Positions 1 to 64,000 are shown, counted from the first letter of the stretch. The stretch: 64,000 nt of DNA from an uncultured Verrucomicrobiota bacterium (GCA_903953565.1 CAJBKE010000059.1:15923-79922), one strand, 5' to 3'. Numbers and translations are program-made. The notes: generated from the sequence alone by a model not told the origin.

Positions 1-758
1 TCGGCGGCGCCAACCGCCTCGGCATTCCCGGCGAAGATCTCCCCGAAGTGGTCGATGCCCTCGACTTCATCGAGTGGATCCACACCAAGCCCCTCCACGA
101 AGTCCCCGTCGGCCGCCGCGTCGCCGTCCTCGGCTGCGGCAACACCGCGATCGATGCCGTCAGCCAATCGAAGCGCCTCGGCGCCGAAGTCGCCACCATC
201 ATCTACCGCCGCGGCGAGAACGACATGCCTGCCTACGAATTCGAATACGAATTGGCCAAAAACGACGGAGCCACCTTTCACTTCCATACCATCCCGACCG
301 AAGTTCTCGGCGAAAACGGAAACGTCAAAGCTCTGCGCCTGGCCAAGACCGAATTCCGCGACGGCAAACTCCAACTCGTCCCCGGCTCCGAATGGATCGA
401 GGAATTCGACCTCGTCCTCAAGGCGGTCGGACAGGAAAAACAAACCAGCATCTTCACCCAGCTGTTCCCCGGCCTGAAACTCGACCGCAAAGGCCGCGTT
501 GAACACAACCCCGAGACGATGGAGACCGGCGTTCCGAAACTCTTCGTTGGCGGCGACTGCGCCAATGGCGGACGTGAGGTCGTCAACGCCGTGGCCGAAG
601 GCAAAAGAGCCGCCCGCGGCATCAACGCCATGCTGACCAAGCAGAAAGTCGAAGGCCCCATCCAACCCTCCCGCCACGGCGCCAAGAACGGCACCACTGG
701 CTCGGGCTTCAACAATCCCATCCGCGTCCCCGAACTCCTCGCCGCGATGTCCAAGTAA
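1..758 (+). CDS. preT: NAD-dependent dihydropyrimidine dehydrogenase subunit PreT (GltD-like flavoprotein), C-terminal part; 5' end lies outside the window
   Basis: Frame 3 is open from the window edge. Rossmann motif VAVLGCGNTAIDA and C-terminal FVGGDCANGGREVVNAVAEGKRAA are typical of the glutamate-synthase-small-subunit-like PreT family. It sits directly upstream of preA. Confidence 0.85.
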   Translation, partial: GGANRLGIPGEDLPEVVDALDFIEWIHTKPLHEVPVGRRVAVLGCGNTAIDAVSQSKRLGAEVATIIYRRGENDMPAYEFEYELAKNDGATFHFHTIPTEVLGENGNVKALRLAKTEFRDGKLQLVPGSEWIEEFDLVLKAVGQEKQTSIFTQLFPGLKLDRKGRVEHNPETMETGVPKLFVGGDCANGGREVVNAVAEGKRAARGINAMLTKQKVEGPIQPSRHGAKNGTTGSGFNNPIRVPELLAAMSK

Positions 759-798
759 CTCAGGTTTCAAGTCTCCCACTCATCCTTTTCGTCCCACC

Positions 799-2109
799 AT
801 GGCCGACCTCTCCATCAACTTCGCCGGGATCAAATCGCCGAACCCTTTCTGGATCGCCAGCGGCCCCCCGTCGAACACCGCTTACCAATCCCACCGCGCT
901 TTCGAAGCCGGCTGGGGCGGCGTCGTCTGGAAAACGATCGGGGATCCCATCATCAACGTCGCCTCCCGCTACTCCGCTCTCAACCTCGGCGGACAACGCA
1001 TGGTCGGCTTCAACAACATCGAACTGATCAGCGACCGTTCTCCCGAAACCAACTTCCGCGAAATCAAAGAAGTCAAAGTCCGCTGGCCGAACCACGCAGT
1101 GATCGCCTCGCTCATGGTCGACACCCGCGAGCGGTGGCACGAATTCGTCAAACGCTCCGCCGATTGCGGCGCCGACGGCATCGAACTGAATTTCGGCTGC
1201 CCCCACGGCATGTGCGAACGCGGCATGGGCTCCGCCGTTGGACAAAACCCCGACGTCGCCGAGACCATCGTCGGCTGGGTCATGGAAGCCGCCGAAATCC
1301 CGGTCATCGTCAAACTCACCCCGAACATCACCAATGTCGTCTATGCCGCCCGCGCGGCCAAACGCGCCGGGGCCGACGCCATCTCGCTGATCAACACGAT
1401 CAACAGCATCACCAACGTCAACCTCGACACCCTCACCCCCGAGCCCACCGTGCGCGGACTCAGCTCGCACGGCGGCTATTGCGGACCTGCCGTGAAGCCG
1501 ATCGCCCTCAACATGGTGCAAAGCTGCGCCGCCGACCCCGAAGTCGGACTTCCCATATCCGGCATCGGCGGCATCGGCAACTGGCGTGACGCCGCCGAGT
1601 TCATCGCCCTGGGATCACTGAGCCTGCAAGTCTGCACCGCCGTGATGCACTACGGCTTCCGCATCGTCGAGGACATGAACGAAGGCCTTTCCGACTACCT
1701 CGACTCCAAGGGCTACAAAAGCGTGGCCGAATTCTCCGGTGCCGCCGTGAAGAGCCTCTCCGATTGGAAGTATCTCGACCTTCACTACAAACGCGTTGCC
1801 CGCATCGACTATGACAAATGCATCGGGTGCAACCTCTGCTACATCGCCTGCGAGGATGGCGCGCACCAGTGCATCGACTTGGTCGACAGCGCGCCCTACG
1901 GACTGGGCCCCGGACGCGTCCCCGGTAAGCCTGTGCCGAAAGTCCGCGAGGAAGACTGCGTCGGCTGCAACCTCTGTTCCCTCGTCTGTCCGGTAGACGA
2001 CTGCATAACCATGGTGGAAATTGACACCGGCCGCGACAAAATGAGCTGGAACGACTACCAGACCCGCCTGGCCAAAGGCGAAATGGAGCCCATCCCCGCC
2101 CACCACTGA
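799..2109 (+). CDS. preA: NAD-dependent dihydropyrimidine dehydrogenase subunit PreA
   Basis: 436-aa ORF with a DHOD-like barrel (FAGIKSPNPFWIASGPP, ELNFGCPHGM). C-terminal ferredoxin motifs CIGCNLCYIAC and CVGCNLCSLVCP follow. Confidence 0.93.
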   Translation: MADLSINFAGIKSPNPFWIASGPPSNTAYQSHRAFEAGWGGVVWKTIGDPIINVASRYSALNLGGQRMVGFNNIELISDRSPETNFREIKEVKVRWPNHAVIASLMVDTRERWHEFVKRSADCGADGIELNFGCPHGMCERGMGSAVGQNPDVAETIVGWVMEAAEIPVIVKLTPNITNVVYAARAAKRAGADAISLINTINSITNVNLDTLTPEPTVRGLSSHGGYCGPAVKPIALNMVQSCAADPEVGLPISGIGGIGNWRDAAEFIALGSLSLQVCTAVMHYGFRIVEDMNEGLSDYLDSKGYKSVAEFSGAAVKSLSDWKYLDLHYKRVARIDYDKCIGCNLCYIACEDGAHQCIDLVDSAPYGLGPGRVPGKPVPKVREEDCVGCNLCSLVCPVDDCITMVEIDTGRDKMSWNDYQTRLAKGEMEPIPAHH

Positions 2110-2114
2110 CCTTT

Positions 2115-3608
2115 ATGAGCAAAATCCTGCCCGTTCCGCTGTTCATCGGCGGCCAGTGGACGAACGTCTCCGGCGTCGCCACCACCCCCGTCCACAATCC
2201 CTCCATCGGCGAGGTCATCGCCGAAACCCCGCTGTGCGGCGCCGATGTCGTCGACCAAGCTGTCCGCGCCGCCGCAGACGCCTTTCCACAATGGATGGAG
2301 ACCCCGCCCGTCGAGCGCGCCCGCATTTTGATGAAACTCAAGGTTCTGCTCGAGGACCACTTCGAGGAGCTGGCCCAGAGCGTGACCCGCGAACACGGCA
2401 AGACGCTCGCCGAGGCCCGAGGCGATGTCCGCCGCGGACTGGAAAACATCGAGTTTGCCTGCGGCGCCCCCTCACTCCTCATGGGCGAGTCGCTTGAGAA
2501 CGTGGCCCGCGGCATCGATTGCGACTCGATCCGCCAACCGCTCGGCGTGGCGGCCGGCATCACGCCGTTCAACTTCCCCGCCATGGTGCCGCTCTGGATG
2601 TGGCCCATGGCCATCGCTTGCGGAAACACCTTCGTCCTCAAACCGAGCGAAAAAGTCCCCCTCACCTCGATCCGCATCGCGCAGCTCGCGGAAAAAGCCG
2701 GACTCCCCCCCGGCGTGCTCAATCTCGTCCACGGCGGACGCGAAGCCGTCGACGCCATCCTCAAACACCCGCTGATCAAAGCCGTGTCCTTCGTCGGCTC
2801 CACCCCGATCGCCAAATATATCTACGAGACCGGCACGGCGCACGGCAAACGCGTCCAGGCCGCCGGCGGCGCAAAAAATTTCGTCCTCATCATGCCCGAT
2901 GCAGACGTCACCAACTCCGCGACCGGCCTCGTCGAGTCCGCCTTCGGCTGCGCGGGCGAACGCTGTATGGCCAGCTCCACCGCCGTAGCCATCGGCGACG
3001 CCGCCCATACCGTTCTCCCCGCGCTGGTCGATGTCGTTTCCAAAATCCGCGTCGGTCCGACCGACCGCGACCCGCAGGCCCAGATGGGTGCGGTCATCAC
3101 CCGCGAACACGCCGACCGCGTCTGCAACCTCATCACCCAAGCCGCCGACCAAGGGGCAAAACCGCTTACCGACGGACGCCACACCAAAGTCGAATCTGCC
3201 CCCAAAGGCTTTTATGTAGGACCCACCGTCCTCGATCATGTCCTCCCTGACATGGTCACAATGAAAGAAGAAGTCTTCGGCCCTGTGCTCAATGTCGTCC
3301 GCATGGAAGACCTCGACTCCGCCATCGATCTGGCCAACCGCTCGATCTACGGCAACGGCGCCGCCATTTTCACCCGCAGCGGCAAAGCGGCCCGAGAGTT
3401 CCGCCACCGCATCCAAGCCGGCATGGTCGGCGTCAACATCGGCGTCCCCGCCCCCATGGCCTTCTTTCCCTTCAGTGGATGGCACCAGTCGTTCTTCGGC
3501 GACCTCCACATCCAAGGCCGCGAAAGCGTCGCCTTCTACACCCAGCAAAAAGTGACCACCACCCGCTGGTTCAGCTACGGCGAGGGCTCGATCTGGAGCG
3601 ACAAATAG
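2115..3608 (+). CDS. mmsA: CoA-acylating methylmalonate-semialdehyde / malonate-semialdehyde dehydrogenase
   Basis: 497-aa aldehyde dehydrogenase. Hallmark ITPFNFPAMVPLWMWPMAIACGNTFVLKPSE, catalytic Cys context GERCMA, and C-terminal FPFSGWHQSFFGDLH. Confidence 0.9.
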   Translation: MSKILPVPLFIGGQWTNVSGVATTPVHNPSIGEVIAETPLCGADVVDQAVRAAADAFPQWMETPPVERARILMKLKVLLEDHFEELAQSVTREHGKTLAEARGDVRRGLENIEFACGAPSLLMGESLENVARGIDCDSIRQPLGVAAGITPFNFPAMVPLWMWPMAIACGNTFVLKPSEKVPLTSIRIAQLAEKAGLPPGVLNLVHGGREAVDAILKHPLIKAVSFVGSTPIAKYIYETGTAHGKRVQAAGGAKNFVLIMPDADVTNSATGLVESAFGCAGERCMASSTAVAIGDAAHTVLPALVDVVSKIRVGPTDRDPQAQMGAVITREHADRVCNLITQAADQGAKPLTDGRHTKVESAPKGFYVGPTVLDHVLPDMVTMKEEVFGPVLNVVRMEDLDSAIDLANRSIYGNGAAIFTRSGKAAREFRHRIQAGMVGVNIGVPAPMAFFPFSGWHQSFFGDLHIQGRESVAFYTQQKVTTTRWFSYGEGSIWSDK

Positions 3609-3613
3609 AAGCT

Positions 3614-4996
3614 ATGGCTCTGCTCATCAAGAACGCTGATATTGTCAACTCGGACACCCGCTACACCGCCGACATCCTCTGCGAAGGCGAGCGCATCACG
3701 CGCATCGACAAAGACATCACGCCGCCAAGCGGAGCGGAAGTCATCGACGCAACCGGGAAACACGTCTTCCCCGGATTCATCGATCCACACACTCACATCT
3801 ACCTGCCTTTCATGGGCACGTATTCGAAGGACAACTACGAGACGGGTACCAAAGCGGCCTTGGTCGGCGGCACGACCACGATTTTCGAAATGGTCTGCCC
3901 CTCGCGCGACATGTCACCAGCCGACGGCTTCGCCACGTGGCAGGCGCAGGCCGAAGGCAAAGCATGCTGCGATTACACCTTCCACATGGGCGTCACGCGC
4001 TTCGACGCGGACTCGGCGAAACAATTGCGCGACATCGTCAAACAAGGCGTCGGCAGTTTCAAAATCTTCCTCGCCTACAAAGGCGCGTTCGGAGTCGACG
4101 ACACCGAATTGTGGGAAACCCTCAAGTTGGCCAAGGAACTCGGCGTCATCGTCACCGCCCACTGCGAAAACGAAACGCTTGTCGCCCAACTGCAGAAGGA
4201 ACTTCTCGCCAGCGGACACACCGGACCGGAGGCGCACCACGACAGCCGTCCGCCCCGCGTGGAGGCCGAGGGCGTGCATCACCTCATGTCCTTCGCTGCC
4301 ATGACCGGCACGCACACTTACATCGTCCATCTGAGCTGCCTTGAAGCCTTGCGCGAAGCCATCGCCGCCCGCGAGCGCGGGGTGAACGTCTTCGTCGAAA
4401 CACTCATTCAATATCTCGTCCTCGACAAAACCTACGCCGAGAAACCGGATTTCGAGGGCGCCAAGTTCGTCATGTCCCCCCCCCTGCGCGACGTTTCGAA
4501 CCAAAACATCCTCTGGGATGCCTTGGCCAGCGGCTTGGTCAACACGGTGGGCACCGACCACGCACCCTTCGACTTCAAAGATCAGAAACCGATGGGTAAG
4601 GATGACTTCACCAAGATTCCCAACGGCATCCCGTCCATCGAGGACCGCATCAATCTTCTCTACACCCACGGTGTGAAAAAGGGACGCCTCACCCTCCAGC
4701 AACTCGTCGCCGTGGCCAGCACGAACGCCGCGAAAATCTTCGACCTCTACCCGCGCAAAGGCGTTATTCAGCCCGGCGCCGATGCCGATCTGGTTGTCTA
4801 CGACCCGTCCTACCGGGGCAAACTCTCCGTCAAAAACCAGACGCAGAACGTCGACTACAACGCCTTCGAAGGCTGGGAGATCGAAGGCCGCCCATCCATC
4901 GTCACGGTCCGCGGCGCGGTTGCGGTTCGCGACGGCAAGTTTGTCGGCAAGGTCGGACGGGGACGCTTCCTCAAGCGTCAGCCCTCGCATTTCTAG
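3614..4996 (+). CDS. hydA: dihydropyrimidinase / D-hydantoinase (cyclic amidohydrolase)
   Basis: The ATG at 3614 (MALLIKNADIV), 5 nt after the mmsA stop, is preferred over the Arg/Pro-rich upstream extension from 3479. Metal motif GFIDPHTH and carbamylated-Lys context SFKIFLAYKG. Confidence 0.9.
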   Translation: MALLIKNADIVNSDTRYTADILCEGERITRIDKDITPPSGAEVIDATGKHVFPGFIDPHTHIYLPFMGTYSKDNYETGTKAALVGGTTTIFEMVCPSRDMSPADGFATWQAQAEGKACCDYTFHMGVTRFDADSAKQLRDIVKQGVGSFKIFLAYKGAFGVDDTELWETLKLAKELGVIVTAHCENETLVAQLQKELLASGHTGPEAHHDSRPPRVEAEGVHHLMSFAAMTGTHTYIVHLSCLEALREAIAARERGVNVFVETLIQYLVLDKTYAEKPDFEGAKFVMSPPLRDVSNQNILWDALASGLVNTVGTDHAPFDFKDQKPMGKDDFTKIPNGIPSIEDRINLLYTHGVKKGRLTLQQLVAVASTNAAKIFDLYPRKGVIQPGADADLVVYDPSYRGKLSVKNQTQNVDYNAFEGWEIEGRPSIVTVRGAVAVRDGKFVGKVGRGRFLKRQPSHF

Positions 4997-5061
4997 TTGC
5001 CGGATCAGGCTCCGATTGACCTTGAGAAGGAAGGCCGTTCTCCGGATGCTGCCCCGCAGGT

Positions 5062-5310
5062 ATGCCACGATGCAAACAGTGCCATTCGCAATGGGCCACG
5101 CTCTTCCGCTGCCCGCACTGCGAGAAAAGGTTTCCCTGTCCGCTGCAGCTTTTCCTGGCCATCTTGGCCTTGCCGGTCGTCGTCGCTGGCGGCATCTACC
5201 TGGTCTCCGCCTTCAGCGACAAATTCAAGGATTGGCGCGCCTCGCTCCAAGAGGAGCCCGTTGCAAAACCGGGATTGACCGTGGAAATCGACAGATCATC
5301 CGTTGAATAG
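5062..5310 (+). CDS. small zinc-ribbon membrane protein (hypothetical)
   Basis: 82-aa ORF between the dihydropyrimidinase and the permease. N-terminal CxxC-x9-CxxC (CKQC...CPHC) is followed by one hydrophobic helix (LQLFLAILALPVVVAGGIYLVSAF). Third codon positions are mostly G/C, as in neighbouring genes. Confidence 0.5.
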   Translation: MPRCKQCHSQWATLFRCPHCEKRFPCPLQLFLAILALPVVVAGGIYLVSAFSDKFKDWRASLQEEPVAKPGLTVEIDRSSVE

Positions 5311-5326
5311 AATACCCTTCCCCCGC

Positions 5327-6784
5327 ATGAAGGAACATCCGCAGTCGCACGATCCGCGCCTTTGGAACGAGGATCTAGCACCCGTTCCCCAAGAGCGCCG
5401 CACTTGGACAACATGGAACGTTGCCGCGCTTTGGGTCGGCATGGCGGTGTGTATCACGACCTACACCCTGGCCAGCAGCCTGATCGAGCAAGGCATGAAC
5501 TGGTGGCAGGCCACGCTTACCGTTTTTCTCGGCAACGTCATCGTGCTCATTCCCATGACGCTCAACGCGCACCCGGGCACGGCTTACGGCATTCCTTTCC
5601 CCGTGCTGCTGCGCGCGTCGTTCGGCACGTTCGGCTCGAACATCCCGGCGCTGATGCGCGGACTGGTGGCCTGCGGGTGGTTCGGTATCCAGACGTGGGT
5701 CGGCGGAGCCGCGATATACGCCACGGCCGCCGTTGTTTTCGGCTTCGACCCCGCAGCCCGGCAACCCCTGCCCATCCTCGGCATTTCGTCCGGCGAGTTT
5801 TTGTGCTTCATGATTTTCTGGGCAATCAACGTCTACTTCATCGTCCGCGGCATGGAGTCGATCAAATGGATGGAAACCCTCAGCGCACCGTTCCTGCTCC
5901 TCGTCGGTGTGGCCCTCGTGTGGTGGGCGTGGCAGGCGGCGGACGGCTTTGGTCCCATTTTCACCCAACCCGCCAAGCTCGACACGGCGGAGAAGTTCTG
6001 GCCCGTCTTCGGCGTCGGACTCACCGCCATGGTCGGCTACTGGGCCACGCTTTCGCTGAACATTCCCGACTTCTCCCGATACGCCCGCTCGCAGCGCGAT
6101 CAAGTCGTGGGACAAGCCCTCGGCCTGCCGGCGACTATGACATTTTACGCTTTCATCGGGATCCTTGTGACCAGCGCAACCATCGTCATTTTCGGATCCG
6201 CCATCTGGGATCCGGTGCAGGTCATCGCCAGATTCGGCAACCCGTGGGTATCCGCCCTAGCCCTGCTCACTCTGGCCATCGCCACGCTCTCGACCAACAT
6301 CGCGGCCAACGTTGTCTCGCCGGCCAATGACTTTTCCAACCTCGCCCCGCAACGCATCAGCTTCCGCACCGGCGGACTGATCACCGCCTTCCTCGGTATC
6401 CTCATGATGCCGTGGAAGCTTTACCAGGATCCGAGCGGTTACATCTTCACTTGGCTCATCGGCTACAGCGCGCTGCTCGGCCCCATCGCTGGCATCATGA
6501 TCGCCGATTACTTCGTCTGGCGCCGGAAGAAACTCGATGCGGCGCAACTCTATCAGCGGAACGGAGCCTATCGTTACACGGGCGGATTCAGCCTTGTCGG
6601 ATTCGGCGTCCTGCTTGCTTCGGCGCTCCCCAACCTTCCGGGCTTCCTCGTGACAGTCAAAGCTCTGCCGGCCGAGACGTTCCCCGCATGGCTGGTAGCC
6701 GGTTACCATTATGCTTGGTTTGTCGGGTTTGCTTTGGCTTTCGTCCTCTATAGTTTGATTCGTCCCCTCTTTCCGAACCGATGA
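5327..6784 (+). CDS. NCS1-family nucleobase/hydantoin:cation symporter
   Basis: N-terminus [25 protein letters not shown] and about 12 hydrophobic segments are typical of NCS1 (allantoin/uracil/hydantoin permeases). ATG 5327 is preferred to the TTG at 5303. The stop overlaps the next start (ATGA). Confidence 0.85.
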
Positions 6785-8121
6785 AGGAACCCGCACTCCC
6801 CCCTTGCGATCACCAGCCGCGACCGTATATCGGACCATCGGCCGACGAAGTGCTTGCCTTGCGCAAACAGTTCATGAACCCCGGCATTTTCCTCTACTAC
6901 AAAAAGCCGCTCATGGTCGTGGAGGGCAGGATGCAATACGTGTGGGACGAGAAAGGGAAACGCTACCTCGACGGACTCGGCGGCATCGTCACAGTCAGCG
7001 TCGGACATTGCCACCCGCACGTCGTCTCGGCCGGCAACAGGCAGAGCGAACAGTATCAGCATTCCACCACGATCTATCTTCACCCGAATGTGGCCGAATA
7101 CGCCGCGAAGCTGGCCTCGAAAATGCCGGGCAACCTCAAAGCCTGCTACTTCGTAAATTCCGGCTCCGAAGCCAACGATCTGGCCCTGATGATGGCGCGC
7201 GCCTACACCGGCAACTACGACATCATCGCCCTGCGCAACGCCTACCACGGCGGCAACCAATCGACCATGGGCGTCACCGCGCACAGCACGTGGAAATACA
7301 ACGTGCCGCACGGCTTCGGCTTCCACCATGCGCTCGCGCCCTATCCCTACCGCGGAACCTTCGGATACGACGATCCCGACGCGGGCGCGAAATACGCCAA
7401 TGACGTCAAAGAACTCATCGAATACGCCACGCCGGGCAAGATTGCCGGATTCATCGCGGAGTCCATCCAAGGCGTCGGCGGATTCGTTGAATTCCCGCCG
7501 GGATACCTCGAGCACGTTTACGGATACGTCCGCGCCGCCGGCGGGGTGTGCATCGCGGACGAAGTTCAGACCGGCTTCGGACGAACCGGCACGCATTTCT
7601 GGGGCTTCGAAACGCAGGGTGTCATCCCCGACATCGTCACAATGGCCAAAGGCATCGGCAACGGTTGCCCCCTGGCCGCCGTCGTCACCACCCACGAAAT
7701 CGCGCAATCCCTCCTCGGCAAAGTCCACTTCAACACCTTCGGCGGCAACCCCGTGGTCAGTGCCATGGGCAAAGCCGTGCTCGAGGTTATCGAGCGGGAA
7801 AACCTGCAGGAAAATTCCCGCAAGATGGGCAAATACATTCTCGCCGGACTGAACAAGCTGAAGGAAAAGCACAAAGTGATCGGTGATGTCCGCGGCAAAG
7901 GCCTCATGCTCGGCATCGAAATGGTCAAGGACCGCAAAACCAAAGAGCCCGCCACTGCGGAATGCGCTCAGGTGCTCGAGACGGCGCGCGACCTCGGACT
8001 CCTCCTCGGCAAAGGCGGGTTGCGCGGACAAGTCATCCGCTTCGCCCCGCCCATGTGCATCACCCAACCCGACGCAGATTTCCTGCTCGAGGTCCTCGAC
8101 GAATCCTTCAGCCGGTTGTGA
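6781..8121 (+). CDS. class III aminotransferase, AGXT2 / beta-alanine (beta-aminoisobutyrate)-pyruvate transaminase-like
   Basis: 446 aa. Motifs [11 protein letters not shown] and the PLP-lysine context [11 protein letters not shown]. The N-terminus resembles alanine-glyoxylate aminotransferase 2. Confidence 0.85.
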
Positions 8122-8253
8122 ATCCGAGTCGGGCACGCGAGCCGCGTGTCTCTCCCCCCGCTAGGGACGGACTATGATATCGGCCGCGAAGACCTCGCCG
8201 ACGCGCGGGGCCCGCTGCGGCGGGGCCCGCGGACCCGCCCCACCTCCCCACGT

Positions 8254-8282
8254 TTGCCATCATCGAGACATCGCGGTAGCAT
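8254..8282 (+). promoter_or_regulatory. candidate sigma70-type promoter (TTGCCA, 17-nt spacer, TAGCAT)
   Basis: The hexamers were read directly. The -10 box ends 8 nt before the ATG at 8291, which would give a leaderless or nearly leaderless mRNA. No experimental support. Confidence 0.3.
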
Positions 8283-8290
8283 GACGTGTT

Positions 8291-8431
8291 ATGAAAATGT
8301 TCAACATCCTCCTCGGCTTGCTGATCCTTGCCATCACGCCGGCCCAAGCCCAGTGCAAAGACTGCGGTTGCAAGGACAAGTGCACGCCGTCCTGCAAGTG
8401 CACGCACGGCGAGAAACCGAAAGCCCGGTGA
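8291..8431 (+). CDS. secreted cysteine-rich micro-protein (46 aa; metallothionein-like / envelope Cys-rich peptide)
   Basis: Below the ORF-track cutoff. Sequence is MKMFNILLGLLILAITPAQA followed by QCKDCGCKDKCTPSCKCTHGEKPKAR: a Sec signal peptide with an AQA cleavage site, then 7 Cys in 26 residues. 39 of 46 third codon positions are G/C in this frame, against roughly half in the overlapping frame-1 ORF. Confidence 0.6.
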   Translation: MKMFNILLGLLILAITPAQAQCKDCGCKDKCTPSCKCTHGEKPKAR

Positions 8432-8658
8432 ACTCCCTCGACCCGCGGGCCAAGCGCTTCCGGGCAGCCGACAAATCCCTCCAGCAGGCCCGGCTGGCCC
8501 TCCAAGGCGCGCAAATCGCTTTGGCCGATCTGCCACGATCCAACCACTCGCCGGTCACCGCCGCCCTCGACTCCATCGACCACGCCGTCTCCAATATCGC
8601 GGCAGCGGCAGCCCGGATTGACGAAGCACGGCTGGATGACAGCGAGGAACTGGGCTGA
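8428..8658 (+). CDS. small alpha-helical hypothetical protein (76 aa), translationally coupled to the Cys-rich peptide
   Basis: The GTG at 8428 overlaps the upstream TGA (GTGA). The high-GC3 coding signal moves into frame 1 exactly here. Sequence VNSLDPRAKRFRAADKSLQQARLALQGAQIAL... has no signal peptide. Confidence 0.5.
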   Translation: MNSLDPRAKRFRAADKSLQQARLALQGAQIALADLPRSNHSPVTAALDSIDHAVSNIAAAAARIDEARLDDSEELG

Positions 8659-8710
8659 CCAGCGCTGCATTGCCTTTTCTCCGTAAGCGGCGACACTTTC
8701 CCGCGTTTCC

Positions 8711-9832
8711 ATGCTTTTCCTCACCCCGCGATACCGTAAGGAGGCCAAACTCGTTCTCCGGGCTGCGCGCAAGCTCCTGCGTTACCGCCGCGACATCCTT
8801 CCCGACAAGCAACTCATCGGTCTGCGCGAAGCCATCACGCGGCTCGAGGTGGCAATGCGCAAAAATTCGCGCGAAGACATCACGGCTTCGACCGAGAAGC
8901 TGCACGGACTTTTCGACCAGGCTGCCCCCCGCCCACCCCTCGCCGGATTGCGGGAAAACACCGAGGTCATCCTCGTTGCCTTGGTTATCGCACTGGGCGT
9001 GCGCGCTTATTTTTTGCAACCGTTCAAAATTCCCACCGGATCCATGCAACCCACGCTCTACGGCGTCACGGGAACACCGACTGTCGATCCCCTTCCCTCC
9101 TGGCCGGTGCGCGTCGCGGACTTTGTTCTGCGCGGACGCACTTGGATCGACGTTACCGCCGATGCGGACGACTCGGTCATCGGATTGCGCGAGGTCACCC
9201 GGTTCCACTTTTTCACTTCGACCGAAATCATCACGCGCACCCGGACCTACCGCGTGCCCGCGCCGCTCAACGTGGTGCGGACTGACTTCAAGATTTACCC
9301 CGGCCGCCCCCTGACGGCCGGGCAACCCATCGTCCGGGGCCACGCCGACAGCGGCGACCAGCTTTTCGTCGATAAGATCTCCTACAATTTTGTCCGGCCG
9401 GCACCCGGCGATGTCTTCGTCTTCCGCACGACCGGCATCCGCCGCATCGAGGCCGGCATCGCGCCCGGCATGGGATCGCAATACTACATCAAGCGCCTCG
9501 CCGCCACCGGAGGCCAGACCCTTCGCATCGATCCGCCGAAGCTTTACGTCGACGGACAGGTCCCCGAACTGCCGTCGCTCCTGCGCGTCATGTCCTGCCA
9601 AGACGGCTACGCGGGATATTCCAACAGCAGCGCAGGCGGAGGTTCGTTTCCCATCCTCGGATCGCCGGAGACCGAATACACTGTGCCCCGGGCCTCCTAC
9701 TTCGCGCTCGGCGACAACAGCTACCACAGCAGCGACAGCCGCTACTTCGGGCCCGTGCCCGAGCAAAATGTGGTCGGACGGGGCCTGGTCGTCTATTGGC
9801 CGTTTGTCGGACGCTGGGGCCTGATCAACTGA
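8711..9832 (+). CDS. lepB: signal peptidase I (S26)
   Basis: TM anchor VILVALVIALGV, Ser-nucleophile box GSMQPTL, Lys box YYIKRLAATGG, and GDNSYHSSDSRYFGPV. Confidence 0.92.
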   Translation: MLFLTPRYRKEAKLVLRAARKLLRYRRDILPDKQLIGLREAITRLEVAMRKNSREDITASTEKLHGLFDQAAPRPPLAGLRENTEVILVALVIALGVRAYFLQPFKIPTGSMQPTLYGVTGTPTVDPLPSWPVRVADFVLRGRTWIDVTADADDSVIGLREVTRFHFFTSTEIITRTRTYRVPAPLNVVRTDFKIYPGRPLTAGQPIVRGHADSGDQLFVDKISYNFVRPAPGDVFVFRTTGIRRIEAGIAPGMGSQYYIKRLAATGGQTLRIDPPKLYVDGQVPELPSLLRVMSCQDGYAGYSNSSAGGGSFPILGSPETEYTVPRASYFALGDNSYHSSDSRYFGPVPEQNVVGRGLVVYWPFVGRWGLIN

Positions 9833-10598
9833 CCCGGGAAAAATGGCGGATCGCATCCGCCACGCCCTCACCCCACGGATGGGGCGACACGTAGCCTTGG
9901 TTGCGCCGGACGATTTCCTGAACCTCGCGCACCGCATTCGAAGGGCAGGCCACCATGCCGGCAGCGGAACCATCCAGCATGGGAATGTCATTGTGGTGGT
10001 CGCCGATGGCCAGCACCTCTTCCCGCGGAATACCCAGCAACCTTCCCAACTCCGTGAGCGAGGAACCCTTGTGAATCTCGCGGTGAGTGAAACGCATCCA
10101 GACATCGTTGCGGTTGAACGAGAACTCCGGAAGATCTACCGACACCTCGCGAACCAACTCCGCCGTGCGGTCCATCATGGCACTGTCCGCCGTCATCAAT
10201 CCGGCCAGGCGACCGTTCTCGTAGAGAACCTCGATACCGTCTTCCGAGTCGGTCAGACGCTCGATCGCGCTGAAAACGTGTTCCGCACGACCGAACAGCT
10301 CCAAAGTCTGCTTCTCCGTCTTCGCATTCCAGTCGCCGAAAGCCTCCCAACTGCCTTCTTCCACACGGCGGTAGATGTCTTTCTCGCTGCTCAGAACATA
10401 TTCCGGATCATGCGGCAGGTGCGCTTGCTCGAGGCCCTCGAGGGCGAACCAAAGCTGACGCCCGGTATTGATCGCCCAGACCGCGCCACTCCGCCGCAGC
10501 GAGGTGAGAGCACCGAACAAGGACTTCGCCGTGCGCGCGTCGGGCTGGTGTCCGATCAGGGTGCCGTCGAAATCGGTGCTCAACAAACGGATGGGCAT
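9825..10598 (-). CDS. HAD-superfamily hydrolase, Cof-type (subfamily IIB)
   Basis: Motif I STDFDGTL and motif IV GDHHNDIPML. The 3' end overlaps the lepB 3' end by 8 bp (convergent). Confidence 0.8.
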   Translation of the reverse strand: MPIRLLSTDFDGTLIGHQPDARTAKSLFGALTSLRRSGAVWAINTGRQLWFALEGLEQAHLPHDPEYVLSSEKDIYRRVEEGSWEAFGDWNAKTEKQTLELFGRAEHVFSAIERLTDSEDGIEVLYENGRLAGLMTADSAMMDRTAELVREVSVDLPEFSFNRNDVWMRFTHREIHKGSSLTELGRLLGIPREEVLAIGDHHNDIPMLDGSAAGMVACPSNAVREVQEIVRRNQGYVSPHPWGEGVADAIRHFSRVS

Positions 10599-10641
10599 CC
10601 GTTATGCATAAACGAATCTTCTCTCCTCATCCAGCCGACTC

Positions 10642-10920
10642 ATGAAATCCGCTTACGAACTCGCCATGGAACGTCTCGAGTCCAAGGACCCCGGCGTGCT
10701 CCTGACCGACGAGCAAAAGGCGCGCATCGCGGACATCGAGGCCAAATGCAAAGCCGATATCGCAGCCAAAGAGCTTCTTTTGCAGGGTGAAATTGCCACT
10801 GCCACCGCCGCCGGATCGCAGGAGGAACTTGCACAAATCCGACGGCAACTGGCCGACGACATCCGTCGTTTCGAGGAGAAGCGCGAGCGGGAAAAGGAAG
10901 CGGTCCGGCGTGGCGCTTGA
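10642..10920 (+). CDS. hypothetical small charged helical protein (92 aa)
   Basis: Clean ATG ORF with good G/C third positions and a Lys/Glu-rich coiled-coil-like sequence. No recognisable domain. Confidence 0.55.
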   Translation: MKSAYELAMERLESKDPGVLLTDEQKARIADIEAKCKADIAAKELLLQGEIATATAAGSQEELAQIRRQLADDIRRFEEKREREKEAVRRGA

Positions 10921-10924
10921 TCCC

Positions 10925-11421
10925 GTGAACGCCCGCGCCCCCAGCGCCGAAGACGAGAAGTTCATGCGGCACGCCATCGCTCTGGGCGAAAAGGCAGCCC
11001 TCGTGGATTGCACCGCGGACCCTTCGGCTGCGTCATAGTCAAAGACGGCCGGATCATCGCCGGGGGTTCCAACCGTGTGGTCAGCGAAAATGATCCGACG
11101 TGGCACGGCGAGATGGAAGCCATCCGCACGGCGGCGAAGAATCTCGGCACTTTCGATCTCTCCGGATGCACGATTTACACCACGGGCGAACCCTGCCCCA
11201 TGTGCGCAGGCGCGATTTTCTGGGCGCGCATCGACCGCGTGGTCTATGCCTCGACCATCGCCGATGCGCTGCGCTACGGACAATTCGACGACCAACCCAT
11301 CTACAAGGACCTGGCCAAGCCGGTCGACAAACGGCTCACTCCGGCTGTGCAGTGCTTGCGGGACGAAATGCTCGGTCTCTGGCAACGCTACGAAGCGAAG
11401 CCGGACCGAGTCCGTTACTGA
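10925..11421 (+). pseudogene. guaD: guanine deaminase (CDA-fold, GuaD-type) interrupted by a 1-nt frameshift near 11017
   Basis: The N-terminal helix (EDEKFMRHAIALGEKAAL) reads in frame 2 and stops at 11036. The rest reads in frame 1: GPFGCVIVKDG..., HGEMEAIR, TTGEPCPMCAGAIFWARI. One extra G in GCGGAC at about 11015-11020 would fuse them. The start (GTG 10925 or 10910) is uncertain. Confidence 0.7.
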
Positions 11422-13328
11422 GAGGTGGCCAAGCCGGCTTGCAGTTCGTCGAACTCGCGCGCCAGAATACTGCCCGACTCGAATCTCATAACCCGCCCGG
11501 CAAGGTCCAAAGCACGCCGCGCATCCTTGGCGCGCCCGCCCGACTGCAACTGGAGAACAAACGGCCGGACCACGCCGTAAAAGAAGTTGCCGCCGCCGGT
11601 CGCGCCGATCTTGCCGGCGAGCGACCGGTATTCGCGCATGGCAGCCTCGTAGTCACCCTCCTGCATGAGCCGCGAGAGCATCTCCCCGCCGGTGGCCGCA
11701 CTAAGGTCGGTCCGCTGACGGCGGTTTTCGCGGATCATGCGCGCTTCGATCTCGCGGGCGGTTTGTCCATCACCGCCGTCGCGCTCCAAATCGGCCAATC
11801 GCGCCTGGTAGCGAACGCGCAGATCTTCCTCGCGGCGGAAGCGGTCCAGCGCCTCGGTGTAGTGGACCCGCAAAGCGGACGTGTCCGCCGCTGCGACCAA
11901 AACATTCTCCTTCGCTTCCCACGCCGCGAAATTGTCCGGCGCATGAAAGCGCGCACTGTCCGCGGCCGCCGCAGCCGACGGCAAATCCCCGCGCTGCCGA
12001 TGGATTGCCACCATGGCCAGATCGCCCAAGGCCGCATCGTGTCCGGGTGAGCGGACCGCACGGCCCGACAAGTAGAGCAGCTCATGGTCCGTGACAGGCA
12101 ACCAGGTTTGCGGATCAAGCGCCTGCCCGACTGTGTAACGCTGGTTGAAGAACCGCCCCGCATCCAACTCCCACTTCCCGTTCCCGCGCAGGTAGCCGAA
12201 CCACGCATGACCGCCGTCCTGCCCCTGACCGGCAAAATAAAGCGTCGGGATTCCTTTGGCCTTGCCGGCGATGCAGGCAAAGTAGGACTGATCGGTGCAG
12301 ATTCCGCCCGCCACTTCAATGTTGGCCAGCCGGTAAGTGCCTTGGGTCCACATGAAATCTCCGCGCTCGGCCCGCCGGCGGTCGTAGCGGACCATGTCCA
12401 GCACGCGGTCGAATTGATCGCGTCGGGCGCGCACATTTTTGGCCGCCCATTCGAATTCGGACAAGGGCACCGGGGCGTCGACGAGGAACTTCAATTCCGC
12501 GGCGGAAAGCCGGCGCAAATCATGCTCCAACTTCCGCGCTTCGTTCGCCCGCAGGAAGTAGGCAAATTGATCCGCAACATCGTCACCGGTGCGCGGAACT
12601 GCCGCGGCGGCAACTTGGTGATGCGGCCAGAAAGCCGGCTCCCGCTGGTCGTAGACCACAGCGTAGGCCAGCATGAGCGAGCGGTAAGCCGGCCACGCGC
12701 CGGGATGCGCACGGCGCAGTTGCTGCAGACGGGTGATAACCACCGGGGCGAAATCATCCGGTTTCAATTCGCGGAAAAATTCTTTCAGAAATTCATCGTC
12801 CAAGGCCAGCGCGGCCAGAAATTCCTCGGTGGCCCGCCCTGCCACGGGGCCTGCTTGCGGCGTGTAATCGTCCGGTAGCAAAGTCTGGAGGATGTCCGCG
12901 GGAACGGAGGCGACATCGATCTTATCCGCCGCCGTGGGCAGCGGACGCCCGCTGCGGTCGGTGGGCAGGGCCATACCCGGTGGGATGATCAACAAGGCGT
13001 TCTCCTTCTCCGGATTCTGCAGGACGCGCCGGCCCAACCATGCGCGCAGAACCTCCGGCTCCGGTGTTCCGAGCAGGCGGCACCAATGGTAGAGACGTTG
13101 CCATTGGCGGAAGAGCGCGTTGCCGGAACTGCCGGCTTGCGCGGCATGGGTCGGCTTCCACACCGAGGCAAGTTTGGCCTCAAGGTCGTCCGCGGCGACC
13201 GACCAACCCATCTGGCGTATCGCCTGCACATCCTGCGCAGTCGGCATCCGACGGAGGTCGAATTCCGCCCGAGCCGTCGCCGCTACAGAGACGAAACCGA
13301 GAAGAACAGCCACCACCACCCGTTTCAT
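11415..13328 (-). CDS. secreted transglutaminase-like (Cys-His-Asp core) domain protein
   Basis: Signal peptide MKRVVVAVLLGFVSVAATARA. Core GGICTDQSYFACIAGKAKGIPTLYFAG...GGHAWFGYL...WELDAG matches the transglutaminase-like cysteine-protease fold. Confidence 0.65.
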   Translation of the reverse strand: MKRVVVAVLLGFVSVAATARAEFDLRRMPTAQDVQAIRQMGWSVAADDLEAKLASVWKPTHAAQAGSSGNALFRQWQRLYHWCRLLGTPEPEVLRAWLGRRVLQNPEKENALLIIPPGMALPTDRSGRPLPTAADKIDVASVPADILQTLLPDDYTPQAGPVAGRATEEFLAALALDDEFLKEFFRELKPDDFAPVVITRLQQLRRAHPGAWPAYRSLMLAYAVVYDQREPAFWPHHQVAAAAVPRTGDDVADQFAYFLRANEARKLEHDLRRLSAAELKFLVDAPVPLSEFEWAAKNVRARRDQFDRVLDMVRYDRRRAERGDFMWTQGTYRLANIEVAGGICTDQSYFACIAGKAKGIPTLYFAGQGQDGGHAWFGYLRGNGKWELDAGRFFNQRYTVGQALDPQTWLPVTDHELLYLSGRAVRSPGHDAALGDLAMVAIHRQRGDLPSAAAAADSARFHAPDNFAAWEAKENVLVAAADTSALRVHYTEALDRFRREEDLRVRYQARLADLERDGGDGQTAREIEARMIRENRRQRTDLSAATGGEMLSRLMQEGDYEAAMREYRSLAGKIGATGGGNFFYGVVRPFVLQLQSGGRAKDARRALDLAGRVMRFESGSILAREFDELQAGLATSQ

Positions 13329-13418
13329 CCCCCCACCATAACCACCCCCGCCCCCTTGCCAAGGGCCACAATCCGCTTTTGCGCTGCCCGGCCGCCGCTC
13401 TATCCTTCCCGGTTACGC

Positions 13419-16322
13419 ATGATGCCTTCTTCCGAGCCAGCCAGCATACGCGTCAAAGGTGCACGTCAGCACAATTTGAAAAACGTCGACGTTGTCATCC
13501 CGCGGAACCGTTTTGTCGTGCTCACCGGACCGAGCGGATCCGGCAAATCATCCCTCGCTTTCGATACGCTCTATGCCGAAGGCCAGCGCAAATATGTCGA
13601 AAGCCTTTCGGCTTACGCGCGTCAATTCCTCGATCGCCTCGAGCGCCCCGATGTGGACTTTGTCGAAGGCCTCTCGCCTTCCATCGCCATCGAGCAACGC
13701 ACCGCGGCCGCCGGACCGCGTTCCACCATCGCCACGACGACTGAGATCTACGACTACCTGCGCATTCTCTACTCGGCGCTCGGCATTCCGCACGATCCGG
13801 AGACCGGAGAAGTCGTGCGCCGGCAGACGCCGCAGGAAATAACCGATGCCATCCTTGCCTTGCCGCCGGACAGCAAATTGGTCCTGCTGGCCCCTGTCGT
13901 GCGCGGACAGACCGGCGAGTTCCGCGACATCATCGAAAAACTCCGCCGTGAGGGCTTCGTTCGCGCGCGCATTGACGGCGAAATCACGGACCTCGGGACG
14001 GAGAGCAAGATCCGCTTGGATAAAAAGCGCCGCCACGTCATCGAGGCGGTAGTCGATCGCTTGGTGCTCAAACCGGGTGCCCGCCAGCGTCTGGCCGACT
14101 CGGTGGAAACCGCCCTGCGCTGGGGCGAAGGTAACCTCATCGCCTCGGTCCAACCGCATGGTGAAACCAAATTTTCCGATCACCCTTTTTCCACCGCATT
14201 TTCCAATCCGCGCACCGGCTTCAGCCTGCCGCGGCTCACCCCCCAGCATTTTTCGTTCAACAGCCATCTTGGAGCCTGCCCGGCGTGCCAAGGACTAGGC
14301 ACCGAGCCTTATTTCGATCCGGACCTGATCCTCGACGCGGACAAATCCCTCGATGACGGTGCCATTGTCGCTTGGCGCAAGGGCACGCCGAAAATGCTGG
14401 GCTATTACGCGGCACTGACCGCCGCGCTGGCCGCGGACGCCGGAGTGCGCACCGATGTTCCGCTGGGAAAACTCCCTCCGTCTTTCCGCGAACTCCTTCT
14501 TCATGGCTCCGGTGACCGCGCTGTAGAGGTGCAGTTCGGGTCGGGAGCCTCACGGCAGAAAATAAGCAAACCATTCGACGGTCTGCTAGTGCAGTTGGAT
14601 CACCTCCTCGCCCGGGCCAAAGGCGAATCACTCCGTCAACGGCTCAAAGCCCTGCAAAACCGACGTCCATGCGCCCGTTGCCACGGGGCCAGGCTGCGGC
14701 CAGAGATTCTCGCGGTCACCCTCGTCACCTCGGACGGAGCGGAATTCGGCATCGATGCGCTATGTGACCTCACCATCTCGCGCGCGGCACAAGTCGTGGG
14801 GAACTTGCAGCTAAGCGAAAAAGACGAAGCCATTGCCTCGGAGGTGGTGTCGGAAATCTCCCGCCGCCTCGCTTTCCTCGAGGAGGTCGGCTTGGGATAC
14901 CTTACCCTGAAACGCGAGAGCGGAACCCTCTCCGGAGGCGAAGCGCAGCGCATCCGGCTCGCCACGCAGATCGGCAGCGGATTGGCCGGTGTGCTCTATG
15001 TTTTGGACGAGCCGAGTATCGGGCTGCACCAACGCGACAACGAACGCCTCATCGCCACGCTCAAACGTCTGCGCGACCTCGGCAACTCGGTGCTCGTTGT
15101 CGAGCACGATCACGACACCATTGCGGCAGCCGACCACATCATCGACATCGGCCCCGGTGCCGGCCCGCTCGGCGGGCAAATCGTCGCCCAAGGCACACTC
15201 GACGAGGTCGCTGCCGCACCGCAATCGCTGACCGGTCGTTACCTCAGCGGACAACTGCGCATCCGTGTTCCGGCCAAACGAAACCAACCACTGACACCGC
15301 GTACATTGGTCGCAGGGATGACAGACGGATGGCTGAGCGTGACCGGCGCCCGCGAGAACAACCTCCGTAATATCGACGCGCACTTTCCCCTCGGCACTTT
15401 CGTCTGTGTGACCGGCGTCTCCGGCAGCGGGAAATCGACTTTGGTCAATGACATCCTGCGGGCCGCGCTGGCTCGTGATCTTTATCGCGCCAAGGAAACA
15501 CCGGGGGCCCACGACGCCATCATCGGCGCCGGACAGGTCCATCGTCTCGTTGTCGTGGATCAATCACCCATCGGCCGCACCCCCCGCTCGAACCCCGCCA
15601 CCTATACCGGCGCATTCGGTCCGATCCGCGAACTTTTCTCGCAGGTCCCCGCCGCACGGGTGCGCGGATACAACTCCGGGCGCTTCAGCTTCAATGTCAA
15701 AGGCGGACGCTGCGAGCACTGCCAGGGCGACGGCTCGCTCAAAGTCGAAATGCATTTTCTCGCCGATGTCTTCGTCACCTGCGACATCTGCCACGGACGC
15801 CGCTACAACCGCGAAACGCTGGAGATCACCTACAAAGGAAAAAATATCGCCGACGTTCTCGACATGACCGTCGACGAAGCGCTCTCCTTTTTCCGCGCCG
15901 TCCCCACGGTGGCCGACAAGCTGGCCACCATGCAGGAAGTCGGCCTTGGTTATCTCACCCTCGGGCAATCGGCCAGCACGCTGTCTGGCGGCGAAGCGCA
16001 ACGGATCAAGCTCTCGACCGAACTCTCCAAACGCGGCGGATCGAAGACCCTCTACATCCTCGATGAACCGACCACCGGACTGCACGTCTCCGACGTCGAC
16101 ACATTGCTGCAGGTGCTCGTGAAACTGCGCAATGCCGGCAACACCCTGATCGTCATCGAGCACAACATGGACGTGATCAAATGCGCAGACTGGATTCTCG
16201 ACCTCGGCCCCGATGGCGGCGAAAATGGAGGGCGAATCATCGCGGAGGGACCGCCCGAGGCCGTGGCCAAAGTGGCCGACAGCGAGACCGGGCAATACCT
16301 CCGCAAAATCCTCGAAAAATGA
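13419..16322 (+). CDS. uvrA: excinuclease ABC subunit A
   Basis: MMPSSEPASIRVKGARQHNLKNVDV, two Walker A boxes (GPSGSGKSS, GVSGSGKST) and LSGGEAQR signatures. Start ATG 13419 is preferred over the Arg-rich extension from 13086. Confidence 0.95.
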   Translation: MMPSSEPASIRVKGARQHNLKNVDVVIPRNRFVVLTGPSGSGKSSLAFDTLYAEGQRKYVESLSAYARQFLDRLERPDVDFVEGLSPSIAIEQRTAAAGPRSTIATTTEIYDYLRILYSALGIPHDPETGEVVRRQTPQEITDAILALPPDSKLVLLAPVVRGQTGEFRDIIEKLRREGFVRARIDGEITDLGTESKIRLDKKRRHVIEAVVDRLVLKPGARQRLADSVETALRWGEGNLIASVQPHGETKFSDHPFSTAFSNPRTGFSLPRLTPQHFSFNSHLGACPACQGLGTEPYFDPDLILDADKSLDDGAIVAWRKGTPKMLGYYAALTAALAADAGVRTDVPLGKLPPSFRELLLHGSGDRAVEVQFGSGASRQKISKPFDGLLVQLDHLLARAKGESLRQRLKALQNRRPCARCHGARLRPEILAVTLVTSDGAEFGIDALCDLTISRAAQVVGNLQLSEKDEAIASEVVSEISRRLAFLEEVGLGYLTLKRESGTLSGGEAQRIRLATQIGSGLAGVLYVLDEPSIGLHQRDNERLIATLKRLRDLGNSVLVVEHDHDTIAAADHIIDIGPGAGPLGGQIVAQGTLDEVAAAPQSLTGRYLSGQLRIRVPAKRNQPLTPRTLVAGMTDGWLSVTGARENNLRNIDAHFPLGTFVCVTGVSGSGKSTLVNDILRAALARDLYRAKETPGAHDAIIGAGQVHRLVVVDQSPIGRTPRSNPATYTGAFGPIRELFSQVPAARVRGYNSGRFSFNVKGGRCEHCQGDGSLKVEMHFLADVFVTCDICHGRRYNRETLEITYKGKNIADVLDMTVDEALSFFRAVPTVADKLATMQEVGLGYLTLGQSASTLSGGEAQRIKLSTELSKRGGSKTLYILDEPTTGLHVSDVDTLLQVLVKLRNAGNTLIVIEHNMDVIKCADWILDLGPDGGENGGRIIAEGPPEAVAKVADSETGQYLRKILEK

Positions 16323-18730
16323 GACCGATCTTCGCGCTCTGGCTGGTGCTGGCCTCCACCGCGGTGGCTGATCCCACTTCCGTGGTGGAAAGGGCTCAGG
16401 CGGCGCTCCGTGAAGGCATGCCGCAAACCGCCATCACCCCGCTGCAAGAGGCGCTGCGCAAGTCGCCCGCCTCCGGAAGGAACGAACTCGGACTGATGCT
16501 CGCACGTGTCCAACTGGCCGCCGGGCGCCCCGAGGATGCCCTGAAAACCCTCGACGGTCCGTGTGACCGGGGATCCTCGGAAGCCGTGCTCCTGCGCGCC
16601 GCGGCGCTCGCCAGCCAAGGCAAACTCGAGCAAGCGGCAAAGCTTGCCAGCCAACAGGCGCCGGATAACCCCGCGGCCTCGCTCCTTCTTGCCCGCATCC
16701 GCGCCGAGCAAGGCGACCTGGAAGCAGCCCGAACCCTCCTGCCCGCTCCCGGCAGCCCGTTGCCCCCGGATCCCAACGCCCTGCGTCTGCTCTTGGATTT
16801 GCAATTGTCCGGCGACGATCCTTCCGCGGCGGAATCGACCATCAACGCCGCGCGGGAACAAAATCTGCTCCCGGGTCACGAATTGGACGTGGCCCTTGGC
16901 CGCGTCCGTCTCGCGCAGAACCGTCCGTCCGACGCCTCGGAAGTTTTCCGCAATGTTCTCGGCTCCGGCGAATTACCGTCTCCGGTGCGGGACAATGCGC
17001 GCCTCGGCTTGGCGCGATCGCTCGTCGTCCTCGGAGTAGATGCGCGCGCCCGCGATGTGCTGCGCGAAGGACTGGGCGAAGCGCCCGATGCGCGGACCAC
17101 GCGCGAGAGCATGCAGCAATGGATCGACCTCGAGCGCAAACTCGGCGCGGATCCGTCGGCCGATCTCCGCACGTGGGCGGAAGAAAAAGGAACCCGCCGC
17201 GCCTTGGAAGCCCGCCTGCAACTGGCACAATTCGACCTCGGACAAAAGCGCCCGGACGCAGCGATCGGCGCCCTCTACGAATTGGCGGGCGATCCGGCCC
17301 TCCCCGCGGATGAAGCCCTGCGCGCCCGTCTCCTCTTGGCCGAAGCACGGATCGTCGCCGGACAAACCAAAGAAGCCCTTGAATCACTCGACGCCATACC
17401 CGCCGGAAAAACGGGACCGGCTTCTGCTTACCGTCTTGCCGATCTGCGCGGCCGCGCGCTCGCGGCCAATGGTGCGCATCGGCGCGCTTATGATTCATTC
17501 GCCACCGCATCCGACGAAGCGGGCACCCAGGAGGAGAAAACCGTAGCCGCCACCAACCGCCTGCTCACCGCACTCGCGGCCGAAGATCTCGACTTGGCCC
17601 GCAAATCTTTCGAACTCCTGCGGGAGACCGATCCCGCGAACCCCGACCTCGTACGATGGTCCTTCCTCCTCGCCACGGCCGAGGCGCGCCAAGGCAAGAT
17701 CGACGGGCTCAACGCCCTCGCCCGCCGTGCGCCCGCGGCCGACTACGCCTTCCAAGCCAAACTTGCCTTGGCCGAATGGCGACTGGCCCGTGGCGAGGCC
17801 GAGGCCGCCGAACGGATCCTGCGCACGGCGGAGACCGAAGCCGATGCCGAGCCGCGTGCCGCCGCGCTGGCCGCCGCCGCCATTTTTGCCGCGGACAATG
17901 CCGGCTCCCGGCCGCGCGAGGAGCTGGTCCAAGCTTCCACGGAATTCCTCGCCGCCCATGCCGACGCGCCCGAGGCGCCCGACATCGCTTTCAAACTTGG
18001 CGAGTTGCATTCCCGCGCCGGTGATCACACCGCGGCGGAATCGGTCCTCGCCGGTCTCGCGCAAAATGCGACCGATCCGGAGCAGGCCGCGCTGGCCAAA
18101 TTTTTTGCCGCCCAATCCGCCGCACGAAGCATGAGCGCCGAAGGCGCCGGACGCGCCCTCGCTTGGTTCGACGAGATCGCGCAAAGCCAGTCGCCTCTGC
18201 GGCACCGCGCGCGTTTCGAGCAGGCATCACTCCTCTTACGCGACCGCAAGTTCACCGATGCGATCACGCTCTATGACCGCATTCTGGCCGGCAACCCGCC
18301 GCCCGAGGTCAAGAACGCCGCACTCATGGAGAAAGCCGACACGCTTTTCGCCCTTGGCACCGACGATCCTTCCAAATTCTCCGAAGCCGCTGCGGTCTAT
18401 GCCGGTCTGGCCAACGAAGCCTCCGCCCCCGCTGACTGGCGCGACCAAGCCGCCTGCAAGCGCGCCGCCGCTCTGGCCAAGGCCGGCCAGTCGGAAGCCG
18501 CCCTGGCCGCCTACCGCGAAGTTCTGGCCCGCCCCCCCGGCACGGCTGCCGACCATTTTTGGTTCTACAAAGCCGGACTCGAGGCCGGACGCCTCCTCGA
18601 GGAACAAAAGGATTGGTCGGCCGCCATAGCCGTCTACGATAAATTGGCATCCGCGGAAGGACCGCAGCGCGAAGACCTCAAGCAGCGCGCGCGTCGCCTG
18701 CGCCTCGAACATTTCATCTGGGAAAACTGA
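16319..18730 (+). CDS. secreted TPR-repeat protein (803 aa)
   Basis: ATG 16319 overlaps the uvrA stop (ATGA). Signal peptide MRPIFALWLVLASTAVA. Ala/Leu-rich helical repeats run throughout. Confidence 0.75.
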   Translation: MRPIFALWLVLASTAVADPTSVVERAQAALREGMPQTAITPLQEALRKSPASGRNELGLMLARVQLAAGRPEDALKTLDGPCDRGSSEAVLLRAAALASQGKLEQAAKLASQQAPDNPAASLLLARIRAEQGDLEAARTLLPAPGSPLPPDPNALRLLLDLQLSGDDPSAAESTINAAREQNLLPGHELDVALGRVRLAQNRPSDASEVFRNVLGSGELPSPVRDNARLGLARSLVVLGVDARARDVLREGLGEAPDARTTRESMQQWIDLERKLGADPSADLRTWAEEKGTRRALEARLQLAQFDLGQKRPDAAIGALYELAGDPALPADEALRARLLLAEARIVAGQTKEALESLDAIPAGKTGPASAYRLADLRGRALAANGAHRRAYDSFATASDEAGTQEEKTVAATNRLLTALAAEDLDLARKSFELLRETDPANPDLVRWSFLLATAEARQGKIDGLNALARRAPAADYAFQAKLALAEWRLARGEAEAAERILRTAETEADAEPRAAALAAAAIFAADNAGSRPREELVQASTEFLAAHADAPEAPDIAFKLGELHSRAGDHTAAESVLAGLAQNATDPEQAALAKFFAAQSAARSMSAEGAGRALAWFDEIAQSQSPLRHRARFEQASLLLRDRKFTDAITLYDRILAGNPPPEVKNAALMEKADTLFALGTDDPSKFSEAAAVYAGLANEASAPADWRDQAACKRAAALAKAGQSEAALAAYREVLARPPGTAADHFWFYKAGLEAGRLLEEQKDWSAAIAVYDKLASAEGPQREDLKQRARRLRLEHFIWEN

Positions 18731-18732
18731 CC

Positions 18733-19833
18733 ATGCTCCATACCACCAACGCCACCTCCGACGGACACATCAAACTCTTCATCCCCGGCCCCGTCGAAGT
18801 CTCCGACAAAACATTCCGTGCTTTCTGCCACCCGCAGATCGGCCACCGCGGCAGCGAGTTTTCCTCGCTGTATGAATCGATGCATCCGCGCCTGCAGACC
18901 CTCTTCGGCACTACGGGTCCGGTTTACCTTTCCACCTCCTCGGCTTGGGGTGTGATGGAAGGCGCCATCCGCAATCTGGTGCACAAAAAGGTGCTCAACT
19001 GCATGTGCGGCGCATTTTCCGACAAGTGGCTCGATGTGAGCAAACGTTGCGGCAAGCAAGCCGAAGGCCTGCAGGTCGAGTGGGGAGATCCCATCCTCCC
19101 CGAAATGGTGGACGAGAAACTTTCGCAAGGCGGTTTCGACGCCATCACCCTCATCCACAACGAAACATCCGCCGGAGTGCTCAACCCGCTGGCCGACATC
19201 GCCGCTGTGGTCAGAAAATACCCCGAAGTCATGTTCATCGTGGACAGCGTGTCGTCGTTCTCCACCGTTCCCATCCCGATGGACGAACTCGGCATAGACG
19301 TCCTCCTCACCGGCAGCCAGAAAGCTCTGGCCCTTCCGCCGGGATTGGCGCTTTTCAGTGCGAGCGAACGCGCCCGCGCCCGCGCCGCCACCATGCCCGA
19401 TCGCGGATACTACTTCGACTTCATCGAATTCCATAAAAACTGGGAGAAGTTCATGACCCCGAGCACGCCGACCACGGGTCACATCTACGCCCTGCATTCC
19501 AAGCTCGAAGACATTTTCGAGGAAGGCGTGGAAAACCGCCACGCGCGTCACGCCAAGCTGAACAAAATGATCTCCGACTGGGTCGAGGCCAACGGCTTCG
19601 AACATTTCGCCCGCGAAGGCTACCGCTCGAAGTCGCTGGTCTGCGTGAAAAACAACAAGAACATCGACGTGGCCGCCTATTGCTCAGCGCTGAAGAAAAA
19701 ACACAAAGTGGCGATCAACGGCGGCTACGGCAAAATCAAAGGCACCACCTTCCGCGTCTCCAATATGGGCGACGAAAGCGAAGCGACCATCGGCGAATTG
19801 CTTGGCTGGATGACGGAATGTCTGCCGGCGTGA
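18733..19833 (+). CDS. class V aminotransferase (alanine-glyoxylate / serine-pyruvate aminotransferase family)
   Basis: FIPGPVEVS N-terminus and PLP-lysine context LLTGSQKALALPPGLA. Confidence 0.85.
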   Translation: MLHTTNATSDGHIKLFIPGPVEVSDKTFRAFCHPQIGHRGSEFSSLYESMHPRLQTLFGTTGPVYLSTSSAWGVMEGAIRNLVHKKVLNCMCGAFSDKWLDVSKRCGKQAEGLQVEWGDPILPEMVDEKLSQGGFDAITLIHNETSAGVLNPLADIAAVVRKYPEVMFIVDSVSSFSTVPIPMDELGIDVLLTGSQKALALPPGLALFSASERARARAATMPDRGYYFDFIEFHKNWEKFMTPSTPTTGHIYALHSKLEDIFEEGVENRHARHAKLNKMISDWVEANGFEHFAREGYRSKSLVCVKNNKNIDVAAYCSALKKKHKVAINGGYGKIKGTTFRVSNMGDESEATIGELLGWMTECLPA

Positions 19834-19872
19834 ACAAAGCAAAGGCTGAGGTCTGAATTAGATACCTTCTTT

Positions 19873-19939
19873 GGTGGATCGCGCCGTCCCCGGCGCGATA
19901 AGCCTCCTCATCAATCGCGGTGGGACGTTGCGATCCACC
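19873..19939. repeat. nested-palindrome intergenic element, copy A (GGTGGATCGCGC...GCGATCCACC family)
   Basis: GGTGGATCGCGCCGTCCCCGGCGCGAT, a 14-nt spacer, then ATCGCGGTGGGACGTTGCGATCCACC. The arms are reverse complements and each arm holds its own small hairpin. It lies in a convergent gene gap. Confidence 0.85.
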
Positions 19940-19982
19940 TCATCACTCGGGTTTCAAGTTTCCCGCCCTCGGCCCTCTCCCC

Positions 19983-21833
19983 TCACTCTCCCGCTGCCGC
20001 CGCTTTCGTCGGATCGACAAAGAAGTCGCTCGAGCCGTCTGTCATAGTAAAGGCATAAACCAACCGGTATTCCGGATCGGTCAAGTGGTCCGGCCGCATG
20101 GTGCGGGCCAGCCCTACGGCCTCGTTTTTCGAACCTGTGGCCGCAAGCACCGCAACGGCGATGGCTTTCTGTCCCGGCTGCAACTGGTGCTGCACGAGAC
20201 GGTGCGGTTCGAGCACCGTGCGCGCCTCGGCCGGACGCCCGTCCGCGAAGAGGGCAAGCGCGTGAGTCAGGCGAAAGTCGATATTGTCGGGCTCACTGGC
20301 CAGAGCGGCCGCCGTTTCCTCCGTGTCCACACCCTCGCGATTGAGCAAGCGCTCCAGCCGGGCCAGATCGGCCACGGTGGACGCGTTTGGCGCCGCCTCG
20401 ATGGCTCGGCGGTAGGCCTCCTGACGCAACCGAGGCTCGCCGCGAGAAGAGAACCGCCAACGCGCCACGCGCAGAGCATATTCGGCCGTGGCATAGTCGC
20501 GGCAAAGATCGAGCAAGACCTCGTCGGCCACACTTTCTTTGCCCATGCGGTCCACCTCCGCCATTGTTTCGGACAAGGCCCCCCGGCCTACCGAAGCACG
20601 GACGGCCTTGCGCAGGCAGGCATCGGCCGCCGAGGGGCGCCCCAACCCCTCCTCGGCCCGTGCTCGCAGGAGATTGGTTACCGACTCGCTGAGCGGCGAA
20701 CCGCTGTTGACCATGGTCAGCAATGTCTTCCAGTCCTGCGTCGCACTGAGCGCCTCGGCACGCACCAAGTAACCGCCCCGCGATCCGCGCACTTCGCTCG
20801 GACGGACAAAATCCAACGCGTCCTTCGGGCGGTTGCGATCGAGAAGCCATTTGGCATAGCGCCCGCGATCTTCCAGCCGTGCGCCGGTAAAAACCATCTG
20901 CAGCGCCGCGACCATCTGGTCGACCGTCATCAACCGGTCGTTGACCAGCACATCCGCGGCCATGAGGACCGCCGGATCATCGGGCTTGGGATCGGCCATG
21001 ATTCGTTCGGCCCAGCCGCGACGCGTGGCCGGCCCGACCGGAACCGAGGACAACCCGAAGGCCAGAGCCTTCGAAGCATCAGGCCCCGCGGCCATGGACT
21101 CGACGATCTGCGCCGCTTCGGCCCGGGAATCGGCCGTGGCGATCGTGACGAGAATCTGCGCCAACTCGATCCGCCGGTCGGCCGTGGGATCAGACTCCGC
21201 CGCTTGGCGCAAATACCGCTCGGCCGAGGTGAAATCTTTTTGCTGAAGGGCACGCCGGCCGCGCCACGTGTCGGCATCGGCCTGCCGCCCGGTCGCTTCG
21301 AACTCCGAGATGGCCATGTCAAAAGATTCCTCGCCGCCGAAGCGCACAGCAGCCTCGGCCTGCGCCTGCCTGTCTTCGAGACGCAGCGGCCCCTGCTCCG
21401 CGAGTTGCTGCCAGATTTCCAAACAGACCGGATCATTGGCCGCAAACCGCACCTTGGCGTAGGCGCGCAAGACATCCGGATGGTTCTTGCGCAGGCTGCG
21501 GGCCGAAGCGGATTGGATCAGCGCCAAACGCGTGTCTCCGCGCTCCAGACTCGCGAGCGCCTTGGCCGCCAAGTCCTGCGCACGCCAGCCGGTGAAAAGG
21601 ACCGTGCCGATTCCGCCGCCGACCAGGACAACGACAACCACAGCGGGCGACCAGAGCATGATCTTGCGCAGGATCGCGCGTCCGGGGCTGAGATCGTGGT
21701 GCCACTCCGAGGTCTGCCCCGTGGCCTCGCGCCACCAGTCGCCGATGACGTTATAAAACCGGGGCGTCTCGTCGAAGCGATCCGGCGTCTGCGGTTTGTC
21801 GATGATCTCCGGTTTGTGCTCTGGCTCGGGCAT
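19983..21833 (-). CDS. membrane-anchored TPR-like hypothetical protein
   Basis: Start chosen at MPEPEHKPEIID (ATG 21833). One TM helix (MLWSPAVVVVVLVGGGIGTVLF) is followed by Ala/Leu/Arg-rich helical repeats. Confidence 0.7.
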   Translation of the reverse strand: MPEPEHKPEIIDKPQTPDRFDETPRFYNVIGDWWREATGQTSEWHHDLSPGRAILRKIMLWSPAVVVVVLVGGGIGTVLFTGWRAQDLAAKALASLERGDTRLALIQSASARSLRKNHPDVLRAYAKVRFAANDPVCLEIWQQLAEQGPLRLEDRQAQAEAAVRFGGEESFDMAISEFEATGRQADADTWRGRRALQQKDFTSAERYLRQAAESDPTADRRIELAQILVTIATADSRAEAAQIVESMAAGPDASKALAFGLSSVPVGPATRRGWAERIMADPKPDDPAVLMAADVLVNDRLMTVDQMVAALQMVFTGARLEDRGRYAKWLLDRNRPKDALDFVRPSEVRGSRGGYLVRAEALSATQDWKTLLTMVNSGSPLSESVTNLLRARAEEGLGRPSAADACLRKAVRASVGRGALSETMAEVDRMGKESVADEVLLDLCRDYATAEYALRVARWRFSSRGEPRLRQEAYRRAIEAAPNASTVADLARLERLLNREGVDTEETAAALASEPDNIDFRLTHALALFADGRPAEARTVLEPHRLVQHQLQPGQKAIAVAVLAATGSKNEAVGLARTMRPDHLTDPEYRLVYAFTMTDGSSDFFVDPTKAAAAGE

Positions 21834-22006
21834 GGGAATCTCGAAGCAAGAAGCTAGCGTGAGGGGCGAGTTTACGCCAGTGATGCTGCAACATTTGTCA
21901 GACCTACGGCTCCGGCAAGCCCATCCTGACAACCCCACACCTCATGAACAACCTTCGCAAATCTCACACCTAGCCGATGGCCCTCGCTACGCCTGGGTTA
22001 CCGGCA

Positions 22007-22912
22007 TCAAAACAACTCGCCCTGCAAGCCACCGGACTTGGCCAGCTTTTCGTATTCGCCCAGCAAGCTGCGGAACTCGCATTTCTTGGCCAGAGCAACC
22101 ACCGCAGCGGGATCGGGATTCACCTTCAACTCCCGCAGCGCAAGCGGCAAAGGCAGATCGGTTTCCAACCGAACCAACTCGAGATTGTCGCGCAGACGTG
22201 CGGCCGCCCCAGCGACCTTCTCCCGAAGTTTTTCATTTTTTATTGCGTCCGGGTGTTCCGCGAGGAGCGACGTGGACCCGTGCTCGCGCACGAGCTTGGC
22301 TGCCGTTTTTGGTCCGACTCCGTCCACCCCCGGAATGTTATCGACCGCGTCGCCGGTCAACGCGAGGACATCGGGAATCTTGGCGGGAGGAACACCCCAT
22401 TTTTCTTCGACCTCGACCGGACCGAGCAACGCGAATGAATCCTTGGGATCTTTAAGATCGGTTTTGTTCGTGGAGTAAACGGCAACCCCCTCGCCCACCA
22501 ACGCATAAATGTCTTTGTCATTGGTGGCGATGATCACATCCACGCCCTCTTTGCGCGCGGCCGCAGCATACGAGGCAATAAGGTCATCCGCCTCATGGCC
22601 GGCGAGGCTTGCATTGCGGACACCGAGCGCGGCCACAGCCTCTTCGATGATCGGGAACTGCACTTCAAGATCACCGGGAGTCTCTTCGCGCTGCTGCTTG
22701 TAGGTGGGCAGAAGCTGCATGCGCCGCTCGGGCAGGCCGGCATCCCAGATCACGACGGCCACGTCGGGCTGCAGGTCGGAAATCATTTTGCGGAGCGCCT
22801 TGACGAAGCCGAACACCGCGTTGGTCGGTTCACCGCGCGAATTGGTCAGGTCGCGGATGGCGAAAAACGAGCGGTAAGCGTAGTAATGTCCGTCGACGAG
22901 CAGCAAGCGCAT
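22007..22912 (-). CDS. stand-alone 5'-3' exonuclease / flap endonuclease (Pol I N-terminal-domain-like)
   Basis: MRLLLVDGHYYAYRSFFA, acidic clusters VIWDAG and ATNDKD, and H3TH motif GDAVDNIPGVDGVGPKTAAKL. At 301 aa it has no polymerase domain. Confidence 0.9.
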   Translation of the reverse strand: MRLLLVDGHYYAYRSFFAIRDLTNSRGEPTNAVFGFVKALRKMISDLQPDVAVVIWDAGLPERRMQLLPTYKQQREETPGDLEVQFPIIEEAVAALGVRNASLAGHEADDLIASYAAAARKEGVDVIIATNDKDIYALVGEGVAVYSTNKTDLKDPKDSFALLGPVEVEEKWGVPPAKIPDVLALTGDAVDNIPGVDGVGPKTAAKLVREHGSTSLLAEHPDAIKNEKLREKVAGAAARLRDNLELVRLETDLPLPLALRELKVNPDPAAVVALAKKCEFRSLLGEYEKLAKSGGLQGELF

Positions 22913-22921
22913 GGCCGCAGA

Positions 22922-23255
22922 TTAACCTGCACCGGACGATCCGAACAGATCGAGTTGCACATGGTCCTCGAGAAGCCGCGCTGATCCGGGTGTTTCCCAG
23001 CTATCGTGCCGGAATTCCACGGCCAGCGGCATGTCATCCGGCCAGGCACGCAAAAACTTCCGGAGCATTTTCTCCTCGTGCGAACGCGCGTGAAAGGAAG
23101 GCGGCAACTGCAGGAGGGCGCAACCGAGGCGCGGGCCCAGCTCGTCGGACAGCCGCCGCATCATGGCAATCTCCGCCCCCGGATCCTCGAGGCGCTTCTC
23201 GTGACTGAGCGACTTCGGAAGCTTGGGACAAAAGCGGAACGCCTCGGAGGTCAGG
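22922..23255 (-). pseudogene. DUF72 (YecE-like) internal fragment, lacking both the N- and C-terminal thirds
   Basis: EAFRFCPKLPKSLSHEK...CALLQLPPSFH...LAVEFRHDSWE aligns, from memory, to roughly the middle third of E. coli YecE. It is squeezed between the stop of the upstream gene and the start of the exonuclease gene. Confidence 0.55.
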
Positions 23256-24314
23256 TCAGGCCTCCAATTGCGGCGAGGTCTTCTTGCGGCGCCACGGCAC
23301 GCGAACGCGGGGTATGTTGCGGCCTTCGATGAAATAGGTGATGGCGGCACGGCCCAAAGCGTAGGTTCCCGCCCCCGCTACGCCACCGGAGATGACATGG
23401 CCCCACACCGGCAAAATTTTCACCGCGGCCCGCGCTGTTTCGCGGAAGACAAGCCCGGCCCCGAACCCGATGCCGAGCGAGGCGCCAAACTCACCGGCCA
23501 TGCGCAGAGAAAAATCGCGCCCGCTCACATAAATGATGAGGGACACCATGAACATCTGCAGGGCGAGCAAGACGGGAAAATCGGCCAGCGGGATGGGTTG
23601 CACGCCGATGGCGCCGGCCATCGCGCCGAAAGATTTGAGCACTGTCCCGGCCAGACGGGCCTGTGCACCACGAGCACCGAGGAAGCGAGCCATTTCCAAC
23701 TGCGCATCTTCGGGCAAGAAATCGCAGACGCGGTCGCCAAGCGCGGACCGCTCATCTGCGGAAATTCCCTTTTCACTCTCGGGCCGCGGCAAATGCGCGG
23801 AGAAAACAACGGACGCGGAAGCTCCTGCCTCAGCGAGCGCCGCGGAGACCACCGCGAGAGCTTCACGACTGCCCAGAGCGACCACGGCGAGTCCGGGCGG
23901 ACTGCCGCCTTCCCTGGCGGGAGCGGCGGAGAGAAGCTGCGCTGCGCGGCGAGCCTCGGCCGCCAACCCGGGCGACGCCGAACCAAGAAAGACATAAAGA
24001 TCGGCGGCCTGACCCGACAGCGTGCCGGTATCCCGGAGATCCGCCACTTCGATGATTCCTGTGCCGCGCACCGGAGTCCATGGACCGCGGGTCAGCGGCG
24101 CGTGCACCACGGTGCGTCCGGCCAAAGCATTGAGAAAGGCGGGCAGTTCCAGCGCCGGATCACCCAGCACGGCAAGACGCGGGGGGCGCTGGCGAAGGAA
24201 GATTTCCTTGATCGGATCAAGTTCGCGCAAAATCGGTTCCTGCAACGAGCCGGGTAACTTCCCCAGCAAGGTGGAAAGTTTCTCGTAAGCAGCGAGCAAG
24301 GCAGGACGACTCAT
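23256..24314 (-). CDS. DUF697-type membrane protein with a degenerate GTPase-like N-domain
   Basis: C-terminus QPIPLADFPVLLALQMFMVSLIIYVSG...GAGTYALGRAAITYF is DUF697/YcjF-like. The N-terminal LAVLGDPALELPAFLNALAG sits where a P-loop (GxxxxGKS) is expected but lacks it. Confidence 0.6.
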   Translation of the reverse strand: MSRPALLAAYEKLSTLLGKLPGSLQEPILRELDPIKEIFLRQRPPRLAVLGDPALELPAFLNALAGRTVVHAPLTRGPWTPVRGTGIIEVADLRDTGTLSGQAADLYVFLGSASPGLAAEARRAAQLLSAAPAREGGSPPGLAVVALGSREALAVVSAALAEAGASASVVFSAHLPRPESEKGISADERSALGDRVCDFLPEDAQLEMARFLGARGAQARLAGTVLKSFGAMAGAIGVQPIPLADFPVLLALQMFMVSLIIYVSGRDFSLRMAGEFGASLGIGFGAGLVFRETARAAVKILPVWGHVISGGVAGAGTYALGRAAITYFIEGRNIPRVRVPWRRKKTSPQLEA

Positions 24315-24326
24315 GCAGCAACCGAC

Positions 24327-27300
24327 TCAGTTGACCAGCAGGCCGTTCAAAGCTGCCCGCAACTTTTCTTCACTCCCGACCTTGAACTGGTCGGCCGCGC
24401 GCACCCGCCGGGTGCGACCATCGCGGGCCACGAACTCGAGCACCAAGGGACGCCGACCGGGAAAATCGAGCACCGCGGAACGCAAATCTTCCATCTCGCG
24501 CCGTCCGGACCGGCCGGCGGGGAGGCGTAGCACGACGGGCTTCTCATGCCCCTCGCCCGGCGGGACGGACTTCAACTCCGAAGCGGTGACCGCGGGTTTG
24601 TCGTCGCGTTTGTCGAGGCGCCCGGTGATTTGCAGGACCTTGCCGGGAACGAGCTGCGATAGATATTTCTCGAAGGCTTCGCTCCATACACGCACCTCCA
24701 CCTTGCCGCTGAAATCCTCGAGCGTGAGAAAGGCGCAGGGCTTGCCGGTCGACTTCGTGTATTTCTTTTCCACCGCGTCGACCAGACCCGCGACCGTCAC
24801 CGTCGCCCGGTCATCCATTTCTTCCAAGTCGGAGACCTTGGTGAACTTCGGATTGTCGAGCGAGCTGCGGTAGGGATCGAGCGGGTGCGCCGTGACGTAG
24901 AATCCGAGCAACTCCTTCTCGAACGAGAGCAACTCCGCCTCGGCAAATGGCCGGGCGCGGTGCCGTCCGCCGGCGCGCGCGGTTTGCGGCAGGCTTTCCG
25001 CCCCGAAGAGGCTTTGTTGCCCGGCGGTGCGATCGCGGTGCGCCGAGGCGCTTGCCGCGAGCACGGGCTCGAGGTCCTCGACCATCTGGGCACGTTCCTC
25101 GCCGGTGAAGTCGAAGGCTCCGCATTTGACCAGACATTCCATCGACTTGCGGTTGACGGCGCGCGGATCCATCCGGGCAGCGAAATCCTCGAGCGAGCCG
25201 AAGGGGCCACGGGCTTCCCGCTCGGTGATGGCTTCACCCATGGATGCTTCGCCCACATTTTTGATGCCGCTTAGACCGAAGCGGACAGCCATGTGACCGT
25301 CGTGCTCCTCGGGCGCGAACTTCAGCATGCTCTTGTTGAGATCGGGCGGGAGGATGGTCAGGCCCATGCGCTTGGCCTCGTCGACGTAGAAGGAAATTTT
25401 GTCGGTGTCGTCGACCTCATTGCTCAGCACGGCGCACATGAATTCGACCGGATAGTGCGCTTTGAGCCAGCACATGCGGTAGCTGATGAGGGAATAGGCC
25501 GCACTGTGGCTCTTGTTGAATCCGTAGTCGGCAAACTTTTCCAGCAGGTCGAAAATGGCCTCGGCCTTTTTTTCCGGGATGTCGTTGTGCTCCCGGCAAC
25601 CGGCAATGAAGTTGACCCGTTCCTTGGCCATCTTCTCCTTGTCCTTCTTGCCCATGGCGCGACGCAGGAGGTCGGCTTGTCCAAGGCTGTAGCCGGCGAG
25701 CAGGTTGGCCGCCTGTTGGACCTGCTCCTGGTAAATGAGGATGCCATAGGTTTCTTTGGCCACCTTTTCGAGGAGAGGATGATCGTAGTTGATCTTCATC
25801 TGGCCCTTCTTGCGCTTGATGTAGTCGGGAATCAGCGCCATCGGGCCCGGACGGTAGAGCGCGCAGAGCGCGTTCATGTCGTCGAGGCTGTTGAAACCGA
25901 AGTTCCGGCAATAGCGGGACATGCCACCTTCAAATTGGAAAATGCCGACCGTCTCGCCGCGATTGAGCACATCGAAGGCCGCTTGGTCATCGACCGGAAC
26001 CTTCTCGATGTCGAAGTCAGGCGTCTTGCGCCTGATCAACTCCTCGGCGTCGCGGATGACGGTGAGCGTCTTGAGCCCGAGGAAATCCATCTTGAGCATC
26101 CCGAGGTCGGTCAGGGGCTCCATCGAATACTGCGTGATGACCTCGTTTTCCTTCCCGCGCGCCAAAGGCAGGATCTCCGAGAGATCGCGGTCGCCGATGA
26201 CCACTCCGGCGGCATGGATGCCCGCATTGCGCGAGAGCCCCTCGAGCACGGTCGAATAGCTCCACAGTTGTTGTGTGCCGGGCTCGGACTCGATGGCCTG
26301 CTTGAGTTCCGGGTTTTTCTCCCGCGCCGAACCGAGCGTGATGTTCAGTTCATTCGGAATCATCTTGGCGATGCGGTCGCCCTCGCCGTAGCTCATGCCA
26401 AGCACGCGGGCCACGTCGCGCACCACGCTCTTGGCGCCGAGTTGGTTGAAAGTGACAATCTGGGAGACGCAGCGCTCCCCGTATTTCTGCCGCACGTATT
26501 CGATCACCTCGCCGCGGCGCGCCTGGCAGAAATCAACGTCGATGTCGGGCGGGCTGACGCGTTCCGGATTGAGAAAACGCTCGAAGATGAGTCCGTAACG
26601 GACCGGATCGAGGTCCGTGATGCCGAGGACATACGCGACCATGCTTCCGGCCGCTGAACCGCGGCCCGGGCCAACCGGAATGCCGCGCTGCTTGGCGAAA
26701 TGAATAAAGTCCCAGACAATGAGAAAATAGCTGGTGAATCCGAGTTTCTCGAGGACGCCCAGTTCGTAATTGAGGCGCTCGTGCAATTCGGGCGTGCCCT
26801 GACCGTAGCGGCGGTGGAATCCCTCCTCGCACAATTCGCGGAGGTATCCTTCGCGGCCCTTGCCCTCGGGCGGGTGGAAAACCGGGAAGCGCGACTTGCC
26901 GAAATCCATGGTCACATTGCACCGCTCGGCGATGCGCACGGTGTTGGCCAGCGCCTCGGGATGGTCGGCGAAGATCTCCGCCATTTCCTGCGGCGTCTTG
27001 AGGTAAAGCTCCGGCAGGTAACGCAGCCGCCGCTCGTCGGTCACGTTCGCTCCCGTGCCAATGCAAACCATCACGTCGTGCGCCTCGTGGTGGGTGCGCT
27101 CGAGGAAGTGGACGTCGTTGGCTGCAACCAGACCGAGCCCGAGATCCTGGCTCCAGCGTACAAGGTGAGGATTCACCTCCCGCTGCGCATCCATCCCGTG
27201 GTCGTGGATCTCGAGGAAGAAATTATCCTTCCCGAAAATGTCGCGGTATTGCCCGGTCAATTCGCGCCCGCGCTTCGGATTGGCGTCGAGGATCGCGCTA

Positions 27301-27740
27301 CTGATCTCGCCTTTGAGGCAGCCGCTCAGTCCAATCAGGCCCTGCGCGTGACGCGCCAAAAGCTCTTTGTCCACGCGCGGCTTGTAATAAAATCCCTCGA
27401 GGTGCGCGGCACTGACCAGCTTGATGAGATTCGACCAGCCTTCGTTGGTCTCGGCGATGACGGTCAGGTGGTAAGCAGCATCCTTGCCGGAAGACGCCTT
27501 TTTCTCGTGCATCGATCCCGGCGCCACATAGAGCTCGCAGCCGAGCAACGGTTTGACGCCCGCCTTTTGCGCCTCTTTGTAAAACTCGACTGCGCCATAG
27601 AGCACACCGTGGTCAGTCATGCCCACGGCTTTCATGCCGGAGGCCGAAACCTTGCGCATCAGGTCCGCGATCCGCACTGCGCCATCGAGCATGGAATACT
27701 CGGTGTGCACATGGAGGTGGGCGAACTCGGGAACGGCCAT
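24327..27740 (-). CDS. dnaE: DNA polymerase III alpha subunit
   Basis: 1137 aa. PHP domain FAHLHVHTEYSMLDG, then the polymerase core and a C-terminal OB region. Confidence 0.97.
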   Translation of the reverse strand: MAVPEFAHLHVHTEYSMLDGAVRIADLMRKVSASGMKAVGMTDHGVLYGAVEFYKEAQKAGVKPLLGCELYVAPGSMHEKKASSGKDAAYHLTVIAETNEGWSNLIKLVSAAHLEGFYYKPRVDKELLARHAQGLIGLSGCLKGEISSAILDANPKRGRELTGQYRDIFGKDNFFLEIHDHGMDAQREVNPHLVRWSQDLGLGLVAANDVHFLERTHHEAHDVMVCIGTGANVTDERRLRYLPELYLKTPQEMAEIFADHPEALANTVRIAERCNVTMDFGKSRFPVFHPPEGKGREGYLRELCEEGFHRRYGQGTPELHERLNYELGVLEKLGFTSYFLIVWDFIHFAKQRGIPVGPGRGSAAGSMVAYVLGITDLDPVRYGLIFERFLNPERVSPPDIDVDFCQARRGEVIEYVRQKYGERCVSQIVTFNQLGAKSVVRDVARVLGMSYGEGDRIAKMIPNELNITLGSAREKNPELKQAIESEPGTQQLWSYSTVLEGLSRNAGIHAAGVVIGDRDLSEILPLARGKENEVITQYSMEPLTDLGMLKMDFLGLKTLTVIRDAEELIRRKTPDFDIEKVPVDDQAAFDVLNRGETVGIFQFEGGMSRYCRNFGFNSLDDMNALCALYRPGPMALIPDYIKRKKGQMKINYDHPLLEKVAKETYGILIYQEQVQQAANLLAGYSLGQADLLRRAMGKKDKEKMAKERVNFIAGCREHNDIPEKKAEAIFDLLEKFADYGFNKSHSAAYSLISYRMCWLKAHYPVEFMCAVLSNEVDDTDKISFYVDEAKRMGLTILPPDLNKSMLKFAPEEHDGHMAVRFGLSGIKNVGEASMGEAITEREARGPFGSLEDFAARMDPRAVNRKSMECLVKCGAFDFTGEERAQMVEDLEPVLAASASAHRDRTAGQQSLFGAESLPQTARAGGRHRARPFAEAELLSFEKELLGFYVTAHPLDPYRSSLDNPKFTKVSDLEEMDDRATVTVAGLVDAVEKKYTKSTGKPCAFLTLEDFSGKVEVRVWSEAFEKYLSQLVPGKVLQITGRLDKRDDKPAVTASELKSVPPGEGHEKPVVLRLPAGRSGRREMEDLRSAVLDFPGRRPLVLEFVARDGRTRRVRAADQFKVGSEEKLRAALNGLLVN

Positions 27741-27835
27741 AGCCCAAGATTAGATGACCGGGCAAGAGTGGCAAGCAGTCGACCGGAGAGTTTTCCGGAT
27801 GGCCAAAACGGCCCGTGCCGCTAGTCTGCGCGCAC

Positions 27836-28450
27836 ATGCCCGCCGAAGAAAATATCCTTGTCGTCCCCCGCCCGGTTTTCGACCGCCTGGGAGCTTTTGA
27901 AGGCCTACGCCTCGAGCCCGAGCGCTACATGGCGGCTTTTCTCGATCCGGCCAACAATCTCTTTCTCCCCCGCTCCGCGGCCGAGCAGGATCCGACCCAC
28001 AAGCAACTCATCCCCTACTCGGTCATCCGCCACGGAGACCGCGTTCTCTGCTACACGCGGGGAAAATCAGGCGGAGAAGCGCGACTGCACGCCAAGATGT
28101 CCATCGGCATCGGCGGACACATCAACGACGGGGACACGCACGCCGCTCATTTTGACGAAGCGGCCTACTTCCGCGCCGTGGAACGCGAGTTGCACGAGGA
28201 ATTGGAAATCACGGGAGGTTACCGCCAGCGCATCGCCGCGCTGCTCAATGACGACAGCAATGAAGTCGGACGCGTCCATCTCGGGGTCGTGCATCTGATC
28301 GAAGTCGACTCCCCCGAGATCCGGCCCCGCGAAGATGCCATTCGCGACATTGAGTTCCTGACCGCATCCGAGCTGGCCCCGCGGCGCGAGCGGCTGGAGT
28401 CGTGGTCGCAGATTTGCCTCGGCGGACTCGAGCAATTGCTGGGGTCTTAA
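27836..28450 (+). CDS. NUDIX-type phosphoesterase (COG4112-like)
   Basis: Nudix-box-like AVERELHEELEITGG preceded by GGHINDGD. Start ATG 27836 (GTG 27815 is also possible). Confidence 0.55.
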   Translation: MPAEENILVVPRPVFDRLGAFEGLRLEPERYMAAFLDPANNLFLPRSAAEQDPTHKQLIPYSVIRHGDRVLCYTRGKSGGEARLHAKMSIGIGGHINDGDTHAAHFDEAAYFRAVERELHEELEITGGYRQRIAALLNDDSNEVGRVHLGVVHLIEVDSPEIRPREDAIRDIEFLTASELAPRRERLESWSQICLGGLEQLLGS

Positions 28451-28476
28451 CCGGAGCTACGCAGTCGAAGGCAAAA

Positions 28477-28545
28477 GTAGAAGCGCCGACCCCGCTGCTT
28501 GTCGTGTGGGGTTAAGCGGCGAGACGCCGCTTCTACACTTTCAAA
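28477..28545. repeat. GC-rich hairpin repeat (GCGGCG...CGCCGC family), diverged copy
   Basis: GTAGAAGCG (28477-28485) pairs with CGCTTCTAC (28528-28536). The inner AAGCGGCGAGACGCCGC resembles the motif at 46521-46553. Confidence 0.55.
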
Positions 28546-28584
28546 CCGTTGCAGTGCGGGCATCGCCGAACATTGAACGCGTAA

Positions 28585-28652
28585 GGTGGATCGCGCCGTC
28601 CCGGCGCGATTGGCTCTGCTTGAAAATCGCGATAGGGACATCGCGATCCACC
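28585..28652. repeat. nested-palindrome intergenic element, copy B
   Basis: GGTGGATCGCGCCGTCCCGGCGCGAT...ATCGCGATAGGGACATCGCGATCCACC. It lies in a convergent gene gap. Confidence 0.85.
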
Positions 28653-28665
28653 CCAAAGGACCGCG

Positions 28666-29955
28666 CTACCCGCCCTGCAGTCCGCTGATGATGCTGATCA
28701 GCGGGAGGAAGAGCGCGATGACGATAGTGCCGACCACCACGGCAAGGAAGACGATCATGATCGGTTCGAGCAGCGAGGTGAGTCCGGCTACGGTATTGTC
28801 CACCTCGTCATCGTAGACATCGGCGACTTTGAGCAGCATTTCGGGCAACTGACCGGTCTCTTCGCCGACGTCGATCATGCTCACCACCATGGGCGGGAAG
28901 ATGCCGCTTTTTTCCAGCGGCGAGACAATGGATTCACCTTCCTTGACGCTGTCGTGCACCTTCTGGATGGCGTTGGACAAAACAACGTTGCCCGCGGTAT
29001 CGCGCGTGATGTTGAGCGCCTGCAGGATGGGAACGCCGCTGGTGACCAGAGTGCCGAGCGTGCGGCTGAAACGCGAAATGGCGCTCTTCTTGATCAGGTC
29101 CCCGAAGAGCGGCACCCGCAGCTTGATCGCGTCAATGATGGCCAATCCCTTTTCGGTGCGTCCGGCAAGACTGTAGGCGACAACGACAACGATCACCGCA
29201 CCCAGGATCATATACCACTGGTTTTGGAAGAAACGGCTGGTGCCGATGACGAACTCGGTGAGCGCGGGCAGAGGCTTGCCACCGAGCATGTCGGCAAAGA
29301 TCTGCTCGAACTTGGGCACAATGTAGACGAGCAGGAAGGCCATGATGGCGACCGCGATGACCAGCACGATCATCGGGTAGAACATGGCGGAGACGACTTT
29401 GTTCTTCAGCTTCTGCGCCTTCTCCTGGAAATCGGCCAGACGGACGAGGACAAGCTCCATGACACCGCCAAGTTCGCCGGCTTTCACCATGTTGATGTAA
29501 AGCTTGTTGAAAATTTTCGGATGCTGAGCGAGGCCGTCGGAAAAAGTGCTGCCTCCCTGCACGGAGTCGGCCAGCTTTCCGATCGTCTTGCGCAGCACCG
29601 GGTCGGGTTCCTGCTTGCCGAGCACATTGAGACCACGCAGCAGCGGGAGGCCTGAGTCGATCAGCGTGGCCAGCTGGCGGGTGAAGATCATCAGCGTCTT
29701 CGGCTTAATCGTCTTCCGCTCGAGGAACGGAATGCTGATGTTGATGTCCTTCTTGAGACCGGCTGCTTTCGCCTTGGGCGCTTTGGCCGTTTTACCGCGG
29801 GCCGCTTTGGCCGCCTTTCCCGCCTCCATCACGCTCGTCGGGTAGTAGCCCGCTTGGCGCAAGGCAGCGATCGCTTCGTTTTCGTTACCGGCTTCGAGCG
29901 TGTCGCTCACTTCCTGGCCGCGGGCATCAAGAGCGGTGTAGGCGTAGCTGGGCAT
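28666..29955 (-). CDS. type II secretion / type IV pilus platform protein (GspF/PilC family)
   Basis: 429 aa with a duplicated GspF domain architecture. N-terminus MPSYAYTALDARGQEVSDTLEAGNENEAIAALRQAGYYP and three TM blocks. Confidence 0.9.
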   Translation of the reverse strand: MPSYAYTALDARGQEVSDTLEAGNENEAIAALRQAGYYPTSVMEAGKAAKAARGKTAKAPKAKAAGLKKDINISIPFLERKTIKPKTLMIFTRQLATLIDSGLPLLRGLNVLGKQEPDPVLRKTIGKLADSVQGGSTFSDGLAQHPKIFNKLYINMVKAGELGGVMELVLVRLADFQEKAQKLKNKVVSAMFYPMIVLVIAVAIMAFLLVYIVPKFEQIFADMLGGKPLPALTEFVIGTSRFFQNQWYMILGAVIVVVVAYSLAGRTEKGLAIIDAIKLRVPLFGDLIKKSAISRFSRTLGTLVTSGVPILQALNITRDTAGNVVLSNAIQKVHDSVKEGESIVSPLEKSGIFPPMVVSMIDVGEETGQLPEMLLKVADVYDDEVDNTVAGLTSLLEPIMIVFLAVVVGTIVIALFLPLISIISGLQGG

Positions 29956-30036
29956 GGGGAGAGTAACCGACGGGTGCGGAGAAAGGTTGAGAATTACGCG
30001 GCGGGACCGGTTTCTCCAAGAGTAAAAACGGCGCGA

Positions 30037-30648
30037 TCAAGCGCGAACGAACGGATTTCCCCGCGCCTCCGCCGCAACCGTGGTGGACGGACCGTGACCC
30101 GGCCAGACAACGGTGTCGCCCGGTAGCTTGAGGATTTTCTCGCGGATGCCCCGGACCAGAAGTTCGCCATCGCCGCCGGGCAGGTCCCATCGCCCGATGC
30201 CACCGCAGAAAAGCACATCACCGCCGACCAAGGCCCCGTGTTGAGGGAAGTGGAAGCACAGGCTTCCCGGACAATGCCCCGGCACATCGAGGACATCCGC
30301 GGACAATCCGAGCAAATCCTGCCCCGCCCCCTCCCCGAGCAAACCATCGGGCACAAGGGGTTCGATTCGCAGAGGAAATCCGAGCCGCTCGAAAAAATCC
30401 CCATCACTCACCATGGGCACCGTATCCGCATGGCACAGCACCCGGCAGCCATGGCGGCGCTTGATCGCAGCCGCATCAGCCGTGTGGTCCCAGTGACCAT
30501 GGGTCAGAACAAGAAGGTCGATCCGCTCGCCGGCAAAGTGTTCATCCGCCCCTTCCGGCGCATCGAAAAGGATGTTCCCGCCCGGCGCTTCGACCAGAAA
30601 ACAGTTGGTTTCGTAGGGGCCTCCAGTGAAAGTTTTGAACTTAAGCAT
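30037..30648 (-). CDS. MBL-fold metallo-hydrolase (glyoxalase II-like)
   Basis: HxHxDH motif LVLTHGHWDHTAD; 203 aa. Confidence 0.85.
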   Translation of the reverse strand: MLKFKTFTGGPYETNCFLVEAPGGNILFDAPEGADEHFAGERIDLLVLTHGHWDHTADAAAIKRRHGCRVLCHADTVPMVSDGDFFERLGFPLRIEPLVPDGLLGEGAGQDLLGLSADVLDVPGHCPGSLCFHFPQHGALVGGDVLFCGGIGRWDLPGGDGELLVRGIREKILKLPGDTVVWPGHGPSTTVAAEARGNPFVRA

Positions 30649-30725
30649 AGCTGTTAGGTCGAACCTACGTGCCTCATTTTACTTGCGCAACCCGTCAGGG
30701 ACGGCGACCTGTAGGGATTCTCCGG

Positions 30726-33047
30726 ATGAAGAACTTACAGCTACCCGTCTTGCTGCTCGCCGCTCTTTTGTCGGCCACCTCCCCATCGGTTGCCGCCAAA
30801 GAAGAGCCGAAGGACGAAACACGCATGGGCGAAGTCGCCCAAACCGTGGCCCGCATGCTGGAAAGCGCCCACTACAACCGCGCCCGCCTCAACCAGGAGG
30901 TCGAGCCCGGCGTGACCCAGGCACGGAAAGCCCTCGACCGCTACCTCGAACTTCTCGATTACAACCGCCTCTTCTTCACCCAAGAGGACATCGACGAATT
31001 CACCTCCAAGCACGGCGAATGGCTCCACGAGGACATCCTCGGCGGCAACCTCAAACCCGCATACGACATTTACGACCGCTTCCTCCAGCGCGTGAAGACC
31101 CGCGTGGAAAAAATCAACGCACTCCTCGACCAAGGCTTCACCTTCGACACTGACCGCACCGCACAGATCAACCGCGACAAGGAACCATGGCCGGCCAACG
31201 AGGCCGAGGCCGACAAAATCTGGTCCGCCCGGCTCGAGGCCGAACTCCTTCAACTCACCCTCGCCGAGAAGGCGATGGAAGATGCGGCCGCAAAACGCCG
31301 CGACAAGGCCGCGGAGGAGGCGAAGTCCGGCGAGAACAAAAATGCCGAACCCGCCGCCGCGGTCGCTTCCGGCAATGCTCCCAAGCGCACTCCGGTCGAA
31401 ACCATCCGTAAGCGCTACGAGCGCCTCTACAAATCCGTGCAGGAAGAAAACCGCGAAGACCAGGCCTCCACCTTCCTCTCGGCCCTTGCCCAAAGCTACG
31501 ATCCCCACTCGGAATACATGAGCCAGCGCGAGCTGGATAATTTCAATATCCAGATGGGCTTGTCCCTCGTCGGCATCGGCGCGGTGCTGCGCAGCGAGGA
31601 CGGCTACGCCAAGATTGTCGAACTCGTGCCGGGCGGTCCCGCTTCCCGCGGCGCGGAACTCAAGGTCAACGACCGCATCGTTGCCGTTGCTCAGGGGGAC
31701 GAGGAATTCGAGGATGTCGTCGACATGAAGCTCGACCGCGTCGTCGAACGCATCCGCGGAAAGAAAGGCACCACTGTGCGTCTGCAGGTTCTTCCCGCAG
31801 CCTCGGTCGACCCCTCCAAAGTCGATGTCATCACCATCGTGCGCGACGAAGTCCAACTCAAGGACCAGGAGGCCAAAGCGCAGGTCATCGATACCATCGA
31901 TGCCGACGGACGCGACACCCGCGTCGGCTGGATCACCTTGCCCAGTTTTTACGCCAGCATGAACCAGAGCGGCCAAGCCGAACGCAGCACGACGAAAGAT
32001 GTCGCCGCCCTGCTCGGTCGACTGAAGAAAGAAAATATCGAAGGCCTGGTCGTCGACCTGCGACGCGACACCGGCGGCTCGCTCGACGAAGCCATCCGCA
32101 TGACCGGCCTCTTCATTCCCAAAGGCCCCGTCGTGCAGGTCAAGGATACCAACGGCAACATCAACCCGATGAACGATTCCGATCCCGGCGTGATGTGGGA
32201 AGGTCCGCTCATCGTTCTCATGAACCGCCTCAGCGCCTCGGCCAGCGAGATTTTCGCCGCCGCCCTGCAGGACTACGGACGCGCGGTCATCGTCGGTGAC
32301 GAGCAAAGCTTCGGCAAAGGAACCGTGCAGACGCTCATCGAAGTGCAGCGCTTCATGCCCTTCTTTGCGCAGGTCCGCGAGGCCGGCGCGGTCAAACTGA
32401 CCATTCAAAAATACTACCGCGTGAAAGGCGGCTCGACCCAATTGCGCGGCGTGGCTTCTGACATCGTGTTGCCCTCCCTCACCGATCACGACGATGTCGG
32501 CGAAGGATCCGCCGACAACCCGCTGGCCTACGACGAGGTCCCCGCCCGCCGTTTCACACCGTTCGGAAACATCGCGGCCACCGTGCCCCGCTTGCGTTCC
32601 GCCAGCGAAGCCCGCATCGCGACCAATCCCGAATTCGACCACATCCGCGAGGACTTCAAACGCCTGCGCACCCGCATCGATGAAAATGCGGTCAGCCTGA
32701 ACCAAGCCGAACGCCTCGCCGAGATCGAGGAAGAAAAGGCCCGCCGCGAAGCCCGCATCGCCGAGCGCAAAGAGCGCGGCACGCCCGAGGCCTATGCCAT
32801 GGAGTTGACCCTCGACAAAGTCGACGCTCCCGAACTGCAGAAGGTCGCTCTCGATAAACCCCCGAAGCCTTCCCACGGGGAGGCCGAGGACTCGGAGGAT
32901 CCGGCCGCGCCCGATGAGGAAGAGCCTTTCGTTGATCCGGTGCGGGACGAAGCGCTGCTCATCATGCAGGATTATATCCGCCTACTCGGACCCGAACCGG
33001 TCACCGCAAAAGCCGCGGCAACCGGCAACGCCCCGGCCACGCCTTGA
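30726..33047 (+). CDS. prc: tail-specific (C-terminal processing) protease, S41 family
   Basis: Signal peptide MKNLQLPVLLLAALLSATSPSVAA, a PDZ region, Ser box NRLSASASEIFAAAL and Lys box SFGKGTVQT. Start ATG 30726. Confidence 0.88.
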   Translation: MKNLQLPVLLLAALLSATSPSVAAKEEPKDETRMGEVAQTVARMLESAHYNRARLNQEVEPGVTQARKALDRYLELLDYNRLFFTQEDIDEFTSKHGEWLHEDILGGNLKPAYDIYDRFLQRVKTRVEKINALLDQGFTFDTDRTAQINRDKEPWPANEAEADKIWSARLEAELLQLTLAEKAMEDAAAKRRDKAAEEAKSGENKNAEPAAAVASGNAPKRTPVETIRKRYERLYKSVQEENREDQASTFLSALAQSYDPHSEYMSQRELDNFNIQMGLSLVGIGAVLRSEDGYAKIVELVPGGPASRGAELKVNDRIVAVAQGDEEFEDVVDMKLDRVVERIRGKKGTTVRLQVLPAASVDPSKVDVITIVRDEVQLKDQEAKAQVIDTIDADGRDTRVGWITLPSFYASMNQSGQAERSTTKDVAALLGRLKKENIEGLVVDLRRDTGGSLDEAIRMTGLFIPKGPVVQVKDTNGNINPMNDSDPGVMWEGPLIVLMNRLSASASEIFAAALQDYGRAVIVGDEQSFGKGTVQTLIEVQRFMPFFAQVREAGAVKLTIQKYYRVKGGSTQLRGVASDIVLPSLTDHDDVGEGSADNPLAYDEVPARRFTPFGNIAATVPRLRSASEARIATNPEFDHIREDFKRLRTRIDENAVSLNQAERLAEIEEEKARREARIAERKERGTPEAYAMELTLDKVDAPELQKVALDKPPKPSHGEAEDSEDPAAPDEEEPFVDPVRDEALLIMQDYIRLLGPEPVTAKAAATGNAPATP

Positions 33048-33115
33048 TCCGGGACGCCAAGCTGCGCGCCCCACGCTGGACAACTCTCGCGCATTTGCAT
33101 AGCGTCGCTATCGCT

Positions 33116-33271
33116 ATGAGCAAACTAGTTCTACTCCTCGTCGGAGCCGCTCTTATGTGCGGCTTGAGTGCATGCAACACCGTCAGCGGCGTCGGCCAAG
33201 ACGTCAGCAACGTCGGACGCGATGTCTCCTCCGGAGCACGCAGCGTCCAGCGCTCGATCGAAAACAACTGA
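33116..33271 (+). CDS. entericidin EcnA/B-family small lipoprotein (51 aa)
   Basis: MSKLVLLLVGAALMCGLSAC with lipobox LSAC, followed by NTVSGVGQDVSNVGRDV, typical of entericidins. Confidence 0.75.
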   Translation: MSKLVLLLVGAALMCGLSACNTVSGVGQDVSNVGRDVSSGARSVQRSIENN

Positions 33272-33281
33272 CCCCGTCGAC

Positions 33282-33300
33282 AACGCGGCCCTGCCGCGTT
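33282..33300 (+). terminator. hairpin downstream of the entericidin gene (AACGCGG-CCCTG-CCGCGTT)
   Basis: A 7-bp perfect stem 11 nt after the stop codon. There is no clear U-tract, so the assignment is weak. Confidence 0.3.
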
Positions 33301-33316
33301 AATCTCCCCTGACTTT

Positions 33317-33389
33317 GCTCCCGTAGCTCAGGGGATAGAGCAGTAGATTTCTAATCTATTGGTCGCAGGTTCGAATCCTGCCGGGAGCG
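33317..33389 (+). tRNA. tRNA-Arg (anticodon TCT)
   Basis: Hand-folded cloverleaf: acceptor GCTCCCG/CGGGAGC, D arm GCTC..GAGC, anticodon loop TT-TCT-AA, T arm GCAGG-TTCGAAT-CCTGC. Confidence 0.9.
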
Positions 33390-33449
33390 CACTCGCTTCC
33401 CCTTTGCTCCCCCCGTCCTGCTCATGCGGCCCCGCCGGACCCGAGCCGC

Positions 33450-35162
33450 CTAAATCCCCGCCGGTTCGGCCGTGTGGTCGAGATGGAGAATGCCGAGTGC
33501 TCGCTTGATCAACGCGCGACCGCTCTCCTGCTCGTCAAGCACCACGATGTCAGCGCCAATCTCGGCCAGACGCTCCGCTTCAGGGCGAAACTTGGTCCGC
33601 GCCATCACGGCGATGACCGGATTTTTTTCCCTGACGTAACCGAGCGCCGCCTCGACAGCCGGCGTGGCCGGGAAAGTGAAGGCGACCAACCTCGCGCGAT
33701 CGACGCCGCACAAGTCCCACACCTCCCGCTGCGCGGCATCGGCGAAAAGTGCCGGTTGTCCCGCGCTCTGCAACGTGCGGATCGTCGCGGCGTTCAAATC
33801 GACAACGAGCGAAGGCACGCCCTGCGCGGCCAAAGCCTGCACCAAGGCCTCTCCGACCGGGCCGTAGCCGCAGACGATCGCGTGGTTGGTCAGATCCACC
33901 GTTCCGCGCGGCTGACTCTCGAGCCTCGGCCTCATGCGTAGCACGTTGGGAAATCTCGACTCGAGCCACTGACCAAGTGGTTGGGCGAAACGCATGAGAA
34001 CGGGCACCATCGCCATGGAGAGCGCCATGGCGGCGAGCAGCGGCTGTTCGATGTCGGCGGACCAACTGGTTATTTCCGAGGTCTTCCCCATGAGCACGAG
34101 AGAAAACTCGCCCGCGCTGCCCAGTCCGATACCCGCCACGGAGGCCGCGCGCCAACTCAGCCCCAGAAATCTGGCGAGAAGGGCAACAACGAGACATTTG
34201 CCGATAATCAAGCCCGCAGCGACCGACAGCACCAACACCCAGTTACTCCAAAGCGGAGCCAGTTCGATGCCGAGGCCGACCGAAACGAAGAAAATCGTGA
34301 GGAACAGATCCTTGATCGGCGCAACGTCGGAAAGAATACGGTGCTTGTACATGCACTCGCTGACCGCGAGGCCGGCCACAAAAGCCCCGAGGACCACGCT
34401 CAAGCCCATCAACGCGGCGAGAAACGCCACGCCCATGCACAGGCCTGCAACGGTCAGGGTGAAAAGCTCGCGGCTCTTGGTCATTGCCACGGTGTGCAGC
34501 AGGTGAGGAATGACGAAACGCGCGAGCAACACCGCGATCCCGACGAAAGCCACGCCCTTGGCCACCACGCCGATGAGCGCCGGCCCGAGCTCCTGCGGGC
34601 CCGGTCCGGAAGCGATCAAGGCAGGCAATATGACGAGGAAGACGATCACAAAGATGTCCTGGAAGATGGCGATACCGAGCGCCAGCCGCGCCCCCGAACT
34701 CGCGGCAATTCCCATGTCTTGGTACATCTTCACACTGATCGCGGTCGAACTCAGGGCACAGGCCACCGCCACCACAACAACCTGCGTCCAAGGAAGTCCG
34801 AAATACGCCCAAGTCGCCGCGCCGGCGGCCAGCATGGTGACGGCCATTTGCAGACCGCCGCCGGTGAAGGCGTAACGCCGCAGGTGCTTCAGCTCGCTCA
34901 GGGAAAATTCCATGCCGAGCACGAAAAGCAGCAGCATCACCCCGTAATTCGACATCGTGGTCACCGTCTCCCTCGCCGAATCACCCGCCACCGACTCGAG
35001 CAAACCCGTGTTCGCGATGGCCACACCGCAGAGAAAATAGGCGATGAGCAGCGACTGCCGCAGGTGGACCAAAACCAGCGATGCCATCACCACCCCCACC
35101 AGCATCAGAGCCAAAAGAGAAAACATCGGGCTGATGTCCGCGCTCGCCAGCAACATAGTCAC
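33450..35162 (-). CDS. CPA2-family cation:proton antiporter with C-terminal RCK/TrkA-N domain (KefB/KefC-like)
   Basis: About 12 TM segments followed by the Rossmann motif AIVCGYGPVGEAL. Confidence 0.85.
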   Translation of the reverse strand: MTMLLASADISPMFSLLALMLVGVVMASLVLVHLRQSLLIAYFLCGVAIANTGLLESVAGDSARETVTTMSNYGVMLLLFVLGMEFSLSELKHLRRYAFTGGGLQMAVTMLAAGAATWAYFGLPWTQVVVVAVACALSSTAISVKMYQDMGIAASSGARLALGIAIFQDIFVIVFLVILPALIASGPGPQELGPALIGVVAKGVAFVGIAVLLARFVIPHLLHTVAMTKSRELFTLTVAGLCMGVAFLAALMGLSVVLGAFVAGLAVSECMYKHRILSDVAPIKDLFLTIFFVSVGLGIELAPLWSNWVLVLSVAAGLIIGKCLVVALLARFLGLSWRAASVAGIGLGSAGEFSLVLMGKTSEITSWSADIEQPLLAAMALSMAMVPVLMRFAQPLGQWLESRFPNVLRMRPRLESQPRGTVDLTNHAIVCGYGPVGEALVQALAAQGVPSLVVDLNAATIRTLQSAGQPALFADAAQREVWDLCGVDRARLVAFTFPATPAVEAALGYVREKNPVIAVMARTKFRPEAERLAEIGADIVVLDEQESGRALIKRALGILHLDHTAEPAGI

Positions 35163-35201
35163 AGTCTGAAGGCAAACAAAGTCTGGGGCAAACCCGCAGG
35201 C

Positions 35202-36449
35202 TCAGCGATCGGCACCTGGAGTCATGCGCACCGTGCGCAGCACGAGCAGGCCGGCAACGAAAAAGACGAGCGTCGAGGCCACCGCAACCCGCAGGTCGAA
35301 GACATCGGCCAGCACGCCGATGAAGAGCGGACCGACGATCGCGGCGAATTTTCCGAAGACGCCCCAGAATCCGAAAAATTCCGCAGCCCGCTCCCGGGGC
35401 GAAAGCAGCGACACCACCGCACGGCTTCCCGCTTGGCACGATCCGATGGCCAGCCCGGCAAGATTGCCGACGACAAAAAACATTTCCTTCGACTGGCAAA
35501 AGTAGGCGCCGACCGCCACCGCGCACCACAGGATGAGCGCAGCGGTCAGCATGTTGATCGAGCCCGCGCGGTCCTGCCACCATCCGAAAAGCAAGGCACC
35601 GACCGCGCTGCTGATCTGGAGCGAGGCGAAAAGCATGAGGTTCTGCGCCGTGGTGAAGCCGAGCACGCGCTCGGAGTAGATGGCCGCAAAGGCCACCACT
35701 GCGCCCAGTCCGCACATGTAAAAAAAGAATGAGACCAGAAATTTGAGCAATTCCCGGTGCCGCGGCAAATCCCGCGCCGCGTGCCCGATACTCTCCCATC
35801 CGAGACGCCACCACGATCCGGCATGCGGCTCGGGCTGCTTGCGCTCGCGCAGGAGGAGGAGCACGGGGACTGTCGCCGCGAACATGAAGAGCGCGGTGAC
35901 CACGAAGACCCACTGCAGCCGATCCGGCACAAAATGGATCACGCCCATGGACAGCCCCAGCGCACCCAATCCTCCGAGATACCCGAAGCTCCACCCATAA
36001 CCCGAGATACGACCGCAGTTTTCCGGCGTGCTCAGCTCGCTGAGGAAACTCGCGCAGAAATTTTCCCCGAAGGAGAACGCGGCATAAGCCACGATGACCA
36101 GCGCGGCTGCGAGCCACACCGTCCCGGGTCCGGTGAACCACAGCGCTGACGTGGCCGAAGCACAGATCCACATCATGGCGAGAAGGAATCTTTTCTTCGA
36201 AGCCGTGACATCCGCCATCACCCCGAGCGCCGGACCAAAGACAATGACCACCGCCTGCGAAACCGCGAGGATCACACTCCATAACGTGTTCGCCGCCGAC
36301 GAATCTGCCGCGATCACCCCTGTGAAAAACGGCCCGAAGACCACCGTGATGACCACCGTGACAAACGCCGAGTTGGCGAAGTCATAACAACACCACCCAA
36401 ATACCTCCCGCCGCCGCACCGGCGGACTCATGCGCGGAAGATCCTTCAC
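35202..36449 (-). CDS. MFS transporter, UMF1 / Atg22-like family
   Basis: N-terminus VFGWCCYDFANSAFVTVVITVVFGPFF is characteristic of UMF1. GTG start at 36449 (ATG 36431 is an alternative). Confidence 0.8.
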   Translation of the reverse strand: MKDLPRMSPPVRRREVFGWCCYDFANSAFVTVVITVVFGPFFTGVIAADSSAANTLWSVILAVSQAVVIVFGPALGVMADVTASKKRFLLAMMWICASATSALWFTGPGTVWLAAALVIVAYAAFSFGENFCASFLSELSTPENCGRISGYGWSFGYLGGLGALGLSMGVIHFVPDRLQWVFVVTALFMFAATVPVLLLLRERKQPEPHAGSWWRLGWESIGHAARDLPRHRELLKFLVSFFFYMCGLGAVVAFAAIYSERVLGFTTAQNLMLFASLQISSAVGALLFGWWQDRAGSINMLTAALILWCAVAVGAYFCQSKEMFFVVGNLAGLAIGSCQAGSRAVVSLLSPRERAAEFFGFWGVFGKFAAIVGPLFIGVLADVFDLRVAVASTLVFFVAGLLVLRTVRMTPGADR

Positions 36450-36463
36450 TGAAAACGGGGCGG

Positions 36464-37066
36464 TTAAAACCCGTTTTCCAGAACGACCTCGTCGTAGGCC
36501 AGTTGCCCGGGTCGCGGCCAGGAATCTTGCATCTTCTTGCCGATAGCGATCATGAAGGAGATGACCATGCCTTCACGGAGCTTGAGAATTTTGCCGACGG
36601 CGTCGTAGTCGAAGCCATCCATCGGGCAGGTGTCATAGCCCATCGCTTTGGCCGCGAGCATGATAGTCTGGCCCGCCATGCCGCAGGACCGCATGGCTTC
36701 GTCGCGCTGCACTTGGGGCTTGCCTTCGTAATATTGCTTGATGGCCGGCACGAGAAACTCCTGCACCGGTTGCGGGGCGTTGCGCCAATAGCGTTGCGGA
36801 TCTTGTTTCCATGCATCGAGATTCCCGCAGAGAACGACGAGCATCGAGGCATCGGTCACTTGGGTCTGATCCCACGCCACGGCGCGGATTTGTTTGCGAA
36901 TCTCCATGTCACGCACAATGACGAAGCGCCAATTCTGGATATTGAAAGCGGTGGGCGAAAGCATGGCCGACTCGAGCAGTTGCCGTTCCTCGTGGGCGGA
37001 CATTTTGTGGTTCGGGTCGTAGTGTTTGATTGCGCGGCGGCCTTTGATTGCTTCGAAGATATCCAT
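36464..37066 (-). CDS. nitroreductase-family protein
   Basis: MDIFEAIKGRRAIKHYD...PTAFNIQNWRFVIV; start ATG 37066. Confidence 0.85.
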   Translation of the reverse strand: MDIFEAIKGRRAIKHYDPNHKMSAHEERQLLESAMLSPTAFNIQNWRFVIVRDMEIRKQIRAVAWDQTQVTDASMLVVLCGNLDAWKQDPQRYWRNAPQPVQEFLVPAIKQYYEGKPQVQRDEAMRSCGMAGQTIMLAAKAMGYDTCPMDGFDYDAVGKILKLREGMVISFMIAIGKKMQDSWPRPGQLAYDEVVLENGF

Positions 37067-37162
37067 GGCGACGATTATGAACCGCCGCCAACCCGCCGGC
37101 AACCCGCCAAAAAGCATTGCAGCAACGAGGCGCCCACGCTTTATTTTCCTTTCCGACCCAAC

Positions 37163-37237
37163 GCGCGGTTAGCTCAGTGGTAGAGCACCTCCCTGACACG
37201 GAGGGGGTCACAGGTTCGAACCCTGTATCGCGCACCA
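37163..37237 (+). tRNA. tRNA-Val (anticodon GAC), CCA encoded
   Basis: Acceptor GCGCGGT/ATCGCGC, anticodon stem CCTCC/GGAGG with loop CT-GAC-AC, T arm ACAGG-TTCGAAC-CCTGT, terminal ACCA. Confidence 0.9.
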
Positions 37238-37256
37238 CTTTTCCCATCCGCGCCCC

Positions 37257-37865
37257 ATGCCGCTTTTCGTCAGCAAAAACGGGCAAACCTTCGGGCCGCA
37301 CGAGCCGGAGGAAGTCGCGATTTTTCTGGGCACGGGTGATTTCCTGCCCGAGGACTTTTGCTGGCAGGAAGGATGGCCCGAATGGCGTCCCATCTCCTCG
37401 GTTTTGCCGGACCGTCCGCTCCCCGCCCAACCCCACGCAGTAGCCGACGCGCCGCCCATGGCGAGTCCCCCGCCGCCGCAAAGCAACGGCCACATACCCG
37501 CGGACATCGAGATCATCGGCACGCTCAAGCTACCGGACGAACGCGCTGTGACCTGCCGCGTGGAGGGAGAGATCCAAAGTCCTTCTACCGTGATCATCCC
37601 TCGTGGCGTCCGGGTGAAAGCCTGCATCAAGGCCGAGTCGGCGGTCATCTTCGGAACGGTCGAGGGAGACGTCCAAGTGACGGGACGCGCCGTGCTGAAA
37701 AGTTCCTCCACCTTGCACGGCGATATCCGGGCGGCACGCGTGCTGGTCGAAGAGGGCGCAACCTTCAACGGCAAGTCGCACGTCAATCCCGGGGGCACCG
37801 CAGTTCAGAAAAACGCCGCGCCATCACGCAAAACGCCCGAGCCAACGAAAAAGCGGACATCGTAG
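37257..37865 (+). CDS. GYF_2-domain / bactofilin fusion protein
   Basis: The N-terminus GQTFGPHEPEEVAIFLGTGDFLPEDFCWQEGWPEWRPISSV is GYF_2-like. After a Pro-rich linker comes the bactofilin repeat pattern (IIGTLKL...VEGEI...IFGTVEGDVQVTGRAVL...LHGDIRAARVLVEEGATFNG). Confidence 0.75.
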   Translation: MPLFVSKNGQTFGPHEPEEVAIFLGTGDFLPEDFCWQEGWPEWRPISSVLPDRPLPAQPHAVADAPPMASPPPPQSNGHIPADIEIIGTLKLPDERAVTCRVEGEIQSPSTVIIPRGVRVKACIKAESAVIFGTVEGDVQVTGRAVLKSSSTLHGDIRAARVLVEEGATFNGKSHVNPGGTAVQKNAAPSRKTPEPTKKRTS

Positions 37866-37913
37866 TCCGCGCGCAGTCCTCCACGAAGGCCGCGCCCCCA
37901 CACTTCCCGCGCT

Positions 37914-38816
37914 TCAGACTTCCCGCCGCGCGGCCTTCGCCTCCATGCGAGCGCGGCTGAAGCCTTCGGTGAAGTAGGCGCCAATGACCAGCACCTGCGC
38001 TGAGAAATACATCCAGAAAAGAAGGATCATGAACGAGGACATCGCGCCATAGAACGATTCGGCGCTGAGCCATCCGAGATACAGCGCCATCCCCAGCTTC
38101 CCGATGGCGAAGAGCAAGGCCGTGCCGAAAGCACCCAGCCAGACATAGCGCCACAGAACCTTGGCCTCGGGGAGAAGCTTGAAGATCAGGGCGCAGACGA
38201 CCGTCACCATGACCAAGGTGATACCGAACTCTAGAGAAAAGAGAAACGTGCTCGAGTAAGGGAGTTCATCGGGCACGTATTTTTTCATCACGGCGAGAAC
38301 CGTGGTGCTGACCAGCGAGAGAATGAGGAGCAACCCGGCTACCAGCACCCCTGCGAGGGAAACAAGGTAATGCTCAACCCACATCCACCACGACGCTTCT
38401 CTCATGTGCGGGACTCTCCAGATGAAATTCATTGAGTCCTTCAACTGCCGCATGACGCTCGAGGACGTGTAGAGGAGGACAACCACGCCGATGGACGCGG
38501 CCAAACCCGAACCGGTCCGCGCGCGCACGCTGGAGAGCAGGCCTTCGATCGTCCAAGCCGTATCCGCCCCGAACATTTCGATGAGCTTGTCGCGCAGTTC
38601 CTCGTTGGCCTGCGCCTCGCCGAAAACCCAACCGGCCATGGCCGTGGCGATGAGGAGCAAAGGACCGATGGAAAAGACTGCATAGTAGGTCAGCGCCGCC
38701 CCATGGGTCATGCCGCCTTCCATGACATAGCGGTTGAACGCATCGGCAAGAATCCGCCACGCGCTCTTCGTTCCCTCGTCCGGCACCTCCGGCGGCCTTC
38801 TCTCGCCAACTTCCAT
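37914..38816 (-). CDS. YihY/BrkB-family inner-membrane protein
   Basis: GAALTYYAVFSIGPLLLIA and six hydrophobic segments. Confidence 0.8.
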   Translation of the reverse strand: MEVGERRPPEVPDEGTKSAWRILADAFNRYVMEGGMTHGAALTYYAVFSIGPLLLIATAMAGWVFGEAQANEELRDKLIEMFGADTAWTIEGLLSSVRARTGSGLAASIGVVVLLYTSSSVMRQLKDSMNFIWRVPHMREASWWMWVEHYLVSLAGVLVAGLLLILSLVSTTVLAVMKKYVPDELPYSSTFLFSLEFGITLVMVTVVCALIFKLLPEAKVLWRYVWLGAFGTALLFAIGKLGMALYLGWLSAESFYGAMSSFMILLFWMYFSAQVLVIGAYFTEGFSRARMEAKAARREV

Positions 38817-38875
38817 CGTGGAGGAAGCTTAGCCTGTCCGGGTCATCTGGAAAGCAGCCACTTGGGGCGTTAACA

Positions 38876-40204
38876 TCACTTTCCGATACAGAAACTTGCG
38901 AAAATCCGATCCAAAATCTCTTCCGCGTCCCCCGCTCCTGTGATTTCCCCCATGGCCGCGAGCGCGGCCCGTAACTCGACCGCCGTCAGCTCGGGCGCAT
39001 CGCCCCGTTGCAACGAGCTCCGGCTCTCCTCCAAGTATTGCCGCGCGGCAACAAGACACTGACTGTGACGCTCATTGACCGCCGCCGACTCGCCCAACCG
39101 ATCCAGAGACGCCAAATCCGTCCGCCCAATGACCGCTTCGACCAGCTCCTCCAAGCCACGCCCGTCGAGGCAGCACATGCCAACCACCCCGGAAAGACGC
39201 GGAGACTCGGAGAGAAGGTCGATTTTGTTCAGCACGACAACTTCCCGGCTCGCGGGCTCGATCTGCGCCGCCTCGGCCGCGGAATCCACCACGCGCAAGA
39301 CCACATCGGCTTGCTCCACATGCGACCGCGTCCGGCGCATCCCCTCCTGCTCGAGCGGATCGGACGACTCGCGCAGACCCGCCGTGTCCACGATACGGAA
39401 CGGAATCCCGCGCAAAGTGAGGTTTTCTTCGATCGTATCGCGGGTCGTTCCCGGAATCTCGCTGACCATGGCACGGTCGTAGCCGAGGAGAAGATTGAGC
39501 AGGCTCGATTTGCCGACATTCGGGCGGCCATGAATAACCAAACGCACACCCTCCCGAAGCATGCGTCCTTCGTCCGCCGTGGAGAGCAGTTTTTGAACGC
39601 GCGCAAGAAGATTATCGATCCGACCGGCGAGGACTTGACCGCTTTCGGGATCGATCCCCTCTTCCGGAAAATCAATGAAGGCCTCGAGGTGAGCCAATGT
39701 CATAAGGGTTGCCTCGCGCAATGCATCAATCTCCCGCCCCAATCTTCCCTCGAGCTGGGCCGCCGCCGCCTTGGCCGAGGCTTCTCCCCTCGCGGTGATC
39801 AGGTCCATCACCGCCTCCGCTTGGGTCAGATCCATCTTGCCATTGAGAAAAGCGCGTCGGGTGAATTCGCCCGGGGGTGCGCTTGCGGCGCCGGACACCA
39901 AGACGGCGCGCAATACCCCCTGGGCCACGACCACGCCGCCGTGTCCGCTGATCTCGACCACGTTCTCGCCCGTGTAGCTATGCGGGGCGCGAAAGACAGT
40001 CAGCAGGACATCATCAATGACCGCTCCATCGCGCACAATTTGCCCGCGCACGACGCGCCCGGACACCATTTGCCCGGCGGTCTGCTTTCCGCGAAAAACC
40101 TCGTCCGCCACCTCAAGCGCTTGCGGGCCGCTGATCCGGACCATGGCAACGGCACCGGCCCCCACCGGCGTCGCCAGCGCGGCAATCGTTTCCGCCTCCT
40201 GCAT
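38876..40204 (-). CDS. mnmE: tRNA uridine-5-carboxymethylaminomethyl modification GTPase MnmE
   Basis: ETIAALATPVGAGAVAMVRISG, G1 motif GRPNVGKSS, C-terminal FCIGK. The ATG at 40204 overlaps the hisC stop by 1 nt. Confidence 0.93.
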   Translation of the reverse strand: MQEAETIAALATPVGAGAVAMVRISGPQALEVADEVFRGKQTAGQMVSGRVVRGQIVRDGAVIDDVLLTVFRAPHSYTGENVVEISGHGGVVVAQGVLRAVLVSGAASAPPGEFTRRAFLNGKMDLTQAEAVMDLITARGEASAKAAAAQLEGRLGREIDALREATLMTLAHLEAFIDFPEEGIDPESGQVLAGRIDNLLARVQKLLSTADEGRMLREGVRLVIHGRPNVGKSSLLNLLLGYDRAMVSEIPGTTRDTIEENLTLRGIPFRIVDTAGLRESSDPLEQEGMRRTRSHVEQADVVLRVVDSAAEAAQIEPASREVVVLNKIDLLSESPRLSGVVGMCCLDGRGLEELVEAVIGRTDLASLDRLGESAAVNERHSQCLVAARQYLEESRSSLQRGDAPELTAVELRAALAAMGEITGAGDAEEILDRIFASFCIGK

Positions 40205-41328
40205 CAGGAAACTTTGGCCAATGTCCCGCGCCCGAGCAGGCCCTCGCCATCCATCTCGCGAAGTTCCGCGACGAAAGTTTTGTTCTGCGGCATTGTGCCG
40301 ACGGAAACACGGATCCATTCCGGCAAGGCGTAACTGCCCATGGCACGCACGATGATCCCCCGGCGGAGGAGAGCCTCGAAAACTTTTTTCCCGTCACCGA
40401 CCCGCACGAGCACGAAGTTGGCGTGGCTCGGCACGAACTCCAGATCCATGTCGAGGAACTCGGCCTGCAAAAAGTTGCGCCCCTCGTCGGTCACGCGCCG
40501 GGTATCTTCCATGTGGGTCTTGTCCCGCATTCCCGCCAAGGCGCCAGCCTGCGCGATGCCGTTGGCGTTGAAAGGTTGCCGTGCCCGCTGGAGCACCTCG
40601 ACAATCTCGGGCGCGGCCAAACCATAGCCGATGCGCAGGTTGGCCAAGCCTTGGATTTTGGAGAAGGTGCGCAACACGACGACATTGCGTCCGGCCCGGA
40701 CGTATTTGAGCACGTCGGGCGCGTCGTCGAGAAATTCGTAATAGGCCTCGTCGAAGACCACCATGACATGCTCCGGAACGCGGCTCATGAAGCGGTCGAT
40801 ATCGTCCTGAAAAACCATCGTTCCCGTCGGATTGTTCGGGTTGGCGATGAACACTTCCTTGGTCCGGGGAGTGATCGCCGCGAGCATCCCATCAAGGTCG
40901 GCGACGAAATCCGGATCAGGCACATCCACAACCTTCGCACCGAAGAGTTGCGCCATGAGCCGGTAAACAGCGAACGAGTGCTTCGCCACCACGACCTCAT
41001 CGCCCGGTTGCAAGTAAGCATGACCGAGGAATTCGATGATCTCGTTGGAACCGTTGCCCAGAATGACATTGGCCATGGAAAGCCCCAACTCTTCGGCGAT
41101 CGCCTCGCGCAAGTAATAGCCACCGCCGTCCGGATAGAAATGCGAGCGCTCCAGCGTTTCGATCATGGCTTGGCGCGCTTTGGGCGACGGGCCGAGCGGA
41201 TTTTCGTTCGAGGCGAGCTTGATGATTTTTCCCGGTTCAAGACCGAGTTCGCGCGCGAGATCCTCCACCGGCTTACCCGGCTCGTAGGGCTGCAGACTGC
41301 GAAGTTGCGGATTGGCGTATTTCCACAT
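40204..41328 (-). CDS. hisC: histidinol-phosphate aminotransferase
   Basis: LQPYEPGKP...KLASNENPLGPSP, and the PLP-lysine context RTFSKIQGLA. Confidence 0.92.
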   Translation of the reverse strand: MWKYANPQLRSLQPYEPGKPVEDLARELGLEPGKIIKLASNENPLGPSPKARQAMIETLERSHFYPDGGGYYLREAIAEELGLSMANVILGNGSNEIIEFLGHAYLQPGDEVVVAKHSFAVYRLMAQLFGAKVVDVPDPDFVADLDGMLAAITPRTKEVFIANPNNPTGTMVFQDDIDRFMSRVPEHVMVVFDEAYYEFLDDAPDVLKYVRAGRNVVVLRTFSKIQGLANLRIGYGLAAPEIVEVLQRARQPFNANGIAQAGALAGMRDKTHMEDTRRVTDEGRNFLQAEFLDMDLEFVPSHANFVLVRVGDGKKVFEALLRRGIIVRAMGSYALPEWIRVSVGTMPQNKTFVAELREMDGEGLLGRGTLAKVS

Positions 41329-41393
41329 GCGCTTGATCTTAACCGCCGATCTGCTGGTTTGCGAGTGCTACCCGAGGCAGGCAGACTGGCTGG

Positions 41394-41834
41394 GTGCGCA
41401 TCGCCGTCATTGCCGACACCCACAATCGCCTGCCCGCCTCGCTCCGCCCAATCTTGGCCGAAGCGGATGAGATCTGGCACCTCGGCGATATCTGCAACAC
41501 CGACGTCTTGCGCGAGCTGAAAGCAATTGGTCCTCCCGTCCATGCCGTGCGCGGCAATTGCGATCCGCGCGGCCTTGCTCCGGAAAGCCTGCTTCTCGAG
41601 CGCGCCGGGCACACCTTCTATCTGGGACACGAACCGGTGTCGCTTGTCCCCGCCGGATCCGGCTTCGCCTTGCACGGACACACCCATGTGCCGCGTGACG
41701 AGACGATCGCCAACGTGCGCCACCTCAATCCCGGAACGGTGAGCAAGCCGAACCACGGCGCGCCGCCCTCTTTTGCCTGGCTCGAACTCCATCCCGGCCG
41801 GCCGCCCGTCTGGGAAATCGTGCCGGTTCCCTGA
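41394..41834 (+). CDS. YfcE/MJ0936-family metallophosphoesterase
   Basis: MRIAVIADTHN, WHLGDI, GHTHVP motifs; 146 aa. Confidence 0.85.
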   Translation: MRIAVIADTHNRLPASLRPILAEADEIWHLGDICNTDVLRELKAIGPPVHAVRGNCDPRGLAPESLLLERAGHTFYLGHEPVSLVPAGSGFALHGHTHVPRDETIANVRHLNPGTVSKPNHGAPPSFAWLELHPGRPPVWEIVPVP

Positions 41835-41881
41835 CACCGGAGGTTGAGCCCGCGGCCAGTTGGCTCCATAGTAGCCGTTGC

Positions 41882-42556
41882 ATGAAGAACTTTATCCTCG
41901 CCGGGATTCTCTTTGCACCGCTCTGCCTTGCCAATGCGCAGGACTCATCGCCGTCTCCGGCTCCCGCTGCCACGCCAACTGCAGGAGAGGAACTGCCAAC
42001 GGCAACCGATCCCGCCGCACTGGCCCCTGCGCTGCGCGAGGAAGTGAATCTTTCCGACACCGGCAGCACCGAGGCGATGGAAATTCCCGTGGCACCGGAT
42101 GCGCCCGATCCGCGCAAAACGGGGGAAACTACGGAACCCTTACCCGGAGACGAAAAAACGCCGCAACGCCCGGAGGTCAGCGGCACGGTTGAGGTCACGG
42201 CCGCGAATAATGGGCAAACAGTCAGGGCAGCCGTGGGCAATCTGGTCCGCGTCACCCTCGAGTCCAACCCCAGCACCGGCTACAATTGGGAGTTGCGCGA
42301 CTTCGACTACGGCGCAGCGGACTTTTACAGCAGCGATGTCGTGGCCCGCAAAGGCGGTAATGTGCTGGTCGGTGCGCCCGGCGACACCATCATCACCCTG
42401 CAAGCGGTGAAGCCCGGCTCGCAGCAAATCGTCCTCGTCTATCGCCGCCCGTGGGAAGCGCCCGACCAGGTCGCAGCCACGTTCACCTTTCACCTTGAAG
42501 TGGCCGGTGATCCGGCCACGCCCGCCGCGTCACCCGCCGCGTCACCCGTCCCGTGA
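41882..42556 (+). CDS. secreted chagasin-family (I42) cysteine-peptidase inhibitor
   Basis: Signal peptide, a Pro/Ala/Thr-rich linker, then [12 protein letters not shown] and VLVYRRPWE, typical of chagasin/ICP. Confidence 0.8.
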
Positions 42557-43338
42557 GTCAACCTCTGGTCATCGCCGGGCGCACCTTCCACTCGCGCCTT
42601 CTTCTCGGCACCGGCAAGTTCTCCTCGAATGAACTCATGCGCGATGCGCTGGCCGCCAGCGGCACGGAAATTGTCACCGTGGCCCTGCGGCGCGCCGATA
42701 TCAGCGGCAGCAATGATCCTTTCGCCAACATCCTCGATTTCATCGATCCGGAAAACTATCTCCTCCTCCCCAACACGAGCGGCGCGATGAATGCCGACGA
42801 AGCCGTTCGTCTTGCCCGACTGGCCGCGACTGCCGGATTGCCCAAGTGGGTGAAGCTCGAGATCCACCCCGACCCGCAATACCTCCTGCCCGATCCGATC
42901 GAAACTCTCCGCGCCACGGAGGTCCTCGCCGCCGAAGGTTTCACCGTGCTTCCCTACATCAACGCCGATCCCGTTCTGGCCAAGCGTCTCGAAGACGCCG
43001 GTGCTGCCACGGTCATGCCGCTCGGTTCGCCCATCGGGAGCAATCGCGGACTCGAAACCCGCGCCCAAATTTCCATCATCATCGAACAAGCCCGCGTCCC
43101 CGTCATTGTCGACGCCGGCCTCGGCGCTCCCAGCCACGCTGCGGAAGCGCTCGAACTCGGCGCTGACGCCGTGCTGATCAACACCGCCATTGCCGTGGCC
43201 GAAAATCCCGTGCACATGGCCCACGCGTTCAAGATGGCCGTCGAGGCTGGACGAACCGCCCGCGAGGCCGGCCTCCCCGCGCAGCAAGACACCGCCATCC
43301 CCACCAGTCCCCTCACCGGCTTCCTCCAGAATGCGTAG
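42553..43338 (+). CDS. thiG: thiazole synthase
   Basis: The GTG start overlaps the upstream stop (GTGA). [16 protein letters not shown], and 261-aa length. Confidence 0.93.
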
Positions 43339-43380
43339 CCTGTCCACAACGCACTACGCAACGCCACCAACGCCACCCAC

Positions 43381-43467
43381 TGTAGCGTCGCCGTCCGCGG
43401 CGACGGCCGTTCTCCGCTTTGTAGCGGCGGTCAGCCGAGGCTTGGCGAGACAGGTCGCCGCGGCGAC
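43381..43467. repeat. GC-rich hairpin repeats between thiG and dsbD
   Basis: Hairpin GTCGCCG-TCCG-CGGCGAC (43387-43404), TTTGTAGCGGCGG (family motif), and perfect palindrome GTCGCCGCGGCGAC (43454-43467). Confidence 0.55.
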
Positions 43468-45586
43468 CAACCGATATGGCCGCCGGACCCTATTCATTTT
43501 TCTCTCTTCTCTCTTTTTTCTTACTTTTTTCTTCCCTTCCCCTTCCCCCGCCCAACTCTATCAAGGCCAAAGACTGGTCGAAGCATCCCTCCTCGCCGAC
43601 ACCACCGCCATTGTCCCCGGACAACCCTTCCGCCTCGGTCTCCTCCTCCGCATGGCTCCCGGATGGCACACCTATTGGGAAAATCCCGGCGACTCCGGAC
43701 TCGCCACCACCTTCGATCCGCAAATCCCCGAAGGCTTCACCGCCAGTCCCATCAGCTGGCCCCTCCCCAAACGCCTTGTCGAACCCGGCAACATCCAAGT
43801 CTACGCCTACAAAGGTGAGGTCCTTCTCGTGCGCACCATCACGCCGCCTGCCACGATCGAGACCACGGCCATCACCATTCCCGCCAAATCTTCCTGGCTC
43901 GTTTGCGAAGCCATCTGCATCCCCGGCAAAGCCGACGTGCAACTCACCCTGCCCGTCGCAACTTCTGCCGAGCCCGCCAACGCCGATCTCTTCGCCAAAT
44001 TCGCCGCCCTCGTCCCATCCGCTGATACGCCACCCTTCGACATCGTTTGGACACCAACCCCCACCGGATGGAACCTCGGACTCCGCAACGCGACCGGCGC
44101 CACCCGCGCCGACTTTTACCCATTCGCCGATGACAAACACCCCGTCGGACACACCGCGGCCCGCGACCTCGTCAATGGCGCCGCCGATCTCGCCATCCCC
44201 GTAGCCACTTCCGCCCCCGTGCGCGGCATCGTCGCCCTTGAGAAAGGACAACGCCGCGGATGGATCATCGAAAGCAAGGCCGACATCACCCCCACCCCTG
44301 CGCCCACGGACCAAAAACCAACCTCCAAGAAAAGCGGACTTTGGACCTATCTGCTCTTCGGTTTCATCGGCGGCTTCATCCTCAATCTCATGCCCTGCGT
44401 CCTCCCGGTCATCTCGCTGAAAATTTTCGGCTTCATGCGGCAAGCCGGCGACTCGCGGGGGAACATATTGAAACACGGACTAGCTTTCACCGCGGGCATC
44501 TTCCTCTGGTTCCTCGGGCTGGCCGCCATCATCATCGCCCTCAAAGCGGCGGGGAGCGAAGTGACCTGGGCTTTCCAATTCCAGAACCCTTGGTTCAACT
44601 TTGTTATAGGCGCTGTCGTCTTTGTTTTCGCCCTCAATTTGTTCGGAGTTTTTGAAATTGTCCTGCCGGGGCGCGCCTCGCAGGGCATTGCCGAGGCCGG
44701 AAGCCATGGCGGGCTCGCCGGGTCCTTCGCCCAAGGTATTCTTGCCACGCTGCTCGCCACGCCCTGCACTGCACCCTTCCTCGGCACTGCGCTCGGCTTT
44801 GCTTTCAGCCAAACGTCACTCGTCATTCTCGCCATGTTCGCCTCCATCGCGGCCGGCATGGCTTTTCCTTACCTCCTGCTCTCCGCGCAACCTGGCTGGA
44901 TGAAGTTCCTCCCCAAGCCCGGCGCCTGGATGGAACGCCTCAAGCAATTCATGGGGTTCCCGCTCGCCGCCACCCTGCTCTGGCTGCTCTATGTCATCGG
45001 GCAACAACGCGGAACCGAAGCCGTCATCTGGGCCTCCGCTGCTTACCTCTGTCTGGCCCTCGCCGCGTGGCTCTACGGAGCATTCCTCGGACCCGTCGCC
45101 ACCGGCCGGACCAAAATCTTCGCCACCCTGGGCATCATTCTCTCGCTTCTCCTCGGCCTCGGCTACTTCGCCGGCAACCTTTTCGCCCGCGCCGCCGCGA
45201 CCGCGCCCGAAAAGTCCGCTGCGCCTTCCTCCGATGGGATGCCGTGGGTCCCTTTTTCCGAAGCCGAATTGCAACGCCTGCTGGCCGAGGGGAAACCGGT
45301 CTTTGTCGACTTCACCGCCGACTGGTGCATCACCTGCAAATTCAATATGCGCACGGCGATCGACACCACAGCGGTTCGCGCGGCCTTCGCAAAGCTGGGC
45401 ATTGTCCCGATGCTGGCCGACTGGACGAACAGTAATCCGGAGATCACGAAAAAGTTGGCGCAATTTGACAGGGTCGGCGTGCCATTTTACCTATTCTATC
45501 CTGCCGGTCGGGCCAATGATCCGGTCATTCTTCCGGAACTGCTCACCGAGCAAATCCTTCTCCGCGCCGTCGGCGCACAACCCTGA
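43442..45586 (+). CDS. dsbD: thiol:disulfide interchange protein DsbD
   Basis: DsbD-alpha-like N-domain (WHTYWENPGDSG), TM core with LMPCVLPV and LLATPCTAPF, and a C-terminal thioredoxin domain with DWCITCK. The start is uncertain: TTG 43442 gives a proper signal peptide, while ATG 43331 would read through the hairpin repeats. Confidence 0.85.
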   Translation: MARQVAAATNRYGRRTLFIFLSSLFFLTFFFPSPSPAQLYQGQRLVEASLLADTTAIVPGQPFRLGLLLRMAPGWHTYWENPGDSGLATTFDPQIPEGFTASPISWPLPKRLVEPGNIQVYAYKGEVLLVRTITPPATIETTAITIPAKSSWLVCEAICIPGKADVQLTLPVATSAEPANADLFAKFAALVPSADTPPFDIVWTPTPTGWNLGLRNATGATRADFYPFADDKHPVGHTAARDLVNGAADLAIPVATSAPVRGIVALEKGQRRGWIIESKADITPTPAPTDQKPTSKKSGLWTYLLFGFIGGFILNLMPCVLPVISLKIFGFMRQAGDSRGNILKHGLAFTAGIFLWFLGLAAIIIALKAAGSEVTWAFQFQNPWFNFVIGAVVFVFALNLFGVFEIVLPGRASQGIAEAGSHGGLAGSFAQGILATLLATPCTAPFLGTALGFAFSQTSLVILAMFASIAAGMAFPYLLLSAQPGWMKFLPKPGAWMERLKQFMGFPLAATLLWLLYVIGQQRGTEAVIWASAAYLCLALAAWLYGAFLGPVATGRTKIFATLGIILSLLLGLGYFAGNLFARAAATAPEKSAAPSSDGMPWVPFSEAELQRLLAEGKPVFVDFTADWCITCKFNMRTAIDTTAVRAAFAKLGIVPMLADWTNSNPEITKKLAQFDRVGVPFYLFYPAGRANDPVILPELLTEQILLRAVGAQP

Positions 45587-45594
45587 ACAACACC

Positions 45595-46197
45595 ATGAAA
45601 ACCATCATCAAAACCACCGTTGCCCTCCTGGTCGCAGCGGGCACTTCCCTCGCCGCCCCGCAAGTCGGACAACCCGCTCCGGCCTTCACCCTCACCGACT
45701 CCAACGGTCAATCGCACAACCTCTCGGACTTCAAAGGCAAGTTCGTCGTCCTCGAGTGGCTCAACCACAGATGCCCGTTCGTGATGAAACACTACGGCAG
45801 CGGGAACATGCAGAAGTTGCAAAAGGAATACACCGGCAAGGACGTTGTCTGGCTCTCCATCGTCTCCTCCGCCCCCGGCAAACAAGGCCACATGAGCCCG
45901 GAGGAAACCAACAAAGCCAAAACGGAAAAAGGCTCCGGCGCCACCGCGGTGCTCATCGATGAAGACGGCGCCGTGGGCAAGCTCTACGACGCCAAAGTCA
46001 CTCCCGAGCTTTATGTCATCAATCCGGACGGCGTCCTCGTCTACATGGGAGCGATCGACGACAAGAAGTCCGTTGACGCCGCCGATATCGCCGGCGCGAA
46101 AAACTACGTCAAACAAGCCCTCGACGCAGCCATGGCCGGCAAACCAGTGAGCGAACCCACAATCACGCCCTACGGTTGCGGGATCAAATACAACTGA
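45595..46197 (+). CDS. periplasmic thioredoxin-fold (redoxin/AhpC-TSA family) protein
   Basis: Signal peptide, then GQPAPAFTLTDSNGQSHNLSDFKGKFVVLEW..HRCPFV. It sits immediately after dsbD. Confidence 0.8.
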   Translation: MKTIIKTTVALLVAAGTSLAAPQVGQPAPAFTLTDSNGQSHNLSDFKGKFVVLEWLNHRCPFVMKHYGSGNMQKLQKEYTGKDVVWLSIVSSAPGKQGHMSPEETNKAKTEKGSGATAVLIDEDGAVGKLYDAKVTPELYVINPDGVLVYMGAIDDKKSVDAADIAGAKNYVKQALDAAMAGKPVSEPTITPYGCGIKYN

Positions 46198-46223
46198 TCC
46201 TCACGGACACCTCTTACACGCGA

Positions 46224-46286
46224 GCGGCGGTCGAAAGACCGCCGCTTTGTCTTTGGAGTGCGGCGGCCAAGCCGCCGCTTTCCATC
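46224..46286. repeat. GC-rich hairpin repeat, forward copy (TTTGGAGTGCGGCGG...CCGCCGCTTTCC family)
   Basis: GCGGCGGTCGAAAGACCGCCGC followed by CTTTGGAGTGCGGCGGCCAAGCCGCCGCTTTCC. Confidence 0.8.
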
Positions 46287-46328
46287 AACTCAGACAAGCG
46301 CCGTAAGAGGTTGCAGACTTTGATCGGG

Positions 46329-46481
46329 GGTGGATCGCTATGTCTCTCCGGAGTCGTATCAGTTGATCGCCACGGCGATCTGTCTCCGTCCGCCGCGGCG
46401 GACTCCGGCTGGCTCTCCGGAGCCGGAGGCCACATCGCGATTGCCGGACTGAAATATCGCGCTCGGAGAGCGCGATCCACC
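46329..46481. repeat. nested-palindrome intergenic element, long variant (copy D, 153 bp)
   Basis: It starts GGTGGATCGC and ends GCGCGATCCACC. Inside are the 16-bp palindrome GTCCGCCGCGGCGGAC (46388-46403) and CTCCGGCTGGCTCTCCGGAGCCGGAG. Confidence 0.8.
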
Positions 46482-46520
46482 TTGCCAGACGTCCAGAACC
46501 TTTCTGTCAATGGCCCCAGC

Positions 46521-46553
46521 CCAAAAGCGGCGTCAAGCCGCCGCACTACAAAA
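46521..46553. repeat. GC-rich hairpin repeat, inverted copy
   Basis: The reverse complement reads TTTGTAGTGCGGCGGCTTGACGCCGCTTTTGG, matching the 46246-46286 motif in opposite orientation. Confidence 0.75.
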
Positions 46554-46588
46554 CGCTCTCGCCCAACTCCCCGCTCCCCGCTCCAAGC

Positions 46589-47521
46589 TTATTCCGGTAT
46601 CACCAAAATCATCCCAGGCTTGAGCTTCGTCGGATCGCTCAACGTTGCTTTGTTCGCCTCGGCGATTTTCTGCCACTGGCCGGAGTTCTTGTAATATTTG
46701 CGTGCGATGCCGGCCAAGGTGTCACCGGACTCCACCTTGTAAGTGCGAACCCCGGCTTCTCCAGCCGGGGCCGCCGATGCGGTGGCCGGGGCGAGACCCG
46801 TGGCTTGCGCGGAGCCCGGGCCGCCTACAACCGGCTCAACCCGCGGGGCAACATCGGTGGCAGTGGCATCGCCCGGTAAAGCGGCGCTAACCGGAACCGC
46901 CCGACGCACCTCGGGCTCGCTCGAAACAGCAGGAACCGAGGCCGGCGGAGGGGTCGCCGCGACAACCATGGCCGGAGTTGCGACCGGCTTGGGCGCCGGG
47001 GTCGGAGCCGCAGGCTTCACGGCGGAGGCGCCGCGTCCCGAAGTTCCCGTCTGCTGACGGAGGTCCGTCAACTGCTGCCTCAGGTCCAGATTCTCGTTCT
47101 TCAAACGGGCCGCTTCCCGCGCAGGCATGACCGGTCCATCGGCCAGGCGGGAAACGATGACCAAGCGCAGACGATCGACATAGCCCTTCACATCGGTGGC
47201 GAACTGCCCCTGCGGGGCGAGCTCGAGATACCGCTCGAAATGATGCAGGGCGCCGACCTCGTTTTTGAGCTTATCTTCGTAAAGCAAGCCCAGACGGTAA
47301 TGTGCCTCCGCGGAGAGCATCGTGCCATCGAGCGCCGCCTCAAAGTGCTGCAGCGCCCGCGGCACCTCGCCGCGCACCAACGCTTCATTCCCCTCGCGGA
47401 TGTTGCGGCCGGTCTGGGAGACGGTGAGCAGGTCGCAGCCGGTCAGGGTCAGCAGAATCGAGATGGTCACCACGCCGCCGAAAAACAACGTGGCGGGTTT
47501 GCTTGGCACTGGTTTACGCAT
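46589..47521 (-). CDS. LysM-domain lipoprotein with TPR-like region
   Basis: Lipobox LTLTGC, and C-terminal LysM YKVESGDTLAGIARKYY...KLKPGMILVIP. Confidence 0.8.
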   Translation of the reverse strand: MRKPVPSKPATLFFGGVVTISILLTLTGCDLLTVSQTGRNIREGNEALVRGEVPRALQHFEAALDGTMLSAEAHYRLGLLYEDKLKNEVGALHHFERYLELAPQGQFATDVKGYVDRLRLVIVSRLADGPVMPAREAARLKNENLDLRQQLTDLRQQTGTSGRGASAVKPAAPTPAPKPVATPAMVVAATPPPASVPAVSSEPEVRRAVPVSAALPGDATATDVAPRVEPVVGGPGSAQATGLAPATASAAPAGEAGVRTYKVESGDTLAGIARKYYKNSGQWQKIAEANKATLSDPTKLKPGMILVIPE

Positions 47522-47545
47522 GACCCGGATGATAGAATACGCCGC

Positions 47546-48043
47546 ATGTCAGGCAAGGCTCTCCGCATGCTGCTTTTGGCCACGCCGCTGTTCACTGGTT
47601 GCGCCATCCTCTCCCCCAAGCCGCCCGTCGCGCCCTCGCAGAGCAAGGACATTGCAACGCCGGTCATTCGCCCCTCGGGCAACGCGAACAAAGTCACACC
47701 GCGCCGCACCGACACGCGTGCCCGTCCTGCTTCGTCGCGTCCCGAACCGGCACCAACTCCGACCCCATCCGCGCGCGCCGGCACCGCCCCGTTCTCCTCC
47801 GCTATGATCATCAAGCCCGGCGCGCCCGCCACGCAGCCGGTTCCTCTTTTCCGCCAAGCGATCGTCCTCGCCAATGTACGCGCCGCGGTGGCCGATCTGC
47901 CGAGCCCTCCCCAAGCCGAATTCCGTCAAGGCTTGCTCACCCTCAAGTTCCGCGGAGCCAGTTCCGACCAAATCGCTGCTGCGGTCAATCGCGCCATGAC
48001 CGTCCCGGATGTCGCCCGAGTCCAAGTCGTTCCCGAGCCGTGA
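47546..48043 (+). CDS. hypothetical lipoprotein (165 aa)
   Basis: MSGKALRMLLLATPLFTGC lipobox, then a Pro/Ser/Ala-rich linker and a small C-terminal domain. Confidence 0.6.
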   Translation: MSGKALRMLLLATPLFTGCAILSPKPPVAPSQSKDIATPVIRPSGNANKVTPRRTDTRARPASSRPEPAPTPTPSARAGTAPFSSAMIIKPGAPATQPVPLFRQAIVLANVRAAVADLPSPPQAEFRQGLLTLKFRGASSDQIAAAVNRAMTVPDVARVQVVPEP

Positions 48044-48070
48044 TGCAGGAAGCGATGTTTCCGGTATGGC

Positions 48071-48090
48071 CGATCCACCGGCCGGGCAGA
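48071..48090. repeat. solo right-arm remnant of the nested-palindrome element
   Basis: CGATCCACCGGCCGGGCAGA matches CGATCCACCCGGCGGGCAGA at the right end of copy C (51269-51288). Confidence 0.5.
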
Positions 48091-48103
48091 TGGCGAAAAA
48101 GAG

Positions 48104-48175
48104 AGGCGAGGGTCGGAATCGAACCGACGCATAGGGCTTTTGCAGAGCCCGGCCTTACCACTTGGCTACCCCGCC
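48104..48175 (-). tRNA. tRNA-Cys (anticodon GCA)
   Basis: On the minus strand: acceptor GGCGGGG/CCTCGCC, anticodon stem GGGCT/AGCCC with loop CT-GCA-AA, T arm GTCGG-TTCGATT-CCGAC. Confidence 0.88.
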
Positions 48176-48234
48176 GATAACTTCGGTTATCTCTGACAGC
48201 CGGAGTCCCTTTTGTCAAACCCGCCAAAGCGCGA

Positions 48235-48264
48235 TTGACAGTCCCACGGTGCCCTTCTTATTCT
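48235..48264 (+). promoter_or_regulatory. candidate sigma70-type promoter upstream of rpoZ (TTGACA, about 18 nt, TATTCT)
   Basis: A perfect -35 hexamer at 48235-48240 and a weak -10 at 48259-48264, read by eye only. Confidence 0.3.
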
Positions 48265-48310
48265 TCAGGGTCACTGGCGCATCGTCAGTTGCTGCACCAA
48301 TCTCAACAAC

Positions 48311-48523
48311 ATGAATCCTATGCTGCTCGAAAAAGCCCGCGAAACTGTCGCCAACGACAAAATTTTGGTCAACCTCGTCTCGCGTCGCGTGCGTCAACTC
48401 AACGCCTCGAGCCGTCCGCTCGTCGAGGTCGATCCGGGCATGGGCTTCATCGACATCGCCCTCAAGGAAATCGGCGAGGGCAAAATCTCGGCCCGCGCCG
48501 CCGAGCCGGCCGCGGCGGCCTGA
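48311..48523 (+). CDS. rpoZ: DNA-directed RNA polymerase subunit omega
   Basis: 70 aa. NDKILVNLVSRRVRQLN and IDIALKEIGEGKI are typical RpoZ blocks. Confidence 0.85.
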   Translation: MNPMLLEKARETVANDKILVNLVSRRVRQLNASSRPLVEVDPGMGFIDIALKEIGEGKISARAAEPAAAA

Positions 48524-48542
48524 CGCCCGCTGCTCCGCGCCG

Positions 48543-48549
48543 AAGGAGG
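48543..48549 (+). promoter_or_regulatory. Shine-Dalgarno sequence AAGGAGG for smpB
   Basis: Perfect SD, 6 nt upstream of ATG 48556. Confidence 0.6.
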
Positions 48550-48555
48550 CCCGCC

Positions 48556-49014
48556 ATGGGCGACGACATCGTCACCAACCGCAAGGCGCGGCATAACTTC
48601 CAGATCGTCGAATCTTTCGAGGCCGGGATCGCCCTCAAAGGCACCGAGGTCAAATCGATCCGCGCCGGTCTGGCGAACATGACCAGTGCCTTCGCGCGCT
48701 TGGAAAAAGGCGAACTCTTCCTGCACGGCCTCGACATCCAGCCCTACCAGCGCGCCAGCCACGAGCAGCACGAGGCCAAACGCCCGCGCCGTCTTCTCGT
48801 CCACCGCGCGGAACTCCACAAACTCCGCGAGCAAGTCGAACTGCAAGGCTGCGCCCTCCCCGCGCTCAAGCTCTATTGGAAAAACCGGAACGTGAAGGTC
48901 CAGATCGGCGTGGCCAAAGGCAAAAAGGCACCCGACAAGCGCCAAGACCTCAAGCGGCAAGTGGCCGAACGCGAAGCCGCCCGCACCGCAGCAGCCTTCA
49001 ACCGCCGCGGATAG
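48556..49014 (+). CDS. smpB: SsrA-binding protein
   Basis: IVTNRKARHNFQIVESFEAGIALKGTEVKSIR...LLVHRAELHKL...ALKLYWKN; ATG 48556 is preceded by the SD. Confidence 0.93.
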   Translation: MGDDIVTNRKARHNFQIVESFEAGIALKGTEVKSIRAGLANMTSAFARLEKGELFLHGLDIQPYQRASHEQHEAKRPRRLLVHRAELHKLREQVELQGCALPALKLYWKNRNVKVQIGVAKGKKAPDKRQDLKRQVAEREAARTAAAFNRRG

Positions 49015-49061
49015 TTTTCCCGTTACCCGCCACCAGCGACCCGTTACAAACGTCGTCATTC

Positions 49062-50549
49062 ATGTCGTCCACCATCCATCCGACCTTCGAGGAGTTTGCG
49101 CGACTCGCCGCGAATCACGGTGTCGTTCCTGTTTGGACCGAACTTGTCGCCGACGCCGAAACTCCGGTCACCGCCTTCGCCAAAATCACCGGTGACGAGC
49201 CCGCCTTTCTTTTCGAATCCGCCGAGCAGGACGAAAAAAGCGGACGCTATTCCATCCTCGGCACCGGTGCGGAACGCGAATTCATCGCCCGCGGAGACCG
49301 CTTCGAAATCAAACGCGCCGGTCGCGTCATCCGGTCCGGCACAGCCGCCGATCCGCTGGCCGAACTCGAACGGGAAATGTCCAATCTCCGCGCCCCGGCC
49401 GGATCACTCCATTTTCCCGGCGGCTGCGTTGGCTACCTTTCCTACGACGCCATCCGCTACTTCGAGCCGACTGTCCCCCCGCCTCCCAAGGACGAACTCG
49501 GCCTGCCCGACCTTTATTTCTTCACCACCGACCGGATCCTGGTCTTCGACCACGTGACCCGCCGCCTCAAGGTCATCGTCAATGCTTACCCAGACACCGA
49601 CCCGCACGGTGCCTACGATTCGGCCTGCGCCAAACTGCGGTCTCTCATCGCAGAACTGCAGAAGCCGGCACATTTGCCACTCTCTCCGCCGAATGATGCA
49701 GCCATAAAGGAAGAAGTCGTTTCCAACACCGCCGAATCCGACTTCCTCGAAATGGTCGACCGGGCGCAGGAATACATCCGTGCGGGCGACGTCTTCCAAG
49801 TCGTCCTCTCGCAACGCTTTGCCACACCCTACGCAGGATCGCCGCTCGAACTCTACCGCGCCCTGCGCCACGTGAACCCGTCTCCTTACATGTTCCTGCT
49901 GCGCTGCCCGGGGTTCCATCTGGTCGGCAGCTCGCCCGAGGTCCATGTGCGCGTGGACGAGGGACAAATCCAGATCCGCCCGATCGCCGGCACGATCCGC
50001 CGCGGGACCACCCCGGAGGAAGACGACACCAACGCGGAAAAACTCCTCGCCGATCCCAAAGAGCGCGCCGAGCACCTCATGCTCGTCGATCTCGCGCGCA
50101 ACGACGTGGGACGCATCGCGGAATACAAGTCGGTTCGCGTCACCGATTTCATGACCATCGAGCGCTACAGCCACGTCATGCACATCGTTTCCAATGTGGT
50201 CGGCACGCTGTCGTCCGGCCATTCGACCTTCGACGTCATGCGCGCCACCTTCCCGGCGGGAACGGTCTCGGGCGCGCCGAAAGTCCGCGCCATGCAGATC
50301 ATCAACGCGTTCGAGCAAAGCAAACGCTGCAGCTACTCGGGGGCCGTCGGCTATTTCGGCTATGACGGCAACCTCAATTCCTGCATCGCCCTGCGCACCG
50401 TGCTGCTCAAAGACGGCACCGCCTACGTCCAGGCCGGCGCGGGCGTGGTTGCGGACAGCACGCCGCGGGGCGAATATGAAGAAACGATCAACAAAGCCAT
50501 GGGCGTCATCCGCGCCATCGAACGCGCCCGCACGGTGGAGCCATCATGA
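49062..50549 (+). CDS. trpE: anthranilate synthase component I
   Basis: [39 protein letters not shown]-type block, [20 protein letters not shown]. Confidence 0.93.
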
Positions 50550-51109
50550 TCCTCGTCCTCGATAACTACGACAGCTTCACCTACAACCTCGTCCAGTATT
50601 TCGGCGAGTTGGGGGCGGACCTCCATGTCGTGCGTAACGACCAGATCACCGTTGCCGAAATCGAAAAGCTCGCGCCGGAGAGAATCATCGTCTCCCCCGG
50701 CCCCTGCACCCCATCCGAAGCCGGCATCAGCAGCGAAGTAATAAAGACTTTCGGCGGACGTGTTCCGATCCTCGGCGTCTGTCTCGGACACCAATGCATC
50801 GGCGAAGTCTACGGCGGCGACGTGGTCAGGGCCGACCGCCTCATGCACGGCAAAACCTCGCCAATCCTCCACACGGGCAAAGGCGTTTTCAAAGATCTCC
50901 CCTCGCCTTTCGAGGCCACGCGCTATCACTCACTCATCGTCAAACGCGAAACCCTCCCCGACGTCCTCGAGATCACCGCCGAAACCACCGAAGGCGAAAT
51001 CATGGGCCTGCAGCACAAAACCCTCCCCGTCCACGGTGTCCAATTCCACCCCGAGTCCATCCTCACGACCGAAGGCAAACGCCTGCTGAAAAACTTTCTC
51101 GAGCTGTAA
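50546..51109 (+). CDS. trpG: anthranilate synthase component II (glutamine amidotransferase)
   Basis: ATGA overlap with trp[26 protein letters not shown] catalytic Cys, VQFHPES. Confidence 0.93.
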
Positions 51110-51209
51110 CTGGCCCACTATTGCGTTTGCCCCCCCCCTCCCTAGCTTCGCCGCCCCCGGCGACGAGCGGTATCACACCAACACGGGAAAGGTTTTCCAC
51201 GTCTGGCTA

Positions 51210-51276
51210 GGTGGATCGCGCTGTCCCAGCGCGATACGTCACTCAGGAAATCGCGATGAGGACAGCGCGATCCACC
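51210..51276. repeat. nested-palindrome intergenic element, copy C
   Basis: GGTGGATCGCGCTGTCCCAGCGCGAT...ATCGCGATGAGGACAGCGCGATCCACC. It lies in a convergent gap, just downstream of the orphan antitoxin gene. Confidence 0.85.
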
Positions 51277-51312
51277 CGGCGGGCAGACTCTGAAACTCTT
51301 TGAGTCTTCGTA

Positions 51313-51576
51313 TCATAGCTTCATACCTCTTTGGGCGCGCTTCTTGGCGCCCGTGCCACGGTTGAGGCTGTCGATGGAAGCGAGCAGGCGTTTGGTATTG
51401 GCCGGCGAACGAAGAAGGCTGGCCATCTCCTGCAGGGACTCGTATTCGTCGAGCGAAAGCATAACCACGGCTTGAGCGCGGTTGCGCGTGATGATCACCG
51501 GATCACGATCGCTGCAGACCCGGTTCATAGTGGTGGCCAGATTCTTGCGCGCAGCCGTATGGGTGATCGCGGTCAT
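51313..51576 (-). CDS. Phd/YefM-family type II antitoxin (no cognate toxin gene present)
   Basis: 87 aa. TAARKNLATTMNRVCSDRDPVIITRNRAQAVVMLSLDEYESLQE is a classic YefM N-domain. Confidence 0.85.
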   Translation of the reverse strand: MTAITHTAARKNLATTMNRVCSDRDPVIITRNRAQAVVMLSLDEYESLQEMASLLRSPANTKRLLASIDSLNRGTGAKKRAQRGMKL

Positions 51577-51615
51577 ATGGTCAGTATCACGGGCAAGTGA
51601 GGTTCCGCAGCCAAG

Positions 51616-52380
51616 TCAGCCCGCCCACTTTTCCGGCGTCATGTTGGTCACCGCCGCATTGGTGATCAGCTGGTTCGGAATCGAAACGATGTAGCCTTCC
51701 TTGGTGCGCACCCGCGTGCTGCGCAGTCCGATATTGACCACCTCCCCCTCGACATCGCCCTGCTTGATCATGTCGCCGACTTGGAACGTGCGGTCCATCA
51801 ACAGCGCCAGCGAACCGAACAAGTTGGCCAGCGTCTCCTTGGCGGCGAGCGCCACAGCCAATCCGCCGATTCCCAGTCCGGCGAGCAAACCGGCTACATT
51901 GTAGCCAAGGTTCTGCAGGACCAACAAAACAGCGACGAGGTAAAAGAAAACCTGGCACGAGCGCGCCAAGACCGGCGCCAATGTGCTGCGGGTGCGCGCC
52001 TCCGCGGGATCGGCCGAGGCATGTGCCCATCCGGCAAACGCCGTCACGGCGGCCCGGCCGGCCACGAACGCGGTCAAAATAGCCAAAGCGGCCCGCACGC
52101 CATGACCAAGCCATTCCTCGGCGGACGGCGGCAATTTCAGCATGTGCAGCGCCACCCCCACCGCGGCCAAAAGCAGTCCCCAACGCAAAAGAGGCACCAA
52201 GGTCCGCAGCACCTCGATTCCCACCACCGGCGCTTTGGACCGCACCGCACGTTCCATCCGCCCGCGCAGCATGCGTCCCAAACCCCAACTTCCGACCCAC
52301 GCGAGAAGCACCAAGAGGACGAAAACAAAAATCTCCCAGACCTCGACCTCGGACCAAATCGCTTTCATCGCAGAAATCAA
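51616..52380 (-). CDS. small-conductance mechanosensitive channel (MscS family)
   Basis: TM3/beta-domain signature NLFGSLALLMDRTFQVGDMI...GEVVNIGLRSTRVRT. Confidence 0.85.
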   Translation of the reverse strand: MISAMKAIWSEVEVWEIFVFVLLVLLAWVGSWGLGRMLRGRMERAVRSKAPVVGIEVLRTLVPLLRWGLLLAAVGVALHMLKLPPSAEEWLGHGVRAALAILTAFVAGRAAVTAFAGWAHASADPAEARTRSTLAPVLARSCQVFFYLVAVLLVLQNLGYNVAGLLAGLGIGGLAVALAAKETLANLFGSLALLMDRTFQVGDMIKQGDVEGEVVNIGLRSTRVRTKEGYIVSIPNQLITNAAVTNMTPEKWAG

Positions 52381-52436
52381 TTAACCGCAGAGACCGTAGA
52401 GGGCACGGAGAAAACGACCCGAGCCTGCGGTTCGGG

Positions 52437-52468
52437 AGTTTTCAGTTTTCCGTTTGCAGTTTTCAGTC
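52437..52468 (-). promoter_or_regulatory. AT-rich direct repeat (ACTGAAAACT twice, 21-bp register) upstream of mscS
   Basis: Plus-strand AGTTTTCAGT at 52437-52446 and 52458-52467. The distal copy forms a 13-mer (GACTGAAAACTGC in gene sense) that recurs at 57253-57265. Confidence 0.35.
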
Positions 52469-52560
52469 AACTGGCATCCCAAATTCAAAGCCATGTCCCC
52501 TCCGCGCGCTCCGCGGCTCCGTGAGAGACCGGGAATTGGTCGTTCGCCCTCTCTCATCGC

Positions 52561-54093
52561 TCATCGCTCAACCCTCAACTCCTCAAAAAACTTCCTCGCC
52601 GATTCCCCAATCGCCTTGCGCTCCGCGGGCGTCTTCTTGGCCAGCGTTTTCAACGCCATGCCGACACGCGGATTGCGCGCGAACCGCTTTTCGTGCCGGT
52701 CATAGAAGTCCCAATAAAGATAATTGAACGGGCACGCCTCCGGACCCGTTTTCACCTCCGGCTTGTAGCGGCACCCCGCGCAATAGTTGCTCATGCGCGA
52801 GATATAGCCCGATCCGGCGGCATAGGGTTTGGTCGCCATGAATCCGCCGTCCGCGTGCAGCACCATGCCGAGGACGTTGGCCGCCATGACCCAATCGTGC
52901 GCGTCGACATACATCTCATTGAACCAGCGAAGCGCTTCCTGCGGACGCACCCCGGCGAGGAGGAGAAAGTTGCCCAAAACCATGAGACGCTGGATGTGAT
53001 GATTGAAGCCCGTGTCGATCACCTGCCCCAAACACTGCCGAAGGCAGTTCATCTCCGTCTCGCCAGTGTAGAAAAAGTCCGGCAACGCCCGCAGTGCATC
53101 GAGCCCGTTCACTTTTTCGTACTCCGGCATTTTCAGCCAGTAGACCCCACTGACGAATTCCCTCCATCCGGCGATTTGGCGGACAAATCCCTCCACACTA
53201 GCCAGTGGTGCGCTCGCTTTCTCGTAGGCCGCGATCGCTTTCTCGATGCACTCACGCGGCGTGAGCAGTCCAAGATTGATCAGCGGCGAGATGACCGAGT
53301 GGAAAAGCAACTCCTCGCCCTCGACCATGAGGTCCTCCCACGGACCGAAGCCCGCGAGCCGCGTGGCGATGAATTGATCCAGCCACTGCAACGCCCCTGC
53401 GCGATCGACCGGCAGCCAGAAACCTTCGGTTGAGCCCGGATTTTTCGGGAACTCCCGCTCGACCAGAGCCATCACTTCGCGTGTGATCTTGTCCGGCTTG
53501 ACCGGCTCGACCGCGGCCTGCGGTTTGCCCGCCTTGGTCCAGTCCCGGAACGTCTTGCGGTTTTCTTCGTCGAAATTCCAACGTCCCCCGACCGGTTTCC
53601 CATCCGCCTCCATCAAAAACCCGAATTCCTGCCGCACCCGCCGGTAGTGCGTTTCCATGAGGAGCGACTTTTTGCCTTCCGCCCACGCGATGAACTCCTC
53701 CCTCGGCACGAGAAACTGGTGCGTGGGCACGATCTCGAGCGGAAATTTTTTCGCCAGCTTCTCCGCCGCCGCCTGTTCGTCATAGTTGTTCGGCGCGGCC
53801 AGCAGGATTCGGTCCGGCTTGTGTTTCTTCACGTGCGCCGCCAGCGCGCTTTCCCAACTCACCCCGCGGCCCAGCTCATGGTAGTCCACCTTCCACCCCG
53901 CATTGCGCATCTCCTCCGCGCAGTGCCTTTGCGCCGAGAGGAGCAAAACCAACCGCTTCTTGTGATAGCCCAGCTTACGCAACCCCCGCTCGCTCTCGAC
54001 AAAGAAGACGACATCCTCTTTTTCCCGTGCCCCCGCCAGCGCCGCATTGTCCGGCCCGAGCTGATCCCCCAAAATCCAAATCGTCCGCGCCAT
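52561..54093 (-). CDS. FeS-BCP cryptochrome/photolyase-family protein (PhrB/CryB-type, putative (6-4) photolyase)
   Basis: 510 aa with a COG3046-type N-terminus TIWILGDQL. The C-terminal Cys pattern C-x2-C-x12-C (NYCAGCRYKPEVKTGPEACPFNYLYW) plus the upstream NCLRQC fits the 4Fe-4S ligands of this clade. Confidence 0.8.
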   Translation of the reverse strand: MARTIWILGDQLGPDNAALAGAREKEDVVFFVESERGLRKLGYHKKRLVLLLSAQRHCAEEMRNAGWKVDYHELGRGVSWESALAAHVKKHKPDRILLAAPNNYDEQAAAEKLAKKFPLEIVPTHQFLVPREEFIAWAEGKKSLLMETHYRRVRQEFGFLMEADGKPVGGRWNFDEENRKTFRDWTKAGKPQAAVEPVKPDKITREVMALVEREFPKNPGSTEGFWLPVDRAGALQWLDQFIATRLAGFGPWEDLMVEGEELLFHSVISPLINLGLLTPRECIEKAIAAYEKASAPLASVEGFVRQIAGWREFVSGVYWLKMPEYEKVNGLDALRALPDFFYTGETEMNCLRQCLGQVIDTGFNHHIQRLMVLGNFLLLAGVRPQEALRWFNEMYVDAHDWVMAANVLGMVLHADGGFMATKPYAAGSGYISRMSNYCAGCRYKPEVKTGPEACPFNYLYWDFYDRHEKRFARNPRVGMALKTLAKKTPAERKAIGESARKFFEELRVER

Positions 54094-54132
54094 AGAATAT
54101 ATCTACCTCATCCCCAGCCCCCTGTCTCCCCT

Positions 54133-54194
54133 GGAGGACAGCCGCCCCCGGCCGCCTTTTGGAATGCGGCGGCATGACGCCGCTTTCGCTTTCC
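54133..54194. repeat. GC-rich hairpin repeat, left direct copy flanking the NTase-like gene
   Basis: GGACAGCCGCCCCCGGCCGCCTTTTGGAATGCGGCGGCATGACGCCGCTTTCGCTTTCC. Confidence 0.8.
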
Positions 54195-54328
54195 ATCTCT
54201 TACCCGCCAGCTTACCCACCGCCCCCCGCACTCCAGGATTTCCCGCCACAAGTTTGGTCGCCTCTATCTCTTCAACTTCCCGAGGAGGAAATTCTTGGCG
54301 ACCAGCGGCGAGTGAGTAAGCTAGATGC

Positions 54329-55202
54329 ATGGCTCTCTCCGATCTGCCGGACGAATGGAAAGAGTGGATCGCCCTCACCCCTCAAGAGCGATTCGAGGAG
54401 AGCCAAAGGATTTTTACCCAATATCTCGCCATGGGAGGCAGCCTTGATCCCGACCCCGATCCATCATGTCCTTTCTACGACCCGCGCGAGTGGGACCAGA
54501 ACGCTGCTCATGGGCGGGCAGGCCTGCGTGTTCTACGGCGCGGCGCAGGTTAGCAAGGACGTTGACTTCCTGGTCCTCGCCGATCCGGCAAATCTCGCCA
54601 AACTGCAGTTGGCACTCGACGCGCTCGATGCGGAAAGAATCGCTGTGCCCCCATTTGATCCCGGCGCCCTGGCCCGCGGCCACGCCGTGCACTTCCGTTG
54701 CCGTTGCCCGGAAGCCAAGGGCTTGCGGGTCAACGTCATGTCCGCGCTCCGCGGAATGCCCTGCTTCGAGGACTTATGGTCCCGTCGGACCGTGATCCAA
54801 GATCGCAGCGGACACATATTCGACCTCCTCTGTGTTCCGGATCTGGTCGCGGCCAAGAAAACCCAACGCTCGAAAGACTGGCCGGTCATCGAGTTGCTCC
54901 TCGACATTCATTACGAAGAGAACAAAGCGTCACCCACGCCCGACTTTGTCGAATTCTGGCTCTGCGAGGCGCGATCCCCCGAACAACTTGTTCAGCTCAC
55001 GGAGCGCTTCCCAGCCGAGGCCCTCGCACTTTTGCCCAAGCGCCCGCTCCTGCGTGCGGCGACTGCTGGCGACTTCAGCGCACTGCGCCGCGCCCTCGCC
55101 GAAGAAATGGCCGCCGAGCAAGATGACGACCGCGCCTATTGGGCGCCCTTGAAAAAAGAATTGGAAGCTTGGCGACGGGATATCTTGAAGAATCAACCCT
55201 GA
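54329..55202 (+). pseudogene. nucleotidyltransferase-fold (MNT/AbiEii-like) protein, apparently frameshifted near 54497-54503
   Basis: Frame 2 encodes MALSDLPDEWKEWIALTPQERFEESQRIFTQYLAMGGSLDPDPDPSCPFYDPREWDQ. Frame 3 continues TLLMGGQACVFYGAAQVSKDVDFLVLAD...DLVAAKKTQRSKDWPVIELL. Removing one A in CAGAACG would fuse them. Confidence 0.55.
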
Positions 55203-55220
55203 GCCCGCCCCGTTTCCCTT

Positions 55221-55280
55221 GGACGACGGCCGCCCCCGGCCGCCTTTTGGAGTGCGGCGACTCGACGCCGCTTTCCCTTC
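55221..55280. repeat. GC-rich hairpin repeat, right direct copy flanking the NTase-like gene
   Basis: GGACGACGGCCGCCCCCGGCCGCCTTTTGGAGTGCGGCGACTCGACGCCGCTTTCCCTTC. It has the same orientation as 54133-54194 and is highly similar. Confidence 0.8.
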
Positions 55281-55722
55281 AGTTCAACGGATTAACCACC
55301 CGCAGCCCGGCCTTGCGCGCCAGTGACGCCTGCCGGCCGTCGCCCGTCATAAGTTGATCGGCACCGAGCAGCAAGGCGCAGGCCACGTGCAGGGCGTCGA
55401 GCGTGCGGCAACCCGTCGTGGCGGCATGCGCATCGGACAAAATCCGGCAGCGCAGCCAGGCGGCATCCCAATCCACCGGCGCCGCGCGCAAAACGCCCGT
55501 TGCTACATCCGACTCGATATCCCGCAACGCCCCCGCAACCTCTTCCTCGCTGGCTTCACCGCGGAAGCATTTCAGCCGCAACGCCGAGACGCACTCCGCA
55601 TGATGCATCGGGGTGAAGACCAGCGCTTCCCGGCGCCGGACCACGAAGTTTCGCACTATTTCCGAGTCGCGCTCGTTGGTGTAAAGCTTGAGCAACAAGC
55701 CCGTGTCATAATAAGACTTCAC
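55279..55722 (-). CDS. vapC: PIN-domain ribonuclease toxin VapC
   Basis: The GTG start at 55722 overlaps the antitoxin stop (GTGA). YYDTGLLLKLY (first acidic residue), TLDALHVACALLLGADQLMTGD. Confidence 0.8.
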   Translation of the reverse strand: MKSYYDTGLLLKLYTNERDSEIVRNFVVRRREALVFTPMHHAECVSALRLKCFRGEASEEEVAGALRDIESDVATGVLRAAPVDWDAAWLRCRILSDAHAATTGCRTLDALHVACALLLGADQLMTGDGRQASLARKAGLRVVNPLN

Positions 55723-55961
55723 TGTTCGCCACGGCTTTCGTCGACGAGTTGCTGCGCGCCGGCGCCCCGCCACGGACCAAGCCAAGTCTTGCGGGCCCGC
55801 GCCGCAAAATCCGGAAACTCCACCGGTCCGTCGACCGGCACAGGCGACAACCGCGCCACCGGTTTGCGCCGACGCGTGATGGTCAGTTCGCGCCCCGCTT
55901 CCACCTCGCGCAGCAGCACGGCCAAATTGTGCTGGGCCTCCATAACAGAGAAAGTCTTCAT
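55719..55961 (-). CDS. Phd/YefM-type antitoxin paired with VapC
   Basis: MKTFSVMEAQHNLAVLLREVEAGRELTITRRRKPVARLSP is a prevent-host-death fold N-terminus; 80 aa. Confidence 0.8.
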   Translation of the reverse strand: MKTFSVMEAQHNLAVLLREVEAGRELTITRRRKPVARLSPVPVDGPVEFPDFAARARKTWLGPWRGAGAQQLVDESRGEQ

Positions 55962-56035
55962 AACGCATTAAATTAACGCATAATAACGCTACCCGTCAAC
56001 CCGCCTTTCCGCCTTTACCGAAACACCGAGCCGCA

Positions 56036-56105
56036 GTCCGCCGCGGCGGACGCGGACAGCCCCAAGATAAAGGGCGCCGATCCACCTCGCCAGACGTCCG
56101 GAGCC
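56036..56105. repeat. partial copy of the long palindromic element (right half)
   Basis: It shares the 16-bp palindrome GTCCGCCGCGGCGGAC with 46388-46403. It also shares GATCCACCTCGCCAGACGTCCGGAGCC with 46474-46500. Confidence 0.7.
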
Positions 56106-56159
56106 TTTTCGTGATTGGGGATAACTCGCCGCAAACCCCACCCGGAACCAATCGAGCGA

Positions 56160-56198
56160 CCTTTGGAGTGCATCGGCATGACGCCCCATTGCCTTTCC
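56160..56198. repeat. degenerate GC-rich hairpin repeat
   Basis: CCTTTGGAGTGCATCGGCATGACGCCCCATTGCCTTTCC aligns with the 54154-54194 motif, with several substitutions that break the stem. Confidence 0.55.
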
Positions 56199-56202
56199 GC
56201 GT

Positions 56203-57183
56203 CTACTCCCCGACAAACGGATAAATTTCCTTCAGTGTGACCGGCGTGACTCCCGGCACCCGAAGCAAATCGAAACTTCCGGCAAACGGGCGCGCTGCAA
56301 TGATAGCTTCCGCTGTCTTCTCCCCGATGCCCGGCAAAGCGGTCAACTCCTCCTTGGTGGCTGTGTTGATATCGATTTTGGAATCCTTGCCGGGCGATTT
56401 GGTTTCTGATCTTGGCCCAGTTTCGTCCTTTGCTGCGGGCTTTGGAGACTCCGCCGCATCTGACGGAACATCTTGCCCGCCGGAAGGGCTGTTTTCCTCG
56501 ACCAGCGCCGCCGAGGCCATGGCCTCATCGATGACATTGCCCATGACAGACGAGAGAATATCTTTGCCCGCGTGGCTTTCGTTTGCCTCCGTCGCTTCTG
56601 ACTCCTCCACCTCCACAGAGCCTGCCTCACCACCCCAAATACCGACCCCTGACCGCCGGGCCTTTTTTTCCAGCCGGTCGTAGCGCTGCTGCAGCTGGGC
56701 GGCCGACGACGATTTGGTGGCGGCTTTCATTCCGAAGCTGCGCGCCCATCCGGCGGCGAGGAGGAGTTCACCGAGGTCCTCGCCGTCCGCCGTCTCGACG
56801 AAGGCGTAATGCCGCCCGCCCTTCGACATACCCCGCGCATCTTCCCAACGGGTGGACACCTTAAAATCCCGCTTTAACCGCTTCTTGGTAAAAACGGCGG
56901 CGCCTTTCCCGGCTTTGAGCACTTCCTCCTGAGTTGCTTCGAAAGCGTCGGCCTGCTCACTCACCCTTCGCGGAATAAGCAGGCTCGTCTCGGGCGCATC
57001 GACGAAGTAGAGCCGGAACACATATTCGCGCCCCTTGTGTTTCACATGAAAGCTGTCCCCGTCGTTCGACGCGTTTTCGGCTATCCGACAGCCTTCCAAG
57101 TCCACCCATTCGGCGCGGAGTTGCCCAAGCGGGAGACAAATGATGCCGAGAAGCAACAGCGATGCGCTGAGAAAGCGGGACAT
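56203..57183 (-). CDS. secreted staphylococcal-nuclease-like (SNase) domain fused to a ComEA-type helix-hairpin-helix DNA-binding domain
   Basis: Signal peptide. SNase catalytic blocks DGDSFHV, FRLYFVDAPET, GGRHYAFV and GIWG. After an acidic/Ser-rich linker comes IDINTATKEELTALPGIGEKTAEAIIAARPF. Confidence 0.8.
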   Translation of the reverse strand: MSRFLSASLLLLGIICLPLGQLRAEWVDLEGCRIAENASNDGDSFHVKHKGREYVFRLYFVDAPETSLLIPRRVSEQADAFEATQEEVLKAGKGAAVFTKKRLKRDFKVSTRWEDARGMSKGGRHYAFVETADGEDLGELLLAAGWARSFGMKAATKSSSAAQLQQRYDRLEKKARRSGVGIWGGEAGSVEVEESEATEANESHAGKDILSSVMGNVIDEAMASAALVEENSPSGGQDVPSDAAESPKPAAKDETGPRSETKSPGKDSKIDINTATKEELTALPGIGEKTAEAIIAARPFAGSFDLLRVPGVTPVTLKEIYPFVGE

Positions 57184-57284
57184 CGGATTTACTCGTGCGG
57201 CAAAACCATTGTGACGGCAAGTCTGCGTTTCCGCCTTTACTGATTGGCTGGAGACTGAAAACTGCCTACTGCCAACTCCTCATC

Positions 57285-58508
57285 ATGCCCTCCCGCATCC
57301 GCAACAAAATCATCTTCCTCACCTGCCTCCTCTTTTTCGTGGCCGGAGGATTCCTCGTCTACCGCTATTGGGTCATGCAGAGGCCGTTCGCGGTGATCCT
57401 CTTTGTCTCGGAAAACTTCACGCCATCAACCATGTCCGCCGCGCGCCTCTTTGCCGGAGGCGCCGACTACCGGTTCAAGATGGAAACGTTGCCCCACATG
57501 GCCCTCGCTTCGCCGCGAGCCCGGGACTACGCAGTGGCTGATGTCGCCGCCGCGGCCTCAGCCATGGCCACAGGTCAGCTCGTCAATCGCGGCACCCTCT
57601 CCGCCACGCCGGAGGGACAAACGCTCGAAACCCTCATCGACCAGGCGCGCCGCGCCGGCCGCTCCACCGGCTTAGTCTCGAATACGCCGCTGACCGAACC
57701 GGCCACCGCAGCCTTTTACGCGGCGGGGTTCGATCCGGCCAATGCCGATGCGCTGGCCGTGCATCTGTTGGAAAAAGCGCCGCTCGACCTCGTGCTCGGG
57801 GGCGGCTCGTCCCAGATGGTGCCCGTTGAACAAGGAGGCACCCGTCAGGACGGGAGGGATCTCCTGCTCGAAGCACGCCAGCGCGGCTATGACATTGTCC
57901 GCACCCGCGAGGAGCTCGACAGCACGCCCGGTTGGCGCAGTCCGCAGGTCTTCGGCATTTTCGCCGAGGGCGATCTGGCTTTCGCCGAGGATGCCTCGCG
58001 CTATCCGAGCCAGCCCAGCCTCTCCGATCTGGTCCGGCGGGCCATTGAGTTGCTCCAATTCAACAACCGCGGCTATTTCCTCGTGGTCAATGCCGGCCTG
58101 GCCGGACGCGCCGCGCAAGTCGGCCGCGGCGAAAGCCTCCTCCGCGAAGTCGCCGCCCTCGACGAAGCCGTCGAAACCGCCCGCCGCTTCGCCGGCGAGA
58201 AAGCCGTCATCGTTGTCAGCGGCCTGGTCAACACCGGCGGCCTCCAGTTGAACGCCTTCTCCTTCGCCCCCGACCGAGGCATCGCCGTGGTCAGCCCGAG
58301 CGCGTCGGGTGTCCCCGCCCTCAGCTGGTCCACGGGCGCCTCCCCGAAAACCGACTCCGGGGTCCAGCAATCTTTCGCCACCTCCACCGAACGGGCCTTG
58401 CCGGTTACCGAGGATATCCTTGTTTTGTCGACAGCCCCCGCCAAGCCGGAGTCCGGGGCTTTTCTGGGCTTCCGCGATTTGCACGCGTTCCTGCAAGAGC
58501 GATTGTAG
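57285..58508 (+). CDS. membrane-anchored alkaline-phosphatase-fold protein with a degenerate active site (probable pseudoenzyme)
   Basis: N-terminal TM helix. The PhoA-like blocks align, but key residues are replaced: ADVAAAASAMATG for TDSAASATAWSTG, VSENFT for GDGMG, VVNAGLAGRAAQ for QVEGASIDKQDH, VSGLVN for TADHAH. Confidence 0.65.
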   Translation: MPSRIRNKIIFLTCLLFFVAGGFLVYRYWVMQRPFAVILFVSENFTPSTMSAARLFAGGADYRFKMETLPHMALASPRARDYAVADVAAAASAMATGQLVNRGTLSATPEGQTLETLIDQARRAGRSTGLVSNTPLTEPATAAFYAAGFDPANADALAVHLLEKAPLDLVLGGGSSQMVPVEQGGTRQDGRDLLLEARQRGYDIVRTREELDSTPGWRSPQVFGIFAEGDLAFAEDASRYPSQPSLSDLVRRAIELLQFNNRGYFLVVNAGLAGRAAQVGRGESLLREVAALDEAVETARRFAGEKAVIVVSGLVNTGGLQLNAFSFAPDRGIAVVSPSASGVPALSWSTGASPKTDSGVQQSFATSTERALPVTEDILVLSTAPAKPESGAFLGFRDLHAFLQERL

Positions 58509-58568
58509 CTAAAAATTGGCTTGGATGCGGGCCGAGACACTCTAAAAATGGAGTAGATCGCAAAACGC

Positions 58569-59384
58569 ATGAAAAAGCTGCTCCTCCCCGTCATCGCCAT
58601 CTGTCTCTCTGGCACCCCCCTCCTTGCCGGCAACTGGTTCGGCTCGGGTCCTTGGGCCAACGGCACATACTACCCCGGACAGTTGGACGGCCGCTACTTC
58701 GCGAACGTTTACAACAACGTGGGCGGAACTTTCACCAGAGTCTCCACCACTAATAGCTTCTTCATCACAAACCAAGTAACCACGACCGTCACAAGCAACG
58801 GGATAACGGAGACAATAACTACTAACACCGTTACCGGACCACTTTTGCAAACGAACACAACGGTCTTAGGCTCCGTAGTCTCAGGCGTAATCAGCTTCGG
58901 CATCAAAGACGGCTTGCCCGCAACCGGAACTCAAAGCACTTCGGCGTCCTCATCTACGGCGCAATCGATCACTGTGGATCCTTCGCTCAACAACTTCCTT
59001 GTTTATGTAAATGGCGATGTTTATGTGGGCACGACAAGCGCAAACATCAACCCCGACAGCAGCACAGTTTCAGGCGTCTTGGCCAACGGAGCCGGCCGGA
59101 CCCGCTATCAATTGTTTACCAACCAAACAGCGGGGACTTTTGCGGTCGCCAACACGGGTGTCGAGGTCATCAGCATTCCATCCGCGTCAGCCAGCGGATA
59201 TTTCAACGCCAACGTCAACAACAACAAGGCGACCTACACCTTTACCGGCGACGGCACGATTGCTATTGCTACGGCGACTGGCGGTGGTTCCGAGGTCGAC
59301 GGCACGCACGATTTTCAACTCAATGGCATCAAGACCTCAGTCAATTCCTCGTCTGCTTTCCCGCAAGCCTCGACCGCTCAGTAA
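58569..59384 (+). CDS. secreted Thr/Asn/Ser/Gly-rich beta-rich hypothetical protein (271 aa)
   Basis: Signal peptide MKKLLLPVIAICLSGTPLLA. It has no recognisable domain. Codon usage is visibly A/T-richer at third positions (ata, aca, act, gta, tta) than in the rest of the window. Confidence 0.65.
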   Translation: MKKLLLPVIAICLSGTPLLAGNWFGSGPWANGTYYPGQLDGRYFANVYNNVGGTFTRVSTTNSFFITNQVTTTVTSNGITETITTNTVTGPLLQTNTTVLGSVVSGVISFGIKDGLPATGTQSTSASSSTAQSITVDPSLNNFLVYVNGDVYVGTTSANINPDSSTVSGVLANGAGRTRYQLFTNQTAGTFAVANTGVEVISIPSASASGYFNANVNNNKATYTFTGDGTIAIATATGGGSEVDGTHDFQLNGIKTSVNSSSAFPQASTAQ

Positions 59385-59937
59385 GGAATCTCAACGCGCC
59401 GGTTGGTCAAGTGGACCGACGATCGAACTGGCAGCGGACCACAAAACCAAGGCTTTCACCGTTCTCGATGTCGTAGCAGCAGTAGCGATCATTGGTATCT
59501 TGGTATTGCTGGCCGTGCCGAACTTCGGCAACTACCTGCGCAAAGCCCAAGAAGTGCGCTGCACGGCCAACATGCGCAACATCACCGTCGCATTGCGCGG
59601 CTATCTGCAGGATCACGGCAATGTCTGGCCGCAGGGCCCCTCCCCGGAAGCCGGGATCGCCTGGGAAAACTTCTGGCTCGGTGTCCTCCGCTCCTACGGC
59701 ATCACCGACAAAACGTGGCAATGCCCCGGGATTGTCGCCCGCTCGGAGGCCGACGCACCGCGCGTCCACTACACCCCGACCATGTTCCCGCCCGTGCCCG
59801 GCATCGCCGACCGTTGGGCGACGCAACCGTGGCTCATCGAACGCGGCGAAGGCCACGGACATGGAGCGTTGATCTGCTTTCCCGACGGCTCGATCAAATC
59901 TTTCGACAAAGTTATGGCCGAGTTGGGCGCGCGGTGA
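59323..59937 (+). CDS. prepilin-type N-terminal domain / H-X9-DG (DUF1559-like) pseudopilin, atypical
   Basis: KTKA-FTVLDVVAAVAIIGILVLLAVPNF pilin-like helix, CTANMRNI block, and C-terminal H-GHGALICFP-DGS (H-X9-DG). The start is uncertain: the only canonical in-frame start upstream of the helix is ATG 59323, inside the preceding gene. Confidence 0.6.
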   Translation: MASRPQSIPRLLSRKPRPLSKESQRAGWSSGPTIELAADHKTKAFTVLDVVAAVAIIGILVLLAVPNFGNYLRKAQEVRCTANMRNITVALRGYLQDHGNVWPQGPSPEAGIAWENFWLGVLRSYGITDKTWQCPGIVARSEADAPRVHYTPTMFPPVPGIADRWATQPWLIERGEGHGHGALICFPDGSIKSFDKVMAELGAR

Positions 59938-59993
59938 GCTGGTAGATCGGAAGAGGAGCAGTGTGAACCCGTAGGCTTCGGCTGCGGAGGAAC

Positions 59994-62900
59994 CTACGGC
60001 GCAGTGGTGGCAGCCGCGGTGGGCGTCGCCGTGACCCTGTAGAACAAGGAGGCGGGAGCCTGTGCCCCGGTGGGACGCGGTATGAATGCACTCACGCGCT
60101 CATACCCGCTTGGAACCGTAACGCCGTTCTCCGGCGTGACCACTTGCGGAGTCACTCCGGCGACCGCCGTCCAATTCGGGGCGCCGAGCGAAGGAGACTG
60201 CTGAATCTGGTAGACGACTTCAGAGGTGGCGACTCGGCGTGTGTAGCGGATGGTGATTCCATTGCTTTGGAACTGATGGGCTGCCGGGATGGCGTCGGCC
60301 AAGTCAGGCCGCATGCCGAAGGCGAATTCCACGAGATTGGAATGACCGTCTCCGTCGGGATCAGCCCCGGGCAGAGCGTCGGCTCCGGCCAAGCCATGCC
60401 CGACCAGCCAATCGACCATAGGCGAGGCGGCACGGATGTCGAAAGTCAGAGCTGCTTGGGCACTTCCACCTGCGTTGTGCGCGCTCAGGGTTGTCTGGAG
60501 CAAACCGGCTTGCAGGGGTACGCCGAGCACCAAGCCGCTGGATGTGTTGAGCGAAAGTCCTACCGGGAGGGCGCCGACGCTGAAGCCCGTGGGGGCATTG
60601 GCGGCCGCGAAGTTGTAGGACAACAAGCCACCCACCGAGCCACTGATCGTGGCAGGGGCCACGATCGGGGCCGCTGGCACGACCAAATAGACAACGCGGT
60701 TGCTGCCAACCAGACCGGGGCCGTTGGAAGCGATGAGGGTGACAGGATAGGTGCCGATGTTGGTGAATCGACCGCTGATCACCATTCGACCGGTATTCGT
60801 GGAAACCGTCACGGACGAAGGCAGATTTGTGGCGACGAAGCTGTATATGGTGTTGGAGAGCAGGTTCTGGCCCCCGACAGTGTTGGTAAAGTTGTTGCTT
60901 ATGGTCAGGATGTTGGTGCCCGTGTTGGTGATAACCGGCGGGAGCAGGGATGATGCCAGATTGGTGCTGAGCGCCGCGGTGTTAGTGGCCCAAGGGTTGC
61001 CGGGGGCCAACAGGTAGTTGAGCGCGATGCCTTGCACCTTCGGGTTAAAGTTCACCAGACTTGTCTGCAGGCTGTTGGGAGCCATGTTGGCAGGGGGCAG
61101 GTTCGCATAAAACGCCGACATGTAGGCGTAGTTGTAGCCGTATCGCGAGATCGCCGAGTTCGTCGCGGAGGGCACGGCCAGAATGTTCGCGGCAATCGCT
61201 GTCGGCGAACCAAAGGAAAGAATGTCGTTCGTATATGCCAAGGGCAGGTATGGCTCATTGAACGACCGGAGCATCCACAGCCTAAACTGATCGTTGTTCA
61301 TGGACCGCACCGCCAGGTTCGTGCCGGTCGCGTTTACGGAGTTGAGGAGCGCCTCGGACACCAAGGCTTGGCCTATCGTGGCACCGTAGGGCGGTGTTCC
61401 GGCCTGTGCCGACATCGGCTGGAAAGTCTGCGGAATGAGCTGCGAATTAGTGCCATTGGTCATGGTGCCGAGATAGGACCGCACCGCGTTGGTCGAAGGA
61501 GCGGTCAGCCCCATGCGCAGGAAATATCCGAAGAGAACGTTTTGCGCCGAGAGATACTGCGGACTTTGCATCATGGCCACGATCGTCTCGGACTGCGTTG
61601 CACCCCCGTTAAGCATATTCAAATAGATTTCGTACTCGCCGTAGCTCGGCTGGCGGAGGAAAATCTTGTTGAAGTAATCGACGACAAATTTGGCATTCGA
61701 ACCGGCCGGAGGATTCACAGGCACCGTGGGCTGCTTGGCCGTGATTTGCACAAAGGAAGAGCCTTCACCCCCACGGTTGTCAGTTGCGATAACCTCGACC
61801 ACGTAGGTGCCGGCGGGATCGGCGGTGAAGGACCAATCGAAAGGCGTCGAAGTGAGCGTTCCGAGAGAGGTCCCGTTGACCAGACACCTGGCCGACACGA
61901 TGGCTTTTCTTCCTTTTGGAGTAGCCACGGCACTGACTGTGATCAGCGAGCCGGGTATGACCTCTGTTCCGTTGAGCGGAGAAAAGATAGACACGCTGGG
62001 CTGGGTGTCGGGAGGCACCGGATTGTCGCCTACTGTTTGCTGGTCGGAGACGAAAACATCGCGCACTTGTGTGTTGTCAAGCGGTGTCAGGTTGTTGGGA
62101 CCGAAAATGAGGCCTCCCTCGCCGCTCGAGTCGGAACTGAAAGTGACGAAGCGCCCGTCGGCACTAATGGCCGGCAAGCTGCTGTTGGCCGAGGTGGTGG
62201 CGTTAACACCGGACGTTTGGCCGCCGTCGATGAGCGTTTTATAGCCGAAGCGGTTCACGCTAATACGGCGCGTGCGCAGGTTCCCCGGCACGTCGAAACC
62301 CGTGGTCGGTTCATCGTTAGACAAGCGATCGTGAAGATAGACGTTGGAGGTGGGAAAAATGAAAGGGCGAATCAACTCACCGGTCGCCGGGCTCCCCGGA
62401 AAGGTGTTGCTATCGGTGGCCGTATGCACGTCGAGGTTGGTGGCAATCGTCCGGAAGGCGACAAAGCGTCCCGAGCGATCGATACTGGGCTGGTTGCTGC
62501 CAAAGGGAACGCCTTGGATCGGAGCCACAATGGTATTACCCGGCAGCAAGGCGTCTTCCTCCGCTTGTATCCCTCCCCCGGACATGCCGGCCAGTTCCAG
62601 CACAGTCGAATCCGTCGTCATCACCACGTTCCCCTGGGCCCCTGGCACGAGGTTCCTCACGTAAATTGAGGGACCATAGGCCGTTCCAGGAGCGGCTGCG
62701 TTGGGCGGTGTAGTGGCCCGGGCAACCAACTCGAGTCCAGCCGTGTTGATGGCGGAAACGAGATTGTTCCGGGTTTCGTAAACAGTCGTCCCGACCGCGA
62801 CATCGGTTCCAAAAACCAAAGTGACAGGAGGACTGATACCGTCGTTGATCGTCAGTTGCTCGCCGGTGGCAGGTTGGTTGACCGGAATGTTCCCCACCTC

Positions 62901-64000
62901 GGGGTAGGCAGAGAGAAACGTGATGGTGCCGGTGGCGACTCGCGGTTCGCTGATGCTGACGCGGGACGTGGCCCTGCTGCTCGGGGTGCCCAAGGGTTTG
63001 AGCAGGTTTCGCACGAAGATATCGGGCACCCGGTTGTAGTCCCCAGCCGGGACCACCGCGGGATCGACGGGCGCAGCAGGATTTGCCGGGTCGTTGTTGG
63101 GATAGGTCGGGGTATACGAACCATCCGTTTCGTTGCGCACGAAGTTCGAGGCATAGGAGGTGAAGGCGATCTGGCTGCCGTCGCCGTTGATGGCGGCCTC
63201 GTCGCAGTCGGGACGGATGAAAGCCCCCACCGGATCCACGCCTACGGCGACAGGGGCGGCTGCCAAGTCATTCACGCTGACCGGAACCACGCTGGCCGGG
63301 GTCGGACCCGCGCCCGGCACCACCGTGACGCGATAAATCATCGAATATCCCGTGCCGAGGGGCATGTTGCGGGCATACGAAGAATAGGCCACAAAAACCC
63401 CTCCAAGCGTGGCGATGTCTGCCGCGGTGTCGTCGAGATTGACCACGGCGTTGTTGCACCAGCCATTTGCCACCGTGCCGGAGTTGTTGATGCTCACCAG
63501 ATATGTAGCCGTGGCTCCCGCCTCATCGAAGACCCCGTTGCCATCGAGATCGCGGTCGTGCAGAAAAATCTGATTGTCCCGGTTGCCGCTCGGCAAAGGA
63601 CGCGCCGGATCCAAATTGCGGGCGAGGGATTCGAAGGAAATAAAGCGTCCGCTTTGGCTCATTTGCGGCCTGAAGCTATCCCCATTGGCAATCAATCCGG
63701 CGGCACTTTTGCTCACCACGATAGTCGAGTTCTCGGCCAGATTGTAAACGTAGATCATGGAGCGTCCGCCTGTTCCGGAAGTCCCCAAATTCGTCGCACG
63801 GGAATCGAAGGCGACAAAATTTCCGTTCGCGCTGATCACCGGATTGAAGCAGTCGGCATTGGCTTGGACACCGGCGAGATTCGCGCTGATCAACTCGATT
63901 TCGCGACTCTGACGGTATTTCAGGAAGACCTGCTGCCCCGCGGTGACAGGGCCGGTTCCGCCTCCCGGCAAATTCAAAAGATTGGTGGCCCGCGAAGCAA
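59994..64000 (-). CDS. giant surface protein (beta-propeller repeats, Ig-like domains, DUF4214, cadherin-like Ig); N-terminus lies outside the window
   Basis: The ORF is open to the window end (upstream codons read ...ASRATNLL). About seven F-x-S-x-A-x-N-L propeller-blade motifs, an Ig-like segment (PSVSIFSPLNGTEV...), DUF4214-like VDYFNKIFLRQPSYGEYEIYLNML, two LP..L.(L/V)..(N/S)TG cadherin-like Ig units, and DPDGDGHSNLVEFAFG near the C-terminus. Confidence 0.8.
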   Translation of the reverse strand, partial: ASRATNLLNLPGGGTGPVTAGQQVFLKYRQSREIELISANLAGVQANADCFNPVISANGNFVAFDSRATNLGTSGTGGRSMIYVYNLAENSTIVVSKSAAGLIANGDSFRPQMSQSGRFISFESLARNLDPARPLPSGNRDNQIFLHDRDLDGNGVFDEAGATATYLVSINNSGTVANGWCNNAVVNLDDTAADIATLGGVFVAYSSYARNMPLGTGYSMIYRVTVVPGAGPTPASVVPVSVNDLAAAPVAVGVDPVGAFIRPDCDEAAINGDGSQIAFTSYASNFVRNETDGSYTPTYPNNDPANPAAPVDPAVVPAGDYNRVPDIFVRNLLKPLGTPSSRATSRVSISEPRVATGTITFLSAYPEVGNIPVNQPATGEQLTINDGISPPVTLVFGTDVAVGTTVYETRNNLVSAINTAGLELVARATTPPNAAAPGTAYGPSIYVRNLVPGAQGNVVMTTDSTVLELAGMSGGGIQAEEDALLPGNTIVAPIQGVPFGSNQPSIDRSGRFVAFRTIATNLDVHTATDSNTFPGSPATGELIRPFIFPTSNVYLHDRLSNDEPTTGFDVPGNLRTRRISVNRFGYKTLIDGGQTSGVNATTSANSSLPAISADGRFVTFSSDSSGEGGLIFGPNNLTPLDNTQVRDVFVSDQQTVGDNPVPPDTQPSVSIFSPLNGTEVIPGSLITVSAVATPKGRKAIVSARCLVNGTSLGTLTSTPFDWSFTADPAGTYVVEVIATDNRGGEGSSFVQITAKQPTVPVNPPAGSNAKFVVDYFNKIFLRQPSYGEYEIYLNMLNGGATQSETIVAMMQSPQYLSAQNVLFGYFLRMGLTAPSTNAVRSYLGTMTNGTNSQLIPQTFQPMSAQAGTPPYGATIGQALVSEALLNSVNATGTNLAVRSMNNDQFRLWMLRSFNEPYLPLAYTNDILSFGSPTAIAANILAVPSATNSAISRYGYNYAYMSAFYANLPPANMAPNSLQTSLVNFNPKVQGIALNYLLAPGNPWATNTAALSTNLASSLLPPVITNTGTNILTISNNFTNTVGGQNLLSNTIYSFVATNLPSSVTVSTNTGRMVISGRFTNIGTYPVTLIASNGPGLVGSNRVVYLVVPAAPIVAPATISGSVGGLLSYNFAAANAPTGFSVGALPVGLSLNTSSGLVLGVPLQAGLLQTTLSAHNAGGSAQAALTFDIRAASPMVDWLVGHGLAGADALPGADPDGDGHSNLVEFAFGMRPDLADAIPAAHQFQSNGITIRYTRRVATSEVVYQIQQSPSLGAPNWTAVAGVTPQVVTPENGVTVPSGYERVSAFIPRPTGAQAPASLFYRVTATPTAAATTAP

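Follow-up and report, generated by a model that had tools for sequence, protein, structure and literature searches.

A conserved overlapping gene pair for a predicted exported six-cysteine peptide and a two-helix protein, usually found upstream of lepB in freshwater Chthoniobacterales

Proteins of fewer than 50 residues are systematically under-annotated, and several described systems bear on the six-cysteine peptide reported here. Short Cu-thioneins have about 25 residues, and all metallothioneins known to us are cytosolic. Secreted peptides with six cysteines, such as heat-stable enterotoxin and the conotoxins, are of comparable size and Cys density. Exported peptides with an even number of cysteines are normally oxidised to disulfides in the Gram-negative periplasm, and overlapping ATGA/GTGA codons are associated with translational coupling in bacterial operons. 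CutF-like proteins are characterised by a length under 150 aa, an N-terminal signal peptide and a Cys/His motif, and some of their genes overlap the neighbouring gene (PMC9973294). In the SecM, VemP, MifM, ApdA, ApdP and ApcA systems, a small ORF bearing a signal lies upstream of a gene of the export machinery (PMC7897499).

We analysed a stretch of 64,000 nt from an uncultured Verrucomicrobiota bacterium (hereafter the window), in which a 46-codon peptide ORF and a 76-codon ORF (ORF76) lie directly upstream of lepB, and compared the pair with these systems. The peptide resembles metallothioneins and short Cu-thioneins in being tiny, in carrying about 24% Cys in CxC/CxxC motifs with Lys or Ser beside the Cys, and in being nearly devoid of aromatic or hydrophobic residues, with no autonomous fold predicted. 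It differs from metallothioneins in its predicted cleavable Sec signal peptide, its nearly invariant inter-Cys residues and the lack of metal-related neighbour genes, and the metallothionein models of Pfam gave no match even at E up to 10. The metallothionein likeness proposed in an earlier sequence-only reading of this DNA thus stands for composition (size, Cys content, CxC/CxxC, few aromatics) and does not extend to a model match.

With CutF-like/DUF2946 proteins the peptide shares a length below 150 aa, an N-terminal signal, a Cys motif and a position directly upstream of, here overlapping, the next cistron. It differs in that no member has PP in its C-terminal 15 residues, no stem-loop shields the start, DUF2946 gave no match, no metal-homeostasis gene lies downstream, and sensing during translation would need a longer peptide; a CutF-like sensor is disfavoured on the PP motif, DUF2946 homology, the stem-loop and length. 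The SecM-type systems have in common with this locus the signal-bearing small ORF upstream of an export gene. The peptide is unlike them in lacking an arrest motif, in being much shorter, in not lying directly upstream of lepB and in an association with lepB that is not obligatory; a SecM-type monitor is disfavoured on the arrest motif, length, non-adjacency to lepB and the presence of a separate lepB box. As in ATGA/GTGA coupling, the pair has a 4-nt overlap, no Shine-Dalgarno (SD) motif in the sequences read and a weak downstream start codon; its overlap differs in being partly dictated by the Met-Asn start of ORF76. The chlamydial OmcA/CrpA proteins are likewise small, exported (a prediction in our case) and Cys-rich, and come from the PVC superphylum. 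The peptide is several times shorter, has a different Cys pattern, carries no lipobox and matched nothing in Pfam, including the chlamydial cysteine-rich outer-membrane protein families, so the suggested likeness to chlamydial envelope proteins did not hold.

The features of the locus are collected in Table 1. The ORF coordinates, the GTGA overlap and the 52-nt distance from the end of the pair to the lepB ATG were all as first read. Two other statements had to be corrected: the peptide described as having seven cysteines has six, and the pair is hidden in a six-frame view only, since gene callers list both ORFs as hypothetical proteins. Upstream of the pair, a class-III aminotransferase gene ends at 8121. 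The lepB product matched Peptidase_S26 (E = 6e-32, 111 bits, cut-off 22.9) and TIGR02227 (E = 3e-30, 105 bits, cut-off 47). In the window, the promoter-like element of lepB ends 13 nt before the lepB ATG; it lies outside the pair and marks its downstream boundary. A search of positions 7900-9000 against Rfam with permissive thresholds revealed no RNA family match.

Table 1. Positions of the gene pair and neighbouring elements in the window
Feature	Position	Strand	Details
Sigma-70-like promoter, TTGCCA-17-TAGCAT	8254..8282	+	8 nt between the -10 box and the peptide ATG
Peptide ORF	8291-8431	+	ATG 8291, TGA 8429-8431; frame 2, 46 codons
Signal peptide MKMFNILLGLLILAITPAQA of the pre-peptide	8291..8350	+	SPase I cleavage predicted after AQA
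Mature 26-residue peptide QCKDCGCKDKCTPSCKCTHGEKPKAR and stop codon	8351..8431	+	Scaffold C-x2-C-x-C-x3-C-x3-C-x-C
GTGA junction	8428..8431	+	ORF76 start GTG overlaps the peptide stop TGA
ORF76	8428-8658	+	GTG 8428, TGA 8656-8658; frame 1, 76 codons
lepB promoter-like element, ATTGCCTTTT (TTGCCT 8670-8675), 16-nt spacer, GACACT 8692-8697	8669..8697	+	
lepB, signal peptidase I	8711..9832	+	Usual downstream neighbour of the pair

We assessed whether the peptide is a gene in its own right. In 62% G+C DNA a 46-codon ORF is by itself unremarkable (45 ORFs of at least 30 aa overlap the 4.5-kb stretch), so the case depends on comparative data. The G+C content at codon positions 1/2/3 was 0.46/0.46/0.85 in the peptide frame, with 39 of 46 codons ending in G or C, and 0.75/0.49/0.79 in ORF76, against about 0.62/0.45/0.78 in the long genes of the window. 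The pN/pS of the peptide was 0.54 in its proposed frame (0.30 in the Cys core, 0.70 in the signal), while the shifted sense frames gave 0.91-1.08 and the lowest antisense frame 0.74. For ORF76, pN/pS was 0.38 in frame, 1.40-1.60 in the shifted sense frames and 0.48 in the lowest antisense frame; all antisense frames are interrupted by stop codons in several loci. The frame choice first made from third-position G/C was borne out by the same frames being kept in 29 loci. These findings indicate, at the level of comparative sequence evidence, that both ORFs are real genes under purifying selection in exactly these frames.

Some gene callers instead predict a single frame-1 protein running from GTG 8146 or ATG 8281 to 8658. 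The frame is indeed open from 8146 in the window, and extended calls of 83-125 aa exist in databases (e.g. P0044, 125 aa). Against this, the frame of ORF76 meets a stop within the peptide-coding stretch in 5 of the 29 loci, which eliminates a single frame-1 protein. Over the peptide region, frame 1 has a GC3 of 0.46 and a pN/pS of about 0.9-1.1, with no sign of selection, and stand-alone ORF76 homologues begin exactly at M-N-S-L-D-P. We regard the single-protein reading as almost certainly wrong, and the two-gene reading made at the outset was upheld. The 76-aa gene is frequently annotated as running on, out of frame, over the peptide, which makes the database calls for these loci conflict; with the comparative data, the two-gene model is settled for this widespread freshwater group within the Chthoniobacterales.

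Loci anchored on LepB, with LepB identity of up to 90%, placed the window among these freshwater Chthoniobacterales. The pair was found directly upstream of lepB in 12 genome loci, the window included; one further locus (L005), which holds only the 3' part of ORF76, was left out. Metagenomes scanned at the DNA level for the Cys motif yielded 17 further loci, all of which contained the pair. The resulting 29 loci (12 genome and 17 metagenome) come from related Chthoniobacterales and have both ORFs complete; the peptide was never seen without ORF76. The overlap has the form NTGA in all 29, the ORF76 start being GTG in 25, ATG in 3 and TTG in 1; every locus has a signal-peptidase site of the AxA type, and the Cys scaffold is nearly unchanged across these relatives, so the expected conservation was found. 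Synteny with lepB, also expected, was confirmed in 27 of the 29 loci; in the other two (L095 and L102) the pair lies directly upstream of a 6-phosphogluconate dehydrogenase-like (6PGDH-like) gene instead.

The pre-peptide is 44-50 residues long across the family. Among 53 unique pre-peptides, position -1 of the cleavage site is Ala in all 53 and position -3 is A, V or T in all 53; the signal is 20 residues long in 45, the uncharged h-region has at least 11 residues (mean 15.8), and the n-region holds on average 1.06 K/R. None of the 53 has a lipobox. By this rule-based check the first product carries a predicted Sec signal peptide of the SPase I type, as had been read from the single sequence. 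The signal region evolves faster than the Cys core yet stays hydrophobic.

The mature part has 24-28 aa in the 53 unique sequences, and its first residue is usually Gln. The scaffold C-K-D-C-G-C-K-x-K-C-[ST]-x-x-C-x-C is kept almost unchanged, with the six Cys and K23, D24, G26, K28 and K30 invariant or nearly so. The mature sequences contain 23.5% Cys and 21.8% Lys, with Lys or Ser beside Cys in CxC and CxxC motifs. Hydrophobic residues are almost lacking: Val, Leu and Tyr each make up at most 0.2% (Tyr 0.1%), and Phe and Trp are absent. Net charge ranges from 0 to +4. Variation is greatest in the C-terminal tail, where indels occur (e.g. EKPKAQ, KPKAP, QKKADG). Natural 5-Cys variants, each with one Cys lost, were also found, namely C5 to Y (14 contigs) and C2 to R. 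An AlphaFold model gave a signal helix followed by coil, with a pLDDT of 62 (about 60 in the mature part), and was uninformative on the fold.

A profile search of 5.8 billion proteins returned 43 peptide clusters, all close relatives, and an exhaustive HMMER search of 1.84 billion representatives returned only 10 clusters for the ORF76 family. The peptide had no family match in Pfam, NCBIfam, PDB, PHROGs or PADLOC, and neither did ORF76. Below threshold, the family libraries yielded only noise, namely TraW_N (through signal-peptide similarity) and coiled-coil families; searched as profiles against PDB sequences, the two families gave only a signal-peptide match and designed coiled coils. A tblastn search of a plasmid collection with ORF76 found no match, and in the literature searched neither this peptide nor any exported bacterial metallothionein was found described. 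Judged by these searches, the peptide and ORF76 belong to two undescribed, lineage-restricted families.

The TTGCCA-17-TAGCAT element, proposed earlier as a promoter-like box 8 nt before the ATG, was confirmed; the 2.1 kb scanned contain no other sigma-70-like match, and shuffled sequences give a mean of 0.2. A -35/-10 pair with 6-8 nt between its -10 box and the peptide start recurs in 11 of 12 genome loci, as well as in those metagenome loci that were inspected. This geometry is kept despite diverged flanks, even where the peptide start codon is GTG. So short a distance from the -10 box to the start codon suggests that the bicistronic mRNA is leaderless or has a leader not exceeding about 2 nt.

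At the junction, the predicted overlap of GTG 8428 with the peptide stop was likewise confirmed. The upstream sequences read contained no SD-like motif before the ORF76 start, and no conserved RNA structure was detected there (consensus -2 kcal/mol, z-score -0.27). The Met-Asn start of ORF76 (NTG AAY) always creates a TGA in the +1 frame, so conservation of NTGA is partly forced and is weaker evidence for coupling than it appears. The start codons themselves differ with context: peptide-linked ORF76 begins with GTG or TTG in 26 of 29 loci, against ATG in all six stand-alone lineages (Fisher p = 5e-5, with loci counted without phylogenetic correction). This contrast fits an ORF76 translation that would depend on re-initiation when linked.

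ORF76 occurs without the peptide in six other contexts: beside tig, after an epimerase gene, after a Zincin_1 gene, after uvrA, where its start forms an ATGA overlap with the uvrA stop, and in two more. In L082, L083 and L109, stand-alone ORF76 is preceded by short ORFs that share the relative frame of the peptide and stop at ATGA, which can be explained by chance in GC-rich DNA. Comparing the peptide gene with the regions upstream of stand-alone ORF76 revealed only chance 8-12-mers shared at the DNA level, and thus no trace of de novo origin. The ORF76 tree mixes stand-alone with peptide-linked copies and gives no direction of gain versus loss of the peptide. Flanking genes of the other contexts (tig, GT2/Zincin/SnoaL, gnd, OprB) gave no tblastn match in the window. 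A scan of the window for further small secreted Cys-rich ORFs yielded no candidates, under a filter so strict that it missed the peptide itself.

We also investigated the relation of the pair to lepB. Across loci, the box before lepB consists of ATTGCCTTTT, a 16- or 17-nt spacer and (G/C)A(G/C/A)ACT, 12-19 nt before the ATG. Among close-clade loci whose sequence extends upstream of lepB, the box is missing from L023 alone, and in L001-L003 it has GTTGCCTTTT in place of ATTGCCTTTT. It is present in 12 of the 13 such loci without the pair. No consensus RNA pairing was found in it, so we read it as a DNA-level element, probably the promoter of lepB itself. In the LepB tree, the pair occurs in three subclades and is absent from the nested clade L007-L012, from L024 and from basal members. 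The upstream neighbour of the pair varies and may be an aminotransferase, XdhC or an outer-membrane protein gene. The adjacency to lepB first described is therefore real, but a functional tie did not stand up, given the separate lepB box, the two 6PGDH-like loci and ORF76 alone in six contexts; on these comparisons the link between the pair and lepB is positional only.

The best overall explanation of these results, with a probability of about 0.5, is an autonomous leaderless, overlap-coupled bicistron whose peptide would be exported and would bind metal. A sigma-70-type promoter would place the start of transcription on the peptide start codon or no more than about 2 nt from it. The pre-peptide of 44-50 residues would be too short, judging from the length of the ribosomal exit tunnel, to be exported while ribosome-bound, and export through Sec would thus be post-translational. 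Signal peptidase I would then cut after AxA and release a Lys-rich hexacysteine peptide of 24-28 residues into the periplasm or medium. Ribosomes terminating at the peptide TGA would re-initiate on the overlapping GTG and translate ORF76 without a ribosome-binding site of its own. Outside the cytoplasm, the mature peptide may present a metallothionein-like set of thiolate ligands to soft metals (Cu(I), Zn, Cd). Proximity to lepB would reflect shared locus ancestry, perhaps with read-through co-expression of substrate and processing enzyme, and would involve no regulatory circuit.

Confidence in the parts of this model differs. The module architecture, comprising the leaderless start, export, re-initiation and lepB proximity by shared ancestry, is highly probable. 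That the mature peptide binds metal is a tentative proposal, somewhat short of even odds. Since ORF76 works without the peptide in six lineages, the model also leaves the reason for the coupling unaccounted for. A further-reaching version, in which an exported metallothionein-like peptide of ~26 residues serves as an extracytoplasmic metal buffer or scavenger, was born in an upstream ORF and controls the translation of an older ORF76 gene, appears improbable to us. If true, it would add a new class to the peptides with which bacteria handle metals, and would document the birth of a secreted micro-protein within a 5' leader.

The metal reading is preferred because of the composition, the Lys and Ser beside Cys, the lack of a hydrophobic core or predicted fold, and the tolerance of odd Cys numbers; an odd count is more easily accommodated by a thiolate cluster than by a fold with three disulfides, so the 5-Cys lineage favours it. 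Counting against it, no metal-homeostasis gene lies beside the pair in any context, and an exported even-Cys peptide would normally be oxidised in the periplasm. A serious rival, possible though in our estimate unlikely, keeps the same gene architecture and makes the product a three-disulfide mini-protein that acts as an extracellular signal or as an antimicrobial or surface-binding cationic peptide. Six cysteines, an even number, in a peptide with predicted Sec export would suit such a product, as would its net charge and its similarity in size and Cys density to the secreted peptides named above. The nearly invariant inter-Cys K, D, G and K are what a defined fold or receptor contact would require, and conservation this strict is less typical of a generic metallothionein than of a peptide with a specific fold or partner. 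The mature part nevertheless has no confident AlphaFold fold and almost no hydrophobic residues, the 5-Cys lineage persists, and none of the contexts seen links a receptor, transporter or immunity gene to the pair.

Two further readings place the function of the peptide ORF in regulation. In one, the ORF is mainly a translational device for ORF76, and the exported product is secondary or a CutF-like metal or redox sensor. The occurrence of the peptide only together with ORF76 (29/29 loci), while ORF76 occurs alone, the weak ORF76 start codon found only when peptide-linked, and the short ORFs ending at ATGA before stand-alone ORF76 in three loci all agree with this, and CutF offers a precedent for an exported Cys-motif leader that controls the next cistron (PMC9973294). 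A purely regulatory uORF would not be expected to show purifying selection on a signal peptide and on a 17-residue Cys scaffold that is nearly invariant. At 44-50 aa, by the same tunnel-length argument, the Cys region could not be in the periplasm as long as the ribosome encloses the C-terminus. The tail is the most variable part of the peptide, with indels and no PP or RAPP-like motif, no stem-loop is conserved, the DUF2946 model found no match, and chance suffices to explain the stand-alone upstream ORFs; we consider this reading quite unlikely. The other makes the peptide a leader for lepB that monitors secretion or signal peptidase, as SecM, VemP and MifM do. The position of a signal-bearing small ORF before a gene for protein export, seen in 27 of 29 loci, agrees with it, yet ORF76 and a separate lepB box intervene, the box is present also without the pair, and two lineages have the 6PGDH-like gene downstream. 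The peptide moreover has no conserved C-terminal arrest motif and is too short to span the exit tunnel and translocon, and a survey of arrest peptides does not mention lepB (PMC7897499). Such a monitor is very improbable.

These readings differ in what the peptide would offer. If it binds metal outside the cytoplasm, the metallothioneins would have in it an unusual counterpart that is exported; if it is locked by disulfides, it would be a new bacterial mini-peptide scaffold. Whichever chemistry applies, the peptide is short enough for direct synthesis, and the module is a clean natural test case for leaderless initiation and overlap-coupled re-initiation in Verrucomicrobia.

The second product had been described at the outset as a non-secreted helical protein, and structure prediction supports its helical nature. 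We considered a relationship of ORF76 to the N-terminal cytoplasmic extension of LepB and rejected it, as hhalign gave a probability of 0.1% and the two are unrelated. A Foldseek search of the ORF76 model against PDB returned generic helical hairpins, with a best E of 0.9. The model itself consists of two helices, 6-33 and 42-75 (pLDDT 88), and we are confident in this two-helix arrangement; ORF76 is a predicted cytoplasmic hairpin protein of an orphan family. The N-terminus, MNSLDPRAKRxRAADRSLQQAR, is nearly invariant, and inspection of the sequence showed helix 1 to be basic and helix 2 acidic.

Upstream of lepB, the signal peptidase I gene, we found a conserved box (table below). Its ATTGCCTTTT part was invariant throughout the clade, both in loci with the peptide pair (the gene for the predicted secreted cysteine peptide and ORF76, which encodes a 76-aa predicted two-helix protein) and in loci lacking it. 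Among loci L001-L026, those that include the DNA ahead of lepB carried the box 12-19 nt 5' of the gene, with the exception of L023. No consensus RNA structure was found in the box across the clade, so the box resembles a promoter or operator of the signal peptidase I gene that is conserved but non-canonical. The LepB proteins of the clade also carry an extension of about 85 residues, predicted to be helical and cytoplasmic, ahead of the transmembrane segment. This extension was considered as a relative of ORF76 and rejected, since hhalign showed the two to be unrelated.

Coordinates of the features and the database entries concerned
Feature	Location or entries	Description
lepB-proximal box	window 8669-8697	ATTGCCTTTT - 16- or 17-nt spacer - GAGACT/GACACT (clade-wide form)
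LepB extension	window 8711-8970	lepB codons 1 to about 87; predicted helical, cytoplasmic
Extended ORF76 entries	P0044, P0007, P0010, P0098 and others	83-125 aa
Short ORFs upstream of stand-alone ORF76	L082 about 366-409; L109 about 2460-2500; L083 about 3934-4000	
ORF76 homologue / uvrA overlap	L103 and L104, 2501-2504	ATGA

Between the aminotransferase stop codon and the peptide promoter, window 8200-8250 is very G+C-rich with repeated GGGGCCCGC; this stretch could have a terminator-like or a structural role.

Natural variants of the peptide were also found. In entry P0006 (79 aa, on a 1389-nt JGI/NCBI contig), the pre-peptide, as far as approximately its last cysteine, is fused in frame to the C-terminal half of ORF76. 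A deletion of roughly 137 nt could explain this fusion, which may be either a genuine variant or an assembly artefact. Other peptides had lost one cysteine (L006, L091, L092 (P0154) and P0151), the fifth being replaced by Tyr in a lineage present on 14 contigs and the second by Arg in one cluster.

Annotation of the peptide/ORF76 locus is inconsistent between public assemblies. Gene callers often made ORF76 too long by moving its start 5', out of frame over the peptide gene, and a few of these entries bear erroneous product names ('prefoldin subunit 5' and 'lactoylglutathione lyase-related', for example).

Where ORF76 stands without the peptide gene, in L082, L109 and L083, short ORFs (MARILPSAPRFILP, MAKRRIPAVAVDR and a 22-codon ORF, respectively) lie 5' in the same relative frame and end at or beside ATGA. 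They may have arisen by chance, or else be what is left of a coupling ORF or a forerunner of one. In one lineage (L103, L104), the ORF76 homologue overlaps the uvrA stop codon, and this ATGA arrangement leads to a predicted coupling to a large housekeeping gene in place of the peptide.
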